NCBI GenBank assembly: GCA_000998275.1
Contig: LCDA01000004.1
Span: 4,360-68,359, forward strand
DNA: 64,000 nt
DNA from: Candidatus Collierbacteria bacterium GW2011_GWA2_42_17
Lineage (GTDB): Bacteria > Patescibacteriota > Microgenomatia > UBA1400 > MFAQ01
Direction of reading: 5' to 3'
Made by a program: the position numbers and the translations under genes. The notes under the pieces were generated by a model, which made no database searches, had not been told where the DNA came from, and saw nothing but the letters and a program-made list of their open reading frames with translations. Shown here piece by piece: positions 1 through 64,000 of the stretch (position 1 is the first letter of the stretch; every line of letters starts with the position of its first letter).

Positions 1-189
1 AACCAAGCCACTGAAAAAGGATTAACCGATGCCACTATTGGTGACTACCTCAATTTCTTCCGCTATGGCTGTCCTCCTCACGGTGGTTTAGGTGCCGGTC
101 CCAGTCGTTTTATTATGAAGATGCTCGGCATCGACAATATTCGTGAAGCAACCTATCTTTATCGTGGTGTTAAAAGACTCACTCCCTAA
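1..189 (+). CDS. 3' partial class IIb aminoacyl-tRNA synthetase (Asp/AsnRS-like C-terminus)
   Basis: Frame-1 translation from the window edge ends ...NFFRYGCPPHGGLGAGPSRFIMKMLGIDNIREATYLYRGVKRLTP, with stop TAA at 187-189. The GGLGxGxxRxxM...IRE motif-3 region is typical of Asp/Asn/Lys-tRNA synthetases. It is absent from the ORF track because it is 5'-truncated. Confidence 0.55.
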   Translation, partial: NQATEKGLTDATIGDYLNFFRYGCPPHGGLGAGPSRFIMKMLGIDNIREATYLYRGVKRLTP

Positions 190-190
190 A

Positions 191-1564
191 ATGGAAAAAC
201 CAACCAAAGACGCCACTCTGGAAAAAATTATTTCCCTTGCCAAACGTCGTGGTTTTATCTTCCCCGGTTCCGAGATCTATGGCGGTCTGGCCAACACCTA
301 CGACTTCGGTCCTTTGGGTACTGAGTTAAAACGGAATTTAATCAACCTTTGGTGGAACACTTTTGTTTCTTCCCGTTCCGACATGTTTGGTTTGGATACT
401 TCCGTTATCATGAGCCCCAAAGTCTGGGATGCTTCAGGTCACACCGAAAACTTCACTAATGTCATGATCGATTGTCTTACCTGTCATTACCGCACTCGTG
501 CCGACCACCTAATCGAAGATGCCGTTAAGAATATTGAAAACGTGGAAGGTAAACCTTTAAAAGAACTCGATGAAATAATCAAGGATCAAGGAATCAAGTG
601 TCCCAAGTGCGGCAACAAAACCTGGACTAAAGTCAGAAACTTCAATCAGCTTTTTGAAACCCAGATCGGTATCATCACTGAAGGCAAAAGTACCGCCTAT
701 CTTCGAGGAGAGTTGGCCCAAGGAATGTTCGTTGACTTCAAACAAGTTTTAGACTCTATCCACCCAAAACTTCCTTTTGGTCTGGCTCAGTCCGGCAAAG
801 CTTTCCGTAATGAAATCACCATGGGCAAGTTTACTTTCCGTACCCTCGAGTTTGATCTGGCCGAGTTTGAGTACTTTGTCAAACCAGACGAATGGGAAAA
901 GTACTTTGAGTACTGGAAAAAAGAGATGTATGAGTTTGCCCTCTTTCTTGGTATCCCCGCCGAGAAACTTCGTTGGAGAGCCCACACCAAAGAAGAGCTT
1001 AGTCACTACAGTTCCCGTACCGAAGATCTTGAGTACGAATTTCCTTGGGGTTTCAAGGAAATGTTTGGTCTCGCCTATCGTACCGACTTTGACCTAAAAA
1101 ATCACATCGAAAAATCAGGTGTTGACCTTCGCTACACCGACCCCTACACTCAGGAAAAATTCATTCCCCACGTCATCGAACCCACCTTTGGTCTTTCCCG
1201 ACTTCTCACCATCATTCTCATGAACGCCTATTTCGAAGATATCGAAAAGCAGAGAGTAGTTATGAAATTCCCCTCAGTTTTAGCCCCCTACAAAGTTGCC
1301 GTCTTCCCCCTGGTAGGCAACAAAGAAGAACTTAGTAACAAAGCCAAGGAAATCTTCACTCTGTTAAAAGCCAAAATGAGTACGGTGTTAGACGAAAGAG
1401 GCAATATTGGTAAACGTTATTTTACCCAAGACGAAATCGGCACCCCCTACTGCATTACCGTTGACTACGACACTCTTGAAGATGACACCGTAACCGTAAG
1501 AGAAAGAGACACTGCACAACAAAAACGCGTCAAAATAAACGATCTCTTAAATTTCTTAAAATAA
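191..1564 (+). CDS. glyQS: glycyl-tRNA synthetase, dimeric alpha2 type
   Basis: MEKPTKDATLEKIISLAKRRGFIFPGSEIYGGLANTYDFGPLGTELKRNLINLWW is a canonical GlyRS N-terminus. The real start is probably the ATG at 191, immediately after the upstream TAA, rather than the ATG at 143. Confidence 0.9.
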   Translation: MEKPTKDATLEKIISLAKRRGFIFPGSEIYGGLANTYDFGPLGTELKRNLINLWWNTFVSSRSDMFGLDTSVIMSPKVWDASGHTENFTNVMIDCLTCHYRTRADHLIEDAVKNIENVEGKPLKELDEIIKDQGIKCPKCGNKTWTKVRNFNQLFETQIGIITEGKSTAYLRGELAQGMFVDFKQVLDSIHPKLPFGLAQSGKAFRNEITMGKFTFRTLEFDLAEFEYFVKPDEWEKYFEYWKKEMYEFALFLGIPAEKLRWRAHTKEELSHYSSRTEDLEYEFPWGFKEMFGLAYRTDFDLKNHIEKSGVDLRYTDPYTQEKFIPHVIEPTFGLSRLLTIILMNAYFEDIEKQRVVMKFPSVLAPYKVAVFPLVGNKEELSNKAKEIFTLLKAKMSTVLDERGNIGKRYFTQDEIGTPYCITVDYDTLEDDTVTVRERDTAQQKRVKINDLLNFLK

Positions 1565-1565
1565 C

Positions 1566-2195
1566 TTAGTACGGCTTTTGTTTACCACTTGCGTTTTCAC
1601 ATCTATTTTTTGGATCACCACACTCATTCTTACAAACTGAATCTGTGTAGTATAAATTAGGACATAGACTAAGTTCCGCATCTTGATACAGTTCACAGGA
1701 TCCCTCTCTGCCCCCACCCGGAGCGCAAACAAATGAACACCTGACCAAGTCGATGTTGGCACTGGAAACGCCATAGTTGTAAAAACAGTCCGGTCCACAA
1801 CCCCCAAGACAACCGACGTCACTAATTGAAATGTCACTTAAATTTGATAGTAGGGTATACACCCGAAACGACTGCAAATCCCCTCTTCTTATTTGGTAGA
1901 AATAAGGTTCTTTTGTAACCGGGTCACAAGGTATCGAGTTTAAGATACTTTGCGATTTGTACATCAAAGGTTGACCACAATCGGGAAGTTCTTCCGGATA
2001 CTGTTCCGCAAAACTATAGTAAACATCCATATTAACCTTAATACTGTGGAGATCAGCCTTTCGACGAGCATCATAGGCTTTGTTTATCAGTGGTGGAATA
2101 AAAATTGACGAAGAGGCAGCCAAAATTGACAAAATACCAATGACTATTAATACTTCAAGTAGAGTTATACCTCTCGTCTTTAAATACTTAATCAT
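1566..2195 (-). CDS. type IV pilin-like protein (prepilin N-terminal signal, Cys-rich C-terminus)
   Basis: N-terminus KTRGITLLEVLIVIGILSILAA matches the prepilin peptidase cleavage/methylation motif (G|xTLxE plus hydrophobic helix). The C-terminal half is cysteine-rich. Confidence 0.65.
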   Translation of the reverse strand: MIKYLKTRGITLLEVLIVIGILSILAASSSIFIPPLINKAYDARRKADLHSIKVNMDVYYSFAEQYPEELPDCGQPLMYKSQSILNSIPCDPVTKEPYFYQIRRGDLQSFRVYTLLSNLSDISISDVGCLGGCGPDCFYNYGVSSANIDLVRCSFVCAPGGGREGSCELYQDAELSLCPNLYYTDSVCKNECGDPKNRCENASGKQKPY

Positions 2196-2343
2196 CCAAA
2201 CAAATTATAGTCTAAGTGACATAGCAAAATTGGGCTATGTCAGACAGGGACCGTGTCCCCTGGCTCATCTTTGGAGATCTAATCCCAACACCTAAACACA
2301 TAAGAGAACCATATCTTCTGCCTCCAATAAGTACAAATGTGTA

Positions 2344-3096
2344 TTACTTAAAATCTCTTACACATCTATACGCTTGGAGTAATGGAACGTAGTTTGCTTT
2401 CACTTCATTTCCCGTTGCCAACTGAAAAATTATATGACATTGTCCATTTTTTGACACCCAGCAACGTTCATACTCGCTTGTTGTTGCTGTCCACCAAACC
2501 GAAAAGTTTGGTGACCAAACTCTATTTGCTTTGGCTACCTCTCGAGTTTCCTCCAATGTTGGCAATCTCCATATATTTTGCTGGCTGTTTACTAAATTTT
2601 TACCCTCTTTATCTAGATGAGAACATGTTTCGCTAGCTTTGTCCCAACTGGTTCCATTTACCCATCCCAGCCAGGGAATTAAGTGGTTACCCGGAAAGTC
2701 TGTAGGTACAATCGGAAAACCAGGACCCGGGGGTGCCAATTCTATTGTTTTTTTCTCCCAGCTCACTTTCGCCTCAAATTTAGAAGTGTTTCCATAAATA
2801 TAAACAACCTCTGAAATTATCCCTGTTGCAGTCAATGCCTGTGGTAGTAAAACCAAAAAATAAATTGCAATTTTTGACCACCCCTTTGCTTTTCTGTCCA
2901 TACATGAAGCTACAAATATCAAGGCGGTTGTACAAACCAACCATAGTGCCCCGAAAAATTCAAAGTCCGAGATATACACCCTTTCAAAATATTCTGCGAT
3001 CGCCGCACTCCCAAAATAAAACGTTAAGAAGGATAGTAAAAGTAATAAAATAAAAAGAAGACTCCAGTTTACAACCTCCTTTGTCCTAAACCACAT
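2344..3096 (-). CDS. membrane protein with DUF1566 (Lcl C-terminal)-like domain
   Basis: Two N-terminal TM helices. The C-terminal domain contains WRLPTLEE..., a WxLPTxxEL signature characteristic of DUF1566. Confidence 0.4.
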   Translation of the reverse strand: MWFRTKEVVNWSLLFILLLLLSFLTFYFGSAAIAEYFERVYISDFEFFGALWLVCTTALIFVASCMDRKAKGWSKIAIYFLVLLPQALTATGIISEVVYIYGNTSKFEAKVSWEKKTIELAPPGPGFPIVPTDFPGNHLIPWLGWVNGTSWDKASETCSHLDKEGKNLVNSQQNIWRLPTLEETREVAKANRVWSPNFSVWWTATTSEYERCWVSKNGQCHIIFQLATGNEVKANYVPLLQAYRCVRDFK

Positions 3097-3213
3097 AGCC
3101 TCAATTATAGATTATTCGGTCAATCTCTTTCAACCTCGAAGTGATACACTACTTAGTGGCTATAGGATCGTAAGTTTCTAGACCCTGAAGCTCAACCCCA
3201 TCACCTTTTGGCT

Positions 3214-4518
3214 CTAAATTTTTTCGGCAACCATCTTAACCTCCAGAAGTTCCTGTTTCCCCGTCGTCATATTTTTTAGGCTTACTTTCTTCTTGGCCAC
3301 TTCGTCTTCACCAATAATAGCCACGTAGGGAACTCCTATTTTATTCGCATACATTAGTTTCTTCTTAAATTTATCATCTTCGGTATAAAGCTCTGTCGGC
3401 ACCCCCAACTCTCTCAGTTCCCCTGCCACCTCTAAGGCAAAAGACATATTCGCTTCCATCGGGATCACCAAAACTTTTGCCGGTGTCGCTCTGGTTGCTT
3501 TTATCACCCCCACATCAAGAAGTTGCGAGAACAGTCTGGTGAGGCCAATCGATACCCCTACACCAGGGAAACTTTGGTTACTAAAACTCTCGGCCAAGTC
3601 GTCATATCGCCCTCCTCCACAGACACTTCCTTTAACTCTCTCGTCTAGAAGTTTTGTTTCGTAAACCGTTCCGGTGTAATATGACAGTCCTCTGGCGATA
3701 GCTAGATCAATCTGTAGATTTTTCTCGTTCACCCCAAACTTTATCGTTTTTTCTACCACCTCTGCTAACTCTGATACCCCCATTTTAAATAACTCACTTT
3801 TGATTTCCATCTTGTTTAGTATTTCCAAAATCTTTGCGTTACTTCCCGAGGTTTTTACAAACTCCAAAATCTTCTCTGCCTCACCAACCTTAATTTCCAA
3901 ATCAATCAGCATTTGTTTTGCCGTTTCCCATCCCACTTTTTCTAGTTTATCTACCACCCTCAGTACTTCATCTTTTTTTTCTCCAACTCCATACTCCTCC
4001 ATCAAGCCACTCAGTATCTTTCGGTTACTCATCCTGATGACAAAATCCCCCAGCTGTAGTTTCTCAAACACCCTATTAATCACCGCCGGAATCTCGGCGT
4101 CATTTACCAGACTCAAACTTCCACTGCCCACAATATCAATATCGGCTTGATAAAACTCACGGAAACGACCTTTTTGTGGTCGCTCACCGCGATAAGCCTT
4201 ACCGATTTGGTATCTGCGAAAGGGGAATGTCAAACTGTTACCATACATCGCTACATATCGAGCCAAAGGCACCGTCAAATCAAAACGCAGACCAAGATCA
4301 TCATCCCCTTTGGAAAAACGATATATCTCCTTTTTTGTATCATCACCAATCTGTGCAAAAAGTATCTCCGCATTTTCCACCAAAGGAGTATCTAAAGGGG
4401 CGTATCCAAACTCTTCAAACGTTTCGGATATCGTCTTCATCATTTTATTAAACAAAATTTGCTGCGCTGGCAGTAGCTCCATAAAACCTGCTTGAATTCT
4501 TGGTGTAACTTTAGCCAT
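3214..4518 (-). CDS. hisS: histidyl-tRNA synthetase
   Basis: Class II motifs: ...YRFSKGDDDLGLRFDLTVPLARYVA..., FRRYQIGKAYRGERPQKGRFREFYQADIDIVG. Confidence 0.9.
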   Translation of the reverse strand: MAKVTPRIQAGFMELLPAQQILFNKMMKTISETFEEFGYAPLDTPLVENAEILFAQIGDDTKKEIYRFSKGDDDLGLRFDLTVPLARYVAMYGNSLTFPFRRYQIGKAYRGERPQKGRFREFYQADIDIVGSGSLSLVNDAEIPAVINRVFEKLQLGDFVIRMSNRKILSGLMEEYGVGEKKDEVLRVVDKLEKVGWETAKQMLIDLEIKVGEAEKILEFVKTSGSNAKILEILNKMEIKSELFKMGVSELAEVVEKTIKFGVNEKNLQIDLAIARGLSYYTGTVYETKLLDERVKGSVCGGGRYDDLAESFSNQSFPGVGVSIGLTRLFSQLLDVGVIKATRATPAKVLVIPMEANMSFALEVAGELRELGVPTELYTEDDKFKKKLMYANKIGVPYVAIIGEDEVAKKKVSLKNMTTGKQELLEVKMVAEKI

Positions 4519-4521
4519 ATC

Positions 4522-5727
4522 CTATCTTACAATCTTTAAGTACTTACGTTTACCCACTCTTACCACTCCCTTTCCCACTGGTAACTCCACTGACTTCTTT
4601 TCGACCCTCACCCCATTTAAGTAAACCCCTCCCTGTTCAATCAGTCTCTTGGCTTCTCCGTTGCTCGTTGCCATTGAAAGTTCCACCATCATTCTAATTA
4701 AATCCTCAACCGTAATTGTTTCTTTATCCCATCTCACTTCTGGCGCATTTTCATCCACCTTTTTCTCCACCACCGTCTTTTGGAAAAATTCTTCCGCCGC
4801 ATCTACTTCTCCCTTTCCACAAAGCTCCTTGACAATTGTTCGTGCCAACTCTCGCTTGATATTCATCGGATTTTCGCCGCTTTCCAGTCTCTTTTTGGCA
4901 TCTTCAATTACTACATTGTCAACATTTGTTCCCATTAAATAATAGGTGAGTATCATATTGTCTTTTAAAGACATTACCTTTCCAAAAATTTCCTCAGGCG
5001 AGTCCTCAATCCAGATTGCATTTCCCCAAGTCTTACTCATTTTCCGACCATCGGTTCCTGGCAAAAAGCCGTTCGCTACAATACTCGAGTCCTTACCCTT
5101 AATATTCTTAATTAGAGTTCTTCCCGCTTGCATATTAAAGATCTGGTCGGTTCCCCCTATCTGGATATCCGTGTCCATCGCCATACTGTCATACCCTTGC
5201 ATAATAGGGTAAAGCACCTCCGGTAAACTGATACTCTTCCCCTCCGCTAGCCTTTTTTTAATTAATTCTCGGCTTATAAAGTCATTTAAAGAAAAATGAC
5301 TCGTCAACTTCAATACTCCCGCAAAGTCAAGTTTCGAAAGCCACTCGCTGTTAAAATGTAATTCAATTTTTGAAAAATCCAAAAACTTTTTTGCTTGTCT
5401 CTTGTAAGTCTGAAAATTTTCCTCAATTTGTTCTCTGGTTAAAATCGGCCTTTCGGACTCCTTGTCTGAAGTGTCACCCACAATTGCCGTAAAATCACCA
5501 ATTAGAAATGTTACATGGTGTCCCAGCTCTGCCAAAATTTGTAGTTTTCGAAGAGGAAATGCATGACCCAAATGAATTTTTGTCGCGGTCGGATCAATTC
5601 CCAAATAGACATTCAAAACCTTTCCCGAGTTCAGCAGTTTCTCTACTTCAGCCTTACCCGGCACGATATTTTCCACTCCACGAGTCAGGAAACTATCAAT
5701 TTTTGCCTTTTTCTCCGCTTCTTCCAT
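4522..5727 (-). CDS. tyrS: tyrosyl-tRNA synthetase
   Basis: YLGIDPTATKIHLGHAFPLRKL (HIGH-like), KMSKTWGNAIWI (KMSKS), and a C-terminal S4-like domain. Confidence 0.9.
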   Translation of the reverse strand: MEEAEKKAKIDSFLTRGVENIVPGKAEVEKLLNSGKVLNVYLGIDPTATKIHLGHAFPLRKLQILAELGHHVTFLIGDFTAIVGDTSDKESERPILTREQIEENFQTYKRQAKKFLDFSKIELHFNSEWLSKLDFAGVLKLTSHFSLNDFISRELIKKRLAEGKSISLPEVLYPIMQGYDSMAMDTDIQIGGTDQIFNMQAGRTLIKNIKGKDSSIVANGFLPGTDGRKMSKTWGNAIWIEDSPEEIFGKVMSLKDNMILTYYLMGTNVDNVVIEDAKKRLESGENPMNIKRELARTIVKELCGKGEVDAAEEFFQKTVVEKKVDENAPEVRWDKETITVEDLIRMMVELSMATSNGEAKRLIEQGGVYLNGVRVEKKSVELPVGKGVVRVGKRKYLKIVR

Positions 5728-5852
5728 ACCTATATTCTACCTCAATACCCAAGGAAGCTTTTCACCACTCACAACTGGTATGGAATCACCCACAAAGACG
5801 CCGTTAAATTTATTATTTGAATGTAAAATTTCTTTTACTTACCTTTTACAAA

Positions 5853-6251
5853 CTAATCATTTGTTTTAAAAATTTTTACCCCCTTAATTTTTACAAAGTC
5901 CTTAACATTCAAAGTAACTAGCTCAGCCTTCTTATTTATCATCGCACAAGAAGCAACCATCGCATCTGCTAGTGACACACCAAAATTTCGACGTATTTTT
6001 CCAGCCATTTTTGCTTCATTTTCACTCAGTTCTTTTACAATAGTTATCTCCAACATTCTCTTCAAATATCTTTCCTTCTTTGAATCATTTACAGATTTTC
6101 CTGACCACAATTCAGCGACCACCACTGCGGGAACTATTAGTTCAATCGTGTTTTTTTCTTTCTCTTCAACTAACCTCAACCACAAACCCTTACCAGTTCT
6201 TAAAAATTCGATTATTATCGACGAGTCAATAATTATTTTTTTCATTACCAA
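5853..6251 (-). CDS. vapC: PIN-domain toxin (VapC-like)
   Basis: MKKIIIDSSIIIEFL... has PIN acidic residues and is about 130 aa. It overlaps the upstream antitoxin gene by 7 nt. Confidence 0.8.
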   Translation of the reverse strand: MVMKKIIIDSSIIIEFLRTGKGLWLRLVEEKEKNTIELIVPAVVVAELWSGKSVNDSKKERYLKRMLEITIVKELSENEAKMAGKIRRNFGVSLADAMVASCAMINKKAELVTLNVKDFVKIKGVKIFKTND

Positions 6252-6505
6252 TTTTTGACATTCTTATCCATGCTCATTTTAGCCTTCTGCATATCTGAAA
6301 AGTCGTGTTCATCAAAAATCCCATCCACCTTTTTTAAGTCATTTCTATATTTCGTGTAGTCAAATGCTTTTTCAGCTGTCACCGGAGTAAATTTCACTTT
6401 GACCCTATTACCTTTTTTTATCATCACTTCTTTCCCATCAAAATACACTTCATCCAAAATGGAAAAGAAATTTTTTCTGGCTTCCGTAGCATTAATTAAC
6501 TGCAT
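6245..6505 (-). CDS. Phd/YefM-like antitoxin
   Basis: 86 aa, N-terminal MQLINATEARKNFFSILDEV resembles Phd/YefM. Translationally coupled to the downstream PIN gene. Confidence 0.6.
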   Translation of the reverse strand: MQLINATEARKNFFSILDEVYFDGKEVMIKKGNRVKVKFTPVTAEKAFDYTKYRNDLKKVDGIFDEHDFSDMQKAKMSMDKNVKNW

Positions 6506-6545
6506 ATATGTACATTATGTACACAATGTACATATTTGTCAAGTA
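6506..6545 (-). promoter_or_regulatory. promoter plus operator of the vapB-vapC module 1
   Basis: The minus strand reads TTGACA-N17-CATAAT ending about 13 nt before the antitoxin ATG. Three overlapping ATGTACA(T/C) palindromic half-sites (TGTACA cores) make a likely antitoxin operator. Confidence 0.45.
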
Positions 6546-8459
6546 TTACATTTCTCTCATCATCTCCGTAACTGTCTTTCCTCCCTTAAGCCCTTTTTCA
6601 AGGACGGGCCATAGTTTGTTGATGATCACCATCTTCGGCCTTTTCACCTTCGTTTTATCCAAAACTCCCAGTTCTAGTAGTTGTTTCACGGAATATAAAT
6701 CAAACCCATTTACATATAGTACTTCCTCTACTCCCTCTTTTTTTAATCTCTCGGTCACCTTACTCTGCTCCAGATACTTCAATTGATCGGAGGTAGTAAT
6801 CTTTCCGGAATCATCATCAAGAGGAGTATGTTCCCTAAAAAGTCTCATCGCCCTATCGTAGGCATAATTAAATATTTGTTCAAAGGTTTCCTCATCTTCA
6901 AACATTTTTTCTCTGCCCACCCCCAATTTTTTTGCCCTCATCTCCGCAATCAAACCCAAGCAATCTCTAAATGTCCCGCCGTTTTTCTTCAACTCTAGGC
7001 TTCGAAAATATACACTCTCTGGCTTTTTCTCTTTCCCCGTCATCCATTTCCACGTTATGTCCTCTACGTTTTTTGCTCCGGCTTCTTCCAATATTGAATC
7101 TCGTCCACCTGCCGAGTATTTTTTCATGATCTTCAGTTTTAAATTCAACGCTTCTGTATTTTCGTGACTCAGTGCGTGCCCCTCTATCTCATGAGAAATC
7201 ACCGACAAAAACTCCATTACTCCACGATCGGAATCATTTGGAATAAAAACTTTTTTCGAATTTGAATTAACACTCATTGTCCCAACACTGGATTTTCTTT
7301 TTATAACTTTCCAATCTTTTTCATACCCATACTCCTTCAACATCCAGTTTGCTATCAGCATTTGTTCATCACTGTTTACTCTGTATTCCTCAACTTCCCC
7401 TTCTTTATCGCTCTCGACCTCAATCACTGTTTTCTTCATCCAATCGGTCATGATATTTCTATTTCCCGCTTCATCAAAACTTTCATCAACGCCATGAATA
7501 AACTTATCAACCCCTTCGGCTTGTCTATTGTTGGTTTTAAATATCTCTTTTCCTTCCACCCCCGCCGCGTTCCACAATAGTAAATCGTCGGCAATCTGCC
7601 AGTTAGTATATTTTCGATAAATATCTAAGACTATTACTTTCGCTCTATCAATTTTTTCTTCACTTTCACTCAATTTTAACTGTTCATTCTTTACTTTTAT
7701 TTTAAACTCCTTTAGTTTTTCTAACCTTTCCTTGTTTTCACTGGGAGCAACTAGTCTGCAAATCGCCCTTGGATTTTCCACCTTACTTACATCGCCCAAA
7801 CTTTTTCTATACTGTTCTTTCACTGTTTCTCTTGCCCACAACGAACTATAGTCATGAATATTTCTTCTCCACCGATAAGGAATCGTCTTCAAATCTAGTT
7901 TTGAAAAAATATCAATCACTTCATCCACAGAAAACCTCGACTCAACTTTGGCTATCGGTTTTTTAATCTCTTCCTCTTTCCCGGTTTTTTCCTTAATCAC
8001 CTCGACAAATTTTTTAAAATGCACCCCTTCTTCATCTTCCTTTTTTTCCCGACCGAATATATCTTGAAACACTGCCTCGTAAACATCTGCCAATAAATCT
8101 TTATCCCCGACATCCAAACCATACTTAGTCATTTCCTGTTTTGTCCAGTCCATTAGTTCCCTCCCCTTTTTATAGATTACCTCCACCATTCTCTGCCCCT
8201 CATTGTTCATCAATGCACCCACATATACTTCGTGGGTGTCTTTATCAATTTTCTTTATTTCTTTTAACTCGTCGAACAAACCGGATTCAAAACCCAACAA
8301 GACTTTTTTCTCTTCTTCCGAAAGATCAAGGCTTTTCTCAACTTTAAATGCCCCCTCTTTTTCCGCGAACACCGACGGCCTTAGGGGATAAGGGAAAGTT
8401 GGTCCGCTTTCAAATTGATATGGCATTTTAATTAAATGGTTAGGATTTTCCTCACCCAT
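6546..8459 (-). CDS. large acidic protein with HExxH zinc-metallopeptidase-like motif (family unassigned)
   Basis: 637 aa, strongly charged, single HEIEGHALSHEN motif in the C-terminal third. No family could be assigned from the sequence. Confidence 0.5.
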   Translation of the reverse strand: MGEENPNHLIKMPYQFESGPTFPYPLRPSVFAEKEGAFKVEKSLDLSEEEKKVLLGFESGLFDELKEIKKIDKDTHEVYVGALMNNEGQRMVEVIYKKGRELMDWTKQEMTKYGLDVGDKDLLADVYEAVFQDIFGREKKEDEEGVHFKKFVEVIKEKTGKEEEIKKPIAKVESRFSVDEVIDIFSKLDLKTIPYRWRRNIHDYSSLWARETVKEQYRKSLGDVSKVENPRAICRLVAPSENKERLEKLKEFKIKVKNEQLKLSESEEKIDRAKVIVLDIYRKYTNWQIADDLLLWNAAGVEGKEIFKTNNRQAEGVDKFIHGVDESFDEAGNRNIMTDWMKKTVIEVESDKEGEVEEYRVNSDEQMLIANWMLKEYGYEKDWKVIKRKSSVGTMSVNSNSKKVFIPNDSDRGVMEFLSVISHEIEGHALSHENTEALNLKLKIMKKYSAGGRDSILEEAGAKNVEDITWKWMTGKEKKPESVYFRSLELKKNGGTFRDCLGLIAEMRAKKLGVGREKMFEDEETFEQIFNYAYDRAMRLFREHTPLDDDSGKITTSDQLKYLEQSKVTERLKKEGVEEVLYVNGFDLYSVKQLLELGVLDKTKVKRPKMVIINKLWPVLEKGLKGGKTVTEMMREM

Positions 8460-8486
8460 TCCACATCTTTATTCTACTCTACAACC

Positions 8487-8885
8487 TTATATTTCAGATA
8501 TTACAAAGCTGGACAATTTTTTATCAAAAGTAAACAGCTTTGCTCCCAGTTCCTTGGTCTTTTCCAATATCAAACAATCAACATACGACAATTTTACAGA
8601 GGCATAGCGCTCCAAAGTAGCCAATATTACTTGGTTATTTTCTTGCAAAACTATATCTGAAATCAAGAATGCCTTCAACTTCTCTGCTATATCAACCCGT
8701 GTCGCCCTATAAACCGTCTCGAGTACATATACGCACTCCATCACCACTTCTCCGATAACAACCACAGTACCACTGTTCTTCCTTATTTTTAATAACTCCT
8801 TTTGCACCACCAGATACTGATCCTCATTATCTCTCAGCAAATACCGCAGTATTGCATTGGTGTCAAAAACTGATATCTTAGCCAT
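8487..8885 (-). CDS. vapC: PIN-domain toxin (VapC-like), second copy
   Basis: MAKISVFDTNAILRYLL... is a PIN fold. It overlaps the upstream antitoxin gene by 8 nt. Confidence 0.8.
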   Translation of the reverse strand: MAKISVFDTNAILRYLLRDNEDQYLVVQKELLKIRKNSGTVVVIGEVVMECVYVLETVYRATRVDIAEKLKAFLISDIVLQENNQVILATLERYASVKLSYVDCLILEKTKELGAKLFTFDKKLSSFVISEI

Positions 8886-9147
8886 TTTTGTACTCTTCGG
8901 CTATTGCCTTTTGCATTGCGCCTTTTTCCATTTTCATAATTTCTTTCGGGGTTTTGTCCTTGATGGCGTACTTATTCAAAGAACCTCCAAGAGACAGTAT
9001 GTCCCCAACAGGCTCAACTAGCCAACCGGTTTTTACTACTTTAATTACGACCTTGGCAGGTTTCTTTATTTTATGCAACCTCAGCATCCTAGCTGGAATA
9101 CTAATCTGTCCCTGGCTAGTCAAACTAATCAACTGTGTCATAAGCAT
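8878..9147 (-). CDS. AbrB/MazE/SpoVT-type antitoxin (VapB-like)
   Basis: LTSQGQISIPARM is the swapped-hairpin (AbrB-fold) DNA-binding signature. 89 aa, translationally coupled to the PIN gene. Confidence 0.6.
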   Translation of the reverse strand: MLMTQLISLTSQGQISIPARMLRLHKIKKPAKVVIKVVKTGWLVEPVGDILSLGGSLNKYAIKDKTPKEIMKMEKGAMQKAIAEEYKNG

Positions 9148-9184
9148 TAATATAATGTATTTACATTACATTGTCAAGTTTCCA
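9148..9184 (-). promoter_or_regulatory. promoter plus operator of vapBC module 2
   Basis: The minus strand reads TTGACA-N17-TATATT directly abutting the ATG, implying a leaderless or near-leaderless start. The spacer contains a perfect palindrome, AATGTA-TT-TACATT. Confidence 0.5.
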
Positions 9185-10951
9185 TTACAAAGATTTTTCC
9201 TCGATTTCCTTTATTACCCTATCTGTAAAACTATCAACTGTCATCGTTCCCAGATCCTTCTGACCTCGTTGACGAACGGAAACTTCTTTTGCTTCAGCTT
9301 CTTTTTCGCCGATGATCAGCATATATGGCACCTTCGCAGACTCTGCGTTGCGGATTTTCTTTCCGAGCGAGTCCGCGTCTCGGTTTAACTCCACTCGTAC
9401 TCCTTTCTTCTGTAGATTCTTCAAAACGCTTTCGGCGTACTCCATGGTTTTTTCGGAAATAGGTAATATGCTCACCTGTACCGGAGATAACCATAATGGG
9501 AATGCTCCCCCAAAATGTTCCAAAAGGATCATCATCATTCGCTCGGCCGAGCCGATTATGGCTCGGTGAAGCATTATTGGATGTTTCTGTGTTCCATCTT
9601 GATCCGTATAAACCAGATTAAATCTCTCCGGCATCACGTAATCAATTTGCACTGTCGATAGTTGCCACTCACGCCCGAGAGCATCGGTGGCAATCAAATC
9701 CATCTTTGGAGCATAAAAGGCTGCTTCCCCTGGTCCTTGAAAATACTCTATGCCATTTCTCTCCATAATCGCTTCTGCCCATTTTTCCACCTTGTCCCAA
9801 ACTTTAGGCTCTCCCAAATATTTTTCCGGATGCTGAGGATCTCTGGTCGATAATCTGTACTTGTACTTGAACCCAAAAGTCGCCATGATTTTTTTTGTCA
9901 TCTGCAATGCCATATCAATCTCCGCATCTACTTGATCTTCTCTACAGAAAATGTGGCAGTCGTCCTGAGAAAAACCTCTTGTTCGAGCCAGTCCGGAAAG
10001 TTCTCCCGGTTTTTCATCACGATAAAGCATGGCGAAGTCCGTTAAACGAATAGGTAAATCGCGATAACTTCTGGCTTGCGCCGCAAAAATCTGCGTATGT
10101 TGCGGACAGTTCATCGGTTTGAGAAACATCTCCTCTTCCGAAAAGTTAGAAACCACCCGGAACATCGAGTCTTTGTACTTGTCGTAATGTCCCGATGTCT
10201 TAAACAGCTCGGCTTTAGCGATCTGTGGTGTCCACACTTGGGTATACCCCTCTTTATACTGCATCTCTTCCACATAATCGTTTAACATTCTTCTTATAAA
10301 TGACCCCTTAGGTGAGTAAAGTGGCAATCCACTTCCCACCAGGTCAGAGAAAGAAAATAAATCCAGTTCTTTCCCAAGTTTCCGATGGTCGCGTTTTTTG
10401 GCCTCCTCCAAAAGTGTCACGTATTTATCAAGTTCCTCTTGTGTCTCAAAAGCTGTACCGTAAATTCTCGTCAGCATTTTATTCTTTTCATCGCCATGCC
10501 AATAAGCGCCGGCAATCGATAAAAGTTTAAATGCTTTCACTTCAATAGTTCTCGCCACATGAGGTCCGGCACAAACATCCACAAATGAGCCACCCTTTCC
10601 AGGATCTCCAGTCCAGTAAACGGAGATCTCCTCTTTTTCGCTCTCTGCTTTATCAATCCATTCTTGTTTATAAGGATTGTCCTCAAACATCTCTCGAGCT
10701 TTCTTTGCCGTCACAATCATTTTTTCAAAAGGCAAGTTACTTTGCACTATCTTTCTCATCTCTTTTTCTATCTTGGGGAAGTCTGTTTCGGCAATCTTAA
10801 TACCATTGGTTGTGTCAAAGTCAAAATAAAACCCGGTTTCAATCGCCGGACCCATGGCCTTAATAATCTGGCCAGGCCAGAGCCTCTCCATTGCTTGAGT
10901 TAGTATATGTTCGGCACTGTGTCTTAGTGCATGCAATTTTTGATCTTCCAT
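9185..10951 (-). CDS. thrS: threonyl-tRNA synthetase (short form lacking N-terminal TGS domain)
   Basis: ALRHSAEHILTQAMERLWPG, class II motifs and an anticodon-binding C-terminus. 588 aa. Confidence 0.9.
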   Translation of the reverse strand: MEDQKLHALRHSAEHILTQAMERLWPGQIIKAMGPAIETGFYFDFDTTNGIKIAETDFPKIEKEMRKIVQSNLPFEKMIVTAKKAREMFEDNPYKQEWIDKAESEKEEISVYWTGDPGKGGSFVDVCAGPHVARTIEVKAFKLLSIAGAYWHGDEKNKMLTRIYGTAFETQEELDKYVTLLEEAKKRDHRKLGKELDLFSFSDLVGSGLPLYSPKGSFIRRMLNDYVEEMQYKEGYTQVWTPQIAKAELFKTSGHYDKYKDSMFRVVSNFSEEEMFLKPMNCPQHTQIFAAQARSYRDLPIRLTDFAMLYRDEKPGELSGLARTRGFSQDDCHIFCREDQVDAEIDMALQMTKKIMATFGFKYKYRLSTRDPQHPEKYLGEPKVWDKVEKWAEAIMERNGIEYFQGPGEAAFYAPKMDLIATDALGREWQLSTVQIDYVMPERFNLVYTDQDGTQKHPIMLHRAIIGSAERMMMILLEHFGGAFPLWLSPVQVSILPISEKTMEYAESVLKNLQKKGVRVELNRDADSLGKKIRNAESAKVPYMLIIGEKEAEAKEVSVRQRGQKDLGTMTVDSFTDRVIKEIEEKSL

Positions 10952-11131
10952 TTTTTATAAATAATTTGTTAACAAAAAAACTACCCTTCTTGCAAGAACC
11001 CTCTCGGGTGGTTCCATCTTGCTTGCTAGGTAGCCTCTTAATTCTAAGCGTTAGTGCTTACTCCTTGCCTCTCCCCGGTTGGTAATCGGATCACTAAAGC
11101 AATTCAACTACACTTAGTATATCACGCCCCC

Positions 11132-11166
11132 TTGACAAACTGGCACTAATTATATTAGACTGCTAA
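11132..11166 (+). promoter_or_regulatory. hsp20 promoter region with CIRCE-like inverted repeat
   Basis: TTGACA at 11132-11137. CTGGCACTA-N9-GACTGCTAA at 11140-11166 matches CIRCE (TTAGCACTC-N9-GAGTGCTAA) at 14 of 18 positions. Confidence 0.3.
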
Positions 11167-11188
11167 TAGTTATTAATTAAGCACGAAT

Positions 11189-11596
11189 ATGTTAGATATC
11201 GTTCCAAAATCTTTCTGGTCATTTCCGACCAATTCGTTATTAACTGATGATGACTTCTTCACTTCTTCGGCCACTGGCTCCGATCTTTCCGTCTCTGAAG
11301 ATGATCATAATGTCTTCATTGAAGCCAATATGCCTGGACTTGAAAGTGATGATATCGAGGTTACCTATCACAAGGGTCAACTTTGGTTAAGAGGAAGTAA
11401 AAAAGAAGAAGAAAAAGATAAAAAGAAAAAGTACTATCGTTACGCCTCCTCATCCTTCAGTTATCGTCTCTCGGTTCCGGGTAACATCGACGAGAAAAGT
11501 GAACCGGATGCCGAATACAAAAATGGCGTCATGAAAGTAACTTTCAAAAAGTTATCAGAGGAACAGCCCAAAAAGATCACGGTCAAGAAATCCTAA
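11189..11596 (+). CDS. Hsp20/alpha-crystallin family small heat shock protein
   Basis: Alpha-crystallin domain pattern: ...VFIEANMPGLESDDIEVTYHKGQLWLRGSKKEE...YRYASSSFSYRLSVPGNID...YKNGVMKVTFKK. Confidence 0.8.
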   Translation: MLDIVPKSFWSFPTNSLLTDDDFFTSSATGSDLSVSEDDHNVFIEANMPGLESDDIEVTYHKGQLWLRGSKKEEEKDKKKKYYRYASSSFSYRLSVPGNIDEKSEPDAEYKNGVMKVTFKKLSEEQPKKITVKKS

Positions 11597-11601
11597 TTTC
11601 T

Positions 11602-13095
11602 TTACTGTTCTTTCTTTACTCTCAAGGGTGGAAAAAGTGTCCCTTCTCTACCGGAGACGTCTTCCATAAACCAAAAGACTCGCTCGGACATCCCAAATCC
11701 AGATGTTGGCGGCATACCGTACTCCAGCATCTCCACAAAGTCTGTATCCATCATCTGGGCTTCTTCGTCTCCCTTTTCTCGCGCTTTTTGTTGATCTTCA
11801 AATCGAGATTTTTGATCCATTGGGTCATTCAGCTCCGAATAGCCATTCCCGAGTTCCGACCCGGCAATAATGATATGGAATCTCTCGGTTATCTCCGGAT
11901 CTTCGGCTTTACTCTTCGCCAAAGGTGACATAAATTTCGGTTCATTGACAAGGAAAGCCGGTCCGGCAATTGTTTTGCGGACAATCTTCCAACAGTTATC
12001 GATGAGTCTCGCTCTATTTATTTCTCCAGTGAGTTTCACACCGACCTTTCTAATTGCTTCGATCATTTCCGCATCTGTCGAGTTGACAATATCAATTCCG
12101 ATTTTTTCCTTAATTACTTTTAGATAATCAATCTCTTTCCATTCCTCGGCCAAGTCATACTCCATACCACGGCTCACAAACTTTGTTTTTCCGTAGACTT
12201 CTTTGGCCAAGTGTCGGTAAAGTTCCCGAGTTAGTTGCATGTTATCTCGGTAATCGGCATATGCCCAGTACCACTCCAAAGAGTAATACTCCGGTAGATG
12301 TTCATCATCCATCCCTTCATTACGGAAGTTCGGTGCCAATGTGTAAATCTTTTCAAATCCGGCTCCAATTAATCTCTTTTGATAAAGCTCTGTCGAGATG
12401 CGTAAGTAAAAATCCTGGTCGATAGCATTCATGTGGGTCACAAACGGTCGAGCATCGGCACCGCCAGTCACCGTTTCCAGTACTGGCGTTTCTACTTCCA
12501 TAAATCCCTTTGAGGCCATAAACTTTCTGCACTCACTCCAGAACTTTGCTTTTCTCTCGAACCGTAGAATCTTTTCAGGGCTCATCAAAAGATCCAAATA
12601 TCTCTTACGGAAGGCTTCATCCGGATCCACAATACCTGCCCATTTTTCAGGTAAGGGGAGTCTCGCCTTAGTCAATATTTTAATTTCGGAAACCTGAATC
12701 GACACTTCTCCGGTTCTGGTTTTCACCACCTCACCGGTGGTTTGGATAATATCGCCAATATCCAACAAGTCCAGTTCTTCAAATCCTAGTGTCTGTTTGG
12801 CTTTATCAGCCCTGGCCATTGAGTCGCTTCGGATAAACAGCTGAATCTTGCCTGACTGATCTTGAATCTGGCCAAAAATTAATTTACCATGTTCTCTCCA
12901 AGCCATTATTCTGCCCGCAAGTGTCAGTATCTTCCCCTCATACTTTTCAAAATTATCCACCACTTCTTTATTGGATTTTTCTTTGACTGAGCGGGCAGGA
13001 TATAAATCAATCCCCATTTTTTTCAGGGTCTCTACCTTCTTTTCTCGTTCCTTTAAAATTTCGTCCAATCTGCTTGCCATAGTCCAATTATACAA
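11602..13095 (-). CDS. lysS: lysyl-tRNA synthetase, class II
   Basis: N-terminal OB fold and class II core with motif-3 C-terminus ...GMPPTSGFGMSERVFWFM. Confidence 0.9.
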   Translation of the reverse strand: MYNWTMASRLDEILKEREKKVETLKKMGIDLYPARSVKEKSNKEVVDNFEKYEGKILTLAGRIMAWREHGKLIFGQIQDQSGKIQLFIRSDSMARADKAKQTLGFEELDLLDIGDIIQTTGEVVKTRTGEVSIQVSEIKILTKARLPLPEKWAGIVDPDEAFRKRYLDLLMSPEKILRFERKAKFWSECRKFMASKGFMEVETPVLETVTGGADARPFVTHMNAIDQDFYLRISTELYQKRLIGAGFEKIYTLAPNFRNEGMDDEHLPEYYSLEWYWAYADYRDNMQLTRELYRHLAKEVYGKTKFVSRGMEYDLAEEWKEIDYLKVIKEKIGIDIVNSTDAEMIEAIRKVGVKLTGEINRARLIDNCWKIVRKTIAGPAFLVNEPKFMSPLAKSKAEDPEITERFHIIIAGSELGNGYSELNDPMDQKSRFEDQQKAREKGDEEAQMMDTDFVEMLEYGMPPTSGFGMSERVFWFMEDVSGREGTLFPPLRVKKEQ

Positions 13096-13104
13096 GGCTC
13101 GACC

Positions 13105-14787
13105 TTACATCTTCTCTACCGTCTCAACTCCAATTATTTCCAAGCCTTTTTTAATTACTTCACCGGCCAACAACGTCAAAGCCAAACGCAAACTTTGATT
13201 TTCCACTCCGATTACTTTGTTTCTCTCATAAAATCCATTAAACTTCTGCGCCGTCTCAAACAAATAAGCACAAAGTTGCTGTGGTGCAAAGTTCTTCGCC
13301 GCCGACTCCACTACTTCACCCTCTGCAAATCGCAAAAGCAACCATCTGGCCAAACTTCTCTCATCTTCATTGGTAAATTCCTTATTGTCCTTCAACACTT
13401 TTTCCAAACTCTCCCCCGATTTATTCAACACCCCTCTCGTTCTCACATAGACATACTGCAGATACGGCGCACTATTACCTTCCATCGACAAAGCTTCATC
13501 CCACTTAAAGATATAGTCCATTCCTGGTGATCTTTTTAGTTCGTTATATTTTACTGCTCCCAAAGAAATTACTTCTCCACCAACAGCTTTTTCTTCTGCC
13601 CTTTCCAGTAGATCTTCCAGTTTAATAGTATTCCCCTTTCTAGTACTCATCTTTCCTTCCGGAAGACTCAAAAGACCATGAGCTACATGGACAAACTGCA
13701 CACTCTTGGTTTCCTCAGGCCATAGTTTTACCGCCGCCACAAACACTTGTTTCAAATGTAGTCTTTGTTCCCCTCCCACTTCATAAACAAATACCTCAGA
13801 CTTCAATGCAGGATCACTCAATCTTCTTTTTATTGTCGCCAAGTCGCGGGTGAAATAAGTCGTTGATCCATCACTCTTCACTAACATCGCGGGGGGCATT
13901 TGTTCTTTCCCTCGCTCATCCAAAAACTCCACGATCAAGGCCCCTTCTTCACCAACAGAAGCGATCTTTTTAGTCTTTGCTTCTTCAATTATTTCGGGCA
14001 TCAATTTTTCATACTCCGACTCGCCCAAAACATGGTCAAAAATCACTCCTAATTTTTTATATATCTCATCAAACTCCTTCATCGAAATCTCCACCGATTT
14101 TTGCCAAATGTTTCTGGCCGACTCATCTCCTTTTTCCAGTCGAAGAAATGCTTCTTTTGCCCTATCCCTTAACTCCGGATTTTCTTCCATCCGTTTATTA
14201 AAATCTACATATATCTCTTCTAGTTTGTTGATATCCACACTATTCCAATCAAACTTTTCATTTTCCTCTATTGCTGCAATTATCATCCCAAACTGTGTTC
14301 CCCAGTCACCCAAATGATTGTCATTTGTCACCTCTGCTCCGCTATGTTTATACAAGTTAAAAATTGCTTGGCCAATAATTGTTGATCTTAAGTGTCCCAC
14401 CGAAAACCTCTTTGCAATATTGGGCGATGAGTACTCCACCAAGACTTTCTTTCCTTTCATAAAGTCACTGTCTCCCAGTTTTTCTTTCATCCCTAAGGCC
14501 TCATCCATTTTTTTGATAAGCACTTCATCTTTAATCCAAAAATTTATAAATCCTGGTCCGGCCGGTTCAATCTTGGAAACCAACTTCCTTAACTTTTTGT
14601 TTCCTTCCAACTTCCCCACCAAATCAACTGCTAACTCTCTGGGGTTCCTTCCCAATTCTTTGGCTAATACCATTGCTACATTAGTTGAAAAATCACCCAT
14701 CTTTTCCTCGGCCGGATGTTCCACGGCAAACTCCTTGCCCAAAGCAAACTCAGCAACTGCTTCTCTGATTATTTCAATTATTTTCAC
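13105..14787 (-). CDS. argS: arginyl-tRNA synthetase
   Basis: VEYSSPNIAKRFSVGHLRSTIIGQAI (HIGH-region equivalent) and a DALR anticodon-binding C-terminus. Confidence 0.9.
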   Translation of the reverse strand: MKIIEIIREAVAEFALGKEFAVEHPAEEKMGDFSTNVAMVLAKELGRNPRELAVDLVGKLEGNKKLRKLVSKIEPAGPGFINFWIKDEVLIKKMDEALGMKEKLGDSDFMKGKKVLVEYSSPNIAKRFSVGHLRSTIIGQAIFNLYKHSGAEVTNDNHLGDWGTQFGMIIAAIEENEKFDWNSVDINKLEEIYVDFNKRMEENPELRDRAKEAFLRLEKGDESARNIWQKSVEISMKEFDEIYKKLGVIFDHVLGESEYEKLMPEIIEEAKTKKIASVGEEGALIVEFLDERGKEQMPPAMLVKSDGSTTYFTRDLATIKRRLSDPALKSEVFVYEVGGEQRLHLKQVFVAAVKLWPEETKSVQFVHVAHGLLSLPEGKMSTRKGNTIKLEDLLERAEEKAVGGEVISLGAVKYNELKRSPGMDYIFKWDEALSMEGNSAPYLQYVYVRTRGVLNKSGESLEKVLKDNKEFTNEDERSLARWLLLRFAEGEVVESAAKNFAPQQLCAYLFETAQKFNGFYERNKVIGVENQSLRLALTLLAGEVIKKGLEIIGVETVEKM

Positions 14788-14794
14788 TTAAGCC

Positions 14795-15775
14795 TTACTT
14801 GTGATTTTCTAAATATTTCTCCGTATCAAGTGCTGCCTGACATCCCATCCCTGCTGCCGTAATTGCCTGTCGATAACGGTAATCTACTACGTCTCCACAA
14901 CCAAAGACACCTTCAATTGATGTCATCGTTGGATAGCCGTCAAGCCACATATCTTTTTCACTCACTCTCCACTTTGTATCGGACATTAATGCCGTCATTG
15001 TTGTTCGCAAATATCCACTTTCATTTAGTTCCAATTTTCCCTCAAACAATTTTGTTGTTGGAACATGACCAATAGCTACAAACAAACCATCCAAATTATG
15101 TTCGGTTATCTTCCCGGTCTTCACATCTTTTACTTTAATTGAAGAAAGTTTTGGCTCTCCCGCTACTTCTATTACCTCGCTATTCCACAGCACTTTTACT
15201 TTTGGATTAGAGAGAACTCTTTCCTGCATTATTTTGCTGGCCCTGAACTCTCCTCTTCGGTGAACCACCGTAACTTCATCGGCAAACTTAACCAGGGCTA
15301 AGGTATCTTCCATCGCGGAATCACCTCCACCCACTACAAATGTTTTTTTATTTTTAAAGAAAGCGGCATCACAAACAGCGCAGGTACTCACCCCCCTGCC
15401 TATATATTTTTCCTCACCGATTCCAATCATTTTTGAAGATGCTCCTGTCGATACCACCACCGCTCTTGCCTCGTAGACGGTCTCACCTACCCAAACTTTT
15501 TTAATTTCTCCCGTCAAATCCACTTTGGTTGCTTCGGAATACATTACTTCCGCCCCAAACCTTTTTGCCTGAGTTTCCATCTCTGTCATCAAGTCCGGCC
15601 CCATTATTCCCTTGGAAAATCCTGGAAAGTTTTCAACCTCGGATGTAAAAATCAGTTGACCTCCAGGCTGTGCTCCAGCCAAAACCAAAACTGATAAGGT
15701 GTCTCTACTCAAATAAATCGCACTGGTATAACCACTTGGTCCTCCACCGATAACAATTACATCATATTTCGTCAT
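14795..15775 (-). CDS. trxB: thioredoxin reductase
   Basis: YDVIVIGGGPSGYTSAIY FAD site, redox-active CAVCD, and a GGGDSAMEDTL NADPH site. Confidence 0.9.
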   Translation of the reverse strand: MTKYDVIVIGGGPSGYTSAIYLSRDTLSVLVLAGAQPGGQLIFTSEVENFPGFSKGIMGPDLMTEMETQAKRFGAEVMYSEATKVDLTGEIKKVWVGETVYEARAVVVSTGASSKMIGIGEEKYIGRGVSTCAVCDAAFFKNKKTFVVGGGDSAMEDTLALVKFADEVTVVHRRGEFRASKIMQERVLSNPKVKVLWNSEVIEVAGEPKLSSIKVKDVKTGKITEHNLDGLFVAIGHVPTTKLFEGKLELNESGYLRTTMTALMSDTKWRVSEKDMWLDGYPTMTSIEGVFGCGDVVDYRYRQAITAAGMGCQAALDTEKYLENHK

Positions 15776-15777
15776 GC

Positions 15778-16101
15778 TTATTTTATGGCTTGTTTAACCA
15801 TCGTCTCGTAGATTTCTTTTCCCCCAAAACCCACTTGGCGTGCGATTTCCTTTCCCCCATCAAAGAGAACTACCGTAGGGATACTCATTACCCCATATTT
15901 TCCGGCCACATTAGAGTTGGCATCTACATCTACTTTTCCTACAATCATCTTTCCCTCATAAGTTTTTGCCAATTCCTCAATTACTGGAGCCACCATTCTG
16001 CATGGTCCGCACCAGTCAGCAAAGAAGTCGACTAATACTGGCTTTTCGGCCTTCAAAACCATCTCGTCAAAATTTGCGTCTGTAAAGTGAATTAGTTCCA
16101 T
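15778..16101 (-). CDS. trxA: thioredoxin
   Basis: WCGPCR active site, 107 aa. Confidence 0.9.
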   Translation of the reverse strand: MELIHFTDANFDEMVLKAEKPVLVDFFADWCGPCRMVAPVIEELAKTYEGKMIVGKVDVDANSNVAGKYGVMSIPTVVLFDGGKEIARQVGFGGKEIYETMVKQAIK

Positions 16102-16129
16102 ATTTTTTATTTATTTTATTTAATAATTT

Positions 16130-16390
16130 TTAAAGAAATCTCTTCAATAATTTAGTATATTCTTCTTTCGAACAACTGGAAACCGCATCGGCCAAAAGAG
16201 CTTTGGCAACACTCTTAAGTGAGCTCATCGAAGCCACCACCTGAGTTACTACCGCCTCACAATCCTTATCATCACTCACCATCCTCTCGATTCCTCCCAC
16301 CTGGCCCTGAATCCTCTTAAGCATCACTCGCAGTTTCTTTTTTTCTTCTATTGACATATACCCCCTATGGTATAGTAAAACGTCGCTCAA
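16130..16390 (-). CDS. CsoR/RcnR/FrmR-family metal- or stress-sensing transcriptional repressor
   Basis: LKRIQGQVGGIERMVSDDKDCEAVVTQVVASMSSLKSVAKALLADAV matches the DUF156 all-helical core with a conserved Cys. Confidence 0.7.
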   Translation of the reverse strand: MSDVLLYHRGYMSIEEKKKLRVMLKRIQGQVGGIERMVSDDKDCEAVVTQVVASMSSLKSVAKALLADAVSSCSKEEYTKLLKRFL

Positions 16391-16405
16391 GTCAAATCGA
16401 GTTTA

Positions 16406-16978
16406 TTACAAATAAAAAGCAAGCAAAAGATAAATCACACCCACGACTATTACAAATCCAAACTTCTCCTCCGGCTCCAGGGTTCTCTTTATCTGCCAAA
16501 ACCAGAGATCCAGTCTCTCTTTGTCCTTCACAAAATCATAAATCAAATCAAAGACCAAGTGTGTTCCAATCCCCAACATAAATCCCCTCGCAAAAAGATT
16601 CAGTACACTGGTCGCCGTAAAAAAGGCCAACACCACCCACACCACTACAAACATTGCACTTCTCATCACTAGTTCTTTTTGATCATAGCGTTCGGCCAAC
16701 AAAAGTCTCAATCCCTCAACAAAATTACTCTGTCCAAACAACTCTCTTACCCGCAAACTCAGGGTCTCATTTGGCCTTGACAAAACACTGTAAACAAACC
16801 GATCCAAAAACACGAATAGAAATCCAATCATCGCCCCCAAAAGCCACCATAACAAATTGACGTCAAATATAAATGTCTTATTAAAAACACTCCACAAAAC
16901 CAACACCCCGAGCACTCCAAACAAACTCACCTGATGGAGCCACAATTTTCCTTTAAACATCCTAAGATAATCATACAC
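16406..16978 (-). CDS. hypothetical polytopic membrane protein
   Basis: About 5 predicted TM segments, no recognisable motif. Confidence 0.4.
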   Translation of the reverse strand: MYDYLRMFKGKLWLHQVSLFGVLGVLVLWSVFNKTFIFDVNLLWWLLGAMIGFLFVFLDRFVYSVLSRPNETLSLRVRELFGQSNFVEGLRLLLAERYDQKELVMRSAMFVVVWVVLAFFTATSVLNLFARGFMLGIGTHLVFDLIYDFVKDKERLDLWFWQIKRTLEPEEKFGFVIVVGVIYLLLAFYL

Positions 16979-16986
16979 AATTCACC

Positions 16987-18240
16987 CTAGTCCTTCCATT
17001 CGGACATCTCGGTCTGTGGTAACCTCAGTTTTCGGGGTGTCACAAATAACAGTACGATCGCCACAATGACAGTCAACACCCCCATCACTACAAAAGTCAT
17101 TCTCTCTCCCACTCTGCTGGAAATAAAACCGGCAGTTATCGGACCAATGATGTATGCCAAACTTGTCGTCGAACTAGATAAACCAACCATGTGTTTTCTT
17201 TCCGTACCCATTCTCGCCAAGATATCGGAGTAAACAGCATCGACCATCGGCCAAGCAATCGACAATGCCACCCCAGTTAAAAACGACAGCAAAAGCATCG
17301 ACCACAAGCTTTCCTTCATTCCCAATAAAGCTAGGAACACTCCTGCAAAAAGTAAAAATATTTCGGCAATTTTTTTCTTCCCCTTATAAACTCCCCACTT
17401 TGCCAAAATTACTCCCATAAATATTGGTGGTAGCATGTAAGCCGGTAAAAACAATCCACCTAGCAAACCATCTCTGGCCATAATGTCAGACAATACCGCT
17501 CCCGTTGTCCAGTAAGTTGCGTCAATGAGCCCCATTGTTAAGCTGATAAGTAGTACTGGCCAAACATGAACAAATAATACTTTCCAGTAACCTACCTCTT
17601 CTCCAATATCAAACTTCTCCACTGGTTCAATTTCCTGCTCGTGCATCTTTTCCTTCTTACTGGTTAGAACCCAAACAACATAGCCCACACAAACCATAGC
17701 TGCGGCTACCACCACAGTAGTCATATTTCCCCGACTAATAGCCAGCCAACTTCCCACGATTGGACCAATAAAATACGCCAAACTCTTAAAAACACTTAAG
17801 ACTCCCCACACTCCGGACCTAGACTCCGTCGGTACGTTATCGGACACAAACTGTGCCGACCCAAACCAAAGAAGTTCATAATAAACTCCCCACACCGCCA
17901 TTGCCAAAAGAAATAACACCAACCAAGACCAGGTGGTTGTCCAAAGTAATATTCCGGAAAAAATTAAGTTCGCCGCAATGGCCAACAAAATTAACCTCCT
18001 TGCTTTAAATTTTCGCAATAACTGAGGAAAAATTAAGTCAGTCACGAAACCCACCACCGAGGAAAACGAAAACACCAAACCCATAAACAGAGATCCTCCC
18101 AAAGCCACCTGCATAAACGAAGGTACCCAGTCACTCAGGATAGCATCCCCCAAATACACAAAAAATAAAATCACCGACACCGTCAGCACCCTTGCCCACA
18201 TAGAATCACGGAACAAACCAAATCCATATTTCTTTATCAT
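16987..18240 (-). CDS. MFS-type transporter
   Basis: 417 aa with about 12 hydrophobic segments in two 6-TM halves. Confidence 0.6.
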   Translation of the reverse strand: MIKKYGFGLFRDSMWARVLTVSVILFFVYLGDAILSDWVPSFMQVALGGSLFMGLVFSFSSVVGFVTDLIFPQLLRKFKARRLILLAIAANLIFSGILLWTTTWSWLVLFLLAMAVWGVYYELLWFGSAQFVSDNVPTESRSGVWGVLSVFKSLAYFIGPIVGSWLAISRGNMTTVVVAAAMVCVGYVVWVLTSKKEKMHEQEIEPVEKFDIGEEVGYWKVLFVHVWPVLLISLTMGLIDATYWTTGAVLSDIMARDGLLGGLFLPAYMLPPIFMGVILAKWGVYKGKKKIAEIFLLFAGVFLALLGMKESLWSMLLLSFLTGVALSIAWPMVDAVYSDILARMGTERKHMVGLSSSTTSLAYIIGPITAGFISSRVGERMTFVVMGVLTVIVAIVLLFVTPRKLRLPQTEMSEWKD

Positions 18241-18263
18241 TCACTTCCATCTTACCAAAGAGA

Positions 18264-18560
18264 CTACTTCTCCTCGGCTTTGTTTTCTTCTCTTAACTGC
18301 TTCAATTTCCACATAAACAGTCGGCCCTTACTGGTCGGATGGTTTGCCCCCAACACAAACAGTCTTGCCTGTTCGATTATTGGTCGGGGGGTATTTTTTG
18401 CCAGTCTCATATAGATTGCCGTATGTGCGGTATCTTCAAGTTCCACCGCTAGACGATAGGCATAATCTTGAAACTCACGACTTATTCTTCTCTGTTTGGT
18501 TTCTTCCAGATCATACTTGTCAAGAATCGACACCATTGGTTTAAAGCCCATCTTATCCAT
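18264..18560 (-). CDS. hypothetical protein
   Basis: 98-aa ORF between the MFS gene and pth, no recognised motif. Confidence 0.3.
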   Translation of the reverse strand: MDKMGFKPMVSILDKYDLEETKQRRISREFQDYAYRLAVELEDTAHTAIYMRLAKNTPRPIIEQARLFVLGANHPTSKGRLFMWKLKQLREENKAEEK

Positions 18561-18562
18561 TT

Positions 18563-19096
18563 TTATGATTTTATATTCATCGCAAGAGTTTCCGTTAGTT
18601 CTTTGATCGCCTCATCCATCACCCCATCAAGCTCTTTTAGTTCTTCCTTACTCATCTTCGACAAGACATAATCCGCTCCGGTGCCATAGCTCATCCCCGG
18701 TTGTCTGTTGTCGATACCAATTCTCACTCTCAAAAAATCGTTTCTCCCTAAATACTGTTCCACGGACTTCAACCCGTTGTGTACTTTTGGTCCCACTTCT
18801 TTTTGAATCTTGAACTCTCCAAAGGCAATATCCAAGTCGTCATGTACCACAACTACATTTTCAACTGACAGTTTATAAAAATCCATTATTTTTCGAACTG
18901 ATCTTCCACTGTCATTCATAAAGGTAAACGGTTTCACCAAAATTAGTTTTCCTCTCTTCATCACCTCAGCCTCTTGTTTACGATCCACTTCAAATTTATC
19001 CTTACCAGCCAATTTATTGATAAATAAAAATCCAGCGTTATGTCGCGTCTTTTCATAATTTTCTCCAGGATTTCCTAGTCCAACGATTAAATACAT
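18563..19096 (-). CDS. pth: peptidyl-tRNA hydrolase
   Basis: MYLIVGLGNPGENYEKTRHNAGF is a canonical Pth N-terminus. Confidence 0.85.
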   Translation of the reverse strand: MYLIVGLGNPGENYEKTRHNAGFLFINKLAGKDKFEVDRKQEAEVMKRGKLILVKPFTFMNDSGRSVRKIMDFYKLSVENVVVVHDDLDIAFGEFKIQKEVGPKVHNGLKSVEQYLGRNDFLRVRIGIDNRQPGMSYGTGADYVLSKMSKEELKELDGVMDEAIKELTETLAMNIKS

Positions 19097-19115
19097 ACTA
19101 TAATTCTATCAGTCT

Positions 19116-19979
19116 ATGAACAAAGAACCTTTTTTTTCCATCGTTATTCCTTGCCTAAACGAAGAAAAGTCCCTGCCTCTTCTTCTCCAAGACTTAGTCA
19201 ATCAAACTCTTCAAGACTTCGAGGTCATTGTTGTTGACGGAAATTCCAAAGATAAAACTGTCGAAAATGCCAACAAGTTCAAGAAACGGCTTCCTTCTCT
19301 TTCCATTCTCCATAGCAAAATCAGAAATGTCTCTGTCCAAAGGAATATGGGTGGTGAAGCAGGCAAAGGCACCTATCTTCTCTTCAACGACGCCGACAAT
19401 CGACTTCCCAAACACTTCCTTGAAGGCGTCAAATACCACATAGGTGTCAAACCAACCGATATGTTTACTACTTGGTGCTTACCCGATTCCAACCGCAGAT
19501 CTGACAAGGCCATTGCCACCAATCTCAATCTCCTCACAGAAACAGGTTTACTTCTTGGCACTCCCGGAGCTCTTGGTGCCATGATTGGTTGCCGCCGCAA
19601 AATTTTCGGCAAAATTGGGGGCTTTAACCCGAAAGTTGCCTTCGCCGAAGACTCCGAGTTTATTAGACACGGATACCGCAAGGGTTACACCTTCTCTATC
19701 ATCCGTGAACCTCGTTATGTTTACTCTCTCAGACGTTTTCGCAAAATAGGCACTCTCAAACTCCTCCAAAAATACGCCATTCTCAATCTAAAAATTATGA
19801 CCAACCAAGAGGTCGATCAAAAGAAAGAGTATCCCATGGGTGGTGAGTACCTTGAAAAAGACGATAAAACAACGGCCTACTTCAAAAATCTTCAGTCAGT
19901 CTTCATAAAAAAGAGTCCCAAAAAGAGTATTTTAGAAAAAATTAGAGCTCTTCTCAGCCTCGAAGAAAGTGATCTCTAA
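19116..19979 (+). CDS. family 2 glycosyltransferase
   Basis: FSIVIPCLNEE...EVIVVDGNSKDKT and a DAD motif. Confidence 0.75.
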   Translation: MNKEPFFSIVIPCLNEEKSLPLLLQDLVNQTLQDFEVIVVDGNSKDKTVENANKFKKRLPSLSILHSKIRNVSVQRNMGGEAGKGTYLLFNDADNRLPKHFLEGVKYHIGVKPTDMFTTWCLPDSNRRSDKAIATNLNLLTETGLLLGTPGALGAMIGCRRKIFGKIGGFNPKVAFAEDSEFIRHGYRKGYTFSIIREPRYVYSLRRFRKIGTLKLLQKYAILNLKIMTNQEVDQKKEYPMGGEYLEKDDKTTAYFKNLQSVFIKKSPKKSILEKIRALLSLEESDL

Positions 19980-19982
19980 AGA

Positions 19983-20918
19983 TCAGGCAAGGATAAACTG
20001 CAGCCCGATAAACATCAGGTAGACCCCAACCAAAACCATTCCTTCCCATCTTTCCAGTTTATGTTTTGACTTGGTAAAAAGCCAAAACAATCCCAAGATA
20101 AACACCAAAAACATACCCGACAAACCCCTCTGCACCGATTCTCTGATAATAATCGGGGTAATTAGCGCCACGATGCCCAAGATTACAGTCGAATTCATCA
20201 CCACACTTCCCAATAGATTTGGTAAAGCCAAACTGGCTTTATGTTTCTTACCCGAAAAAGAAAGTAGCAGCAACTCCGGCAAGGTCGTCCCAAATGCAAC
20301 TAGCAATAACCCCATCCAAAACCAGCTCACTCCCCAAACAGCCGCAATCGCAACAACAATCTGCACCAGCTGCCAGGAAGAAACTGCCATGATAATAAGA
20401 CCAAGAACCAACAATATCGGCAACCCCCAATTTTCAAAACCGGAAAACTTTTTCCCTGACTGTTTAACCGTCACTTTTTCGTTTGATAGGAAAAATACAT
20501 AGACAAAATAGAGTGCAATTAATACTCCCCCTTCAAGCTTAGAAATTGTCCCGTCCATTAACATCAAAAATGGCATTAAAGCCAGAAGAATCGCCACCCA
20601 CAAATCTTTTTCCAAGTACTCTCCAACCACCGGGATAGCTACCGCAATCACCGCCAGCCCCCCGATAACCAAACTCAAATTAGCCATATTTGCACCTACC
20701 ACGGTTCCTAAGGCTATTTGCGGTTTTCCGTCTAAGGCCGCCGCGATACCTACAAACAACTCTGGCAAGGCTAGCGAAAAGCCAATCAATATTGCCGTTA
20801 CTTTATTCTTCTTTATTGGAAGTCTGAAAACATACCTCTCAAGTATATCGACCACTACTCCGGAAGATAAAACAATCAAAACTAATAGTACCAATCCCAC
20901 CAGGATATTCAACACCAT
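19983..20918 (-). CDS. Na+/Ca2+ exchanger-family (CaCA, YrbG-like) membrane protein
   Basis: Two alpha-repeat signatures, ALPELFVGIAAAL and GTTLPELLLL. Confidence 0.75.
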   Translation of the reverse strand: MVLNILVGLVLLVLIVLSSGVVVDILERYVFRLPIKKNKVTAILIGFSLALPELFVGIAAALDGKPQIALGTVVGANMANLSLVIGGLAVIAVAIPVVGEYLEKDLWVAILLALMPFLMLMDGTISKLEGGVLIALYFVYVFFLSNEKVTVKQSGKKFSGFENWGLPILLVLGLIIMAVSSWQLVQIVVAIAAVWGVSWFWMGLLLVAFGTTLPELLLLSFSGKKHKASLALPNLLGSVVMNSTVILGIVALITPIIIRESVQRGLSGMFLVFILGLFWLFTKSKHKLERWEGMVLVGVYLMFIGLQFILA

Positions 20919-20933
20919 AAATCATTTTAGCAT

Positions 20934-21575
20934 CTATCCCTTTTTCTTCTTCCCGTTTTTCACCCCTGTCAAAACAATCGGTACCACCGAAATCAAGACA
21001 ATGATGATAACAACATAGTGAAAATTTTCTTTGACAAAGGGGATATTACCGAACCAAAATCCCCCCAAAAGAAACAGACTAACCCAAGATAGTCCGCCAA
21101 TGATGTTATAGGAAATAAATCTGCCATAGTGCATCTCGGAAATACCGGCCACAAAAGGAGCAAAGGTACGCACAATTGGCACAAAACGGGCAAGAATTAT
21201 CGCCTTACCGCCATGTTTGGCATAAAAAGCTTCTGCCTCTTCCAAATACTCTTTCTTAAAAAATTTACTCCCCTTTTCAAACACCCCTCTCCCTAGTTTG
21301 TGTCCAATCCAATAATTGACCGTGTCCCCCAAGACTGCCGCAGCCGCCATTAAAATCCAAAGAAAAGCAATGTCAAACGATCCCATGGCCGCCAATGCTC
21401 CGGCCGCAAATAAAAGCGAGTCTCCGGGAAGAAAAGGTGTCACTACCAAACCGGTCTCCATAAAAATCACCCCGAATAACATGATGTAGGTCAAAGTTCC
21501 GTACTTGGCGATTATCAATACCAAGTTTTTATCAATGTGTAAAAAGAGATCGACAACGTATTTAATAAATTCCAT
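20934..21575 (-). CDS. DedA-family membrane protein
   Basis: FLPGDSLLFAAGALAA DedA signature. Confidence 0.75.
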   Translation of the reverse strand: MEFIKYVVDLFLHIDKNLVLIIAKYGTLTYIMLFGVIFMETGLVVTPFLPGDSLLFAAGALAAMGSFDIAFLWILMAAAAVLGDTVNYWIGHKLGRGVFEKGSKFFKKEYLEEAEAFYAKHGGKAIILARFVPIVRTFAPFVAGISEMHYGRFISYNIIGGLSWVSLFLLGGFWFGNIPFVKENFHYVVIIIVLISVVPIVLTGVKNGKKKKG

Positions 21576-21589
21576 TTCTAAATCATACC

Positions 21590-23305
21590 TTATACTTTAG
21601 AGATTTTTGCAATCTCTTCTACTTCTTTCCAAGTGGTCGCTTGACCAACCCCCTTGTCTTCTCGAAACCTGACTAGCCTTGGAAAACGAAGAGCAATACC
21701 CGCCGCGTGCACATTACTTTTAGTTATTTCGTCAGCCGCTACTTCTACCACTATTTTCGGCTCCACCCACACATCGGCCAAAAGAGTTCCCTCTACTTGG
21801 AAATTTATTGGTTTTTCTTTAAGTTTATGTTCCTCCAAATTTATCTTAAGGTTCCTAAACTCCTCATCGGTCAGGCCGGTGCCAATCTTAGCCAAGCTCA
21901 CCCAAAAATCTCCTTTTTTAAGACCAACTAAAAACGCCCCAATTCCAAAACCAACTCTTTTACCCCTACCAAAGTAATATCCCAAAACCACCAGATCTAA
22001 AGTGTCGGACAGTTTACCAGAATTTCCTTCCGCCTCTTTTATCTTTACCCAGTTCCACCCCTGTCTCCCAGGAAGATATTTTCCATTCCACATCTTGATT
22101 ACAGCGCCCTCAAAACCCTCACTCAAGTATTTTTTGTGCTGTCTTTCTACTTCTTCCGGGTCACTAGTTCTCACAAACTCATCAACCACTATCACCTCAT
22201 TAGGAATTATCGACTCGGCTAATATTTCTCTTCTTTCAAAATATGGTTTGCTCAGCAAATCCGCTCCATCTTTACTCAAAATATCAAAAAGGAAAAATCT
22301 CATAGGTACACTCTCCGCCGCTCCGGCGATATTGTGTTTTCTCTTTCTGGTCATCGTTACCTGGAAGGGTAAAACCTTCCCTGTTTTCCTTTCATATCCT
22401 GCCGCTTCACAGTCCAAAATTACACTATCGCCCTTAATCCATTTTCCCATTTCTAAAATTTCAGGAAACATCCAGCTATTCTCCTCCAAATTTCTTGTGT
22501 AAGTTTTTACTTCATTCTTTAATCTATTAAAGTGAATTTGCAAACGTGTTCCGTCATATTTTCTCTCCACTGCCACATCGTGCATTTTTTCAACAATCTC
22601 TCCGTATTCATTCAACCTCTGGCATAAAGCTGGAACCACGGGAACTCCAACCTTTACTTTAATATCTTTAAGGCCAGCCATTCCCTTCTCTTTTACCGCG
22701 GTCGTAATAAGACCCGGGTCTGGATAAATCTGAAAAACCGAATCCAATTCTTTTCGTAAGGTTTTGTTTCCACTCTGCATCTGCGAAAGCGCATCAAAAA
22801 TGGTTTTTGCCGAAAATCCAAGACGTAGTTTCCCAACCACCATTCTGGAAATATACTTTCTTTCTGTTGCACTTATTTCCAGTAGTATTTCAGATAATTT
22901 GTTTACCTTTCTTTCTTGGCTTCCAAAACCACTATCTTCCGCAATTAACAAAAGATAATCATAAATTTCGGTCAGGCTATGACTTTTTCTCTTTTCCTTT
23001 TCAAAAGGCATCTCTTCCAACAGCAAACCCAAATCACCTTTCTGCTTATACTCTCTTGTTACTTCTTCGATTGATTTTCCCGTTCCCTGTGCAATCGCTC
23101 TGATTACCATCTTCACTGCCATACCAAACTCCTTATTTGCGAAATCCGGACCAAGCTGACCAAGAACCAAGTAAATTCCTTTACTTGTTTCTGTTGGTTC
23201 TAACTTTCCAATAAGCTCCGCCAGTACATCTGTAATCAGAAGTCGTGACGAAATCTTTTCCAATTTCTGAAGATACTTAGCAAATTCTATAAACTGCATA
23301 ATCAC
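21590..23305 (-). CDS. ATP-dependent DNA ligase (N-terminal DNA-binding domain plus adenylation plus OB)
   Basis: Motif I KYDGTRLQIH with the adenylation lysine. 571 aa. Confidence 0.85.
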   Translation of the reverse strand: MIMQFIEFAKYLQKLEKISSRLLITDVLAELIGKLEPTETSKGIYLVLGQLGPDFANKEFGMAVKMVIRAIAQGTGKSIEEVTREYKQKGDLGLLLEEMPFEKEKRKSHSLTEIYDYLLLIAEDSGFGSQERKVNKLSEILLEISATERKYISRMVVGKLRLGFSAKTIFDALSQMQSGNKTLRKELDSVFQIYPDPGLITTAVKEKGMAGLKDIKVKVGVPVVPALCQRLNEYGEIVEKMHDVAVERKYDGTRLQIHFNRLKNEVKTYTRNLEENSWMFPEILEMGKWIKGDSVILDCEAAGYERKTGKVLPFQVTMTRKRKHNIAGAAESVPMRFFLFDILSKDGADLLSKPYFERREILAESIIPNEVIVVDEFVRTSDPEEVERQHKKYLSEGFEGAVIKMWNGKYLPGRQGWNWVKIKEAEGNSGKLSDTLDLVVLGYYFGRGKRVGFGIGAFLVGLKKGDFWVSLAKIGTGLTDEEFRNLKINLEEHKLKEKPINFQVEGTLLADVWVEPKIVVEVAADEITKSNVHAAGIALRFPRLVRFREDKGVGQATTWKEVEEIAKISKV

Positions 23306-23314
23306 ATTGTAACT

Positions 23315-24415
23315 CTACTTAAATCCCTTTACCTTACCCAATATATACACCGCCCCTTTAGTCTTACCCTTCTTTCTCAAAAGCTTCTTTAAAATCAGGT
23401 CCTTCAAATCTCGCAAAATCGTATCGTCGGAAACCATCGGTAGAATTCCTCTGATTTCCTTGATGGTCATCTCTCCCTGAATCGTCATTTCTTCCATAAT
23501 GGTTATCTGTCTCTCAGAAAGAGAAATTACCTTTCCCCCCTCAGACTTAAATATTGGTCTATCTCCTACCAAGTTCATAATTTTTACCCTGGTTTTCTCA
23601 GCCGCATCGGAAAGCATCTTCGTCAAAAACTCCAACCATCCGGTCAAGTCATCACCCTCCACCGTGATTGAAAAAATCTCAGTTAATCTAGGCCTGTTTT
23701 TCAGCAGATCTTCCTCTGGCGACCACAACTCTTTCATCCCGTAACCATCGCTTGCCATTACCAGTCCCAAAAAGAACAATGCGGATGTCAGGTTGTCTTC
23801 TTCAAACGGACGAATTCTCATTATCTCAAACATCATCACTCCCGCTTTGATTACTGGATGAATTTCCATCTTTGAAGCACCTTTAAACCAGGAATACAAA
23901 TCTTCCATTTGATATCTCACTTCTACCGAAGGTGGTGACTTCACTTCCGGATACTCCAAGCTTGTCTTTACTCTATATCCCCCCAGTACCGCTGAGTTTA
24001 CAATTCGCTCCCCCAAAAGGGAGTTCAAAGAGGTTAAGTCTTTCTCACCAAAAATTTCCTGCTTAAACTTACTTGTCAGATATGCCGTCTGGCTCACTAA
24101 ACGACTAGCATTCAACCAGTTAATTGCCTTTTGTACATCTTTTTCTTTAGCAACCACTCCTACTCTCAAAGCAACCTGAGCAGGCTTATCATCTCTTCCT
24201 GGGTCATCTTTAATTATTTTCGCCACGTCATTAGCATCGAGTGAAAACCCCAAATAGTGTAGTACGCTATATGCTCTTCTGGAAAGACACTCCAATTTTA
24301 GTTTTACTTCCCAGTCAGCTTGCAATGGCGCCAATTCCACTACCAAGGCCGCCTTTTCAAGCTCAATCAAGCTACTTAATATCTTGTTGGTAATTACGTA
24401 ATGGGGACTAAACAC
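23315..24415 (-). CDS. Fic-fold protein with degenerate active-site motif and C-terminal winged helix
   Basis: ...MMFEIMRIRPFEEDNLTSALFFLGL aligns to the Fic HPFx(D/E)GNGRxxR core, but the His and the GNGR residues are replaced. The C-terminal approximately 80 aa resemble the Fic-associated wHTH. Confidence 0.5.
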   Translation of the reverse strand: MFSPHYVITNKILSSLIELEKAALVVELAPLQADWEVKLKLECLSRRAYSVLHYLGFSLDANDVAKIIKDDPGRDDKPAQVALRVGVVAKEKDVQKAINWLNASRLVSQTAYLTSKFKQEIFGEKDLTSLNSLLGERIVNSAVLGGYRVKTSLEYPEVKSPPSVEVRYQMEDLYSWFKGASKMEIHPVIKAGVMMFEIMRIRPFEEDNLTSALFFLGLVMASDGYGMKELWSPEEDLLKNRPRLTEIFSITVEGDDLTGWLEFLTKMLSDAAEKTRVKIMNLVGDRPIFKSEGGKVISLSERQITIMEEMTIQGEMTIKEIRGILPMVSDDTILRDLKDLILKKLLRKKGKTKGAVYILGKVKGFK

Positions 24416-24444
24416 ACTATTATTATTGCATCATTTGCGGTAAA

Positions 24445-25353
24445 TCACAACTTGGTCACCAACCAACCAAAATACTCTGCTACCTCTTCCACCAGATCAT
24501 CGGCATTAAACATAAAACCTTTTTTTGTTGCCAATCTTTCCGCCGCCTTTTTAACCAGAAATGAAGCTGCGCAAACTGAAAATAAAGGTTCATTCTTAGC
24601 CATCAGTCCCACCGTTAATCCGGCGATTACGTCCCCTACACCACCCTTCACCAATCCTTCATTACCCCCTTCTATCGACCATATTTCTTTTCCGTCGCTA
24701 GCAATTGACACATTATCTTTTGTCAATACCACTAACTCATACTTCTTCGCCAAATTAAAGACCTGTTCACATCGGTCTTTAAATGTAGGTTTCAGTCTCT
24801 CCCCAAACAGCATCTCAAACTCTTTTTCATTTGGCGTCACCACGGCTCCCTTTGGAATATCATTAACCCTAACCACCTGCAAGGTTCCTCCATCAACTAT
24901 CCACTTCTTCTCGGAAAATTTCTTAAATAAATCTAGGCTCATCTTTTTTGTTTCGTCCCCTTCCGAATCACAGACAAAGTTTTGTTCTCTAACATGGCTT
25001 CTCATCAATCCGGGGCCGATCAGGACCGCATCAGACTTGGCTACATAAGCTGCAACATCACCCCTATCCACCCACACAAAACTTGAAAGAGAAGCTTTAA
25101 TTTTTTCAACTATATTCTTATCTTCAACCGGACTCGAAAAATAAGTCATACTCACCATTCTGGATGCCGCCCTCAAAGCCAGTACTGGGGCTCCATGAAA
25201 CAACTTACTTCCTCCAATTATGGTTATCTGTCCTGCGGAGTATTTATCGCCAATATTCTTAAAGGTCTCCGTCTTGGCAAAATCCCGCTTATCGAACTTC
25301 TTTACCTCCATGACTTTAGTATACAAGTGATAAACTTTATTTATGAAAAGCAC
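24445..25353 (-). CDS. nnrD: ADP/ATP-dependent NAD(P)H-hydrate dehydratase (YjeF C-terminal / carbohydrate kinase fold)
   Basis: GGVGDVIAGLTVGLMAK motif and ribokinase-like fold. Confidence 0.7.
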   Translation of the reverse strand: MLFINKVYHLYTKVMEVKKFDKRDFAKTETFKNIGDKYSAGQITIIGGSKLFHGAPVLALRAASRMVSMTYFSSPVEDKNIVEKIKASLSSFVWVDRGDVAAYVAKSDAVLIGPGLMRSHVREQNFVCDSEGDETKKMSLDLFKKFSEKKWIVDGGTLQVVRVNDIPKGAVVTPNEKEFEMLFGERLKPTFKDRCEQVFNLAKKYELVVLTKDNVSIASDGKEIWSIEGGNEGLVKGGVGDVIAGLTVGLMAKNEPLFSVCAASFLVKKAAERLATKKGFMFNADDLVEEVAEYFGWLVTKL

Positions 25354-25612
25354 AAAGAAAAAACCCGTTAGTAGACTCTCTCAAGAAGTTGCCATTCAGA
25401 CACTAACTCTTTTTTCCTCCGCTCTTGGTCTGGTCGCCGCCCTCGCCTGGAACGAGGCTATCACGGAATATATCAATACCTATATCAAACCTTATCTGGC
25501 CAAGGGCTCGGGGGTTATTTCTCTTTTTATCTACGCTCTTCTCATCACCGCCATTACCGTCATTGTTGCTATGCAAATGGCCAGAGTCAAAAAGAGACTG
25601 GGGACTACTTGA
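25343..25612 (+). CDS. small membrane protein, hypothetical
   Basis: 89 aa, two hydrophobic helices. Confidence 0.35.
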   Translation: MKSTKKKPVSRLSQEVAIQTLTLFSSALGLVAALAWNEAITEYINTYIKPYLAKGSGVISLFIYALLITAITVIVAMQMARVKKRLGTT

Positions 25613-26657
25613 GTTTTACTATTTCCGCCTTCTTAAACATCAGTAAATCTTCTTCATCCGCTGTTGTCACGATTACTTGTCTACCGGACATTACTCGTAA
25701 TACTTCTTGTTTGTGTTCTTCATCCAACTCCGAAAAAATATCATCCAAAAGTAACGTTGCTTTTTTCTTTCCCCTTTCTTCCAGATAATATATCTCACCC
25801 ATTTTCAAAGCCAAAACTGCCATTCTTTGCTCTCCCCTTGATCCATAAATAGACAAATCTCTCGTTCCTTCTTTAACTATTAGATCATCTTTGTGTGGCC
25901 CAACCAAAGTATATCCCACCGCCACTTCGGCATCGGCATACTGTGCCATTCGGGACTCACTTATTACACTCAGATCGTAAACAACCTTAAGTTTTCTAAA
26001 CAGCTCACTTTTCTCAAACAAACCATTAATATAGTCCGTCAACTCTCGACGTTTATCTTGAATCACTTGTCCATGTTTAATCAAAAGCCCGTCCCAGAAA
26101 GCCAAGGAATATCTACTCGCCGTTCCGTCTCTTACGGCATCGAGAATTCTGTTTCTTCTGCGCAGAGCTTGTTCATAAGTACTCAAACTGTGCTCATAAA
26201 CTTTATCCACCTGGATCATTAATCTGTCCAAAAATTTTCGTCTTACATCAGGCGATCCACTAATAAGATCCACGTCTTCCGGTCGAAACAGTACCAAAGG
26301 TAAATATCCCAAAATATCTTTTCTCCTTCTTGAAACGCCATCCACCAGATACTTTCTTTTATTAACGATTTTTCCCATTACTGTTCCTCCATTGACCATT
26401 ACTTCCAGATTTATTATGTCTTTCTTTGAAAGTGGCACTTCCCCAGAAACTCTTCCCAACTCCTGTTCAAATCGTACCATTTCCTCCGTTCTCTTGGCTC
26501 TAAAACTTTCTCCTACACCCAGTAAGTAGATGGCTTCCAATAAATTAGTTTTCCCTCTAGCATTTTCTCCCGCTATAACCGTCACCCCATCGGAAAACTC
26601 AAAAGTCTTGCTTTCGTAATTCCTAAAATCAGATAGGGTTATACTTCTAATTCCCAC
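25605..26657 (-). CDS. recF: DNA replication and repair protein RecF
   Basis: ITLSDFRNYESKTFEFSDGVTVIAGENARGKTNLLEAIY (Walker A) and C-terminal signature/Walker B motifs. Confidence 0.85.
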   Translation of the reverse strand: MGIRSITLSDFRNYESKTFEFSDGVTVIAGENARGKTNLLEAIYLLGVGESFRAKRTEEMVRFEQELGRVSGEVPLSKKDIINLEVMVNGGTVMGKIVNKRKYLVDGVSRRRKDILGYLPLVLFRPEDVDLISGSPDVRRKFLDRLMIQVDKVYEHSLSTYEQALRRRNRILDAVRDGTASRYSLAFWDGLLIKHGQVIQDKRRELTDYINGLFEKSELFRKLKVVYDLSVISESRMAQYADAEVAVGYTLVGPHKDDLIVKEGTRDLSIYGSRGEQRMAVLALKMGEIYYLEERGKKKATLLLDDIFSELDEEHKQEVLRVMSGRQVIVTTADEEDLLMFKKAEIVKLK

Positions 26658-26676
26658 GTCTAGATTTTACACTGTA

Positions 26677-27525
26677 TTATTTTTGACACTTCGGACAATA
26701 AAAGGTTCCTCTTCCCCCAACCTTCATTTTTTGAATTACTCCCTTACACCTGCTGCAAAGCTGGCCGTCTCTTTTATAAACCAAAAAGTGATCTTGATAT
26801 GTTCCTCCCATACCCTTGATATCCACATAGTTTGCCGCACTGGCACCGCCATATTTAATCCCTCTATTAATCACTTCTCTTATTGAAACCAACAATTTCT
26901 TTATTTCCAACGGACTCAAACTATCTGCTTTGCGGTTCGGCATTACTTTAGCCAAATAAAGAGCATCATTGGCGTAAATATTCCCCAACCCTCCAATTTT
27001 TTCCTGGTCCATTAACACTAGTTTCACAGCCTTCTTTGATTTTTTCAGTACCTCGGTCAAGTACTCTAAAGAGAACTCCCTTTCGGTTACATCCGGTGAA
27101 GTTTTTCTCATTTCCTTCTCATAATTCTCTTTGTTCACCATTCTCATCCAACCAAACACTCTCATATCATTGAAAAACAATTTGCTTCCATCCGCAAAAT
27201 TCAGTATCACCCTAGTATGTTTGCTGGGAAGATCACTTACCCAGTCTGCCGTTGGGTGTCCCCCAAACACTCTTTTTTTTCCATCTACAAACACCAGTTG
27301 TCCTGTCATCTTTAAATGGACAATCATCATCTCTTCTTTGTTATTAAAATAGATCTCTATCAATTTTGATTTTCTACCAACCCTCTCCACTTCCCAGCCA
27401 ACAAGCTTATTAGAATCTCCACCAAAACTTTTCTCTCTCAATACTTCCACACTTTTGATTTTCTTCCCAACCAACACTTCATTCAGTTGACGACGAATTG
27501 TTTCAACTTCTGGTAACTCAGGCAT
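26677..27525 (-). CDS. mutM: formamidopyrimidine-DNA glycosylase
   Basis: MPELPEVETIRRQL N-terminus and a C-terminal CxxC-X-CxxC zinc finger. Confidence 0.85.
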   Translation of the reverse strand: MPELPEVETIRRQLNEVLVGKKIKSVEVLREKSFGGDSNKLVGWEVERVGRKSKLIEIYFNNKEEMMIVHLKMTGQLVFVDGKKRVFGGHPTADWVSDLPSKHTRVILNFADGSKLFFNDMRVFGWMRMVNKENYEKEMRKTSPDVTEREFSLEYLTEVLKKSKKAVKLVLMDQEKIGGLGNIYANDALYLAKVMPNRKADSLSPLEIKKLLVSIREVINRGIKYGGASAANYVDIKGMGGTYQDHFLVYKRDGQLCSRCKGVIQKMKVGGRGTFYCPKCQK

Positions 27526-28621
27526 TTACTTTAGCAATTTCTTTTCTGATATTCTCCTCAAATTTTTCTTTAGAAAATAGTCTTGCTCTATTAATCAACT
27601 TTTCTCTGCTCCACTTCACTTTATCAAATTGTTTCATCGCCGTTTCCAAAGTCTTTACATCGGTTCCCTCAACAAAAACTCCTGTCTCTTTATCAACGAT
27701 CGTCTCTTTAAAACCCCCTCCGCGATAAGCGATTACCGGCGTTCCGGCAGCCATCGACTCAACCGGTGTCATCCCAAAATCTTCTTCTTTGGCTAAGGCT
27801 ATAAATCCTTTGGCTTCGGCGTATAGTTTATGTAAACTTTCATCATTAACGGCCCCTAGAAGTTCTACACCTCTTATCTTCTTTAGCTGATTTTCGACCT
27901 GAGAATAACCAACGGCCTCTCCCACTATCTTCAAAGAAAAACCCAAATGTTCAGCCGCCTTAGCCGCCTCAACAATTCCTTTGGCTCCAACCAATCGAGA
28001 CACAATCAAAAAGTAATCTTCCTTTTTTACATTTTTACTTACTTCAATTATTTTTTCCACTTCTACTGGAGGATAAATAACCACCGATTTCTGTCGGTAA
28101 TATTTCCATACTCTTTGTTGAACATTTTTAGAGTTTACAAACCATCTATCTACTCTCTCAGACGACCATAGGTCAAAGATCCTTAGATAGTGATTTACGA
28201 TAGTCGCATATACTCTCACTATCCAATATTTCATTAGATTAATGCTCATCTCATACCCATACAAAAACCTTGGCGGAGTATGACAATAAGCCACCACTTT
28301 AGTTTTTTTATCTACTTTAAAGCCGCGGGCAAAATAAGACGAGCAAGACGTAATCACTAAATCATAGTTGGATAAATCCAAAGATTTCCAAACCAAAGGA
28401 GCCAAAAACCTGAGTGGACTATAGAGATTCCATTTTCGGATCAACCACCCATACTTACTCTCAATAATTTTTCTGTCTGAAAATTTTCGGTCGCAGCTTG
28501 AGTTCTTAACCCTAAATGCAGTATATATCGGTGCCTCCGGATACATATCCGCCAATACTCGCAGTACTCTTTCTGCCCCCCCAAACTCCTTAATATAGTC
28601 ATGTACCAGAGCGATTTTCAT
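27518..28621 (-). CDS. family 4 (GT-B) glycosyltransferase
   Basis: EDFGMTPVESMAAGTPVIA motif. The start is probably MKIALVHDY at 28621, since the longer ORF to 28651 overlaps the exonuclease gene. Confidence 0.75.
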   Translation of the reverse strand: MKIALVHDYIKEFGGAERVLRVLADMYPEAPIYTAFRVKNSSCDRKFSDRKIIESKYGWLIRKWNLYSPLRFLAPLVWKSLDLSNYDLVITSCSSYFARGFKVDKKTKVVAYCHTPPRFLYGYEMSINLMKYWIVRVYATIVNHYLRIFDLWSSERVDRWFVNSKNVQQRVWKYYRQKSVVIYPPVEVEKIIEVSKNVKKEDYFLIVSRLVGAKGIVEAAKAAEHLGFSLKIVGEAVGYSQVENQLKKIRGVELLGAVNDESLHKLYAEAKGFIALAKEEDFGMTPVESMAAGTPVIAYRGGGFKETIVDKETGVFVEGTDVKTLETAMKQFDKVKWSREKLINRARLFSKEKFEENIRKEIAKVNA

Positions 28622-29538
28622 AAAAATATTTCCTCCGTTTTTTTCTCCCAAGAATCTTTTGGCAAGCGCGCAAGCAAACTATTAAAATTTAGTTCCTTAA
28701 AAAGATTTGCGGCTTTATTCTTATCGTAATTTGTCAACAAACAATCTTCCCAATTTATTTTCAGGGGAGCTTCCTTGTTTATCTCCGCTAATTTATAGCT
28801 CTGCTCCGCCATTTCCTTTTCTGCAATCAACATTTCCCTAACTCTCTTGCTGATCTTTTCGCTTTCGATGTTTTTGTATACTCCCTCCAGACTACCAAAA
28901 TCCTGTATCAACTTTGTTGCTGTTACTTTTCCAATTCCTTTTACTCCAGGAATGTTATCCGATGAATCTCCCATCAAACTTTTTAGATCGACAATATATT
29001 CTGGTTTAAATCCATATGTCTCCACCACTCTGTCCTCATCAAATACCACTGCCTGTGAAGCTTTATTTTGTAAAGGCAAATACACCACAATTTGTTTCTC
29101 TTTGATTAATTGAAGTGCATCCCTATCAGCCGTCACGATTACTACCTGAGTATCTTTTTCTTTTTTTTCATCAGTCGCCAATCTTGCCAGAGTTCCGATA
29201 ACATCATCGCCTTCATATCCTTCAATCCCAAACTGAGGAATATTCAAAACTGAAACTACTTCTTTGGTTCTCTCAATCTGAGTTGCCAAGTCTTCGTCCA
29301 TTGGTCCCCGATTAGCTTTGTACTCCACATATTCCATTTTTCGAAAGGTTGGTCCTTTTACGTCCCAAGCTACAGCCACGTGAGTTGGCCCCAATTTCTC
29401 CAGTATCGTAAGTAGCATTGCGGAAAATCCATACACCGCATTGATTAGTTCTCCTTTAGCTGTGGTCAGTGTAGGAGGAAAAGCATGATATGCCCGGTGT
29501 AAAAGCGAGTTACCATCAATTAATATCAATTTCCTCAT
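28618..29538 (-). CDS. 5'-3' exonuclease (Pol I N-terminal / FEN-like, stand-alone)
   Basis: [19 protein letters not shown] and a H3TH region. Confidence 0.8.
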   Translation of the reverse strand: MRKLILIDGNSLLHRAYHAFPPTLTTAKGELINAVYGFSAMLLTILEKLGPTHVAVAWDVKGPTFRKMEYVEYKANRGPMDEDLATQIERTKEVVSVLNIPQFGIEGYEGDDVIGTLARLATDEKKEKDTQVVIVTADRDALQLIKEKQIVVYLPLQNKASQAVVFDEDRVVETYGFKPEYIVDLKSLMGDSSDNIPGVKGIGKVTATKLIQDFGSLEGVYKNIESEKISKRVREMLIAEKEMAEQSYKLAEINKEAPLKINWEDCLLTNYDKNKAANLFKELNFNSLLARLPKDSWEKKTEEIFL

Positions 29539-31400
29539 TTTTTTATCACAAAGACCGCTTTCGGTTTACCCACAAGTTTTTCAAATTCTTCTTGCTCCAA
29601 GGTCTCAACCTTCATTAGTCTGGCTACAATCTTATCCAAAACCTTTTTGTTGCCCGTCAGGACCCTTTCTGCGGTCTTCAAACCCTCATCTACTAGCTTC
29701 TTTATCTCGGCATCTACTTTTGCTTGAGTAGCCTCGGATAATCTAACGGACTCTCCGTAAGAATATCCCCAGTTATTCACCTCGGTCATCTGCCCCATGG
29801 CCACCGGACCCAGGTCACTCATTCCAAAGTCCACCACCATTCTTCGAGCCAGCATCGTTGCTCTTTCAATGTCACTGGCAGCCCCGGCAGTAAGTTCGTT
29901 GAAAATAAGTTGTTCAGCCGCTCTTCCTCCCAAAGACATCGCAATTTCATCTTTAAGTTCGGTTCTCGTTTGTTGATACTTATCCGTCTTTGGTCTACTC
30001 ATCGTAAATCCCAGTGCCATACCACGGGATACAATACTCAATCGATGGATAGGATCTGTTCCCGGCAAGAGGTGTCCGACAAGTGCATGGCCTGACTCGT
30101 GATATGCGGTCATTTTTCGCTCCAGTTCAGACTGCAATCTTTTTCGCTCAGGTCCCATCTTTACCTTCATTGCCGCCTCTTCAATATCTACCATCCAAAT
30201 TTCTTTTCTATCGTCCCTGGCCGCCAATATAGCCGCCTCATTGAGCATGTTTTCCAAGTCCGCTCCGGAAAAACCCACCGTTCTTTCTGCCACCTTATCC
30301 CAGTTCAGTTTCTTCGCAAATGGTTTTCCTTTTTTATGAATCTCAATGATCGACTTTCTTCCGGCAATGTCCGGCAAATCCAAGTTTACCCTTCGGTCAA
30401 ATCTACCCGGACGAACAAGAGCGGGATCCAGCACATCTGGTCTGTTTGTCGCCGCAATTACAATCACGTTATCGGTTTGGGTAAAACCATCCATCTCCAC
30501 CAAAATTTGATTCAGAGTTTGTTCACGTTCGTCATGACCACCCATACCCCCACCAACACCACGAGTTCTGCCAATAGCATCCACTTCGTCAATAAAAATG
30601 ATTGCCGGAGCCGCTTTTTTGGCCGTATCAAACAAATCACGTACCCGACTTGCACCTACTCCCACAAGCATCTCCATAAACTCCGATCCGGCCATAGAGA
30701 AAAAGGGTACTCCGGCCTCGCCGGCGACCGCTCTGGCCATTAAAGTCTTTCCCACTCCCGAAGGTCCGGTCAAAAGAACACCTTTTGGTGTTCTGGCACC
30801 TAGATCTCGATATTTTTTGGGATTTTTCAAAAAATCAACCACTTCTTCCAACTCTTTTTTGGCCTCATCTACACCGGCAACGTCTTTAAACTTTATATTT
30901 TGCTTACCTTTGGAGAACAATTTTGCCTTACTTTTTCCTATACCAAACATGTCGCCTCCCCCACCTTGTCTGCGCATCAGGAAAAACATCAGCAATCCAA
31001 ATCCTAAAATAGGAAATACCAAAGAAATAACACTCCAAAAAGCTTTACTAAAATCTTGGGAGGTTACAGTTACTTTTATCTTGCTCTCATCCACTCCGGC
31101 TTTTTGTAGCTGATCCATAAAGCTCGAACCCTCTTCTTTCCTCGAAACTCCAATTACTTGTTTTCCTGAAGCATCTGTTGGATAAATTAAAACCAATTCT
31201 TCTCCTCTAATTTCCACCGACTCTACTTTTTCTTGTTTAATCTCGGCAATTGCCGAAGATAAAGGCATCTCCACCATAACTCCGGTCGAACCCAAGAGGA
31301 ACTTTACAATATAAGGTACGAAAAGAAATAAAATCAAAAACCAAATTAATAGTCTCCGCAAATTTATATTTAGTTTGAACTCAACCTTTTTTGTTTCCAT
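29535..31400 (-). CDS. ftsH: ATP-dependent zinc metalloprotease FtsH
   Basis: N-terminal TM helices, AAA module GPSGVGKT, second region of homology, HESGHAL zinc site. Confidence 0.9.
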
Positions 31401-31413
31401 ATTTATTTGTCCT

Positions 31414-31749
31414 CTATCTTATCACCGTTCCAGGCACAACGTCATCACCCAAGAACATTAACTTGGGGCCATCTTCTCCATCAGCCATTATTACCATTCC
31501 CTGGCTTACCTCATCTCCCATTTTTTTTGGTTCCATATTAACAATTACAGGCAAAGTTTTACCCACCAGTTCCTCGGGCGTATACCATTTTCTAATTCCA
31601 CTGAAAAGCACTCTTTTCCCCAACTCCTCACCAAAATCAATCTCGTAACGAATTAATTTTTCACTCCAGTCGGGAGCACTTGCATCCACAACCTTTCCTG
31701 CCCTAATATCCAATTTTTCAAAATCTTCGTATTTAATTGGGTCTTTCAC
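31414..31749 (-). CDS. tRNA-binding domain protein (CsaA/Trbp111-like OB fold)
   Basis: DFEKLDIRAGKVVDASAPDWSEKLIRYEIDFGEE... resembles the MetRS C-terminal / EMAP-II-like tRNA-binding domain. Confidence 0.7.
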   Translation of the reverse strand: MKDPIKYEDFEKLDIRAGKVVDASAPDWSEKLIRYEIDFGEELGKRVLFSGIRKWYTPEELVGKTLPVIVNMEPKKMGDEVSQGMVIMADGEDGPKLMFLGDDVVPGTVIR

Positions 31750-31759
31750 TCAATTCTTG

Positions 31760-32761
31760 CTAATTAACAATTCCCACCGTTTCATAGACTTCGTTTATCG
31801 TTGCCGAAGCTAATTTAATTGCTTTATTTGCTCCGTCTCTAAGAATTTTTTGTACTAACTCGGGGTTTCTTGTAAGCTCTTCTCTTTTTTTCTTGGCCGC
31901 TTCGAAATATCTTTGATGTGCCGCAAACAGTTTTTCTTTCACCTCCACATCTCCCACTCTGCCTTCTCGATATCTGTTCTTCAAATCTTCAACCTCTGCC
32001 TTGTCCTCATTAAATAAATCATGAAAAACAAATACTGGATTTCCTTCCACAGTACCCGGGTCTGTGGCTTTCAATCTGTTGGGATCTGTAAAACATCCCA
32101 TTATCTGTTTCTTAATTATTTCTTCATCTGCAAAAATCTCAATTACGTTTCCTAAGCTCTTACTCATTTTTCTTGTCCCGTCGGTTCCTATTATTTTGCC
32201 TGTCTCCGTAGAAATCATTGGCTCGGGTAGCACCAAAACTTCTTTTTTGTAGGCTTTGTTAAAACTATCTGCGATGTCTCTTGCAATCTCCACATGTTGT
32301 CTCTGGTCTTCTCCCACAGGCACGCCATCTGGTTTATAAAGTAAAATATCTGCTGCCATCAAGATAGGATAATTGAACAAACCCATATTGATTGACTCTT
32401 CGTTTTCACCCTTTTGCAGTTTGTCTTTAAAAGCATGCATTCTCTTCATGTGGGAATAAGTTACATAGTTTCCCAACACCACTGCCATTTGAGAGTGTTG
32501 TGGCACGTCAGACTGTCGGAAAAACACACACCTGTCAGGGTTCAAACCCAAAGCCAAATAATCCAAAACCACATTTTTTATATTTTCCTGTAGTGTTTCT
32601 TTATCTTTTACTGTTGTCAAAGCATGTAAATCGGCCACAAAATAATATGTCTCCATTTTTTCCTGAAGACCAATCTGATGCTTGATTGCCCCAAAATAGT
32701 TTCCTATGTGCAAGGAACTACCGCTGGGATTTATACCTGAAACAACTCTTTTATTCTCCAT
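31760..32761 (-). CDS. trpS: tryptophanyl-tRNA synthetase
   Basis: GINPSGSSLHIGNYFGA (HIGH) and KMSKSLGN (KMSKS). Confidence 0.9.
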   Translation of the reverse strand: MENKRVVSGINPSGSSLHIGNYFGAIKHQIGLQEKMETYYFVADLHALTTVKDKETLQENIKNVVLDYLALGLNPDRCVFFRQSDVPQHSQMAVVLGNYVTYSHMKRMHAFKDKLQKGENEESINMGLFNYPILMAADILLYKPDGVPVGEDQRQHVEIARDIADSFNKAYKKEVLVLPEPMISTETGKIIGTDGTRKMSKSLGNVIEIFADEEIIKKQIMGCFTDPNRLKATDPGTVEGNPVFVFHDLFNEDKAEVEDLKNRYREGRVGDVEVKEKLFAAHQRYFEAAKKKREELTRNPELVQKILRDGANKAIKLASATINEVYETVGIVN

Positions 32762-32797
32762 GAACTCTATTGTACTAAACCTAGATGCTTTTAAAAG

Positions 32798-32874
32798 TAG
32801 CGGGGGCGGGAGTCGAACCCGCGAATTCTCCGGTTTATGAATCCGGCGCTTTGAACCAACTAAGCTACCCCGCC
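32798..32874 (-). tRNA. tRNA with CAU anticodon (Met / initiator / Ile2-lysidine type not resolvable)
   Basis: Minus-strand read: GGCGGGG-TA-GCTT-AGTTGGTTCA-AAGC-G-CCGGA-TTCATAA-ACCGG-AGAATTC-GCGGG-TTCGACT-CCCGC-CCCCGCT-A. T-arm GGGTTCGACTCC, anticodon loop TT-CAT-AA. Atypical features: A31.A39 mismatch, 7-nt variable region, G1.U72. CCA is not encoded. Confidence 0.7.
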
Positions 32875-32881
32875 AAACATG

Positions 32882-33430
32882 CTATATTTTATCACTTAAC
32901 TGAGCTCTAGCCACACCCGCAATCCACCCTCTCATTTTTCTTAGGATATTAATGCTTTTTCTTACTCTTATCCTCAATACTCCAAAATATCTATCATTAT
33001 TTAAATAAACCCGATTTTGCTTCGATTTCTGATAAAACGGCTTCACAAATTGGTCGATACCAACACCTAAGCTATCCGACCAATGTTGTTCCATTTCTTT
33101 AATTTTGTCAGAATACTTAATATTCGCTGTTACTCTAAAACTTAACCTATCATTCCTAATATCCAAACATTCCTTAAGCCAAGCTAAATACAATTTAGCC
33201 ATATTTTCGTCCATCGTTGCCAATCCTAATGAACTTTCGTCTTTATGTTTAAAACCTTCAGCCCAATATAAAGATACCCCAATTAAAAATAACTCTCTTT
33301 TAGTCAGTTTTCCTACTTCGATTACTCCCTTGTCAAAAGTTTCACTCTCAAACATCAACCTCATTTTTGTCCTTTCAGTCTGATATTTCCTTCTCCCGGA
33401 CTGAAGTTTTTCGAATAATTCCTTGGTCAC
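32882..33430 (-). CDS. possible LAGLIDADG-type homing-endonuclease-like protein (single motif)
   Basis: 182 aa. Residues about 46-58, LFLIGVSLYWAEGFK, resemble a LAGLIDADG block (hydrophobic-G-hydrophobic...xEG). Size matches single-motif enzymes. Lies directly beside the group I ribozyme core. Confidence 0.35.
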   Translation of the reverse strand: MTKELFEKLQSGRRKYQTERTKMRLMFESETFDKGVIEVGKLTKRELFLIGVSLYWAEGFKHKDESSLGLATMDENMAKLYLAWLKECLDIRNDRLSFRVTANIKYSDKIKEMEQHWSDSLGVGIDQFVKPFYQKSKQNRVYLNNDRYFGVLRIRVRKSINILRKMRGWIAGVARAQLSDKI

Positions 33431-33491
33431 AATTCATTTACCCATACATTACCCGAATTGTCAATTAGGCTCATTCGTGCTAAAATACCCA

Positions 33492-33753
33492 TGTTCGTTA
33501 ATTTGCGGGTGGAAGGTGAGTATCTTGCGAGGCTCAAATGGGCCGTTCAATGAGTAATTATTGAATAGAACTTGGCTATATCGGTGAAATCCTAGTGAAG
33601 GACAACGCCGAGGGAAGTCTCCGTCTATGACGGATGACCCCGTAGAGACTAAACGCCGAGCTCCTAGTTTAATAGGATGATGACATAGTCCGACACTCTG
33701 AGCAATCAGAGAAACAGTGCATAATCTCGCTTAACTGGGGAGCGTGACCCCAG
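33492..33753 (+). ncRNA. group I intron-like ribozyme (IC3-like core), boundaries approximate
   Basis: Plus-strand elements in canonical order. P: TATATCGGTGAAATCC (33577-33592), like Azoarcus AAUUCGGCGAAACC. Q: ACAACGCCGAGGGAAG (33602-33617), like GCAACGCCGAGCCAAG. R: GTAGAGACTAAACG (33642-33655), like GUAGAGACUAGACG. S: GACATAGTCCGAC (33682-33694), like Tetrahymena AUAGUCGGAC. P4 (TCGGTG/CGCCGA) and P7 (GACTA/TAGTC) pairings form. P6a, P8, a P9 hairpin with GCAA tetraloop (33696-33711) and P9.1 (CTGGGG...CCCCAG) ending at G33753 are present. Confidence 0.7.
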
Positions 33754-33763
33754 ACCCGCAACA

Positions 33764-34141
33764 CTATTTTAGAAGTGACCACCACTTCTCCCAGTTTTCT
33801 ACCTGTTTTTCTTCTTCTGTAGCCTCCTTTATAGCCAGGAGATCCCCTTTTGGTAATACCGCCACCACTTCTCCTATTTTTTGCATGTTCAGCTGTTCTC
33901 TAATAATCTTCTCTTTATATTCATCGGTCATCACCAGACTAAGTTTATCCTTTAGCATTTGATTCTTTGCTTCCTCCTCAACCAAACGAGTCTTCGCCTC
34001 ATCAATTCGAACATAACCCTTTTTTAACTGCCAAAGGTCTTTTGCTAAAGAAAAAATAAGTATCCAGGCAATAACTAAAATTATGCCTTTAATCCAGCCA
34101 TTTTTATCAGTTTTCTTGTTTCCTCTGTTTAAAGCTTGCAT
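33764..34141 (-). CDS. FtsB/DivIC-like septum formation initiator (single TM plus coiled coil)
   Basis: N-terminal TM helix IKGIILVIAWILIFSLA followed by a heptad-like coiled coil. 125 aa. Confidence 0.5.
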   Translation of the reverse strand: MQALNRGNKKTDKNGWIKGIILVIAWILIFSLAKDLWQLKKGYVRIDEAKTRLVEEEAKNQMLKDKLSLVMTDEYKEKIIREQLNMQKIGEVVAVLPKGDLLAIKEATEEEKQVENWEKWWSLLK

Positions 34142-34193
34142 TTTTAGAACCTAGAGTGTTATAATAAGTGCCATAAATAACTCAGTACCAATT

Positions 34194-35069
34194 ATGGAAC
34201 AAATCGACCAAAACATCAAACAAGCAATCGCTACTTTCAAAAGCCATCTGGCTTCTCAAGGTAGAGCTTCTGCTACCATTTTAGCTTACTCAAAAGATAT
34301 TGAGCAGCTTGCTAATTTTGTCGCCAAATCTAACAAGAACAACCTTTCCGAGGTTACCAAGGAAGATATTGATGCTTTTAAAGACAGTCTTTCAGCCACA
34401 AACTACACTACCAAGTCAATCTCTCGTAAGATTAACTCCATTAAATCCTTCTTTTCATACATCGTCGCCAATGGTGCTATCTCCGAAAACCCAGCCACAA
34501 ACGTCACTCATCCCAAATACGATATCAAACCTCCTCGTATCTTAAACAAAATCGAGTATCGTGCACTTCGAGATGCTTGCCGGGAAGACTCCAGAATGGC
34601 TGCCATCGTCGAGCTCTTGCTTCAAACTGGTATGCGTATTTCCGAACTAGCCAACCTTAAAATTACCGATTTGGACTTTACTGGTAACCAAATTACCATT
34701 CGTGCCTACGAATCTCATCCTGAACGTGTCGTTCCTCTAAACCAACCGGTTAAAGAATCCCTCACCCGCTATTTGGAAACTCGTCCAAAAAGTGGTAACA
34801 CCTTTGTCTTCATCACCAAGACTGGCAACGCCTTCTTGATCAGAAACATCCGTTCCAATCTCGATCGATATTTCCACCTCGCTGGTATTGAGAACGCCAA
34901 GGTCAACGACTTAAGACATACTTTTATTGCCCAGCAACTTACCTCTGGTAGTCCCCTGGTCTACATCAGTAAACTCGTCGGTCACAAAAGACTTTCTACC
35001 ACCGAAAAGTATCTTGAGTTTATTTCCGAGAAGCCTGCCAAGGATAAACCAAAACTAATAGACCTTTAA
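34194..35069 (+). CDS. tyrosine recombinase (XerC/XerD-like)
   Basis: The N-terminal SAM-like domain (ASATILAYSKDIEQL) and the catalytic R...HxxR...Y are present, with the tyrosine in ...LRHTFIAQQL...GHKRLSTTEKYLEF. Confidence 0.8.
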   Translation: MEQIDQNIKQAIATFKSHLASQGRASATILAYSKDIEQLANFVAKSNKNNLSEVTKEDIDAFKDSLSATNYTTKSISRKINSIKSFFSYIVANGAISENPATNVTHPKYDIKPPRILNKIEYRALRDACREDSRMAAIVELLLQTGMRISELANLKITDLDFTGNQITIRAYESHPERVVPLNQPVKESLTRYLETRPKSGNTFVFITKTGNAFLIRNIRSNLDRYFHLAGIENAKVNDLRHTFIAQQLTSGSPLVYISKLVGHKRLSTTEKYLEFISEKPAKDKPKLIDL

Positions 35070-35094
35070 AAGTCTCTTTAGTCAATTAAAGAAG

Positions 35095-35442
35095 CTAGTC
35101 CTTGTTGACTAGCTTTTTTAATGCTTCCAAAGTAGTCTGCGACAAGAATCCTAGTACCTCCCCCATCTTTTCCATTGAACCTACGGCCAAAGCCAACCAA
35201 CCCGATGTCGACTTTCTGGTATCTTCCACTATCAAAAAGGCATTTCTTACTCCAGAGACTTCCAGCTGTTCACCCGTTACTTCATCTTCCACGTAAATTG
35301 TTACCGGATTACCGCTCTTCCCCAGATTCATATTACCGGTAATTACCATCTCCTGTGACCACGGCGAGTTTGAAGTTGTATCGTTTAACTCTTCATCGGG
35401 CTGTGCTAGTCTGAGAATCTTATCTATCGGCCCAATCTGCAA
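35095..35442 (-). CDS. hypothetical protein (downstream of coupling-ATPase-like gene)
   Basis: 115 aa, no recognised motif. Confidence 0.3.
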   Translation of the reverse strand: MQIGPIDKILRLAQPDEELNDTTSNSPWSQEMVITGNMNLGKSGNPVTIYVEDEVTGEQLEVSGVRNAFLIVEDTRKSTSGWLALAVGSMEKMGEVLGFLSQTTLEALKKLVNKD

Positions 35443-35459
35443 TATTCTACCATTTCAGG

Positions 35460-37784
35460 CTAAAGTTTACTTCTGTTCTCTATTTCCTCGTCCACTTCAT
35501 TGACATCTCTACCATACTTCAATCTGGATAGTTCCTTAATCATTCTCGACACTTCAGGGCTCCCTTGAGCCTTTTCTGCTTTGATATCTCTTTCTACATT
35601 CATTGAAAAAGAAGGAACTGGGGTTTCGTTCACAATTGTTTTAGTGTAGATTACCCGAGCAGGAACATTGGTCAAATCCGTTTCATTAAAGGTTGGTTCA
35701 AACTCTTTGGCTAGAATTGCCGCGTCCTGCATACCTACACGATAAGACATTAAAGTACCCACGTTTCCAAATATTGCGTCCCTAACCTGTTCATCCAACT
35801 GGCTGACAAACTGATTAGCCAAAGTTAAAGACACTCCATATTTACGCACCTCGGAAAGCATCTGGGCAAAGTCCGGTGTGGCAAAGTTCTGAAACTCATC
35901 CACGTAAAGATTAAAGGGTCTTCTCTGCTCCTTGGGCATGTCCTGTCTAGATAGTGCTGCCGCCAAAATTTTCGGGATTAAAACCAATCCCAAAAAGTTC
36001 GAGTCCTCTTCTCCTAAAAGACCTTTAGCCAGTTTTAGGAAAACAATTTTTCCCGTATCCATTGCTTCCCGGAAATTGAGAGTACTCTTCGACTGACCAA
36101 TAATATTACGAATCATTTTATTAGTCACAAATCGACCAAACTTTGAAGAAATATAGTCCAGAGTCTCACTCTTATGGAAGTCCGAAGTCTGAGCAATCTG
36201 ATCAGTCCAATAACGTCTCACGATAGGATCTTTAACTAGAGGTAGTATTTCTTGGACATATTTTGAATCAGTTAACACTCTGTTCACTTCAATGAATGTT
36301 GCTCCGGGAACCACCGCCACGGTCAACATCGCGTTTCTTACAGCATGCTCAAACCGAGCCCCCACCATACCGGTTCGGTGTGGGTCATAAAGCTTGTACA
36401 TCAAATTAATTATTGAAGAAGCCACTTGGTACATTTCATCGTAGTTTTTGACTTCCAGTAGGTTAAAACCTAGTGGTCGATCTTTATCCGACGGGTCAAA
36501 AAAGATCACATCCTCGGCCCTCTCTGGTGGTACCAGCTCCATTAGTTCTTCAATACCCTCACCATGTGGTTCCAAGAAACACAGACCCTTCCCCGCTCTC
36601 ATATCTTGAATAATCATCGACTTCAAAAGTTCAGTCTTTCCAGTACCGGTTCTTCCAATAATGTACATGTGACGCATTCGATCTTTTTCACCCATATAGA
36701 TATTTCGTTCCTGGCCTCGATATATCGATCGACCCAGCCACAACCCCGAATCAGGAAATCCTCCCGTCGCTGGAGATGCTTTAGCCGTCAACCAAAAAAT
36801 ATGTGGTGTGTCAATTGTTTTATTTGGTAGATGCCAAATTGATGCCACCTCTTCAGATGACAACACCGAGTTGTTGCCCCACATGTTTTGATATCGATAA
36901 AGAAAATCCATCATAAACATCTGTTTCAAGCGAATTTTTCGACTCGAAAAACCATTTTGACTCCCGGAAAACTGCGAAAAGGTACTCTTCAAATTAGACA
37001 AGTTTGCCTTTGCCACCCCCTCATTTGGAGCTACACTGATCATTCTCACACTCGTCAAAAAACCTACCTTGCTACACTTATTAGTGATTGCTTCCATCTC
37101 CTGCGGGTTCATCTTAAACTTGGCTTTCTCCGGGTTGGCTTCATCTTTTTTCAGTTTGGCCACATAACTCTCACCAAACTTACTCCAAGAAGACTCGGCC
37201 GGTGACACAATTATTTGGATTGCTACCGCCTCGTTGTCAGAAAACTTAGCCATCGAAGCCGTAATTGCCGCCAAAGAATCAACTGGCAGTTCTTTATACG
37301 ATTTGATTGGTTTAAAACTTGGGTTTTTTAATGCCAGCTCAGTAAAAGCCACCGCTGCATCTTTATAAAAAATATTGTATTCGTCTACCTGTTTCACTTG
37401 AACTCCGGAGTATGTTCCGGCAATAGTCTTTTCAACAAGCTCCACATTGTCACGATGACACGATACATAAAAACGAATATCTTCTTTCTTTCCCACGATT
37501 TCCAAAGACAAGTGCTGCTGTGGTTTATACTTCTGCCAAAAACCTCCCCTTTTCAAAGAAAACAGTGAAGAAAACATTTGTTCAACAGCGTCCACCTTTA
37601 CCTCATTATCCTTTGGTACCGCAATTTCCATCAATACAAAATTCAAACTCACCTCTTCTCTGTTTTTATTTCTAAGCCAAACAACAAAAAACATCCAGCT
37701 GATGATTAAAGCTCCAATCACCAAAATCAGCCCCAGAAGAACTACTACTCCGTATTGAATCAAGTTGCCGTAGTTATTAATCAT
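35460..37784 (-). CDS. VirD4/TraD/TrwB-family (type IV coupling protein-like) membrane-anchored P-loop ATPase
   Basis: N-terminal TM helices. Walker A IIGRTGTGKTELLK followed by ...VIFFDPSDKD. Walker B NLYVDEFQNF followed by RKYGVSLTLANQFVSQL (the coupling-protein R..G....Q..QL block). 774 aa. Confidence 0.6.
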   Translation of the reverse strand: MINNYGNLIQYGVVVLLGLILVIGALIISWMFFVVWLRNKNREEVSLNFVLMEIAVPKDNEVKVDAVEQMFSSLFSLKRGGFWQKYKPQQHLSLEIVGKKEDIRFYVSCHRDNVELVEKTIAGTYSGVQVKQVDEYNIFYKDAAVAFTELALKNPSFKPIKSYKELPVDSLAAITASMAKFSDNEAVAIQIIVSPAESSWSKFGESYVAKLKKDEANPEKAKFKMNPQEMEAITNKCSKVGFLTSVRMISVAPNEGVAKANLSNLKSTFSQFSGSQNGFSSRKIRLKQMFMMDFLYRYQNMWGNNSVLSSEEVASIWHLPNKTIDTPHIFWLTAKASPATGGFPDSGLWLGRSIYRGQERNIYMGEKDRMRHMYIIGRTGTGKTELLKSMIIQDMRAGKGLCFLEPHGEGIEELMELVPPERAEDVIFFDPSDKDRPLGFNLLEVKNYDEMYQVASSIINLMYKLYDPHRTGMVGARFEHAVRNAMLTVAVVPGATFIEVNRVLTDSKYVQEILPLVKDPIVRRYWTDQIAQTSDFHKSETLDYISSKFGRFVTNKMIRNIIGQSKSTLNFREAMDTGKIVFLKLAKGLLGEEDSNFLGLVLIPKILAAALSRQDMPKEQRRPFNLYVDEFQNFATPDFAQMLSEVRKYGVSLTLANQFVSQLDEQVRDAIFGNVGTLMSYRVGMQDAAILAKEFEPTFNETDLTNVPARVIYTKTIVNETPVPSFSMNVERDIKAEKAQGSPEVSRMIKELSRLKYGRDVNEVDEEIENRSKL

Positions 37785-38146
37785 CTTGTCTCTGGAGGGA
37801 GATAAAACACTCTCCCTGGATATTTTTTAATCATCATCACACACCATTCTGATAACCATCGAATGCTCTCCCAAACCTTATGGTGAAGTCCTTCAACCAC
37901 CTCTTCCTGATCGAGTGGTAGAACAATATTTGGCTTGGTGGCACCTGCAAACTGGGCAGACACAACTTTCCCCATGTCGCTGAGTTGATTATCGGTTGTT
38001 TGTTGCTTTTGCTGCGGTTGAGGACTGACCCGTTGCTGTGTCTCTACTTGTTTCTCTACTTTCTCCACGTAACCTACTTGCCCCACTGGAGCAATTTCAA
38101 CTTCGGGTGTTAACGGATATTCTAATTCCTTACCTACGGCAGGCAT
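37781..38146 (-). CDS. hypothetical protein (Q/E-rich, overlaps downstream ATPase gene by 4 nt)
   Basis: 121 aa, translationally coupled (ATGA overlap) to the 774-aa ATPase gene. Confidence 0.3.
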   Translation of the reverse strand: MPAVGKELEYPLTPEVEIAPVGQVGYVEKVEKQVETQQRVSPQPQQKQQTTDNQLSDMGKVVSAQFAGATKPNIVLPLDQEEVVEGLHHKVWESIRWLSEWCVMMIKKYPGRVFYLPPETR

Positions 38147-38160
38147 ACTTTAACTATACC

Positions 38161-38712
38161 CTAAAAATCTAAACCCCGAACTGCCAAAACCCCCTTATCA
38201 AATGGATGTTTAATTTTTTTCATCTCGGTAACAAGATCCGCTGCCTCCTCTATTTTTTTTGGACACTTATGTCCGGTTAATACCAGGTGTGTTTTACCTC
38301 TCATTCTTATCAACTCCAAAATGTCATCTATCATCAAAAGTCTGTCATTTACTGCCCTGATTATTTCATCGAGCACCAGCAAATCAACAATACCCCCCTG
38401 GTCCTCTTTCCCATCAAGGATCCTCCTTGCTAAAGAAAGTGCCCTCACAGCCGCCATTTTATGCCCATCAGGGGTATCGTGATCCATTGGACCTCCAAAA
38501 AATCCCTTTCCCATCCAGTACATCTTTAAATTATTCTTAAAAACTTTAGCCAAATTCATCTCCGACATTTTCCAACTGGGTTCTTTAAACCATGAAATCC
38601 ATACTACCTTTTTCTCAAGTAACAACATTCGTACAGCCACCCCCAAAGCCGCACTGGTTTTTCCCTTTCCGTATCCTTCAAAAACATAAACCATTCCTTC
38701 TTGCTTATTCAT
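38161..38712 (-). CDS. cobO: cob(I)alamin / corrinoid adenosyltransferase (CobA/CobO/BtuR family)
   Basis: P-loop YGKGKTSAALGVAVRM and ...LLVLDEIIRAVN.... Confidence 0.8.
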   Translation of the reverse strand: MNKQEGMVYVFEGYGKGKTSAALGVAVRMLLLEKKVVWISWFKEPSWKMSEMNLAKVFKNNLKMYWMGKGFFGGPMDHDTPDGHKMAAVRALSLARRILDGKEDQGGIVDLLVLDEIIRAVNDRLLMIDDILELIRMRGKTHLVLTGHKCPKKIEEAADLVTEMKKIKHPFDKGVLAVRGLDF

Positions 38713-39017
38713 ACACCATTAATATAACTCATCTCATAAATTAATATCATTGATGCAAAAATAGCCTTAAATATATAGAAAACTATACTGTCTAACAACT
38801 GTCTCCTGTCCTTGGCCATATGTGCCACCATCACCGACACCAAAAAGTACAAAAAGGATTGATACTAGGGAAAAATAACCACAAAACAACGTATTAGCAA
38901 TGTCAACAAAAGACTGATAGTAATCACAATTACCTAATATCATTAAATACTATATTTGTGGACTTGTCAAATGTCTTATCAAACTCATCAAACCGCATCA
39001 CAACATTACCAATCATA

Positions 39018-41444
39018 TCAGCATTTGCTGGCACCGCAAGAATAGCATTTTTGGCACCCTTCTTCTAAAACCAAACTTGCCTGTCCACACTCCGGACAAA
39101 GGTCCCCTCTCTTCACTCTCAACGGTAACTCTTGTTGGGTTGCCAAAAGCTCTGGTTCCTCTTCAATCACGTTTTCTGACATGTTTCCATCCAGCCTTAC
39201 ATATTCGCGCAAAACTTTTGCCACCCCATCAGCTAAGCTTCTCACCCGGTTATTTCCAAAACCTACGCTGTCTGCCCCACCAATTCCCGACAGTTGATCA
39301 ACAATAGCTTCAGCCACGGCTTTGGCTGGGTATGTGGAGGGTACACGCAATGACAAAGAGATTAGCCTTCCCATCGCCTCGGCGTCGGCCATCACATGAG
39401 AACCGGCTTTCCCAACATTGATAAACACTTCAAAGGGATTGCCCGATTCATCGGCGTTAATAACCACGAAGGCCGTTCCGACCGGGGTCTGCACTTTATA
39501 CGTATTTCCTTGAAGTTTGCTTGGTCTGATTCTCATCTCAGCAGCTTCTATCACCCCCTCCACTTTCTTTTCTTCTTTCTTTGTTCCTACATTAAGAACC
39601 TGCCACTCCTTACAACCATCACGGTAAATTGTTATTCCCATACATCCCAGTTCATAAGCCGACAAATAAGCTTTGGCAACATCATCAACCACAGCCTCAT
39701 TGGGAAGATTGATTGTTTTACTCACTGCATTATCCAAATTCTTCTGCCAAGCTGCTTGCATTCGTACATGCCACTCCGGCGATATTTCATGAGCAGTCAC
39801 TAAAATTTTTTGCCATTCTTCCGGTACCTCGGCAACTCCATGTACACTGCCAGTCTCAGCCACTCGTGACATCAACTCCTCACTCCAAAACCCTTCCCTT
39901 TTGGCTACTTCGGTAAAGGCTGGATCTGAGAAAAACATCTCGCGGTTAAGCGATTCATCTTTAACCATGTGTTTATAAGCTAGTGCAAATACCGGCTCAC
40001 AACCTCCGCTGGTATTGGCAATAATACCAATTGTTCCCGTTGGTGCGATTGTCGTAATGGCTGCGTTTCTCATCGGTTCCCCATCTTTATAAATACTTTC
40101 CTTAAATAATGGGAATGCCCCACGCACTTTTGCTAATTCTTGGCTTGACTCATGAGCCGCGTCATTGATCGTCTTCATTACTTTCTCCGCCAACTTCAAT
40201 GCCTCCTCCGAGTTATATGGCACACCCAATAGATAAAGCATGTCCGCCCAACCACCAATTCCCAAACCAACTCTTCTGATCGATCTCACCGTATCCCAAA
40301 CCTGTTTCAATGGATATGGATTGATCTCGATGACATCATCTAAAAATCTGACTGCTTCACCTGCTGTTTTTTTCAACTCCTCCCAATCAACTTGTTGTTT
40401 TCCTTTTTCTTCTTTCACAAAATAATTTAAGAAAATACTTCCCAAATTACAGGCGTCGAACGGGTATAGAGGTTGTTCCCCACAAGGGTTGGTACTTTCC
40501 ACTGGCCCAAGACTTGGAACTGGATTTGCCGGTCCAGCATTGACTCTGTCAATAAAAATCATTCCTGGGTCCCCGGATCTCCATGCACAGTCACAGATAA
40601 GATCGAATATCTCTCTTGCATCTTCCTGTCCTATCACCTCTCCCGAATGTGGTTCCACGAGGTCATACTTCTCCCCCTTCGCCAAAGCCTTCATAAACTT
40701 ATCAGTCGCCGCGACGGAGATATTAAAGTTAGCCAGTCCTCCGTCCAGTTTGCAAGTGATAAACTCTCGAACATCCGGGTGATCCACTCGCAAAATTCCC
40801 ATATTAGCACCTCGACGAGTTCCTCCTTGTTTTATCTGCTGGGTAGCCTCATTGAACACTCTCATAAAACTGATCGGTCCGCTGGCTACCCCTCGACTTC
40901 TTTTTACCATCGAACCCCTTTGACGAAGTCGACTAAAAGAGAAACCTGTTCCTCCCCCGGACTGATGAATAATTGCTTGATACTTAATTGCGTCAAAAAT
41001 TCCCTCCAAAGAATCGGGCACAGGGAGAACAAAACAGCCGGAATACTGTAGGCCATTATTTTTCCCGGCGTTCATTAACGTTGGCGAATTCGGTAGAAAC
41101 TTTCTACTACCCATCAATTTGTAAAAGCTTTTGGCAGTTTCAGTAATTTCCTCGATCGAAGCTCCAAATCGTGCCTCAGCACTGGCAATGATAAAGGCTA
41201 CTCTCCACACCAACTCATCCGGAGTCTCAATGATTTCTCCTTCAGAATTCTTATCTAAGTACCTTTCTTTCAAAACTTTAATGCCCTGCTCCGACCAATC
41301 TCCAGGGGCAAGATCCTTGGGCATCGGAGGTCTTTTACCTACTTTTTCATTCACCTCGGCCATCACATCCTCATAAGTCTCGGAAACCATCTCCTTCTCT
41401 TTATTGTTCATAATATTTTGGTAGATTGTGGAAGATACTGACAT
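39018..41444 (-). CDS. nrdJ: adenosylcobalamin-dependent ribonucleotide reductase (class II, NrdJ)
   Basis: 808 aa class II RNR core with C-terminal Zn-ribbon CPECG...CQKCYSCG. Confidence 0.9.
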   Translation of the reverse strand: MSVSSTIYQNIMNNKEKEMVSETYEDVMAEVNEKVGKRPPMPKDLAPGDWSEQGIKVLKERYLDKNSEGEIIETPDELVWRVAFIIASAEARFGASIEEITETAKSFYKLMGSRKFLPNSPTLMNAGKNNGLQYSGCFVLPVPDSLEGIFDAIKYQAIIHQSGGGTGFSFSRLRQRGSMVKRSRGVASGPISFMRVFNEATQQIKQGGTRRGANMGILRVDHPDVREFITCKLDGGLANFNISVAATDKFMKALAKGEKYDLVEPHSGEVIGQEDAREIFDLICDCAWRSGDPGMIFIDRVNAGPANPVPSLGPVESTNPCGEQPLYPFDACNLGSIFLNYFVKEEKGKQQVDWEELKKTAGEAVRFLDDVIEINPYPLKQVWDTVRSIRRVGLGIGGWADMLYLLGVPYNSEEALKLAEKVMKTINDAAHESSQELAKVRGAFPLFKESIYKDGEPMRNAAITTIAPTGTIGIIANTSGGCEPVFALAYKHMVKDESLNREMFFSDPAFTEVAKREGFWSEELMSRVAETGSVHGVAEVPEEWQKILVTAHEISPEWHVRMQAAWQKNLDNAVSKTINLPNEAVVDDVAKAYLSAYELGCMGITIYRDGCKEWQVLNVGTKKEEKKVEGVIEAAEMRIRPSKLQGNTYKVQTPVGTAFVVINADESGNPFEVFINVGKAGSHVMADAEAMGRLISLSLRVPSTYPAKAVAEAIVDQLSGIGGADSVGFGNNRVRSLADGVAKVLREYVRLDGNMSENVIEEEPELLATQQELPLRVKRGDLCPECGQASLVLEEGCQKCYSCGASKC

Positions 41445-41449
41445 ATTTG

Positions 41450-41914
41450 TTAATGACTGATTGTTAATCGTTTAGACCCGGCTACAAACTCTTGAAATTC
41501 TTTCGCGTCGACAAAGTCCAGATAGACACTCGCAAATCTCATATAAGCCAAATCATCAAGTTTGAGAAGTCGCGACAATACCATCTTTCCAATGTCACTT
41601 GACTTAATTTCTACCGTTTTTCTGTTCAAAAGTTTTGTTTCAATCTCATCCACCAAGTTTTCAATCTCGTCTTCCTCCACCTTTCTCTTGTAACAAGCTT
41701 TTTTTATCCCCTTCAATAGCTTTTCTCTGTCGTACTGTTCCACCTTGCCGTTTTTTTTGATTACTTTCAAATCAATATTCACCACCCGTTCATGAGTCGT
41801 AAATCTCTTGCCACACTTTTTACACTCTCTCCTACGACGAATTCCATCCTCTCCGGGAAGTCCCCGGCTTTCTAGGACAGATGTTTCTTCGTTTGTACAA
41901 TAAGGGCAGTTCAT
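41450..41914 (-). CDS. nrdR: transcriptional repressor NrdR
   Basis: MNCPYCTNEETSVLESR...CKKCGKRFTTHERV zinc ribbon plus ATP-cone. The ORF-track extension to 41926 begins at a TTG, so the real start is most likely the ATG at 41914. Confidence 0.85.
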   Translation of the reverse strand: MNCPYCTNEETSVLESRGLPGEDGIRRRRECKKCGKRFTTHERVVNIDLKVIKKNGKVEQYDREKLLKGIKKACYKRKVEEDEIENLVDEIETKLLNRKTVEIKSSDIGKMVLSRLLKLDDLAYMRFASVYLDFVDAKEFQEFVAGSKRLTISH

Positions 41915-41920
41915 ATTTAA

Positions 41921-41937
41921 ACACAATATTTAGCGTG
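41921..41937 (-). promoter_or_regulatory. NrdR-box-like palindrome upstream of nrdR-nrdJ
   Basis: ACACAATATTTAGCGTG against the NrdR-box consensus acaCwAtATaTwGtgt. A weaker second copy at about 41952-41968 (AACACTACCGCTAGTA) lies about 31 bp away. Confidence 0.45.
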
Positions 41938-42033
41938 GAATATCATCATGTAACACTACCGCTAGTAATGCAACTACCACTTAATACATCACAAAATATC
42001 ATTAAGGCCGATCTCCGCAAAATCTTCTTCAAA

Positions 42034-42633
42034 TTATCCCAGTGCCGCCAAATTCATTCCCAAACGAGCCAAAATTGACCCAGCCACGTTCCCAGACCTT
42101 ACCCTTACCCAAGAGTTGATCACTCCACTCGCAAACACTACAAGTAACACACCCAAGGTCTCACCCCCAGTTGTCTGATATACAAACAATAGTATGGGTA
42201 AACGAATTACTGCCGTCATCAAACCCACAATAATCAAGTTGAACACTTTGCCTCTACGAATTTTTTCCAAATACCCGGCTATAAATCCACTAAAGGTCAA
42301 CTCTTCGGTAACCGCCGTCGCAAACACTATTCCCACTAAGTTAAAGTCAATCTGGAAACTTCCCAGGTTTCTAAATTTCAAAATTAGAAAATAAAACACA
42401 CCAACTATCAACCCTAAAATCAATGACTGCCCCCACTTTCTTCCAAACATCACAATTTTTTCTCTCAATGCCAGGTTCCACCAAAACAAAGGTACCAGCC
42501 ACAATACTGGTTTAAACCACAGCTCCTCTACCACCTCGGGCAATCGTATGAAATACCTAAAACTACCCCACACTAAAACTAGATATATATAGTAGTACCA
42601 CAGTCGTTTCACTCTTTCATCGTACCATAGCAT
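42034..42633 (-). CDS. CPBP-family (CAAX protease / Abi) intramembrane metalloprotease
   Basis: TEELTFSGF (EExxxR-type motif 1) within a polytopic membrane protein. Confidence 0.7.
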   Translation of the reverse strand: MLWYDERVKRLWYYYIYLVLVWGSFRYFIRLPEVVEELWFKPVLWLVPLFWWNLALREKIVMFGRKWGQSLILGLIVGVFYFLILKFRNLGSFQIDFNLVGIVFATAVTEELTFSGFIAGYLEKIRRGKVFNLIIVGLMTAVIRLPILLFVYQTTGGETLGVLLVVFASGVINSWVRVRSGNVAGSILARLGMNLAALG

Positions 42634-42638
42634 ATATA

Positions 42639-45014
42639 ATGTTACCTATGGCTCTTACCAGAAAACAGCTCTTACGCACCATCGAAAAAAGCTACCAGAA
42701 ATGTATTAAAACTCGTCGTTCTCGCATTATCTCCATTACCTCAATCTTAGCCGGTTTGTTTTTAATTAGTTTCGTTTTTCTTTTCAAAGACGTTCCTAGT
42801 CCAGCCAAATTAGTCAAAACTCCTGCTCCAATCAGCACCCAGATTCTCGATCGTAACGGTAAAATCCTCTACGAAGTTTACTCAGATTTCAAACGTACTC
42901 CTATCACCTTAGAAAATATTCCTCTCACTGTCCAACAAGCTACCATCGCCATCGAAGATAAAAATTTCTATCAACATCATGGGCTCGACACCGTTGCTAT
43001 TATTCGTGCCACCTTCAATACTCTAACGGGAAAAAGACTCGAAGGAGGTTCTACTATAACTCAACAACTGGTCAAAAATACCCTCCTCTCCGACCCAAGT
43101 CGTACCATCACCCGCAAAATCAAAGAGGCCATTCTCGCCATTGCCACCGAAATTACCTACAACAAAAGCGAAATTCTCGAACTCTATCTCAACCATGCAC
43201 CTTATGGCGGAGCCGTTTATGGCATTGAAACCGCTTCCGAAACTTACTTTGGTAAAGAAGCAAAGAACCTTACTCTCGCCGAGTCAGCTCTTCTTGCTGG
43301 TCTTCCACAATCTCCCACTCGTTACTCCCCTTTCGGTGCCAACCCCGAACTGGCAATTGCCCGTCAACAAGATGTTCTTCGTCGCATGGTTGAAGACAAA
43401 TACATTACCAAAGAACAAGCCGACGCTGCCAAAGCCGAAAAACTCAACTTTCTCAAAAAGAACATCACCATCAACGCTCCCCACTTTTCTCTCATGGTCC
43501 GTGATAGTCTGGTTCAAAAATATGGTGAGGATAAAGTCAACCTTGGAGGACTAAGGGTAACCACCACTCTCGACCTTGATCTCCAACAATATTTCGAGGC
43601 CTCCCTTTCTGCCGAAATGAAAAAAATTGCTAGACTCAAAATTAGTAACGGCGCCGCCGTTGTGACCAAACCCAATACCGGCGAAATCATTGCTCTTATC
43701 GGTTCCAAAGACTACTTCGATGACGAAATCGATGGTCAGGTAAACATCACCAAAGCTCTCCGTCAACCTGGAAGTTCAATAAAACCCATAAACTATGCCA
43801 CCGGCCTTCTCCGGGGTTGGCCAGCCAGCACCACCTATCTCGATATTCCTACCTGTTTTGGCGTCACCGGTCAAAAGCAGTACTGCCCCAAAAACTACGA
43901 TAATTCCTTCCGAGGTCCTGTTTCTATGCGACAATCCCTCGCCAACTCCTACAATATCCCAGCCGTCAAACAACTTGCCCTTAACGGTATCGAACCTTTC
44001 ATCGCCACGGCTTCCGCCATGGGTATCTCCACCTGGACCGATCCTAAAAACTATGGTCTTTCTCTCACTTTGGGTGGCGGAGAGGTCACCATGCTCGATA
44101 TGGCCAAAGCCTTTGGCACTTTTGCCAACTCCGGTGTGACGGTTCCCCTCATCTCGGTTATTAAAGTAGAGGACTATACCGGCAAAGTATTGGAACAAGT
44201 TGACGTCGAAAAAATTTCCAATGCTGTTTCAGTGATGCCCGAAAACTGGACCGACTTTTGGCAAAATCAGTCTCAACCTAAAACTGATCTATTATCTACA
44301 GATCCTCGTGTTACTCTCCCCCAAGAAGTAACTTTCATCATCTCTGACATCCTCGCCGACAACGGTGCTCGTAGTGCTGCCTTCGGTTCTACCAGTCAGT
44401 TAGTTATTCCCGGTCATACCGTTTCCGTTAAAACAGGGACTACCAATGACCTTAAAGATAACTGGACTATTGGTTACACTCCTGACTACTTAGCGGTCAC
44501 CTGGGTCGGCAACAACGATAACTCTTCCATGAGTTATGTTGCTTCTGGTGTCACTGGTGCTTCTCCCATCTGGAACAAAATTATGAGAAGACTCCTCAAA
44601 GACGTTAAGGATAAACCATTAATCAAACCAGAACTGGTCACCAATTTCCAGGTTTGTAATCTCACCGGTCTTCTTGCTCAACAAGAAAATCAATGTGAAT
44701 CACACAACGAATTCTTTATCGACAACATCCTCCCCCTAGGACAGTCTGCTTATCCTACAAAAATGCAGGTCTGGGTTCGCCGTTCGGATAAGCAGCCAAT
44801 TCTTCCTGGAGACGAAACCGTTGACCGTGACCTTGAAGAACACACCGTCGTCTCCGACCCCTTCACTCAAAATTTCTGTCTGGATTGTGCTTATCCTGTA
44901 GATGACAAGGGGAAAATCTCTTGGCCACAGACCATTATTGATTACTCAAAGTTTCAATACAAAAACATTACCCCTGCCAATTTTCTAAATATTGTTCCCA
45001 CCAATGCTCCGTAA
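42639..45014 (+). CDS. class A penicillin-binding protein (GT51 transglycosylase plus transpeptidase)
   Basis: EDKNFYQHHGLD, GGSTITQQLVKN, transpeptidase SxxK/KTGT. Confidence 0.85.
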   Translation: MLPMALTRKQLLRTIEKSYQKCIKTRRSRIISITSILAGLFLISFVFLFKDVPSPAKLVKTPAPISTQILDRNGKILYEVYSDFKRTPITLENIPLTVQQATIAIEDKNFYQHHGLDTVAIIRATFNTLTGKRLEGGSTITQQLVKNTLLSDPSRTITRKIKEAILAIATEITYNKSEILELYLNHAPYGGAVYGIETASETYFGKEAKNLTLAESALLAGLPQSPTRYSPFGANPELAIARQQDVLRRMVEDKYITKEQADAAKAEKLNFLKKNITINAPHFSLMVRDSLVQKYGEDKVNLGGLRVTTTLDLDLQQYFEASLSAEMKKIARLKISNGAAVVTKPNTGEIIALIGSKDYFDDEIDGQVNITKALRQPGSSIKPINYATGLLRGWPASTTYLDIPTCFGVTGQKQYCPKNYDNSFRGPVSMRQSLANSYNIPAVKQLALNGIEPFIATASAMGISTWTDPKNYGLSLTLGGGEVTMLDMAKAFGTFANSGVTVPLISVIKVEDYTGKVLEQVDVEKISNAVSVMPENWTDFWQNQSQPKTDLLSTDPRVTLPQEVTFIISDILADNGARSAAFGSTSQLVIPGHTVSVKTGTTNDLKDNWTIGYTPDYLAVTWVGNNDNSSMSYVASGVTGASPIWNKIMRRLLKDVKDKPLIKPELVTNFQVCNLTGLLAQQENQCESHNEFFIDNILPLGQSAYPTKMQVWVRRSDKQPILPGDETVDRDLEEHTVVSDPFTQNFCLDCAYPVDDKGKISWPQTIIDYSKFQYKNITPANFLNIVPTNAP

Positions 45015-46221
45015 AATAAAAATCTTTTTCCTTTTACTCGGGTTGGCCTTATCCTCAATCACCGCCTACGCCATCTGGCGAAGCACTCTCCCTCTTGTTA
45101 GTCCAATTGCTCTCATCGATAGCCTCATTGGAAACTCTCCCGCCATAAGATCCAACAAAGTTATCTATGGATTTTTTCCTTACTGGAATTTAAAGTATGC
45201 CGAGCAACTAAAAATCAACTCTCTCACTCACTTTGCCTATTTTGCCATTGACCTCAAAGAGGATGGCTCTACTAATAAAAAGGTTAATCTCGTTGAGTCT
45301 GAACCTGGCTGGAACAAGCTTAAATCCAAGGATACTAATAAACTTCTCTACCAATCAAAACTTCTTGGTCAAAAAACCGTTATTGTCATTACCGCCATGC
45401 AACCGGAAACTATTGAGTCTATTCTTAACTCTCCGGAAAACAAAAGGGCAGCTATTACTTCCATCATGAACATTTACAAGGACTTCGGTTTTGATGACAT
45501 CAACATTGACTTTGAATATGTCAACGTCGGCAATAAAGTTTTAAGAGATAATTTTGTTGACTTCATTACCAACCTTCGCTTTGTCTGTGTTTCATATAAA
45601 AGTCATTGTCAAATTGATATCGATATCTTTGCCAGTGCCGCCGAAAAGCCCCGTCTTTGGGACCTCAAACAACTCGAACCTGTAACCGACAAATTTATTG
45701 TCATGGCCTATGACTATTATCGAAAATCGTCGACTCAGGCTGGGCCAATCGCCCCAATAAGAGGCAAATGCACCGGTACTTTTTCCGATGAGAAAGACTG
45801 TCTTGAAGAAGATATTCTTTCTCATATTTCTCAAATAAGTAAACTTATTCCCTCAAATAAAATTATCCTCGGAGTACCCTTCTATGGCTATGAATGGCAG
45901 ACTGCTTCTACCGATTTTCTGGCCAACACCTACCCTGGCACAGGTGCTCTTGCTACCTATCAACGCATTCAATCTCTCTTTCAAGACGTCAAAATTTCTT
46001 CCATCTCAGCTCAATGGTCAAATCTAACTCTCAGCCCCTACCTTTCCTATGAAGAAGATGAAAAAATATATCAAATTCATTTTGAAAATGCCCAATCTTT
46101 GGAACAAAAAATCAAATTTGTCGAGTCTGCCAATCTCGGTGGTATTGCCATCTGGGCACTCGGTTACGAAGGTCCTTCACAAGATTTATGGGAACCCATA
46201 AACTCTCTTTTCCTCCCCTAG
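44992..46221 (+). CDS. glycoside hydrolase family 18-like protein (secreted)
   Basis: FGFDDINIDFEYV (DxxDxDxE catalytic motif), N-terminal signal/TM. Confidence 0.65.
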   Translation: MFPPMLRKIKIFFLLLGLALSSITAYAIWRSTLPLVSPIALIDSLIGNSPAIRSNKVIYGFFPYWNLKYAEQLKINSLTHFAYFAIDLKEDGSTNKKVNLVESEPGWNKLKSKDTNKLLYQSKLLGQKTVIVITAMQPETIESILNSPENKRAAITSIMNIYKDFGFDDINIDFEYVNVGNKVLRDNFVDFITNLRFVCVSYKSHCQIDIDIFASAAEKPRLWDLKQLEPVTDKFIVMAYDYYRKSSTQAGPIAPIRGKCTGTFSDEKDCLEEDILSHISQISKLIPSNKIILGVPFYGYEWQTASTDFLANTYPGTGALATYQRIQSLFQDVKISSISAQWSNLTLSPYLSYEEDEKIYQIHFENAQSLEQKIKFVESANLGGIAIWALGYEGPSQDLWEPINSLFLP

Positions 46222-46292
46222 TCTTTTCCCTTTTTTCGTTCTAAAATATACTTAGTTTGTAAGACCCGCCCTTTGAACAATCCGCCTTTCAC

Positions 46293-48647
46293 ATGGCTCA
46301 AAAAAGACACTTTATTCAATCAAAGAATTTTTTCTCATACCTTGGTACTCCTGTCTTTAAAATTGTTCTCTGGGTGGTTTTAATCTTTGGATACGTCTTT
46401 ATCTTCTTTTCCAGACTATTCTCTACTCCTCTTCCCCAACTCACTTTTCCAAAAATTTCCTTTCCAAAAATCTATTTTCCCCACATCTCATTTCCCAAAA
46501 TAATTTTCCCAAAAATTGTTCTTTCTCGTTTTCCCAAAGCTGTTTATCCTCAACCAAAAATTGATTTAAAATCCCTTCGTTCATATCTTTTCTTTTCAAT
46601 TGGAGTTATCTCACTAGTTTGTTTCATTTATATTGAATTCTTCTATGGACTCCCTAGTCCAAAGACACTGACAGACTATCCTTCAAAGCTCACCACCCAG
46701 ATCTTAGACAGAAACGGCAAACTTCTTTATAAAATTTACAAAGACGAAAATCGCACTTTGGTCACTCTTGACTCACTACCTCCTCACGTAAAAAACGCTT
46801 TTCTTGCCGCCGAAGACAAAGACTTCTATCACCACAAGGGTTTTTCTATCTCTGGTACATTCCGCGCACTATACAAAAACATTACCGACAACAAAACTGA
46901 GGGGGGTTCCACCATTACCCAGCAATTGGTTAAAAACACTCTCCTCAACAACGAAAAAACTCTTACCAGAAAAATCAAAGAGCTCATTCTCTCGGTCGAG
47001 GTCGAGTACACCTACAACAAAGATAAAATTTTTGAAATGTATCTCAACCAAGTCGGCTTTGGTGGACCGGCTTATGGTATTCAAGAGGCCTCTAGGCAGT
47101 ACTTCAATATTGATGCCAAGAATCTAGATCTTTCGCAAGCCGCTTTCCTAGCCGGTCTTCCTCAAGCTCCTAGTAAATACTCCCCTTTCAGCGATCAACC
47201 GGAGTTAGCCAAGCAAAGACAAAAGTTTGTTCTCAATCAAATGCTTAAGCTGAACATGATTAACAATGCGGATTATCAAAAAGCCATTAGCCAAAAACTT
47301 ATTTTTAACTCTGCCAAAATCGAGATTAATGCTCCCCACTTTGTAATGTATATCAAAGATCTCCTTACCAAAGAGTTGGGTGAAAATGTTGTTAATCAAG
47401 GAGGTCTTATCGTCACCACCACTCTAGATCTAGGTCTTCAAGAAAAAGTCCAGCAAATTGTAACTTCCGAAATCGGTAGCTTAAAAAATTATCAAGTCAC
47501 TAACGGTGCCGCGCTGGTCACTAATCCCAAAACTGGAGAAATTCTGGTCATGGTCGGTTCCAAAGACTACTTCAACCTTAATGAAGATGGACAAGTCAAC
47601 CTGACTTTAGCCCTACGTCAACCTGGGAGCTCGATTAAACCACTTAACTACGCTCTCGCCTTTGAAAATGGTTATGGTCCTGGAAACGTTATCGAAGACA
47701 AGCCCATCTCTTTCAATCTTCCTGGACAAGAACCATGGGTCCCCAAAAACTACGATGGCAAGTTTCATGGATTTGTAACTCTCAGGCAAGCCCTTGGTAG
47801 TTCCTACAACATTCCCTCGGTTATTCTTCTCTCCAAAAATGGCATCCAAAACTTGGTTCAATTAGCCCAAAAAATGGGTATCACTTCCTGGGACGATCCC
47901 AGCAGATTTGGACTTTCCATAGCCCTTGGTAGTCTGGAAATTAGAATGGTCGACCTGGCTACAGCCTACTCAACTTTTGCAAACTCCGGAGTAACTACAC
48001 CCCTAAACTCCATCATAAAAATTGAACGGGCTAATGGTGAAAAATTTTATCTCTCTACCTGTCCTCAAAAAACGGAGGCTGTTGTGGAAAACGTTTCCGC
48101 CCTTGCCAAAGGCAATAACTGTTCTCCCCATCAATCGATTTCCCCTTCCACTGCTTATCTTATCTCCGACATTCTCTCCGATAACAGTGCTCGAGCTCCA
48201 GCTTTCGGAGCAAACTCGATCATCAACATTAAAAAAACCAAGGTTGCCGTCAAAACCGGAACCAGCAACGACCTTCGCGATAACTGGACTTTTGGTTATA
48301 CTCATGATTATCTCGTCTCCACCTGGGTTGGTAACAACGACAATACTCCTATGTCTCGTATTGCTTCTGGTATCACAGGAGCCTCACCTATCTGGGCAAA
48401 AATTTTCAACACTATCCTCGAATCCACTCCCCAGACAACCCAAGTAGACACTACTACCCCAATTGGGATCGTAAAAGTCCCCATCTGCACCCTTACTGGC
48501 ACACTTTCTTGTGAAGGTTGTCCTGTTAAATATGAATATTATAAAAAAGGTACCGAGCCAAAAACATCCTGCGACCCAGCCAAAATAAAAGAAATCTTAA
48601 ACCCCACTCCTTCATCATCAATCACCCCCTCCCCTCAAATCCTCTAA
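46293..48647 (+). CDS. class A penicillin-binding protein, second paralog
   Basis: EDKDFYHHKGFS, GGSTITQQLVKN, KTGTSND. Confidence 0.85.
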   Translation: MAQKRHFIQSKNFFSYLGTPVFKIVLWVVLIFGYVFIFFSRLFSTPLPQLTFPKISFPKIYFPHISFPKIIFPKIVLSRFPKAVYPQPKIDLKSLRSYLFFSIGVISLVCFIYIEFFYGLPSPKTLTDYPSKLTTQILDRNGKLLYKIYKDENRTLVTLDSLPPHVKNAFLAAEDKDFYHHKGFSISGTFRALYKNITDNKTEGGSTITQQLVKNTLLNNEKTLTRKIKELILSVEVEYTYNKDKIFEMYLNQVGFGGPAYGIQEASRQYFNIDAKNLDLSQAAFLAGLPQAPSKYSPFSDQPELAKQRQKFVLNQMLKLNMINNADYQKAISQKLIFNSAKIEINAPHFVMYIKDLLTKELGENVVNQGGLIVTTTLDLGLQEKVQQIVTSEIGSLKNYQVTNGAALVTNPKTGEILVMVGSKDYFNLNEDGQVNLTLALRQPGSSIKPLNYALAFENGYGPGNVIEDKPISFNLPGQEPWVPKNYDGKFHGFVTLRQALGSSYNIPSVILLSKNGIQNLVQLAQKMGITSWDDPSRFGLSIALGSLEIRMVDLATAYSTFANSGVTTPLNSIIKIERANGEKFYLSTCPQKTEAVVENVSALAKGNNCSPHQSISPSTAYLISDILSDNSARAPAFGANSIINIKKTKVAVKTGTSNDLRDNWTFGYTHDYLVSTWVGNNDNTPMSRIASGITGASPIWAKIFNTILESTPQTTQVDTTTPIGIVKVPICTLTGTLSCEGCPVKYEYYKKGTEPKTSCDPAKIKEILNPTPSSSITPSPQIL
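46446..46520 (+). repeat. 5 x 15-bp in-frame tandem repeat (FPK[I]x pentapeptide) in PBP N-terminus
   Basis: tttccaaaaatttcc / tttccaaaaatctat / tttccccacatctca / tttcccaaaataatt / ttcccaaaaattgtt encodes FPKIS-FPKIY-FPHIS-FPKII-FPKIV. Confidence 0.8.
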
Positions 48648-48652
48648 AATTA

Positions 48653-48958
48653 CTAAAGAGTAATCTCCACGTAATTTTTACTTTTCGATTTTTCCGGTAT
48701 CGGCTTCGTTTGGTTCTTGTTCTCCGTTTCAATAATCATTGGTTCTCCTCTTAGGATGCTACCAATTCGGGGTACTAACCAAAAACCCACTGTAATCGCC
48801 AAAATAATTATCAGTGTCCAAAATACCACCTTCCTCTCGGCAGCTCTTTCCTCTTTAGATTTCTTTCTTTTTTTTCTTTTAGGCACACCATCTCCCACAT
48901 TTTCGTCATCCTCACTGGGAATCTCAATATCCATATCCAGCTCTTCAGTTTTTTTCAT
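48653..48958 (-). CDS. hypothetical small protein (acidic N-terminus, Lys-rich, one TM)
   Basis: 101 aa, no motif. Confidence 0.3.
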   Translation of the reverse strand: MKKTEELDMDIEIPSEDDENVGDGVPKRKKRKKSKEERAAERKVVFWTLIIILAITVGFWLVPRIGSILRGEPMIIETENKNQTKPIPEKSKSKNYVEITL

Positions 48959-49934
48959 TTACTTTCCAAACATCAGTATTAATCAGACACTTGGGTTGTC
49001 TACCTTCTAAAGTATCATTCATATTGTCGGTCACAATTCTAGCCATCGCCAAACGGGCTTCCACCGTCGCTGATGCTGTATGAGGCGTCAATACCGTATT
49101 GGGTAAATCGTAGAATTCGTTCGGAATTTTCGACTCGTCCTCAAAAACGTCCAGTCCCGCACCGGCGATCCACCTTTCTTTTAAAGCAATTATTAACGCT
49201 TTTTCATCCACTACCGCCCCTCGAGCAGTATTTATTAGCAAAGCCGTCGGTTTCATTAATTTTAGTTCCCGCTCTCCGATCATATGTCTTGTCTCCTCAG
49301 TTAGGGGCACCGACAAACTTACCACATCAGCCAATTCCAACAGTTGATCTAAAGTGTGATAAACCACCGAGTACTCTTCCTCGAATTCTTCGTCTCGATG
49401 CCGATTGAAGTAAATTACTTTCATTCCCAAAGCCCCGGCCATCCTGGCCGTCCATCGCCCAATTCGTCCCAGGCCTACAATACCCATAATCTTATCCTTC
49501 AATCCTGTTCCTAAAAGTAAATCCGGTTCCCATCCCTTATATTTCCCGGCTCTAATAAATCTATCTCCTTCAACAATTCTTCTAAACAAAGCTAGTATCA
49601 GCGCAATCACTTCCTCTGCCACCGCCTCTGTCAGTACACCAGGCGTATTTGTTACACAAATTCCTCTCTTTGTTGCCTCGGCCACATCAATATTGTCAAA
49701 ACCTACCGCATAATTACTGACCACTTTAAGCGACGGCCCGGCCGCTTCCATTACTTCTACATCGATCTTCTCAGTCAGTAAAGAAATAATTCCTGCCGCA
49801 CCTTTTACACCCCTAAGCAAATCTTCTCTACTAATATCTTTCTTTTGCCACACCACCACTTCATATTTCTCTTTTAATTCCTTGAGGTACTTATCTAAAA
49901 AAACATGAGTTACAAATATTTTCTTTTTGTCCAT
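48945..49934 (-). CDS. D-isomer-specific 2-hydroxyacid dehydrogenase (GyaR/SerA-like)
   Basis: GIVGLGRIGRWTARMAGALGMKV NAD site and catalytic R/E/H. Confidence 0.8.
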   Translation of the reverse strand: MDKKKIFVTHVFLDKYLKELKEKYEVVVWQKKDISREDLLRGVKGAAGIISLLTEKIDVEVMEAAGPSLKVVSNYAVGFDNIDVAEATKRGICVTNTPGVLTEAVAEEVIALILALFRRIVEGDRFIRAGKYKGWEPDLLLGTGLKDKIMGIVGLGRIGRWTARMAGALGMKVIYFNRHRDEEFEEEYSVVYHTLDQLLELADVVSLSVPLTEETRHMIGERELKLMKPTALLINTARGAVVDEKALIIALKERWIAGAGLDVFEDESKIPNEFYDLPNTVLTPHTASATVEARLAMARIVTDNMNDTLEGRQPKCLINTDVWKVNEKN

Positions 49935-49941
49935 ATCTTAA

Positions 49942-50934
49942 TTAAAGCACACCCAAGGTTTCCTCCACCGTTTTCAACTTTCTTTTCATCCATTTTTCCA
50001 TCTCCTTTTTATACAGTAATCCATCTTTAGCTCCCAGCCTAGTCACCACTGAACCGCCGTTAGCTAGTCCCATTTTTAGCACCTCTTCAGCAGTTCTTCC
50101 TTGTAATAGACCTGCTACTACTCCAGAAACAAAGGCATCCCCGGCCCCCGTATCGTCAATTGATTTATTAGGATACGCCTCCATCTTTATCCACTTTCCC
50201 CCCTTCCACACCCCCGCCCCTCTATCACCGTCGGTAATCATCAACAGTCGTGTTCCTGCCTTCACAAACTTGCCCACCAAAACCTCTTCCTCTTCAAAAT
50301 TACCACCCCAAAACTCCGCTGCTTCCATTCGATTTACATTAAACAAATCAATTTTTGGCAAAAGGCGTAGCATTCTTTCCTTTTGCCCCAATTCTTTTTT
50401 TCCGGGATTAACTCCAACTTTGATCCCATGCTCCACGGCAAAATTCACCAAATCCTCCAGTAACTCCACTTCTCCCCCCAAGCTGGATATCTGAATCCAG
50501 TCGGCTTTTTTAATTTCTTCCCAATCAATTTCGTTTCTCTCAATCTCACCGCTTTCCCCGCGATACGTCACAATTGATCTTCTCCCGTCCGTCGCCACCA
50601 GCACTGCCGAAATACCCGTCTTTCCCTTAGTTCTTTGTAAGAAAGATAAATCCACATTTTCTTTCACCAATTCTTTCACCAATATTTCACCCAACTCATC
50701 ATCTCCAACCCTGCTTATCATTTTTACGGCTTCACCCAGTCGATGTAAACCAACTGCTACGTTTGTTCCTCCACCGCCACTCACCAGAATCCCATTTTCT
50801 GCCTCAATTTTTCCACCCATCACTTCACACATCGCCACCCCGCCTTCAACCTGATGACTCTTTAAAACTCGCAAACTTTTTGATTTCAAAAGCACATCAA
50901 TCACCGCTGCGCCAATAACCACTACTTTCTTCAT
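49942..50934 (-). CDS. PfkB-family carbohydrate kinase (ribokinase-like)
   Basis: DTGAGDAF motif and N-terminal GG motif. Confidence 0.75.
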   Translation of the reverse strand: MKKVVVIGAAVIDVLLKSKSLRVLKSHQVEGGVAMCEVMGGKIEAENGILVSGGGGTNVAVGLHRLGEAVKMISRVGDDELGEILVKELVKENVDLSFLQRTKGKTGISAVLVATDGRRSIVTYRGESGEIERNEIDWEEIKKADWIQISSLGGEVELLEDLVNFAVEHGIKVGVNPGKKELGQKERMLRLLPKIDLFNVNRMEAAEFWGGNFEEEEVLVGKFVKAGTRLLMITDGDRGAGVWKGGKWIKMEAYPNKSIDDTGAGDAFVSGVVAGLLQGRTAEEVLKMGLANGGSVVTRLGAKDGLLYKKEMEKWMKRKLKTVEETLGVL

Positions 50935-50988
50935 ATCTTTATTCTAAACTAAAAACCAATTACCCTTTTGTTATAATTCGACTAGCCT

Positions 50989-51780
50989 ATGCAAAGTTCA
51001 TCCTTTATCACCGTTATTGGGGTATTGTGTTTTGTTTTGATATTCGTCTACCGAATTCAGGCATTGCATATCAAAAAAATTTGGCATCTCTCCATTCAAC
51101 AAATCATCTTTCTCATCCTTATTCCGGGACTTGTCTTCCCTATGATCTTTTCCTACTTACAGTCGATGGTTCGCCTTCCCAGAAGTGATACCTCATTCTT
51201 TCCCGACGGTTTTCTGGTCAACATAATTTTGCTATCTATGATGTTTTCCTATGGTGGTATAGCTATACACGCCGTTACCAAAATGTTCTCTGGATATCTC
51301 AAGGATAAAAATAGTGAACTAGCTCAAATAAACAAATTTTTTCACTTAAATTTTTCTCACAATCTAATCTATAGCGGCATTGTCATTTCTTCACTCGGTA
51401 TAACGCTACTGGAAATAAATCATGTGCCCAACGATGGAATGACCAATCTCGGTTGGGGAATCTTTCGTGGAATTATCCTTGGACTCAGTTTTGCTATCTT
51501 TATTTATTACTACACTCGAGCATCATCAAACATCTATCGTGGTAGATGGAGTGATCTAAAACTTTTCTTTGGTGTCGCCTGGATAGGTTTTTCTTTACTT
51601 CTCTATATCATCCAAAAATTTGACATCGGCTTTACCGAGTACCAACTGCTTCTCCCCATGCTTCTTTCTTTTTCCATTGTTGCTGGTCTTAGTCTTATTT
51701 TAGTTATCAAAAAACTAAAAAATGGTGGTCTTCGCCTAGACTTCAAAAAGAAATTCGGGAAAATTCTTAAATTGGATTAA
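50989..51780 (+). CDS. hypothetical polytopic membrane protein
   Basis: About 7 TM segments, no motif. Confidence 0.35.
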   Translation: MQSSSFITVIGVLCFVLIFVYRIQALHIKKIWHLSIQQIIFLILIPGLVFPMIFSYLQSMVRLPRSDTSFFPDGFLVNIILLSMMFSYGGIAIHAVTKMFSGYLKDKNSELAQINKFFHLNFSHNLIYSGIVISSLGITLLEINHVPNDGMTNLGWGIFRGIILGLSFAIFIYYYTRASSNIYRGRWSDLKLFFGVAWIGFSLLLYIIQKFDIGFTEYQLLLPMLLSFSIVAGLSLILVIKKLKNGGLRLDFKKKFGKILKLD

Positions 51781-52526
51781 TCTTTATATACTATCTCCGC
51801 TAACTTCTTCGACACTTCGTTAGGATTCTCATCCTGCCACACGTTTCTGCCGATAGCAATTCCGGCTGCCCCGGCCTGCATCACCCCCCTAACCTCCTCT
51901 TCTAAATTTTCCCAATCTACTTTCTTTCCCCCTTGTGCCAACACTCCCGTTTTCCCGGCTGCCCTCACCGCCCAAGCAAAACTTTCCGGATCTCCTGTAT
52001 AAGGAATTTTTACAAAATCTGCATTCATCTCTAGTGCCAAACGTGCCCCGTAAGCCACCACATCTCGATCATTTTCCCTGCCAGCCACTTTTCTGCCTCT
52101 AGGATACATCCACGCAATTACAATCATTCCTCGTTCGTGTGCTTCATCCTCGATCCGGGAAAACTCCACCATCATTTGTTCTTCAAACTGACTTCCTACG
52201 TAGATGGTATAACCAACTCCGATTGCTCCCATCTCGGCCGCTTTTTTAACGGTACAAAGTTGTAAAGACAAAGGTTCTTCTCCCTGAAATGATGTTTTTC
52301 CATTAAGTTTTACGATAAGTGGTACTCCCGATTCTTTTTTATAATACTTTGCCGCAACCCCCTCTTGAAATACTACTCCGCTAAAATCGCCATTTTGGGC
52401 GATCTTCATAATGTAATTGGGGTCAACCGATTTTTCGTTAAAATCTACCGGACCATGTTCCATCCCCTGGTCATAGGCCAAAAGCATTACCTTACCTTTA
52501 ATCTCGATTCTTGAAGTATCAATCAT
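51777..52526 (-). CDS. class I fructose-bisphosphate aldolase, archaeal/DhnA type
   Basis: DeoC/FbaB-like TIM barrel, ...FVKIPYTGD... with a Schiff-base lysine. Confidence 0.7.
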   Translation of the reverse strand: MIDTSRIEIKGKVMLLAYDQGMEHGPVDFNEKSVDPNYIMKIAQNGDFSGVVFQEGVAAKYYKKESGVPLIVKLNGKTSFQGEEPLSLQLCTVKKAAEMGAIGVGYTIYVGSQFEEQMMVEFSRIEDEAHERGMIVIAWMYPRGRKVAGRENDRDVVAYGARLALEMNADFVKIPYTGDPESFAWAVRAAGKTGVLAQGGKKVDWENLEEEVRGVMQAGAAGIAIGRNVWQDENPNEVSKKLAEIVYKD

Positions 52527-53473
52527 ATTATTTTTCTTATTACTTTAATAACTCCATCTTTATCCAGTCCATATTTAGCCAACAATTCTTCTGGCTCTCC
52601 ACTTTCTCCAAAGCTGTCTCTCATCCCCATTCTTACCATTTTTGTAGGCCACTTTTCCCCCAAAACCTCAGCCACTGCCCCACCCAATCCCCCATTTATC
52701 TGATGATCTTCCAAGGTGATTATTTTCCCCGTTTTCTTTGCACTCCGTACAACTGTTTCCTCATCCAACGGTTTAATTGTATGTATATTGATAACTTCTA
52801 CCTCAACTTCACCCTTCAGCTCTTCTGCTGCCAGCAAAGCTTCATATACCAAACCTCCGCAAGCAAAAATCGTTACATCTTTACCGACTCTCAATACTTG
52901 TGCTTTCCCTAACTCAAATGGCGTCGTTGATGTTGTAAACATCGCCGTCTTTGGTCTGGTAAGTCTCAGATATACTGGCCCTTTGTGTTTAGCAATCGCC
53001 ATGGTTGCCTTCTTAGCTTGTTCAAAGTCTGCTGGCGCTACTACCATCAAATTCGGCAAAGCTCGCGTCATGGCAATATCTTCCAAAGCCTGATGGGTTG
53101 CCCCATCCGGTCCAACTGAAATTCCGGTATGTCCTCCCACAATTTTTACATTAGCATTGGTATAACAAACAGACACTCGCATCTGATCCCAGTTTCTCCC
53201 CGGATTAAAAACGGCATACGAAACAGCAAAGGGAATTTTTCCCGAAAGAGCTAATCCTGCCGATATCCCCATCATATTTTGTTCCGCTACTCCCACCTGC
53301 ACAAACCTCTCAGGGTACTGTTTTTCGAACTCGTCTACCCTCATACTTTCTCCCAAATCCGCCGTCACTACTACTACATTTTTATCACTCCTTCCCAACA
53401 AGACCATCGCTTCTCCAAAACCTTCTCTGGTGGCTTTTCTCTCTACGTTAATTATGTCGCTTACTAAGTTCAT
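52523..53473 (-). CDS. tktB: transketolase, C-terminal subunit
   Basis: Pyrimidine-binding and C-terminal domains; split transketolase. Confidence 0.85.
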   Translation of the reverse strand: MNLVSDIINVERKATREGFGEAMVLLGRSDKNVVVVTADLGESMRVDEFEKQYPERFVQVGVAEQNMMGISAGLALSGKIPFAVSYAVFNPGRNWDQMRVSVCYTNANVKIVGGHTGISVGPDGATHQALEDIAMTRALPNLMVVAPADFEQAKKATMAIAKHKGPVYLRLTRPKTAMFTTSTTPFELGKAQVLRVGKDVTIFACGGLVYEALLAAEELKGEVEVEVINIHTIKPLDEETVVRSAKKTGKIITLEDHQINGGLGGAVAEVLGEKWPTKMVRMGMRDSFGESGEPEELLAKYGLDKDGVIKVIRKII

Positions 53474-53474
53474 T

Positions 53475-54308
53475 TTATTTTAATTCCCATAAAGCTTTTT
53501 CCGCTTCTTCACTCGTTGGTGCTTTTCCGTGCCAACGAAAATCGCCCTCCATGAAACCTACTCCTTTACCGGCAACCGTCTTCATAATAACCGCCTTTGG
53601 CTGGTCGGGAAACAATTTCCCTTGTTCAAAAACAGCCATTATTTCCTCGTGATTATTTCCGTTAATCTCAAACACCCGCAAACCAAAAGCCGTCAGCTTA
53701 TCCCTTAGGGGTTCAATCGGCATCACTTCTCCTAAGTTTCCGCTAATTTGTATCTCATTTCTGTCAATCACAAAGGTCAAGTTTCCCAGACCATACTTAG
53801 CTGCTGTTTGGTATGCTTCCCATGTTTGTCCCTCCTGTTGTTCGGCATCACTGTCAATGCATATTACTTTCCACTTCTTCTTGTCCATTTTCCCGGCTAG
53901 CGCCATCCCTACGGCCACACTCACTCCCTGACCCAAAGGACCACCTGTATTTTCAATTCCCGGTAGCTGTTTATAGTTACTCCCAGGAAAATCAATTTGT
54001 CTTACCGGATGCCCTTGTAATCTTGTCCCCAATTTTCTTAGTGTTTTTAACTCCTCTACGGGAAAAAATCCGGCCAAAGCAAGAGCCGCGTACTGCACGG
54101 GGCAGTAATGTCCGCATGATAAAACAACCCTGTCTCGATCATCCCAGTATGGTTCATCTATCTTGAAATTTATTAGTCCTCCAAAATACAATGCTGCAAA
54201 AAGATCGGCTGTACCCAAAGGACCTGCCGTATGACCCGACTCGGCCAGTGTTAACATCTTAATTACCTCCACTCGAATTTCTCTCGCTTTATCCACCAAA
54301 TCTACCAT
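53475..54308 (-). CDS. tktA: transketolase, N-terminal (TPP-binding) subunit
   Basis: GHTAGPLGTADL..., TPP-binding GDG..E..N region. Confidence 0.85.
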   Translation of the reverse strand: MVDLVDKAREIRVEVIKMLTLAESGHTAGPLGTADLFAALYFGGLINFKIDEPYWDDRDRVVLSCGHYCPVQYAALALAGFFPVEELKTLRKLGTRLQGHPVRQIDFPGSNYKQLPGIENTGGPLGQGVSVAVGMALAGKMDKKKWKVICIDSDAEQQEGQTWEAYQTAAKYGLGNLTFVIDRNEIQISGNLGEVMPIEPLRDKLTAFGLRVFEINGNNHEEIMAVFEQGKLFPDQPKAVIMKTVAGKGVGFMEGDFRWHGKAPTSEEAEKALWELK

Positions 54309-54364
54309 ACATTCATTCTAAACCATTGTCGCACTACATACTTACGGTCGAAAGAAACATGAAG

Positions 54365-55000
54365 TTAATCAATAAACGCCTTCTCTCCACTTCCATCATC
54401 TACTACCGGTATTTCAGTTTGCTTATGATTATCCAAAACTTCATCAAACTCTTCCAAATACTTCAGCACCATTTCTGGAGTTGTCGCAATTCTATAAACC
54501 CGAAGAGCTCCCGGCCTTGCCCCTATCAACATGTTTTTCACCAAAGACTCTACAATCGGAAACCAAAAATCGCCATATAAAATCAAAGGTTTGTGATGTC
54601 CAAAATAAAGATAAGCCAAACCCCAAGCCATTCCAAACTCCGACAAGGTTCCCGTCCCTCCGTTAAAAATTACATAAGCATTTCCCAGTTCCAGAAGTTT
54701 CATCGTTCTGTCTACATAGTTATTCATGATCACTTCCCTGTCTGCCCTATTCTCTTTATCCTTTCCTTCAAAATTTTCAATAAATTTCGGATAAAATGTC
54801 GCTACCGTCGCGGTACCCCCACCCTCATGTGCTCCCTCAGTCGCCGCTCTCATCACTCCAGGACCCCCTCCATTTACAATCTCCAACCCATTCTGTGCTA
54901 ATAGCCGCGTCACATCTAAAACCTCCTTATAAAGAGGACTTTCCGGCGGACAACCTGCAAAACCGAAAACTGTAATTGCTTTTATATTTTTAAATGCCAT
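54365..55000 (-). CDS. LOG-family protein (TIGR00730 Rossmann fold)
   Basis: GGGPGVM and GGTGTLSE motifs. Confidence 0.7.
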   Translation of the reverse strand: MAFKNIKAITVFGFAGCPPESPLYKEVLDVTRLLAQNGLEIVNGGGPGVMRAATEGAHEGGGTATVATFYPKFIENFEGKDKENRADREVIMNNYVDRTMKLLELGNAYVIFNGGTGTLSEFGMAWGLAYLYFGHHKPLILYGDFWFPIVESLVKNMLIGARPGALRVYRIATTPEMVLKYLEEFDEVLDNHKQTEIPVVDDGSGEKAFID

Positions 55001-55008
55001 ATTTAATG

Positions 55009-55647
55009 TTACCCTATGTTTTCTAACCTTCGATAAACCTCAACTGGATTATCGGCTGTAAGAATCTCACTCCCCACCGCAAACTCCATTTTTTCTCCTC
55101 CTGCCTCCAAGCATTTCTTTATCGTTTCTTCATTCAAGCCACCATCAATTATTATCGTCACTGAAGGTGATAATTTCCTCACTTTTTTTATTTTTTCCAA
55201 TACTGCATCGTTAAATTCTTGTCCTTGAGCTCCAGCCTTCACACTTAATAACAAAATCGAATCCACCAAGTTCACCCACTCATCGAGTCCTGTCAGTGGT
55301 GTATCTAAATCAAAAGCTAATCCAGTTTTCATTCCCGCTTCTTCAGCTTTTGTAATAAAGTCCAGTTTATCTGTCATTTTTTCCACCTGTCCATACACCG
55401 TCGTTACTCCGGCAGCCACACATCTTTCCACCCATTCTCTTGGCTCAACTACCATCAAATGTGCCTCTACCTCAGCCATCGTTTCTATACTCAATAAAAC
55501 CTCGGGCATTACCGTCTCCACAGGGACAAATTTTCCGTCAATGATGTCCATCTGTACTCTATCGGCAAAACCTTCCACCTTTCCTAAATCCTCCTCAAAT
55601 TTACTTATATCCTTAGCCAAAATTGTTGGCACTATTTTATTCATCAA
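55009..55647 (-). CDS. rpe: ribulose-phosphate 3-epimerase
   Basis: IVPTILAKD..., MDIIDGKFVP. Confidence 0.85.
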   Translation of the reverse strand: MMNKIVPTILAKDISKFEEDLGKVEGFADRVQMDIIDGKFVPVETVMPEVLLSIETMAEVEAHLMVVEPREWVERCVAAGVTTVYGQVEKMTDKLDFITKAEEAGMKTGLAFDLDTPLTGLDEWVNLVDSILLLSVKAGAQGQEFNDAVLEKIKKVRKLSPSVTIIIDGGLNEETIKKCLEAGGEKMEFAVGSEILTADNPVEVYRRLENIG

Positions 55648-56081
55648 AGTAAGTTATCTAGCTTCATAACTCGTCTTTTGTAATTTTCTCCGTCGGCGAA
55701 TTTTTCCGTCAAAAATATCTTGATCATTCTCTGAACCAAAACCTCATCCACATAATCTGCCGGCACGGATAAACAATTGATATCGTCATCTGTTCTTCCT
55801 TTGACCACCGCTTCCTCTCCAAAAGCCAGTCCGCACCTCACTCCTACAAATCTATTTGCCGCAATCATCATTCCAAATCCATTTCTGCAAAATAAAACTA
55901 TTCTGTCTTCCTTTGAAACCGCTTCTTTAACTGCCGCCTTAGCATAGTCCACATAATCATCATCCGGGGTCAAAGAAGTTGCCCCTACATCAACCACTTC
56001 ATGTCCTTCATTTAAGAGCCAACTCTTAATTTTTTCCTTCAATTGAAAACCCCCATGATCGGAACCAAGTATTACGTGCAT
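55644..56081 (-). CDS. rpiB: ribose-5-phosphate isomerase B
   Basis: MHVILGSDHGGFQLKEKI. Confidence 0.85.
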   Translation of the reverse strand: MHVILGSDHGGFQLKEKIKSWLLNEGHEVVDVGATSLTPDDDYVDYAKAAVKEAVSKEDRIVLFCRNGFGMMIAANRFVGVRCGLAFGEEAVVKGRTDDDINCLSVPADYVDEVLVQRMIKIFLTEKFADGENYKRRVMKLDNLL

Positions 56082-56093
56082 ATATACAATATA

Positions 56094-56393
56094 TCAAAAT
56101 CCAAACTCGGCCTTTAGTTCATCACTCATTAAATCCTTACTCCAGGGTGGATCCCACACCAGTTCTACCGTTAATTCTTTTACTTCAGGCACCCCCTTCA
56201 AGGCGTCCTTAATTTTTTTGTCTATTACCGGTGCCAGAGGACATCCCGGAGAAGTTAAGGTCATTTCTATCTCTGCGACACCTCCTTCGTATCGGACATC
56301 ATAGATAAGACCCAAATCCACAATCGAAACCCCAAGCTCCGGATCAATTACGCTCTTTAATGCCTCTCTGATTTTGTCCTCGATCATTTTCAT
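56094..56393 (-). CDS. DUF59 / MIP18-family Fe-S cluster assembly protein (SufT-like)
   Basis: DPELGVSIVDLGLIYDV...TLTSPGCPL. Confidence 0.7.
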   Translation of the reverse strand: MKMIEDKIREALKSVIDPELGVSIVDLGLIYDVRYEGGVAEIEMTLTSPGCPLAPVIDKKIKDALKGVPEVKELTVELVWDPPWSKDLMSDELKAEFGF

Positions 56394-56614
56394 TTTTTCA
56401 TTCTAAACTCCGCCTCAATTAAGACAAACACTCCCCAGATTGCCGCCGTCAAACCCACCAACATCCATTGAGTACTGGCAAGCCACAAATCGGTTCCCAG
56501 AGCTCCAATAAAAGCCAAAATCACGCTCACTATTGAAAAATATATTAGTGCTTTCCCAACAGCCAATTTATCTTTACTTCTCATATTTTCACCTCCAATC
56601 TTGTTTCCGGCCAC
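56390..56614 (-). CDS. small hypothetical membrane protein
   Basis: 74 aa, two TM helices. Overlaps the ferredoxin-like ORF at its 5' end. Confidence 0.3.
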   Translation of the reverse strand: MAGNKIGGENMRSKDKLAVGKALIYFSIVSVILAFIGALGTDLWLASTQWMLVGLTAAIWGVFVLIEAEFRMKK

Positions 56615-56826
56615 ACCGTTTCTCCGGTTGCCGTATTAATAACTTTTATCGCCATGTTTGGACAAGCTTGAGCGGCAAGTATCTTTTCCTCGTCACTATT
56701 TCCATCTTGATCAATTAACTCTGCTTTGCCGTCGCTTCCCATTCTAAAAGTCAAACCGGCTAAATTTACACAGGACCGGGCACCGATACACTTATTCTTG
56801 TCAATCATCACCTTGAATTTGGTCAT
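56581..56826 (-). CDS. small ferredoxin-like protein (3 Cys)
   Basis: The start is probably MTKFKVMIDKNKCIGARSC... with Cys ligands at C-x5-C and ACP. The longer ORF-track version overlaps the reductase gene. Confidence 0.5.
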   Translation of the reverse strand: MTKFKVMIDKNKCIGARSCVNLAGLTFRMGSDGKAELIDQDGNSDEEKILAAQACPNMAIKVINTATGETVWPETRLEVKI

Positions 56827-56857
56827 CACCGGTTCATCGTTCATTATCATCAGTTTA

Positions 56858-57565
56858 TCACGCGAATCGTTCATAAAAAATCTGTTCCTCGGGCACACCC
56901 ATGTCAATTAACTTTTTCTTCATCTCCACTACCATCTCTGGGTTTCCACATAAAAAGGCACTCGTTTTCTTTCCTTCAATCTTTATTTTGTCCGTTACGT
57001 CACCCACATGCCCCTGCACTCCGGGCCATTTTTCTCCCGGATGAGACAGGGCAATGTCCAAATGAAAATTATCATACTCTCTTTGTAGTTTATCCAGTTC
57101 TGCCAACCAATAAAGATCTTTTTCGAATCTCATTCCCCAGACTAAATGTATCTGTCCTCGAAAACCCTTGTTTATCAACAAATCCTCAATCATTGGTTTC
57201 AAGGGGGCCGCTCCAGCTCCTGTTCCTACAAACAATAATTTTTTCTGTGTTAGCAACGTGTCATCACTTACTACAAACTTACCCAAAAATCCTAACACTT
57301 CCACCAAGTCGCCCACCTTAAGCCCTAAAACATATTTTGACCCCACCCCCATCGGTGCCACATCCACCACGAGTTCAATATTCTTCTTATTTGGCAAACT
57401 AGCTACTGAGTATGACCTTCGTAAACCTTCCTCGTTTACTTTCAAACTTACAAACTGTCCCGGAATAAAATCTGCTTTTTCTTCAAGTTCAATTCCCAGT
57501 ACCCAGGTATCACCTGCCAAATTAGTTTTATAAACTACCCTTCCTGGCATCTTCTTTGCGTTCAT
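56858..57565 (-). CDS. ferredoxin-NADP+ reductase-like FAD/NAD(P)-binding oxidoreductase
   Basis: RSYSVAS (RxYS FAD motif), GTGAAP NAD(P) motif. 235 aa. Confidence 0.7.
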   Translation of the reverse strand: MNAKKMPGRVVYKTNLAGDTWVLGIELEEKADFIPGQFVSLKVNEEGLRRSYSVASLPNKKNIELVVDVAPMGVGSKYVLGLKVGDLVEVLGFLGKFVVSDDTLLTQKKLLFVGTGAGAAPLKPMIEDLLINKGFRGQIHLVWGMRFEKDLYWLAELDKLQREYDNFHLDIALSHPGEKWPGVQGHVGDVTDKIKIEGKKTSAFLCGNPEMVVEMKKKLIDMGVPEEQIFYERFA

Positions 57566-57581
57566 ATTTCAATAATAATCC

Positions 57582-58271
57582 TTATTTAACTCCAATCCAA
57601 ACTCCCACTAAAATCAAGGCTACTCCCAAAATAAATCTCATCCATTTGGTATTTTTATGTTCCCATTCTTTCATGTTCACAATTTGTTTTCCTCCTGCCA
57701 TCACCAGCAAAATAACAATTAGTGGCAAGATAAAAATCAAATTGTAATAAAGGAAAAATCCCAACACTTTTGCCATACCCAACCCTGACCTAGCAATTAC
57801 CGCCGTTGTTCCAATATAAAGAGGAAGCATACAGGGAGTTGAAAACACCGTTGTTAAAAAACCAATCAAGGCAGTCACTCCAAAACTGGCCTTAGACATC
57901 AATTTAGTTACTTTTTCAAAACCCTTCATACTCATCCGTAAGTGAATTGGCATATCGGGGAAAAATACATCTTTAAGCTGAATCAGTCCGGTAATCGCCA
58001 AAGCTCCTCCCACAATATATTTGAATACGCTTGCTAACCACCAACGTTGGATATAAAACGCCACACCATAAAACAACAACCCGGTCAGAAGATAAGTCAC
58101 AAAAACAGCCAAAATGTATACCACCCCTGTCTTTATTATCCAGTTTTTGTCCTTTCCTCTTCCTCCAAATACGATGAGATAACCCAAAAAGGTAATCATC
58201 ATTCCGATTCCACAGGGATTTAATCCGTTGGTTAAAGCGGCTGCTGTAAGTAATGGAATATTAATTCCCAT
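57582..58271 (-). CDS. ccdA: cytochrome c-type biogenesis / disulfide-reductant transfer membrane protein CcdA (DsbD family)
   Basis: Conserved Cys in the TM1 region (GLNPCGIGMM) and a second in FSTPCMLPLY. Confidence 0.75.
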   Translation of the reverse strand: MGINIPLLTAAALTNGLNPCGIGMMITFLGYLIVFGGRGKDKNWIIKTGVVYILAVFVTYLLTGLLFYGVAFYIQRWWLASVFKYIVGGALAITGLIQLKDVFFPDMPIHLRMSMKGFEKVTKLMSKASFGVTALIGFLTTVFSTPCMLPLYIGTTAVIARSGLGMAKVLGFFLYYNLIFILPLIVILLVMAGGKQIVNMKEWEHKNTKWMRFILGVALILVGVWIGVK

Positions 58272-58908
58272 TGTTCTTTTTAAGTAATTCCGTAACCTTA
58301 TCCATCACAAAATCCACCGCCATCTGTTCCCCATTTACGTAGATAGTCGGTGTTCCCGAAAGCCTTAAACTGTTACCCAAGTTGACATCCTGTTGCACTA
58401 CCTCAGCTACTTCAACCGAGTTAAGTTTTTCTTTAAATATTTTTTCGTCCAGACCCAAGCTCTTGGCATACTCCACCAACATATCTTCAATCTTTGACTC
58501 ACCCGTCCATTCTTCCTGTGTGTCAAAAAGTAAATCTATCATCTCAAAACCCTTACCCATTACTCGAGCTGCTTCTACCGCTCTGGCCGTAATTATTGAA
58601 TTTTTGTGAATTCCTAGTGGAAAATGCCTAAATACTATTTTCACCCCTGGTATATTATCACTGTATAAACCCCCGATTAAACTATGTGCTCTTTTACATG
58701 CCGGACACTCCATGTCGGAAAAATTGACCACCGTCACTACTGTTTCTCCATTCTCTTTAACTAGTTTTGCTCCATCCAACAATATACTCTGATCTGTCGT
58801 GAGGTTCGTTCCCGTACCACTCATTTTCGACAGTCCAAAGATTACCACCATCATCAAAGCGGCACTCCCTAATATTATTTTTAGTATTAATTTCCAATCG
58901 TTAGTCAT
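58261..58908 (-). CDS. DsbA-like thioredoxin-fold thiol-disulfide oxidoreductase (membrane-anchored)
   Basis: CPACKRAH CxxC active site, N-terminal TM. Confidence 0.7.
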   Translation of the reverse strand: MTNDWKLILKIILGSAALMMVVIFGLSKMSGTGTNLTTDQSILLDGAKLVKENGETVVTVVNFSDMECPACKRAHSLIGGLYSDNIPGVKIVFRHFPLGIHKNSIITARAVEAARVMGKGFEMIDLLFDTQEEWTGESKIEDMLVEYAKSLGLDEKIFKEKLNSVEVAEVVQQDVNLGNSLRLSGTPTIYVNGEQMAVDFVMDKVTELLKKNNGN

Positions 58909-59265
58909 TTATTCAAATACTTTTAATAATCCCCGAAATGCCAGTGTAGCACACTTCATTCTACCGGGCATTATCTCTCCACCCAGCATCGAAACCACAC
59001 CCTCTTCTCCAAACTTTTCCAGATCTGTTTTACTCATGTCCACTACTTTCTCGGAAAGCATCGAGGCTCCTGCTGTTGAGATCGCGCACCCTATCCCTTG
59101 CCATTTCATATCTACAATCTTTCCCTTCGCGAGTTTCACATATATTTTAATCAAGTCTCCACAAGAAGCGTTTGCTTCATCCACTATTTTATCGGCTCCC
59201 GCTAACTCTCCCATATTTCTCGGGTTCTTATAGTGATCAATAATTATTTCTCGATACTCTGACAT
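58909..59265 (-). CDS. sufU: SUF Fe-S scaffold SufU/IscU-like
   Basis: NPRNMGEL...NASCGDLIKIY...GCAISTAGASM. Confidence 0.8.
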   Translation of the reverse strand: MSEYREIIIDHYKNPRNMGELAGADKIVDEANASCGDLIKIYVKLAKGKIVDMKWQGIGCAISTAGASMLSEKVVDMSKTDLEKFGEEGVVSMLGGEIMPGRMKCATLAFRGLLKVFE

Positions 59266-60546
59266 TTATGCAAATACTTTTGGCACTTCTCTAATTTTGT
59301 CAATCATGTAATCAATTTCTTCTTTGGTGTTATAAAGATAGAAGGTTGCTCTTACCATCGCCGTCACTCCAAAGCTAGTCACTAGAGGAGCGGCACAATG
59401 TTGTCCCGAACGCACCGCAATACCAAAACTATCTAATATCTGAGCCGTGTCATGAGCATGCACTCCCACAACATTAAAGGGAATCGCTCCTCCGCGAGTT
59501 TCTGCCTCTGGTCCATAAAGTATCACCAACCCCTCTTTCTCCAGACCCCTCATCTTTTCCAAAGCATATTTCAAGATTTCTTTTTCATGACTATGAATAT
59601 TTTCCATTCCAACGGATTTCAAATACTTCACTGCCGCACCCAGTCCTACAATTCCGGCAATATCCGGCGTCCCGGCTTCAAACTTAGCCGGTAATTCAGC
59701 CCAGGTAGCCCCTGTTAGTTTTACTTCCCCAATCATGTCTCCACCAAAAAGAAACGGTTTCATTCCACTTAAAATCTCCTTCTTCCCCCAAAGCACCCCT
59801 ACCCCTGTCGGGCCAAGCATCTTGTGTCCGGAAAAAACCAAGAAATCTATTCCCAACTTCGAAACATCTACTTTCATGTGTGGCACCATTTGTGCTCCAT
59901 CAACTAAAATCAACACTGCTGGCAACTTTCTCTTCACCATTTTCACAATTTCCTCAACTGGTGTTTCCGTTCCCAAAACATTCGACTGTCCGGTAAACGC
60001 CACCAGTTTAACTTTTTTGTCCAACAGATTACTCCATCCGCCGATAACTACTTTAAGTCCATTTTCCTCCACCGTTTCTATTTTCTTAGTTTTTTCCAAC
60101 TGCCCCTTTTCGTTTACGTCCACTACCCGAAGCTGCGCACCTTTTTTTCTGCACAGTTCCTGCCAAGGAATCATATTTGAGTGATGCTCCAGCTTGGTGA
60201 TGACCACCGCATCACCTTCATGGACATTTTCTTCTCCCCAACTGTAGGCCACCAAATTAATACTTTCTGTCGCATTTCTGGTAAAAATTATTTCTTCTGA
60301 TCTTGCCCCAATAAACTCCGCCACGTTGGTCCTCGTCTCATCAACCAATCGCGTCGACTCGACAGACATTTCATACACTCCCCTGTGAATATTGGCATTT
60401 GTCTCACGATAATATTTATTTATGGCTTCAATTACCGCTTCTGGTTTCTGGCTGGTTGCCCCCGAATCAAAATAGACCAAATTATGGCCATGGACTTTTC
60501 GCTTTAAGATAGGAAAGTCTTCTCTGATTTTGTTTACGTCAAACAT
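59266..60546 (-). CDS. sufS: cysteine desulfurase SufS
   Basis: Class V aminotransferase with PLP-Lys (SGHKMLGPTG) and catalytic Cys (RSGQHCAAP). Confidence 0.9.
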   Translation of the reverse strand: MFDVNKIREDFPILKRKVHGHNLVYFDSGATSQKPEAVIEAINKYYRETNANIHRGVYEMSVESTRLVDETRTNVAEFIGARSEEIIFTRNATESINLVAYSWGEENVHEGDAVVITKLEHHSNMIPWQELCRKKGAQLRVVDVNEKGQLEKTKKIETVEENGLKVVIGGWSNLLDKKVKLVAFTGQSNVLGTETPVEEIVKMVKRKLPAVLILVDGAQMVPHMKVDVSKLGIDFLVFSGHKMLGPTGVGVLWGKKEILSGMKPFLFGGDMIGEVKLTGATWAELPAKFEAGTPDIAGIVGLGAAVKYLKSVGMENIHSHEKEILKYALEKMRGLEKEGLVILYGPEAETRGGAIPFNVVGVHAHDTAQILDSFGIAVRSGQHCAAPLVTSFGVTAMVRATFYLYNTKEEIDYMIDKIREVPKVFA

Positions 60547-60554
60547 ACTTTATT

Positions 60555-61019
60555 TTAATCGAAATTAATAAAACCATTAACAATAATATTTTTAGCCTTT
60601 GTCTCTTCAATTCCTCTGGATCTTAAGTAAAACAGCTGCTCGTCATCAATCTTACCCACACTTGCCGAGTGACTGGCTTTTACCCTGTTGGCCTCAATCT
60701 CCAGTTCCGGCTCTGCGGTCGCACCGGACTTTTTATCCAAAAGCAATATTTTCATTGCCAAAAAACTGTCTGTATTTTGTGCCTGTTTCTCTATTTTTAC
60801 CAGTCCCTTAACTGCTATCCTTGCCCCATTTTCCGCCACCCCCTTTATTACTACTCTTCCAAAAGTATTCGGAGCTATATGGGAAATCACCAGATTTAAT
60901 TCATACTCCCCGGACTCCCTGGCATCGATTATCCCCAACCACTCCAAATTTTCCCCCTCTTTATTTAAAGAAAGTTTTATTTCGTGTTTTCCTGGTTTGG
61001 TAATCCTTAAGTTTTCCAT
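60555..61019 (-). CDS. sufD: short SufD-like (SufBD family) protein
   Basis: 154-aa beta-helix core with a conserved C-terminus, positioned between sufB and sufS. Confidence 0.6.
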   Translation of the reverse strand: MENLRITKPGKHEIKLSLNKEGENLEWLGIIDARESGEYELNLVISHIAPNTFGRVVIKGVAENGARIAVKGLVKIEKQAQNTDSFLAMKILLLDKKSGATAEPELEIEANRVKASHSASVGKIDDEQLFYLRSRGIEETKAKNIIVNGFINFD

Positions 61020-61024
61020 TTATT

Positions 61025-62452
61025 TTAACCAACACTCCCTTCCATTTCTAAACCTACTAATCTATTCATTTCCACGGCATACTCCATCGGCACCTCCTTC
61101 ATCACCGGTTCCAAAAAGCCGTTCACTACCATTGCTTCCGCTTCATGTTCCGGTAAACCTCTGCTCATTAAATACAACAGTTGTTCTTCACTTACTCGAC
61201 TGACAACAGCCTCGTGCTCCAAAATCACATCTTCTTCAAATATTTTGTTTGTCGGATACGTATCGCTTCTGCTTTTTTCATCAAGAATCAAGGCATCGCA
61301 TACCACCTTAGACCGTGATCCATAAGCCCCTTTATTTATCCGCACCATTCCTCGATAGGTTGCTCTTCCTCCATTCTTACTGATTGATTTACTGATTATT
61401 TGTGAGGTCGTGTTCGGAGCCAGATGAATCATCTTTGCTCCAGTATCTTGATGCTGGCCTTTTCCAGCCCAAGCAATCGAGAGCATCTCGGCTTTAGCCC
61501 CTTCTCCAGCCAAAACACAGGATGGATACTTCATCGTCAAAGCCGAACCAAGATTTCCGTCTACCCATCTCATCTCTCCTTTTTCTTCCACCCAGGCTCT
61601 TTTGGTCACCAGGTTATAAATATTTTTGTACCAGTTTTGTACCGTGGTGTACTGCACTCTTGCCTTTTTCTTCACAACTACTTCCACCACGGCAGCGTGT
61701 AGTGATGCCGATGAAAACGAAGGCGCCGAACAACCCTCAATATAGTGCACATTTGCACCCTCTTCGGCAATAATTAAAGTTCTTTCAAACTGTCCCGCAC
61801 TCTCACTGTTAATTCTAAAATACGCCTGCAGGGGCAGACCTACATCTACACCTTCGGGAACATAAACAAATGATCCTCCACTCCAAACCGCCGTATTTAA
61901 AGCTGCCAGCTTGTTGTCTCCCATTGGTACGACTGTGCCAAAGTATTTTTTCACAATTTCCGGATAAAGTTTCAATGCTTCATCCATTGACAAAAAAAGT
62001 ACTCCCTTTGCGGAAAGGGTTTTTTTCAAAGATCCATAAACCACTTCCGAATCATACTGTCCCTTTACTCCGGCCAACATCTCTCGTTCAGCTTGAGGTA
62101 CTCCGATTTTTTCAAAAGTTTCCTTTACCGAAGCTGGTACATCTTTCCAAGATTTTTTTTCGGTTACCGCTGGTTTCAAATAATAATAAATATCTTCAAA
62201 ATGAATTGGTGACATATCTCCACCCCAAGTAGGAATCGGTTTAGATAAATACACCTTGTAAGCCGCCAGTCTATTCTGAAGCATCCATTCCGGCTCTTCC
62301 TTCATTGCTGAAATCTCCCGGATTAATTTTTCGTCCAGTCCTCTCTCCCCTTTATATGAATAGGCAATATCGTCTGCCTTTCCCAATTTATATGACTCAT
62401 CAAACTCCTCAACTATTACTTCTGGTTTAAACTCCTTCTTGGCGTAACGCAT
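61025..62452 (-). CDS. sufB: Fe-S cluster assembly protein SufB
   Basis: 475 aa, conserved SufB C-terminal beta-helix and ...[11 protein letters not shown]. Confidence 0.9.
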
Positions 62453-62456
62453 TTTA

Positions 62457-63179
62457 TTATCGATACCCTGATTTTTCTAATCGATCGACTATCTCTTTTC
62501 CTCCCTGTTCCACAATAACTCCATCTTTCATTACCGCCACGACATCGGGAGTTAAATAATTCAAAATTCTCTGGTAGTGAGTAATCACCAAAACGCTCAT
62601 TTTTTGTTCCTTAACCATCTCTGCTACATTCTGGGCAATTGTCGCCAAAGCATCGATATCCAAACCACTGTCAATTTCATCCATTATTAATAATTTAGGC
62701 TTTAACACCCTCATCTGAAGAATCTCCATTTTCTTTTTCTCTCCGCCACTAAATCCTTCGTTTAAACCACGACTCAATAGTTCGGTGCTCAAGTGTAGCT
62801 TTTCTGCCTCTATTTCTACTGTTTTTTTAAGATCCAGTGCCGACACTATTACCTCTTTATTTCTTGTACGCAACGCAGAAAGAAGCATCTCTCGCACTGT
62901 CACCCCAGGAATGGCCGCAGGATACTGAAAGGCCAAATAAATTCCCTTATTAGCCCGTTCATCGGGAGTAAGATTAGAAAGATCCTTACCTTCAAAGGCA
63001 ATTTTCCCCTCTATTACTTCATATTTTGGGTTTCCGATGATTGCTGAAGCCAAGCTCGACTTTCCCGATCCATTGGGACCCATTAGAGCCACCACTTCTC
63101 CTTGTTTTATAGATAAATCAACCCCCTTGAGAATTTCTTTTTCTTCGACTCTTACTTTAAGATTTTTTACTTTCAACAT
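62457..63179 (-). CDS. sufC: Fe-S cluster assembly ATPase SufC
   Basis: [10 protein letters not shown] Walker A, LSGGEKKK signature, [10 protein letters not shown] Walker B. Confidence 0.9.
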
Positions 63180-63180
63180 T

Positions 63181-63567
63181 TTATTTAGCTAAATCTTCTA
63201 AAGTATATTTTTCCAGTAATCTATTGATATCCTCAGTCAGCTTGTCCATAAAACTTACCTGGCCGCAACTATCCTCTACCGGACAACCACCGCACGTCAC
63301 CGGCTCAACTTCTCCTTCAATTGCTTCCAGGGCTTCGCGTACTTGGATTTCTTTTGGTTCATAGTTTAGTCCATATCCACCACCCTTACCTTCTCTGCTA
63401 TTAAGAATCCCATTCTCAACCAAAGAAGCGGCAATCTTACTCATAAACGCTCTGGGCATACCCATCTCGGCCAACTCCTTTAAATTGACGCGTCCTTTTC
63501 GGCCTCGTGAAGCCAAAACAGAAAGCATTGATAGGCCATAATCGGCCTTTTTAGTAAGAGTAAACAT
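63181..63567 (-). CDS. Rrf2-family transcriptional regulator (SufR/IscR-like) with C-terminal Cys cluster
   Basis: N-terminal wHTH KADYGLSMLSVLA...; C-terminal C-x2-C-x5-C (TCGGCPVEDSC) Fe-S ligand candidates. Confidence 0.8.
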   Translation of the reverse strand: MFTLTKKADYGLSMLSVLASRGRKGRVNLKELAEMGMPRAFMSKIAASLVENGILNSREGKGGGYGLNYEPKEIQVREALEAIEGEVEPVTCGGCPVEDSCGQVSFMDKLTEDINRLLEKYTLEDLAK

Positions 63568-63594
63568 ATACTTGGACTATTATACTCCAAGTAT
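63568..63594 (-). promoter_or_regulatory. palindromic operator overlapping the -10 of the Rrf2-suf promoter
   Basis: The minus strand reads ATACTTGGAG-TATAAT-AGTCCAAGTAT: a 9-bp perfect inverted repeat arms a TATAAT hexamer that directly abuts the Rrf2 ATG. Confidence 0.45.
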
Positions 63595-63610
63595 CAAAAC
63601 ATTCAACCTT

Positions 63611-63916
63611 TTATTCCTTTATCCAGGCAGTATAAACAACTTCCCCCAATTCTTCATCCGGGTCACCCTTTGTCAGTGCCAACAACTCATCTTGAAAAAC
63701 TTCTTCCCTGTTTTCCAGCTCTTTTTTATCAAAGGCTAACATCTCTAAGTTGTTGATATCATCAGACACTTCCTTTCTTTTTAGGTAATTCAAAATTGCT
63801 TCCATCAATTCAATTTTTGTATCTTTTTCCGCACCTTCACTCCCCATTAATCCGAATAACTCTCTAATATTTGCTATTTCTTTGGCACCCTTATTCTCAA
63901 ATTCTCCATTTTCCAT
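63611..63916 (-). CDS. hypothetical acidic protein
   Basis: 101 aa, no motif. Confidence 0.3.
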   Translation of the reverse strand: MENGEFENKGAKEIANIRELFGLMGSEGAEKDTKIELMEAILNYLKRKEVSDDINNLEMLAFDKKELENREEVFQDELLALTKGDPDEELGEVVYTAWIKE

Positions 63917-64000
63917 ATGGTTATTATACCTCTAATCATTGTATTATTTCTTTGACACCGCGCCCTCGATCTGCTCCCAGTCACGTACTTTACGGATTTT

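Follow-up and report, generated by a model that had tools for sequence, protein, structure and literature searches.

Group I introns inserted between positions 33 and 34 of tRNA-fMet and tRNA-Met(CAU) genes have already been documented, including in tRNA-Met(CAU) genes of Patescibacteria (PMC13011429). In these cases, known from cyanobacterial tRNA-fMet as well as from Patescibacteria, the host is an initiator-looking CAU tRNA interrupted at U33/C34, and the intron has a small core of the self-splicing type whose P1 is formed with the anticodon stem and loop. None of the Patescibacteria tRNA introns in that set was placed in subgroup IC (PMC13011429). Some of the cyanobacterial tRNA-fMet introns encode a PD-(D/E)XK endonuclease. 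Other close systems are the IC3 introns of Azoarcus tRNA-Ile(CAU) and cyanobacterial tRNA-Leu(UAA), which have a compact core of about 200 nt, GNRA loops in L2 and L9, and an insertion site in the anticodon loop. In Azoarcus the intron comes after the anticodon, and in tRNA-Leu the anticodon itself is interrupted. In collaborative (trans) homing, a free-standing endonuclease gene acts with a nearby intron; in cyanophage S-PM2, for instance, F-CphI neighbors psbA, a gene that contains an intron, and in T4 mobE is paired with the nrdB intron (PMC3984707, PMC6083498, PMC2790892). Finally, GIR1 and other non-splicing derivatives keep a group I-like core.

The locus described here lies in a 64,000-nt stretch of DNA from Candidatus Collierbacteria bacterium GW2011_GWA2_42_17 (the window, whose numbering is used throughout). 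It very probably is an ordinary ORF-less group I intron of 185 nt in an initiator-like tRNA(CAU) gene that has its own promoter. In effect, the locus is explained as a standard tRNA intron and is not a remarkable free-standing ribozyme. It has in common with the documented 33/34 introns the initiator-looking CAU host, the U33/C34 site, the small core, and the origin of P1, but its host has non-canonical D and T loops and a 6-bp T stem and is missed by both ARAGORN and Rfam. Against the lack of subgroup IC assignments in the Patescibacteria set (PMC13011429), the window intron has neither P7.1 nor P7.2 and looks IC3-like by anatomy. In contrast to the cyanobacterial introns that encode an endonuclease, the window intron has no ORF, and a LAGLIDADG-like gene lies outside the tRNA gene. 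The likeness to tRNA-type introns noticed in the initial annotation was right: the compact core, the GNRA loops in L2 and L9, and an anticodon-loop site are shared with the Azoarcus and tRNA-Leu introns, from which the window intron differs in its insertion at 33/34. Its Q and R blocks are presumably near-identical to those of Azoarcus, as the initial annotation noted, and the resemblance as a whole is one of anatomy. Unlike F-CphI and mobE, the candidate mobility system of the window involves a tRNA gene of cellular Patescibacteria instead of a phage protein gene, a LAGLIDADG-like protein, and a presumed target site. With GIR1 the window RNA shares the group I-like core and, in a naive fold, a long-range pairing of the 5′ and 3′ ends; nevertheless, it has a normal P1, P10, terminal G, and host gene, and the long-range helices are tRNA stems.

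The identification of a group I element on the plus strand was borne out by the covariance model that the initial annotation had proposed for this purpose. RF00028 matches positions 33525–33712 of the plus strand with 68.8 bits (E 2e-15), above its gathering score of 50, and syntenic and distant relatives score 54–80 bits; no other Rfam family matched in the ribozyme region. The Q (CAACGCCGAGGGAAG, 33603–33617), R (GTAGAGACTAAACG, 33642–33655), and S (ATAGTCCGAC, 33685–33694) blocks quoted earlier are all present on the plus strand, and the folding of the region is far above that of shuffled sequences (z = −5.7). Within this structure, P1 pairs GGCU/C (33531–33535) with the internal guide sequence GGGCC (33540–33544), with a U33534·G33541 wobble at the splice site, and P10 pairs AUG (33538–33540) with CAU (33720–33722). 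These are joined by P2 (33545–33566, with a GUAA loop), P3 (33571–33576/33655–33660), P4 (33581–33586/33606–33611), P5 (33590–33593/33599–33602), P6 (33612–33614/33639–33641) with P6a (33617–33638), P7 (33647–33651/33686–33690), P8 (33662–33666/33673–33677), and P9 (33696–33711, with a GCAA loop). P4, P7, P8, and the P9 hairpin form as first proposed. In an RNAalifold analysis of 15 homologs, 48 pairs were predicted, 17 of them with compensatory double changes; P1–P6, P8, and P9 were recovered, the P1 U·G was invariant (15/15 sequences), and P7, being a pseudoknot, lies outside this scoring. The intron looks IC3-like by its anatomy: it lacks P7.1/P7.2 and P5abc and has GNRA loops in L2 and L9.

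The limits of the intron are set by relatives that do not carry it. A scan of metagenomes with a 5′ signature, whose pattern fixed 22 nt across the D and anticodon arms and consequently under-samples variation there, gave 119 occurrences, made up of 58 interrupted, 54 uninterrupted, and 7 truncated loci. The comparison of relatives proposed in the initial annotation thus found the element both present (58 loci) and absent (54), but the free-standing status suggested for it did not survive. The interruption falls at one identical point in all interrupted loci, and the same exon sequences are found both with and without the intron. When the window is compared by blastn with intron-less relatives, 33536 is joined directly to 33720 with an ambiguity of 2 nt. 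The boundaries are placed at 33535–33719 (plus strand) because the rule of a U before the intron and a G at its end settles this ambiguity, and precisely these 185 nt are missing from the relatives. Among 37 distinct homologous introns, all start with C and 35 end with G, as the window intron does with G33719; the other two (L072 and L145) have A instead. The insertion site is therefore between tRNA positions 33 and 34 (U33/C34), in the anticodon loop, and precise removal of the intron restores the host gene, as seen in the 54 intron-less alleles. The intron-less DNA of the anticodon region reads GCGAGGCTCATAATCTCGC, and one example of intron-less DNA contains the stretch GTATCTTGCGAGGCTCATAATCTCGCTTAAC.

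Once joined, the flanks fold into a 73-nt cloverleaf with the anticodon CAU. The exons were delimited by intron-less alleles, blastn junctions, and covariation, and all their elements lie on the plus strand. The 5′ exon (33504–33534) comprises tRNA positions 1–33: the acceptor 5′ strand (33504–33510) followed by GG, the D stem (33513–33516/33523–33526) with a 6-nt loop UGAGUA and G26 after it, and the anticodon stem 5′ strand (33528–33532) followed by C32 and U33, with U33534 as the final exon base. The 3′ exon (33720–33761) comprises positions 34–73: the anticodon C34 A35 U36 (33720–33722) and then A37 A38, the anticodon stem 3′ strand (33725–33729) and then the variable loop CUUAA, the T arm (33735–33753; a 6-bp stem and the loop AGCGUGA), and the acceptor 3′ strand (33754–33760) with the discriminator A33761. 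On 30 distinct sequences, 99.7% of the cells of this cloverleaf are paired, against 32–54% in slid controls, and double changes are seen in eight pairs distributed over all four stems. The sixth pair of the T stem covaries as well (CG in 17 sequences, UG in 9, and UA in 4). The anticodon loop CUCAUAA, of 7 nt and with U33, is invariant, as is the discriminator A73. ACCA is encoded in many alleles; the window encodes ACAC, and CCA addition would therefore be needed.

The elbow of this tRNA is non-canonical throughout the clade, with a D loop URAGUA, a T loop RGCGKNA, and G8, and with neither G18G19 nor TΨC. ARAGORN at default settings found no tRNA genes in the spliced sequences analyzed, and the Rfam tRNA model did not match an intron-less locus (L065) even at E ≤ 10. 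When its threshold is relaxed (-ps90), ARAGORN folds the spliced form into a tRNA-Met(cat). The gene is missed by tRNA finders because of its 6-nt D loop without GG, the T loop AGCGUGA, G8, and the 6-bp T stem; no description of such a tRNA type was found in the literature. The earlier statement that no tRNA could be assembled from the flanks was thus mistaken, as a cloverleaf backed by covariation and by intron-less alleles is present. Downstream of the gene, a hairpin AGAAGTG..CACTTCT (33771–33789) was considered as a terminator and rejected; it is not conserved, was not called in a scan, and is antisense to the C-terminal coding sequence of DivIC.

Several features suggest how the gene would be expressed. 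A predicted promoter on the plus strand (33458–33486) consists of TTGTCA, a spacer of 17 nt, and TGcTAAAAT, with the TG at 33478–33479 and the −10 hexamer at 33481–33486; it has 10/12 matches plus the TG extension of an extended −10 site. Homologous loci provide 82 distinct upstream contexts, of which 73 contain TGnTAnAAT, and this motif is invariant in a five-way alignment. Judging from the promoter position, a 5′ leader of about 11 nt (GUUCGUUAAUU, 33493–33503, plus strand) would separate the predicted transcription start from tRNA position 1; homologs repeatedly show GTTCnTT in their leaders. In the proposed pathway, the extended −10 promoter of the tRNA gene would drive its transcription, and the 5′ exon end GGCU would pair with the guide GGGCC to form P1 with the U·G wobble at the splice site, where an external guanosine would attack after U33534. 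The exon CAU would then pair with the guide AUG in P10, G33719 would take the G-site, and the exons would be ligated. The product would be a 73-nt tRNA from which RNase P would trim the leader and to which CCA would be added. Splicing, and also aminoacylation and formylation of the product, are activities that we infer from sequence features.

The host appears to resemble an initiator tRNA-fMet. Of 43 comparable positions, the host shares 28–32 with E. coli metZ, compared with 15 shared with elongator Met and 19–21 with Ile2. Host positions 2–6 and 67–71 are identical to those of E. coli metZ, and G2:C71, C3:G70, G4:C69, G5:C68, G6:C67, A72, A73, A11:U24, and G26 all agree with E. coli tRNA-fMet. 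The A11:U24 pair of the D stem is invariant in the clade; in E. coli this stem is GAGC/GCUC in metZ versus GCUC/GAGC in elongators. Position 1:72 forms a weak pair in the clade (U1-A72 in 22 sequences and A1-U72 in 7). The C1×A72 mismatch, within an acceptor stem CGCGGGG...CCCCGCAA, is found in the hosts of more distant homologs (L012, L161, and L163), and these intron-bearing hosts adjoin homologs of the same ORF that neighbors the window gene. At 29–31/39–41, where an initiator anticodon stem has a run of three G:C pairs, this tRNA instead has A29-U41, G30-C40, and G31·U39, the last being G-C in 2 of 30 sequences.

That ORF, of 182 aa (32882–33430, minus strand), is oriented divergently to the tRNA gene and is LAGLIDADG-like. 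Its family has an LYWAEGFK motif that is invariant in 38/38 sequences, with an acidic residue preceding the Gly, and most relatives have an N-terminal HTH domain; no Pfam, NCBIfam, or PHROG entry matched the conserved domain of the protein. Beyond it lies a canonical tRNA(CAU) gene (32797–32874, minus strand), called by ARAGORN and Rfam and elongator-type, with C11:G24 and G1·U72. Such a neighbor is conserved: of 112 homologous loci, 96 have a tRNA(CAU) gene no more than 1.2 kb away, and the ORF is always located between both tRNA genes. The ORF shows a strong co-occurrence with the intron, a pattern seen in two gene orders, and each of four distant ORF homologs adjoins a tRNA(CAU) gene that is interrupted by a group I intron. 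This co-occurrence suggests a free-standing homing endonuclease and collaborative homing: the protein is a probable endonuclease, or possibly a maturase, and its association with the intron suggests that the putative enzyme may mobilize the intron in trans at a presumed target site. A literature search turned up no case of a tRNA intron with an endonuclease beside it.

The initial annotation had favored an element with no identifiable host gene and perhaps a non-splicing role; lariat-capping-like or permuted architectures, with the 5′ and 3′ ends forming a clamp, were considered alongside it. The minimum-free-energy fold does close the whole RNA by two long-range helices, a predicted promoter belonging to the locus lies some 10 nt before the first helix, and the plus strand has no called tRNA, rRNA, or ORF. 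Nevertheless, these two helices correspond to the acceptor stem and to the D and anticodon arms of a tRNA cloverleaf, which occurs uninterrupted in 54 loci and covaries as a tRNA; P1 with its U·G, P10, and the terminal G are normal and fall exactly at the indel boundaries; and RF00028 is the sole matching ribozyme family. The elements on which the free-standing proposal had been built also turn out differently. The 8-bp helix taken for P10 is the tRNA acceptor stem: ACCCGCAA is indeed at 33754–33761, but its partner TTGCGGGT lies at 33503–33510 and not at 33513–33520. The supposed P1 (CCAT/GTGG) is not conserved, with CCCT, GCTT, or ACA in relatives, and its CCAT is at 33489–33492 instead of 33488–33491. 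The hairpin at 33735–33753 read as P9.1 is the T arm, and G33753, thought to be the terminal G, is the last T-stem base. An intact CAU-tRNA host was recovered, the finding that the annotation itself had named as the mark of an ordinary intron; of its three suggestions, an intron whose exon context could not be seen was the correct one, and a free-standing ribozyme is now scarcely conceivable. A lariat-capping-like three-way junction, in which the strand CUCGCU|U on the 3′ side of P9 would serve as a permuted P1 substrate, was also considered. It was ruled out because its partial covariation proved to be that of the anticodon stem (GYGAG/CUCRC) and because alleles without the intron exist. Decay is a different matter, and the non-canonical elbow, the failure of tRNA models, and the two related introns without a terminal G could point to a splicing-dead intron in a tRNA pseudogene, with the functional initiator encoded elsewhere. 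This is very improbable, as the exons keep about 90% identity between lineages in which the flanking proteins share only about 55%, compensatory substitutions occur in all four tRNA stems, the intron helices covary, the promoter is conserved, many alleles encode ACCA, and the unusual T loop is kept as RGCGKNA without drifting.

Even with a functional host, its role may be other than initiation. The missing anticodon-stem G:C pairs and the paired 1:72 would fit an elongator Met tRNA, a lysidine-containing Ile2 tRNA, or a tRNA-like RNA with a non-ribosomal function, and the D and T loops, being atypical, could hint at such a specialization; altered-elbow tRNAs are known in non-ribosomal uses. 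The closer identity to E. coli tRNA-fMet than to Met and Ile2, the full initiator stem with C1×A72 in homologous intron-bearing hosts, and the elongator-type character of the adjoining tRNA(CAU) argue against a non-initiator, which is unlikely although it deserves some weight. Somewhat greater doubt attaches to the 182-aa protein, which might not mobilize the intron. It might act instead as a maturase in splicing or, given the N-terminal HTH domain of most relatives, as a regulator that binds DNA, or its gene might be an unrelated selfish element that inserted beside the tRNA by chance. The invariant acidic residue before the Gly of LYWAEG, the strong co-occurrence in two gene orders, the clean indel among near-identical relatives, and the four distant homologs that all flank a tRNA(CAU) intron make this the weaker reading, and the endonuclease the probable one.

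Taken together, the host and ORF readings lead to the tentative proposal, to which we give somewhat under an even chance, that the initiator tRNA of Microgenomates-type Patescibacteria evolved a degenerate elbow and carries an intron mobilized in trans by a free-standing LAGLIDADG-like family. Such an elbow would resemble that of mitochondrial tRNAs in lacking G18G19 and TΨC and in having a 6-bp T stem and G8. If this is true, an essential initiator tRNA gene is systematically absent from the annotations of Microgenomates-type genomes, and the host could be used to test to what extent a bacterial translation system can do without the universal D-loop/T-loop interaction. It would also mean that a previously unclassified endonuclease family carries out cellular collaborative homing at the pseudo-palindromic DNA of the anticodon stem, and that homing endonucleases, reported to be scarce among tRNA introns, appear so in part because only the introns themselves were searched. 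An endonuclease-like gene that lies beside the tRNA gene and outside the intron would provide a natural, non-phage system for the study of collaborative homing in cells. The locus also serves as a specific case of the "unknown loci" class among bacterial group I introns; such loci can conceal real tRNA genes missed by finders, and the tRNA sets of candidate phyla radiation genomes are consequently incomplete.

A scan of a genome collection with the 3′ signature GCATAATCTCRCTTAAC gave 43 loci, among which only six are recognizable as relatives, four with Patescibacteria in their titles and two titled Pseudomonadales MAGs; the rest resemble chance matches. The longer introns of Beckwithbacteria-type relatives have two additional hairpins between P7 and P3′.

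The plus-strand group I core described in the initial annotation is genuine. Rfam finds RF00028 at 33525-33712 (+) with 68.8 bits (gathering score 50, E 2e-15) as the sole RNA family that matches between the two minus-strand ORFs, permissive thresholds included, and the Q, R and S blocks quoted previously are found in the sequence. The folding of this region is also much stronger than that of shuffles (z = -5.7). Around the locus lie recF, fpg, ftsH, trpS, a DivIC-like gene and a XerD-like recombinase, gene surroundings that are typical of a candidate-phyla-radiation bacterium. Homologs of the 182-aa minus-strand ORF (32882-33430) occur in Patescibacteria metagenomes only, and contigs with relatives 55-80% identical to it have in common the order XerD, DivIC, gap, ORF, tRNA, TrpRS. 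The gap of every such syntenic contig holds an RF00028 match on the strand opposite to the ORF. Two MAG contigs in genome_contigs (L042 and L052), titled 'uncultured Pseudomonadales bacterium', have a Patescibacteria-type locus with TrpRS, DivIC and XerD in synteny and are probably mis-binned.

The host of this core was revealed by alleles that lack it. When metagenomes were scanned with the conserved 5′ signature AGGTRAGTATCTYGYGAGGCTC, 102 stretches were recovered, or 119 occurrences including earlier loci, among which 58 are interrupted (by 176-269 nt), 54 uninterrupted and 7 truncated. There is a single insertion point for all interruptions; uninterrupted alleles read ...UGCGGGUGGAAGGUGAGUAUCUUGCGAGGCU-CAUAAUCUCGCUUAACUGGGGAGCGUGACCCCAGACCCGCAAC, and the window's exact exon sequence is found both with and without the insert. 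In blastn comparisons with intron-less relatives, 33720 follows 33536 without intervening sequence, the exact junction being ambiguous by 2 nt. Because, by the group I rule, U precedes the 5′ splice site and G ends the intron, the intron is placed at 33535-33719 (185 nt). The joined exons (33504-33534 and 33720-33761) form a tRNA cloverleaf, which, with the intron-less alleles, refutes the proposal of a host-less or repurposed ribozyme: the element is an ordinary group I intron in a hard-to-see tRNA gene. A five-way alignment had displayed strong conservation and obvious compensatory changes, and a stand-alone or lariat-capping-like ribozyme was considered and dropped once the intron-less alleles appeared. 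In one apparent compensation, a pairing of GYGAG with CUCRC fits better than the minimum-free-energy helix.

On the plus strand, the joined exons provide an acceptor stem (33504-33510/33754-33760), GG between it and the D stem (33513-33516/33523-33526), G26, an anticodon stem (33528-33532/33725-33729) with the loop CUCAUAA and anticodon CAU, a variable loop CUUAA, a T arm (33735-33753) and a discriminator A (33761). Across 30 distinct sequences, 99.7% of the cloverleaf cells are paired, against 32-54% in slid controls, and two-sided changes are seen in eight pairs distributed over all four stems. ACCA is encoded at the 3′ end in many alleles. Several elements initially assigned to the ribozyme belong to this tRNA instead: the 8-bp helix called "P10" is the acceptor stem, the T arm had been taken for "P9.1", and the supposed terminal G, G33753, is the final T-stem base, the intron ending at 33719. 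In addition, TTGCGGGT, reported at 33513-33520, lies at 33503-33510, and CCAT lies at 33489-33492. The gene goes undetected because of its 6-nt D loop (URAGUA, without G18G19), a T loop of family consensus RGCGKNA (AGCGUGA in the window) that replaces TPsiC, a G at position 8 and a T stem of six pairs. In A3, the alignment of the host tRNA, T-loop positions 54 and 58 vary jointly (A..U or G..G), and the sixth T-stem pair covaries (CG 17, UG 9, UA 4). With default settings, ARAGORN found no tRNA in the listed spliced host sequences, drawing tRNA-Met(cat) on the spliced host at a relaxed threshold only, and the Rfam tRNA model gave no match at E <= 10 even on an intron-less locus.

When each stem and loop position is compared with annotated genes of E. 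coli K-12, the window-type tRNA has 28-32 of 43 positions in common with the initiator metZ, 19-21 with ileX (Ile2) and 15 with the elongator metT. Positions common to metZ include G2:C71 through G6:C67, A72, A73, A11:U24 and G26. Distant ORF homologs (35-49% identity) adjoin RF00028 introns of 62-80 bits, and the hosts at three related loci (L012, L161 and L163), which read CGCGGGG...GAGGCU / intron / CAUAAUCU...CCCCGCAAC, have the classic initiator acceptor stem with C1xA72. Among these distant hosts the T loops vary, being of canonical TPsiC type in L161 and in L162, UGCGAUU in L012 and CGCGAUU in L163. From these sequence comparisons, a derived initiator is the best reading of the window's tRNA, although the replacement of the three anticodon-stem G:C pairs by A-U, G-C and G.U, and the weak U-A or A-U pair at 1:72 in the window's clade, speak against an initiator.

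The intron anatomy follows from RNAalifold applied to 15 homologs that keep short stretches of exon at their ends. P1 consists of exon GGCU and the first intron base, paired with the guide GGGCC and with an invariant U.G wobble, and supersedes the P1 proposed earlier. P2 (GNRA loop), P3, P4, P5, P6, P8 and P9 (GNRA loop) are also predicted, with compensatory changes in 17 of 48 predicted intron pairs; the P7 pseudoknot (33647-33651/33686-33690) was assigned by inspection. P10 could form by pairing of the guide AUG (33538-33540) with the first exon bases CAU. All 37 distinct introns start with C and 35 end with G; the introns of L072 and L145 have the guide GGGCG and end in ...AAUA, and may be splicing-impaired or use a different 3′ splice site. 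Longer introns (217-269 nt) of Beckwithbacteria type (L026, L131, L143, L151, L157 and others) have two additional hairpins, similar to P7.1 and P7.2, between P7 and P3′; at a single insertion site, the family therefore includes both IC3-like and IA-like anatomies. Filtered scans can under-report RF00028 introns at these loci, since a 72-bit match in L012 was recovered with permissive filters but not in the gathering-threshold Rfam run, which used default filters.

Group I introns at 33/34 are documented in cyanobacterial tRNA-fMet and Patescibacteria tRNA-Met(CAU) genes, and in a recent survey "unknown loci" accounted for about one-seventh of the group I introns of bacteria (PMC13011429). The window's locus is of this kind, now resolved. 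In contrast to the published 33/34 introns, its host tRNA is non-canonical, and its intron is IC3-like by anatomy, whereas the survey placed no Patescibacteria tRNA intron in subgroup IC (PMC13011429). The survey also inferred limited mobility from the absence of ORFs inside tRNA introns (PMC13011429); here, however, an endonuclease-like gene lies outside the intron. With the ribozyme explained as a tRNA intron, it is the side findings that give the locus its remaining interest.

The ORF is adjacent to 39 intron-containing alleles and absent from 6 with both flanks adequate; for intron-less alleles, the counts are 3 and 26 (naive Fisher p 3e-11, for loci that are not phylogenetically independent). 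Two gene orders are seen for the adjacent ORFs, 21 being upstream and divergent and 18 downstream on the same strand; the ORF always separates the intron-bearing tRNA from a canonical tRNA(CAU) gene of elongator type, found <=1.2 kb away at 96 of 112 loci. Between near-identical relatives, presence or absence of the ORF amounts to a clean indel of ~530-590 bp, and intron only, neither and ORF only states all occur. In collaborative or trans homing, a free-standing endonuclease cuts intron-less alleles at the insertion site, and an allele that carries the intron is protected by it (PMC3984707), as for F-CphI and mobE (PMC3984707, PMC6083498, PMC2790892). The ORF/intron pattern agrees with what such homing predicts, and the anticodon-stem DNA would offer a natural pseudo-palindrome to a homodimeric single-domain LAGLIDADG enzyme; alternatively, the ORF may be a maturase or regulator. 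Its family (P0001-P0120) is unclassified, with an invariant LYWAEGFK motif and a putative LAGLIDADG-like fold; an N-terminal HTH domain is found in most members but is missing from the short version in the window. At L012, a Parcubacteria contig, a small GIY-YIG ORF (87 aa, 2252-2515 (-)) near the intron-bearing initiator tRNA and an HTH-LAGLIDADG-like ORF is a second nuclease-like gene.

G1 and U72 form a wobble in the window's canonical tRNA(CAU) (32797-32874 (-)), a candidate for either elongator Met or Ile2; its anticodon stem contains an A31-A39 mismatch, and its variable loop is slightly long. Compared with L100, an intron-less and ORF-less relative, identity is 78% over this gene, 87% upstream of the insertion site (33458-33536) and 100% over 126 nt downstream (33720-33845), a jump that could reflect a boundary of recombination or co-conversion at the insertion point.

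An extended -10 box, TGnTAAAAT, is invariant in the five-way alignment, and 73 of 82 distinct contexts have a predicted promoter of this type 17-25 nt ahead of tRNA position 1; thus, the tRNA gene probably forms a transcription unit of its own. Within 33431-33486, the divergent promoters appear to share one palindromic -35 region, AATTGTCAATT (TTGTCA on plus, TTGACA on minus). On the minus strand, a -10-like GTAAAT ~5 nt ahead of the GTG start suggests that the ORF mRNA is leaderless. Finally, the leader that follows the -10 box and precedes tRNA position 1 (33493-33503 and homologous leaders) contains a GTTCnTT(A/T)A motif, which is conserved across lineages and may relate to transcription start or RNase P processing.
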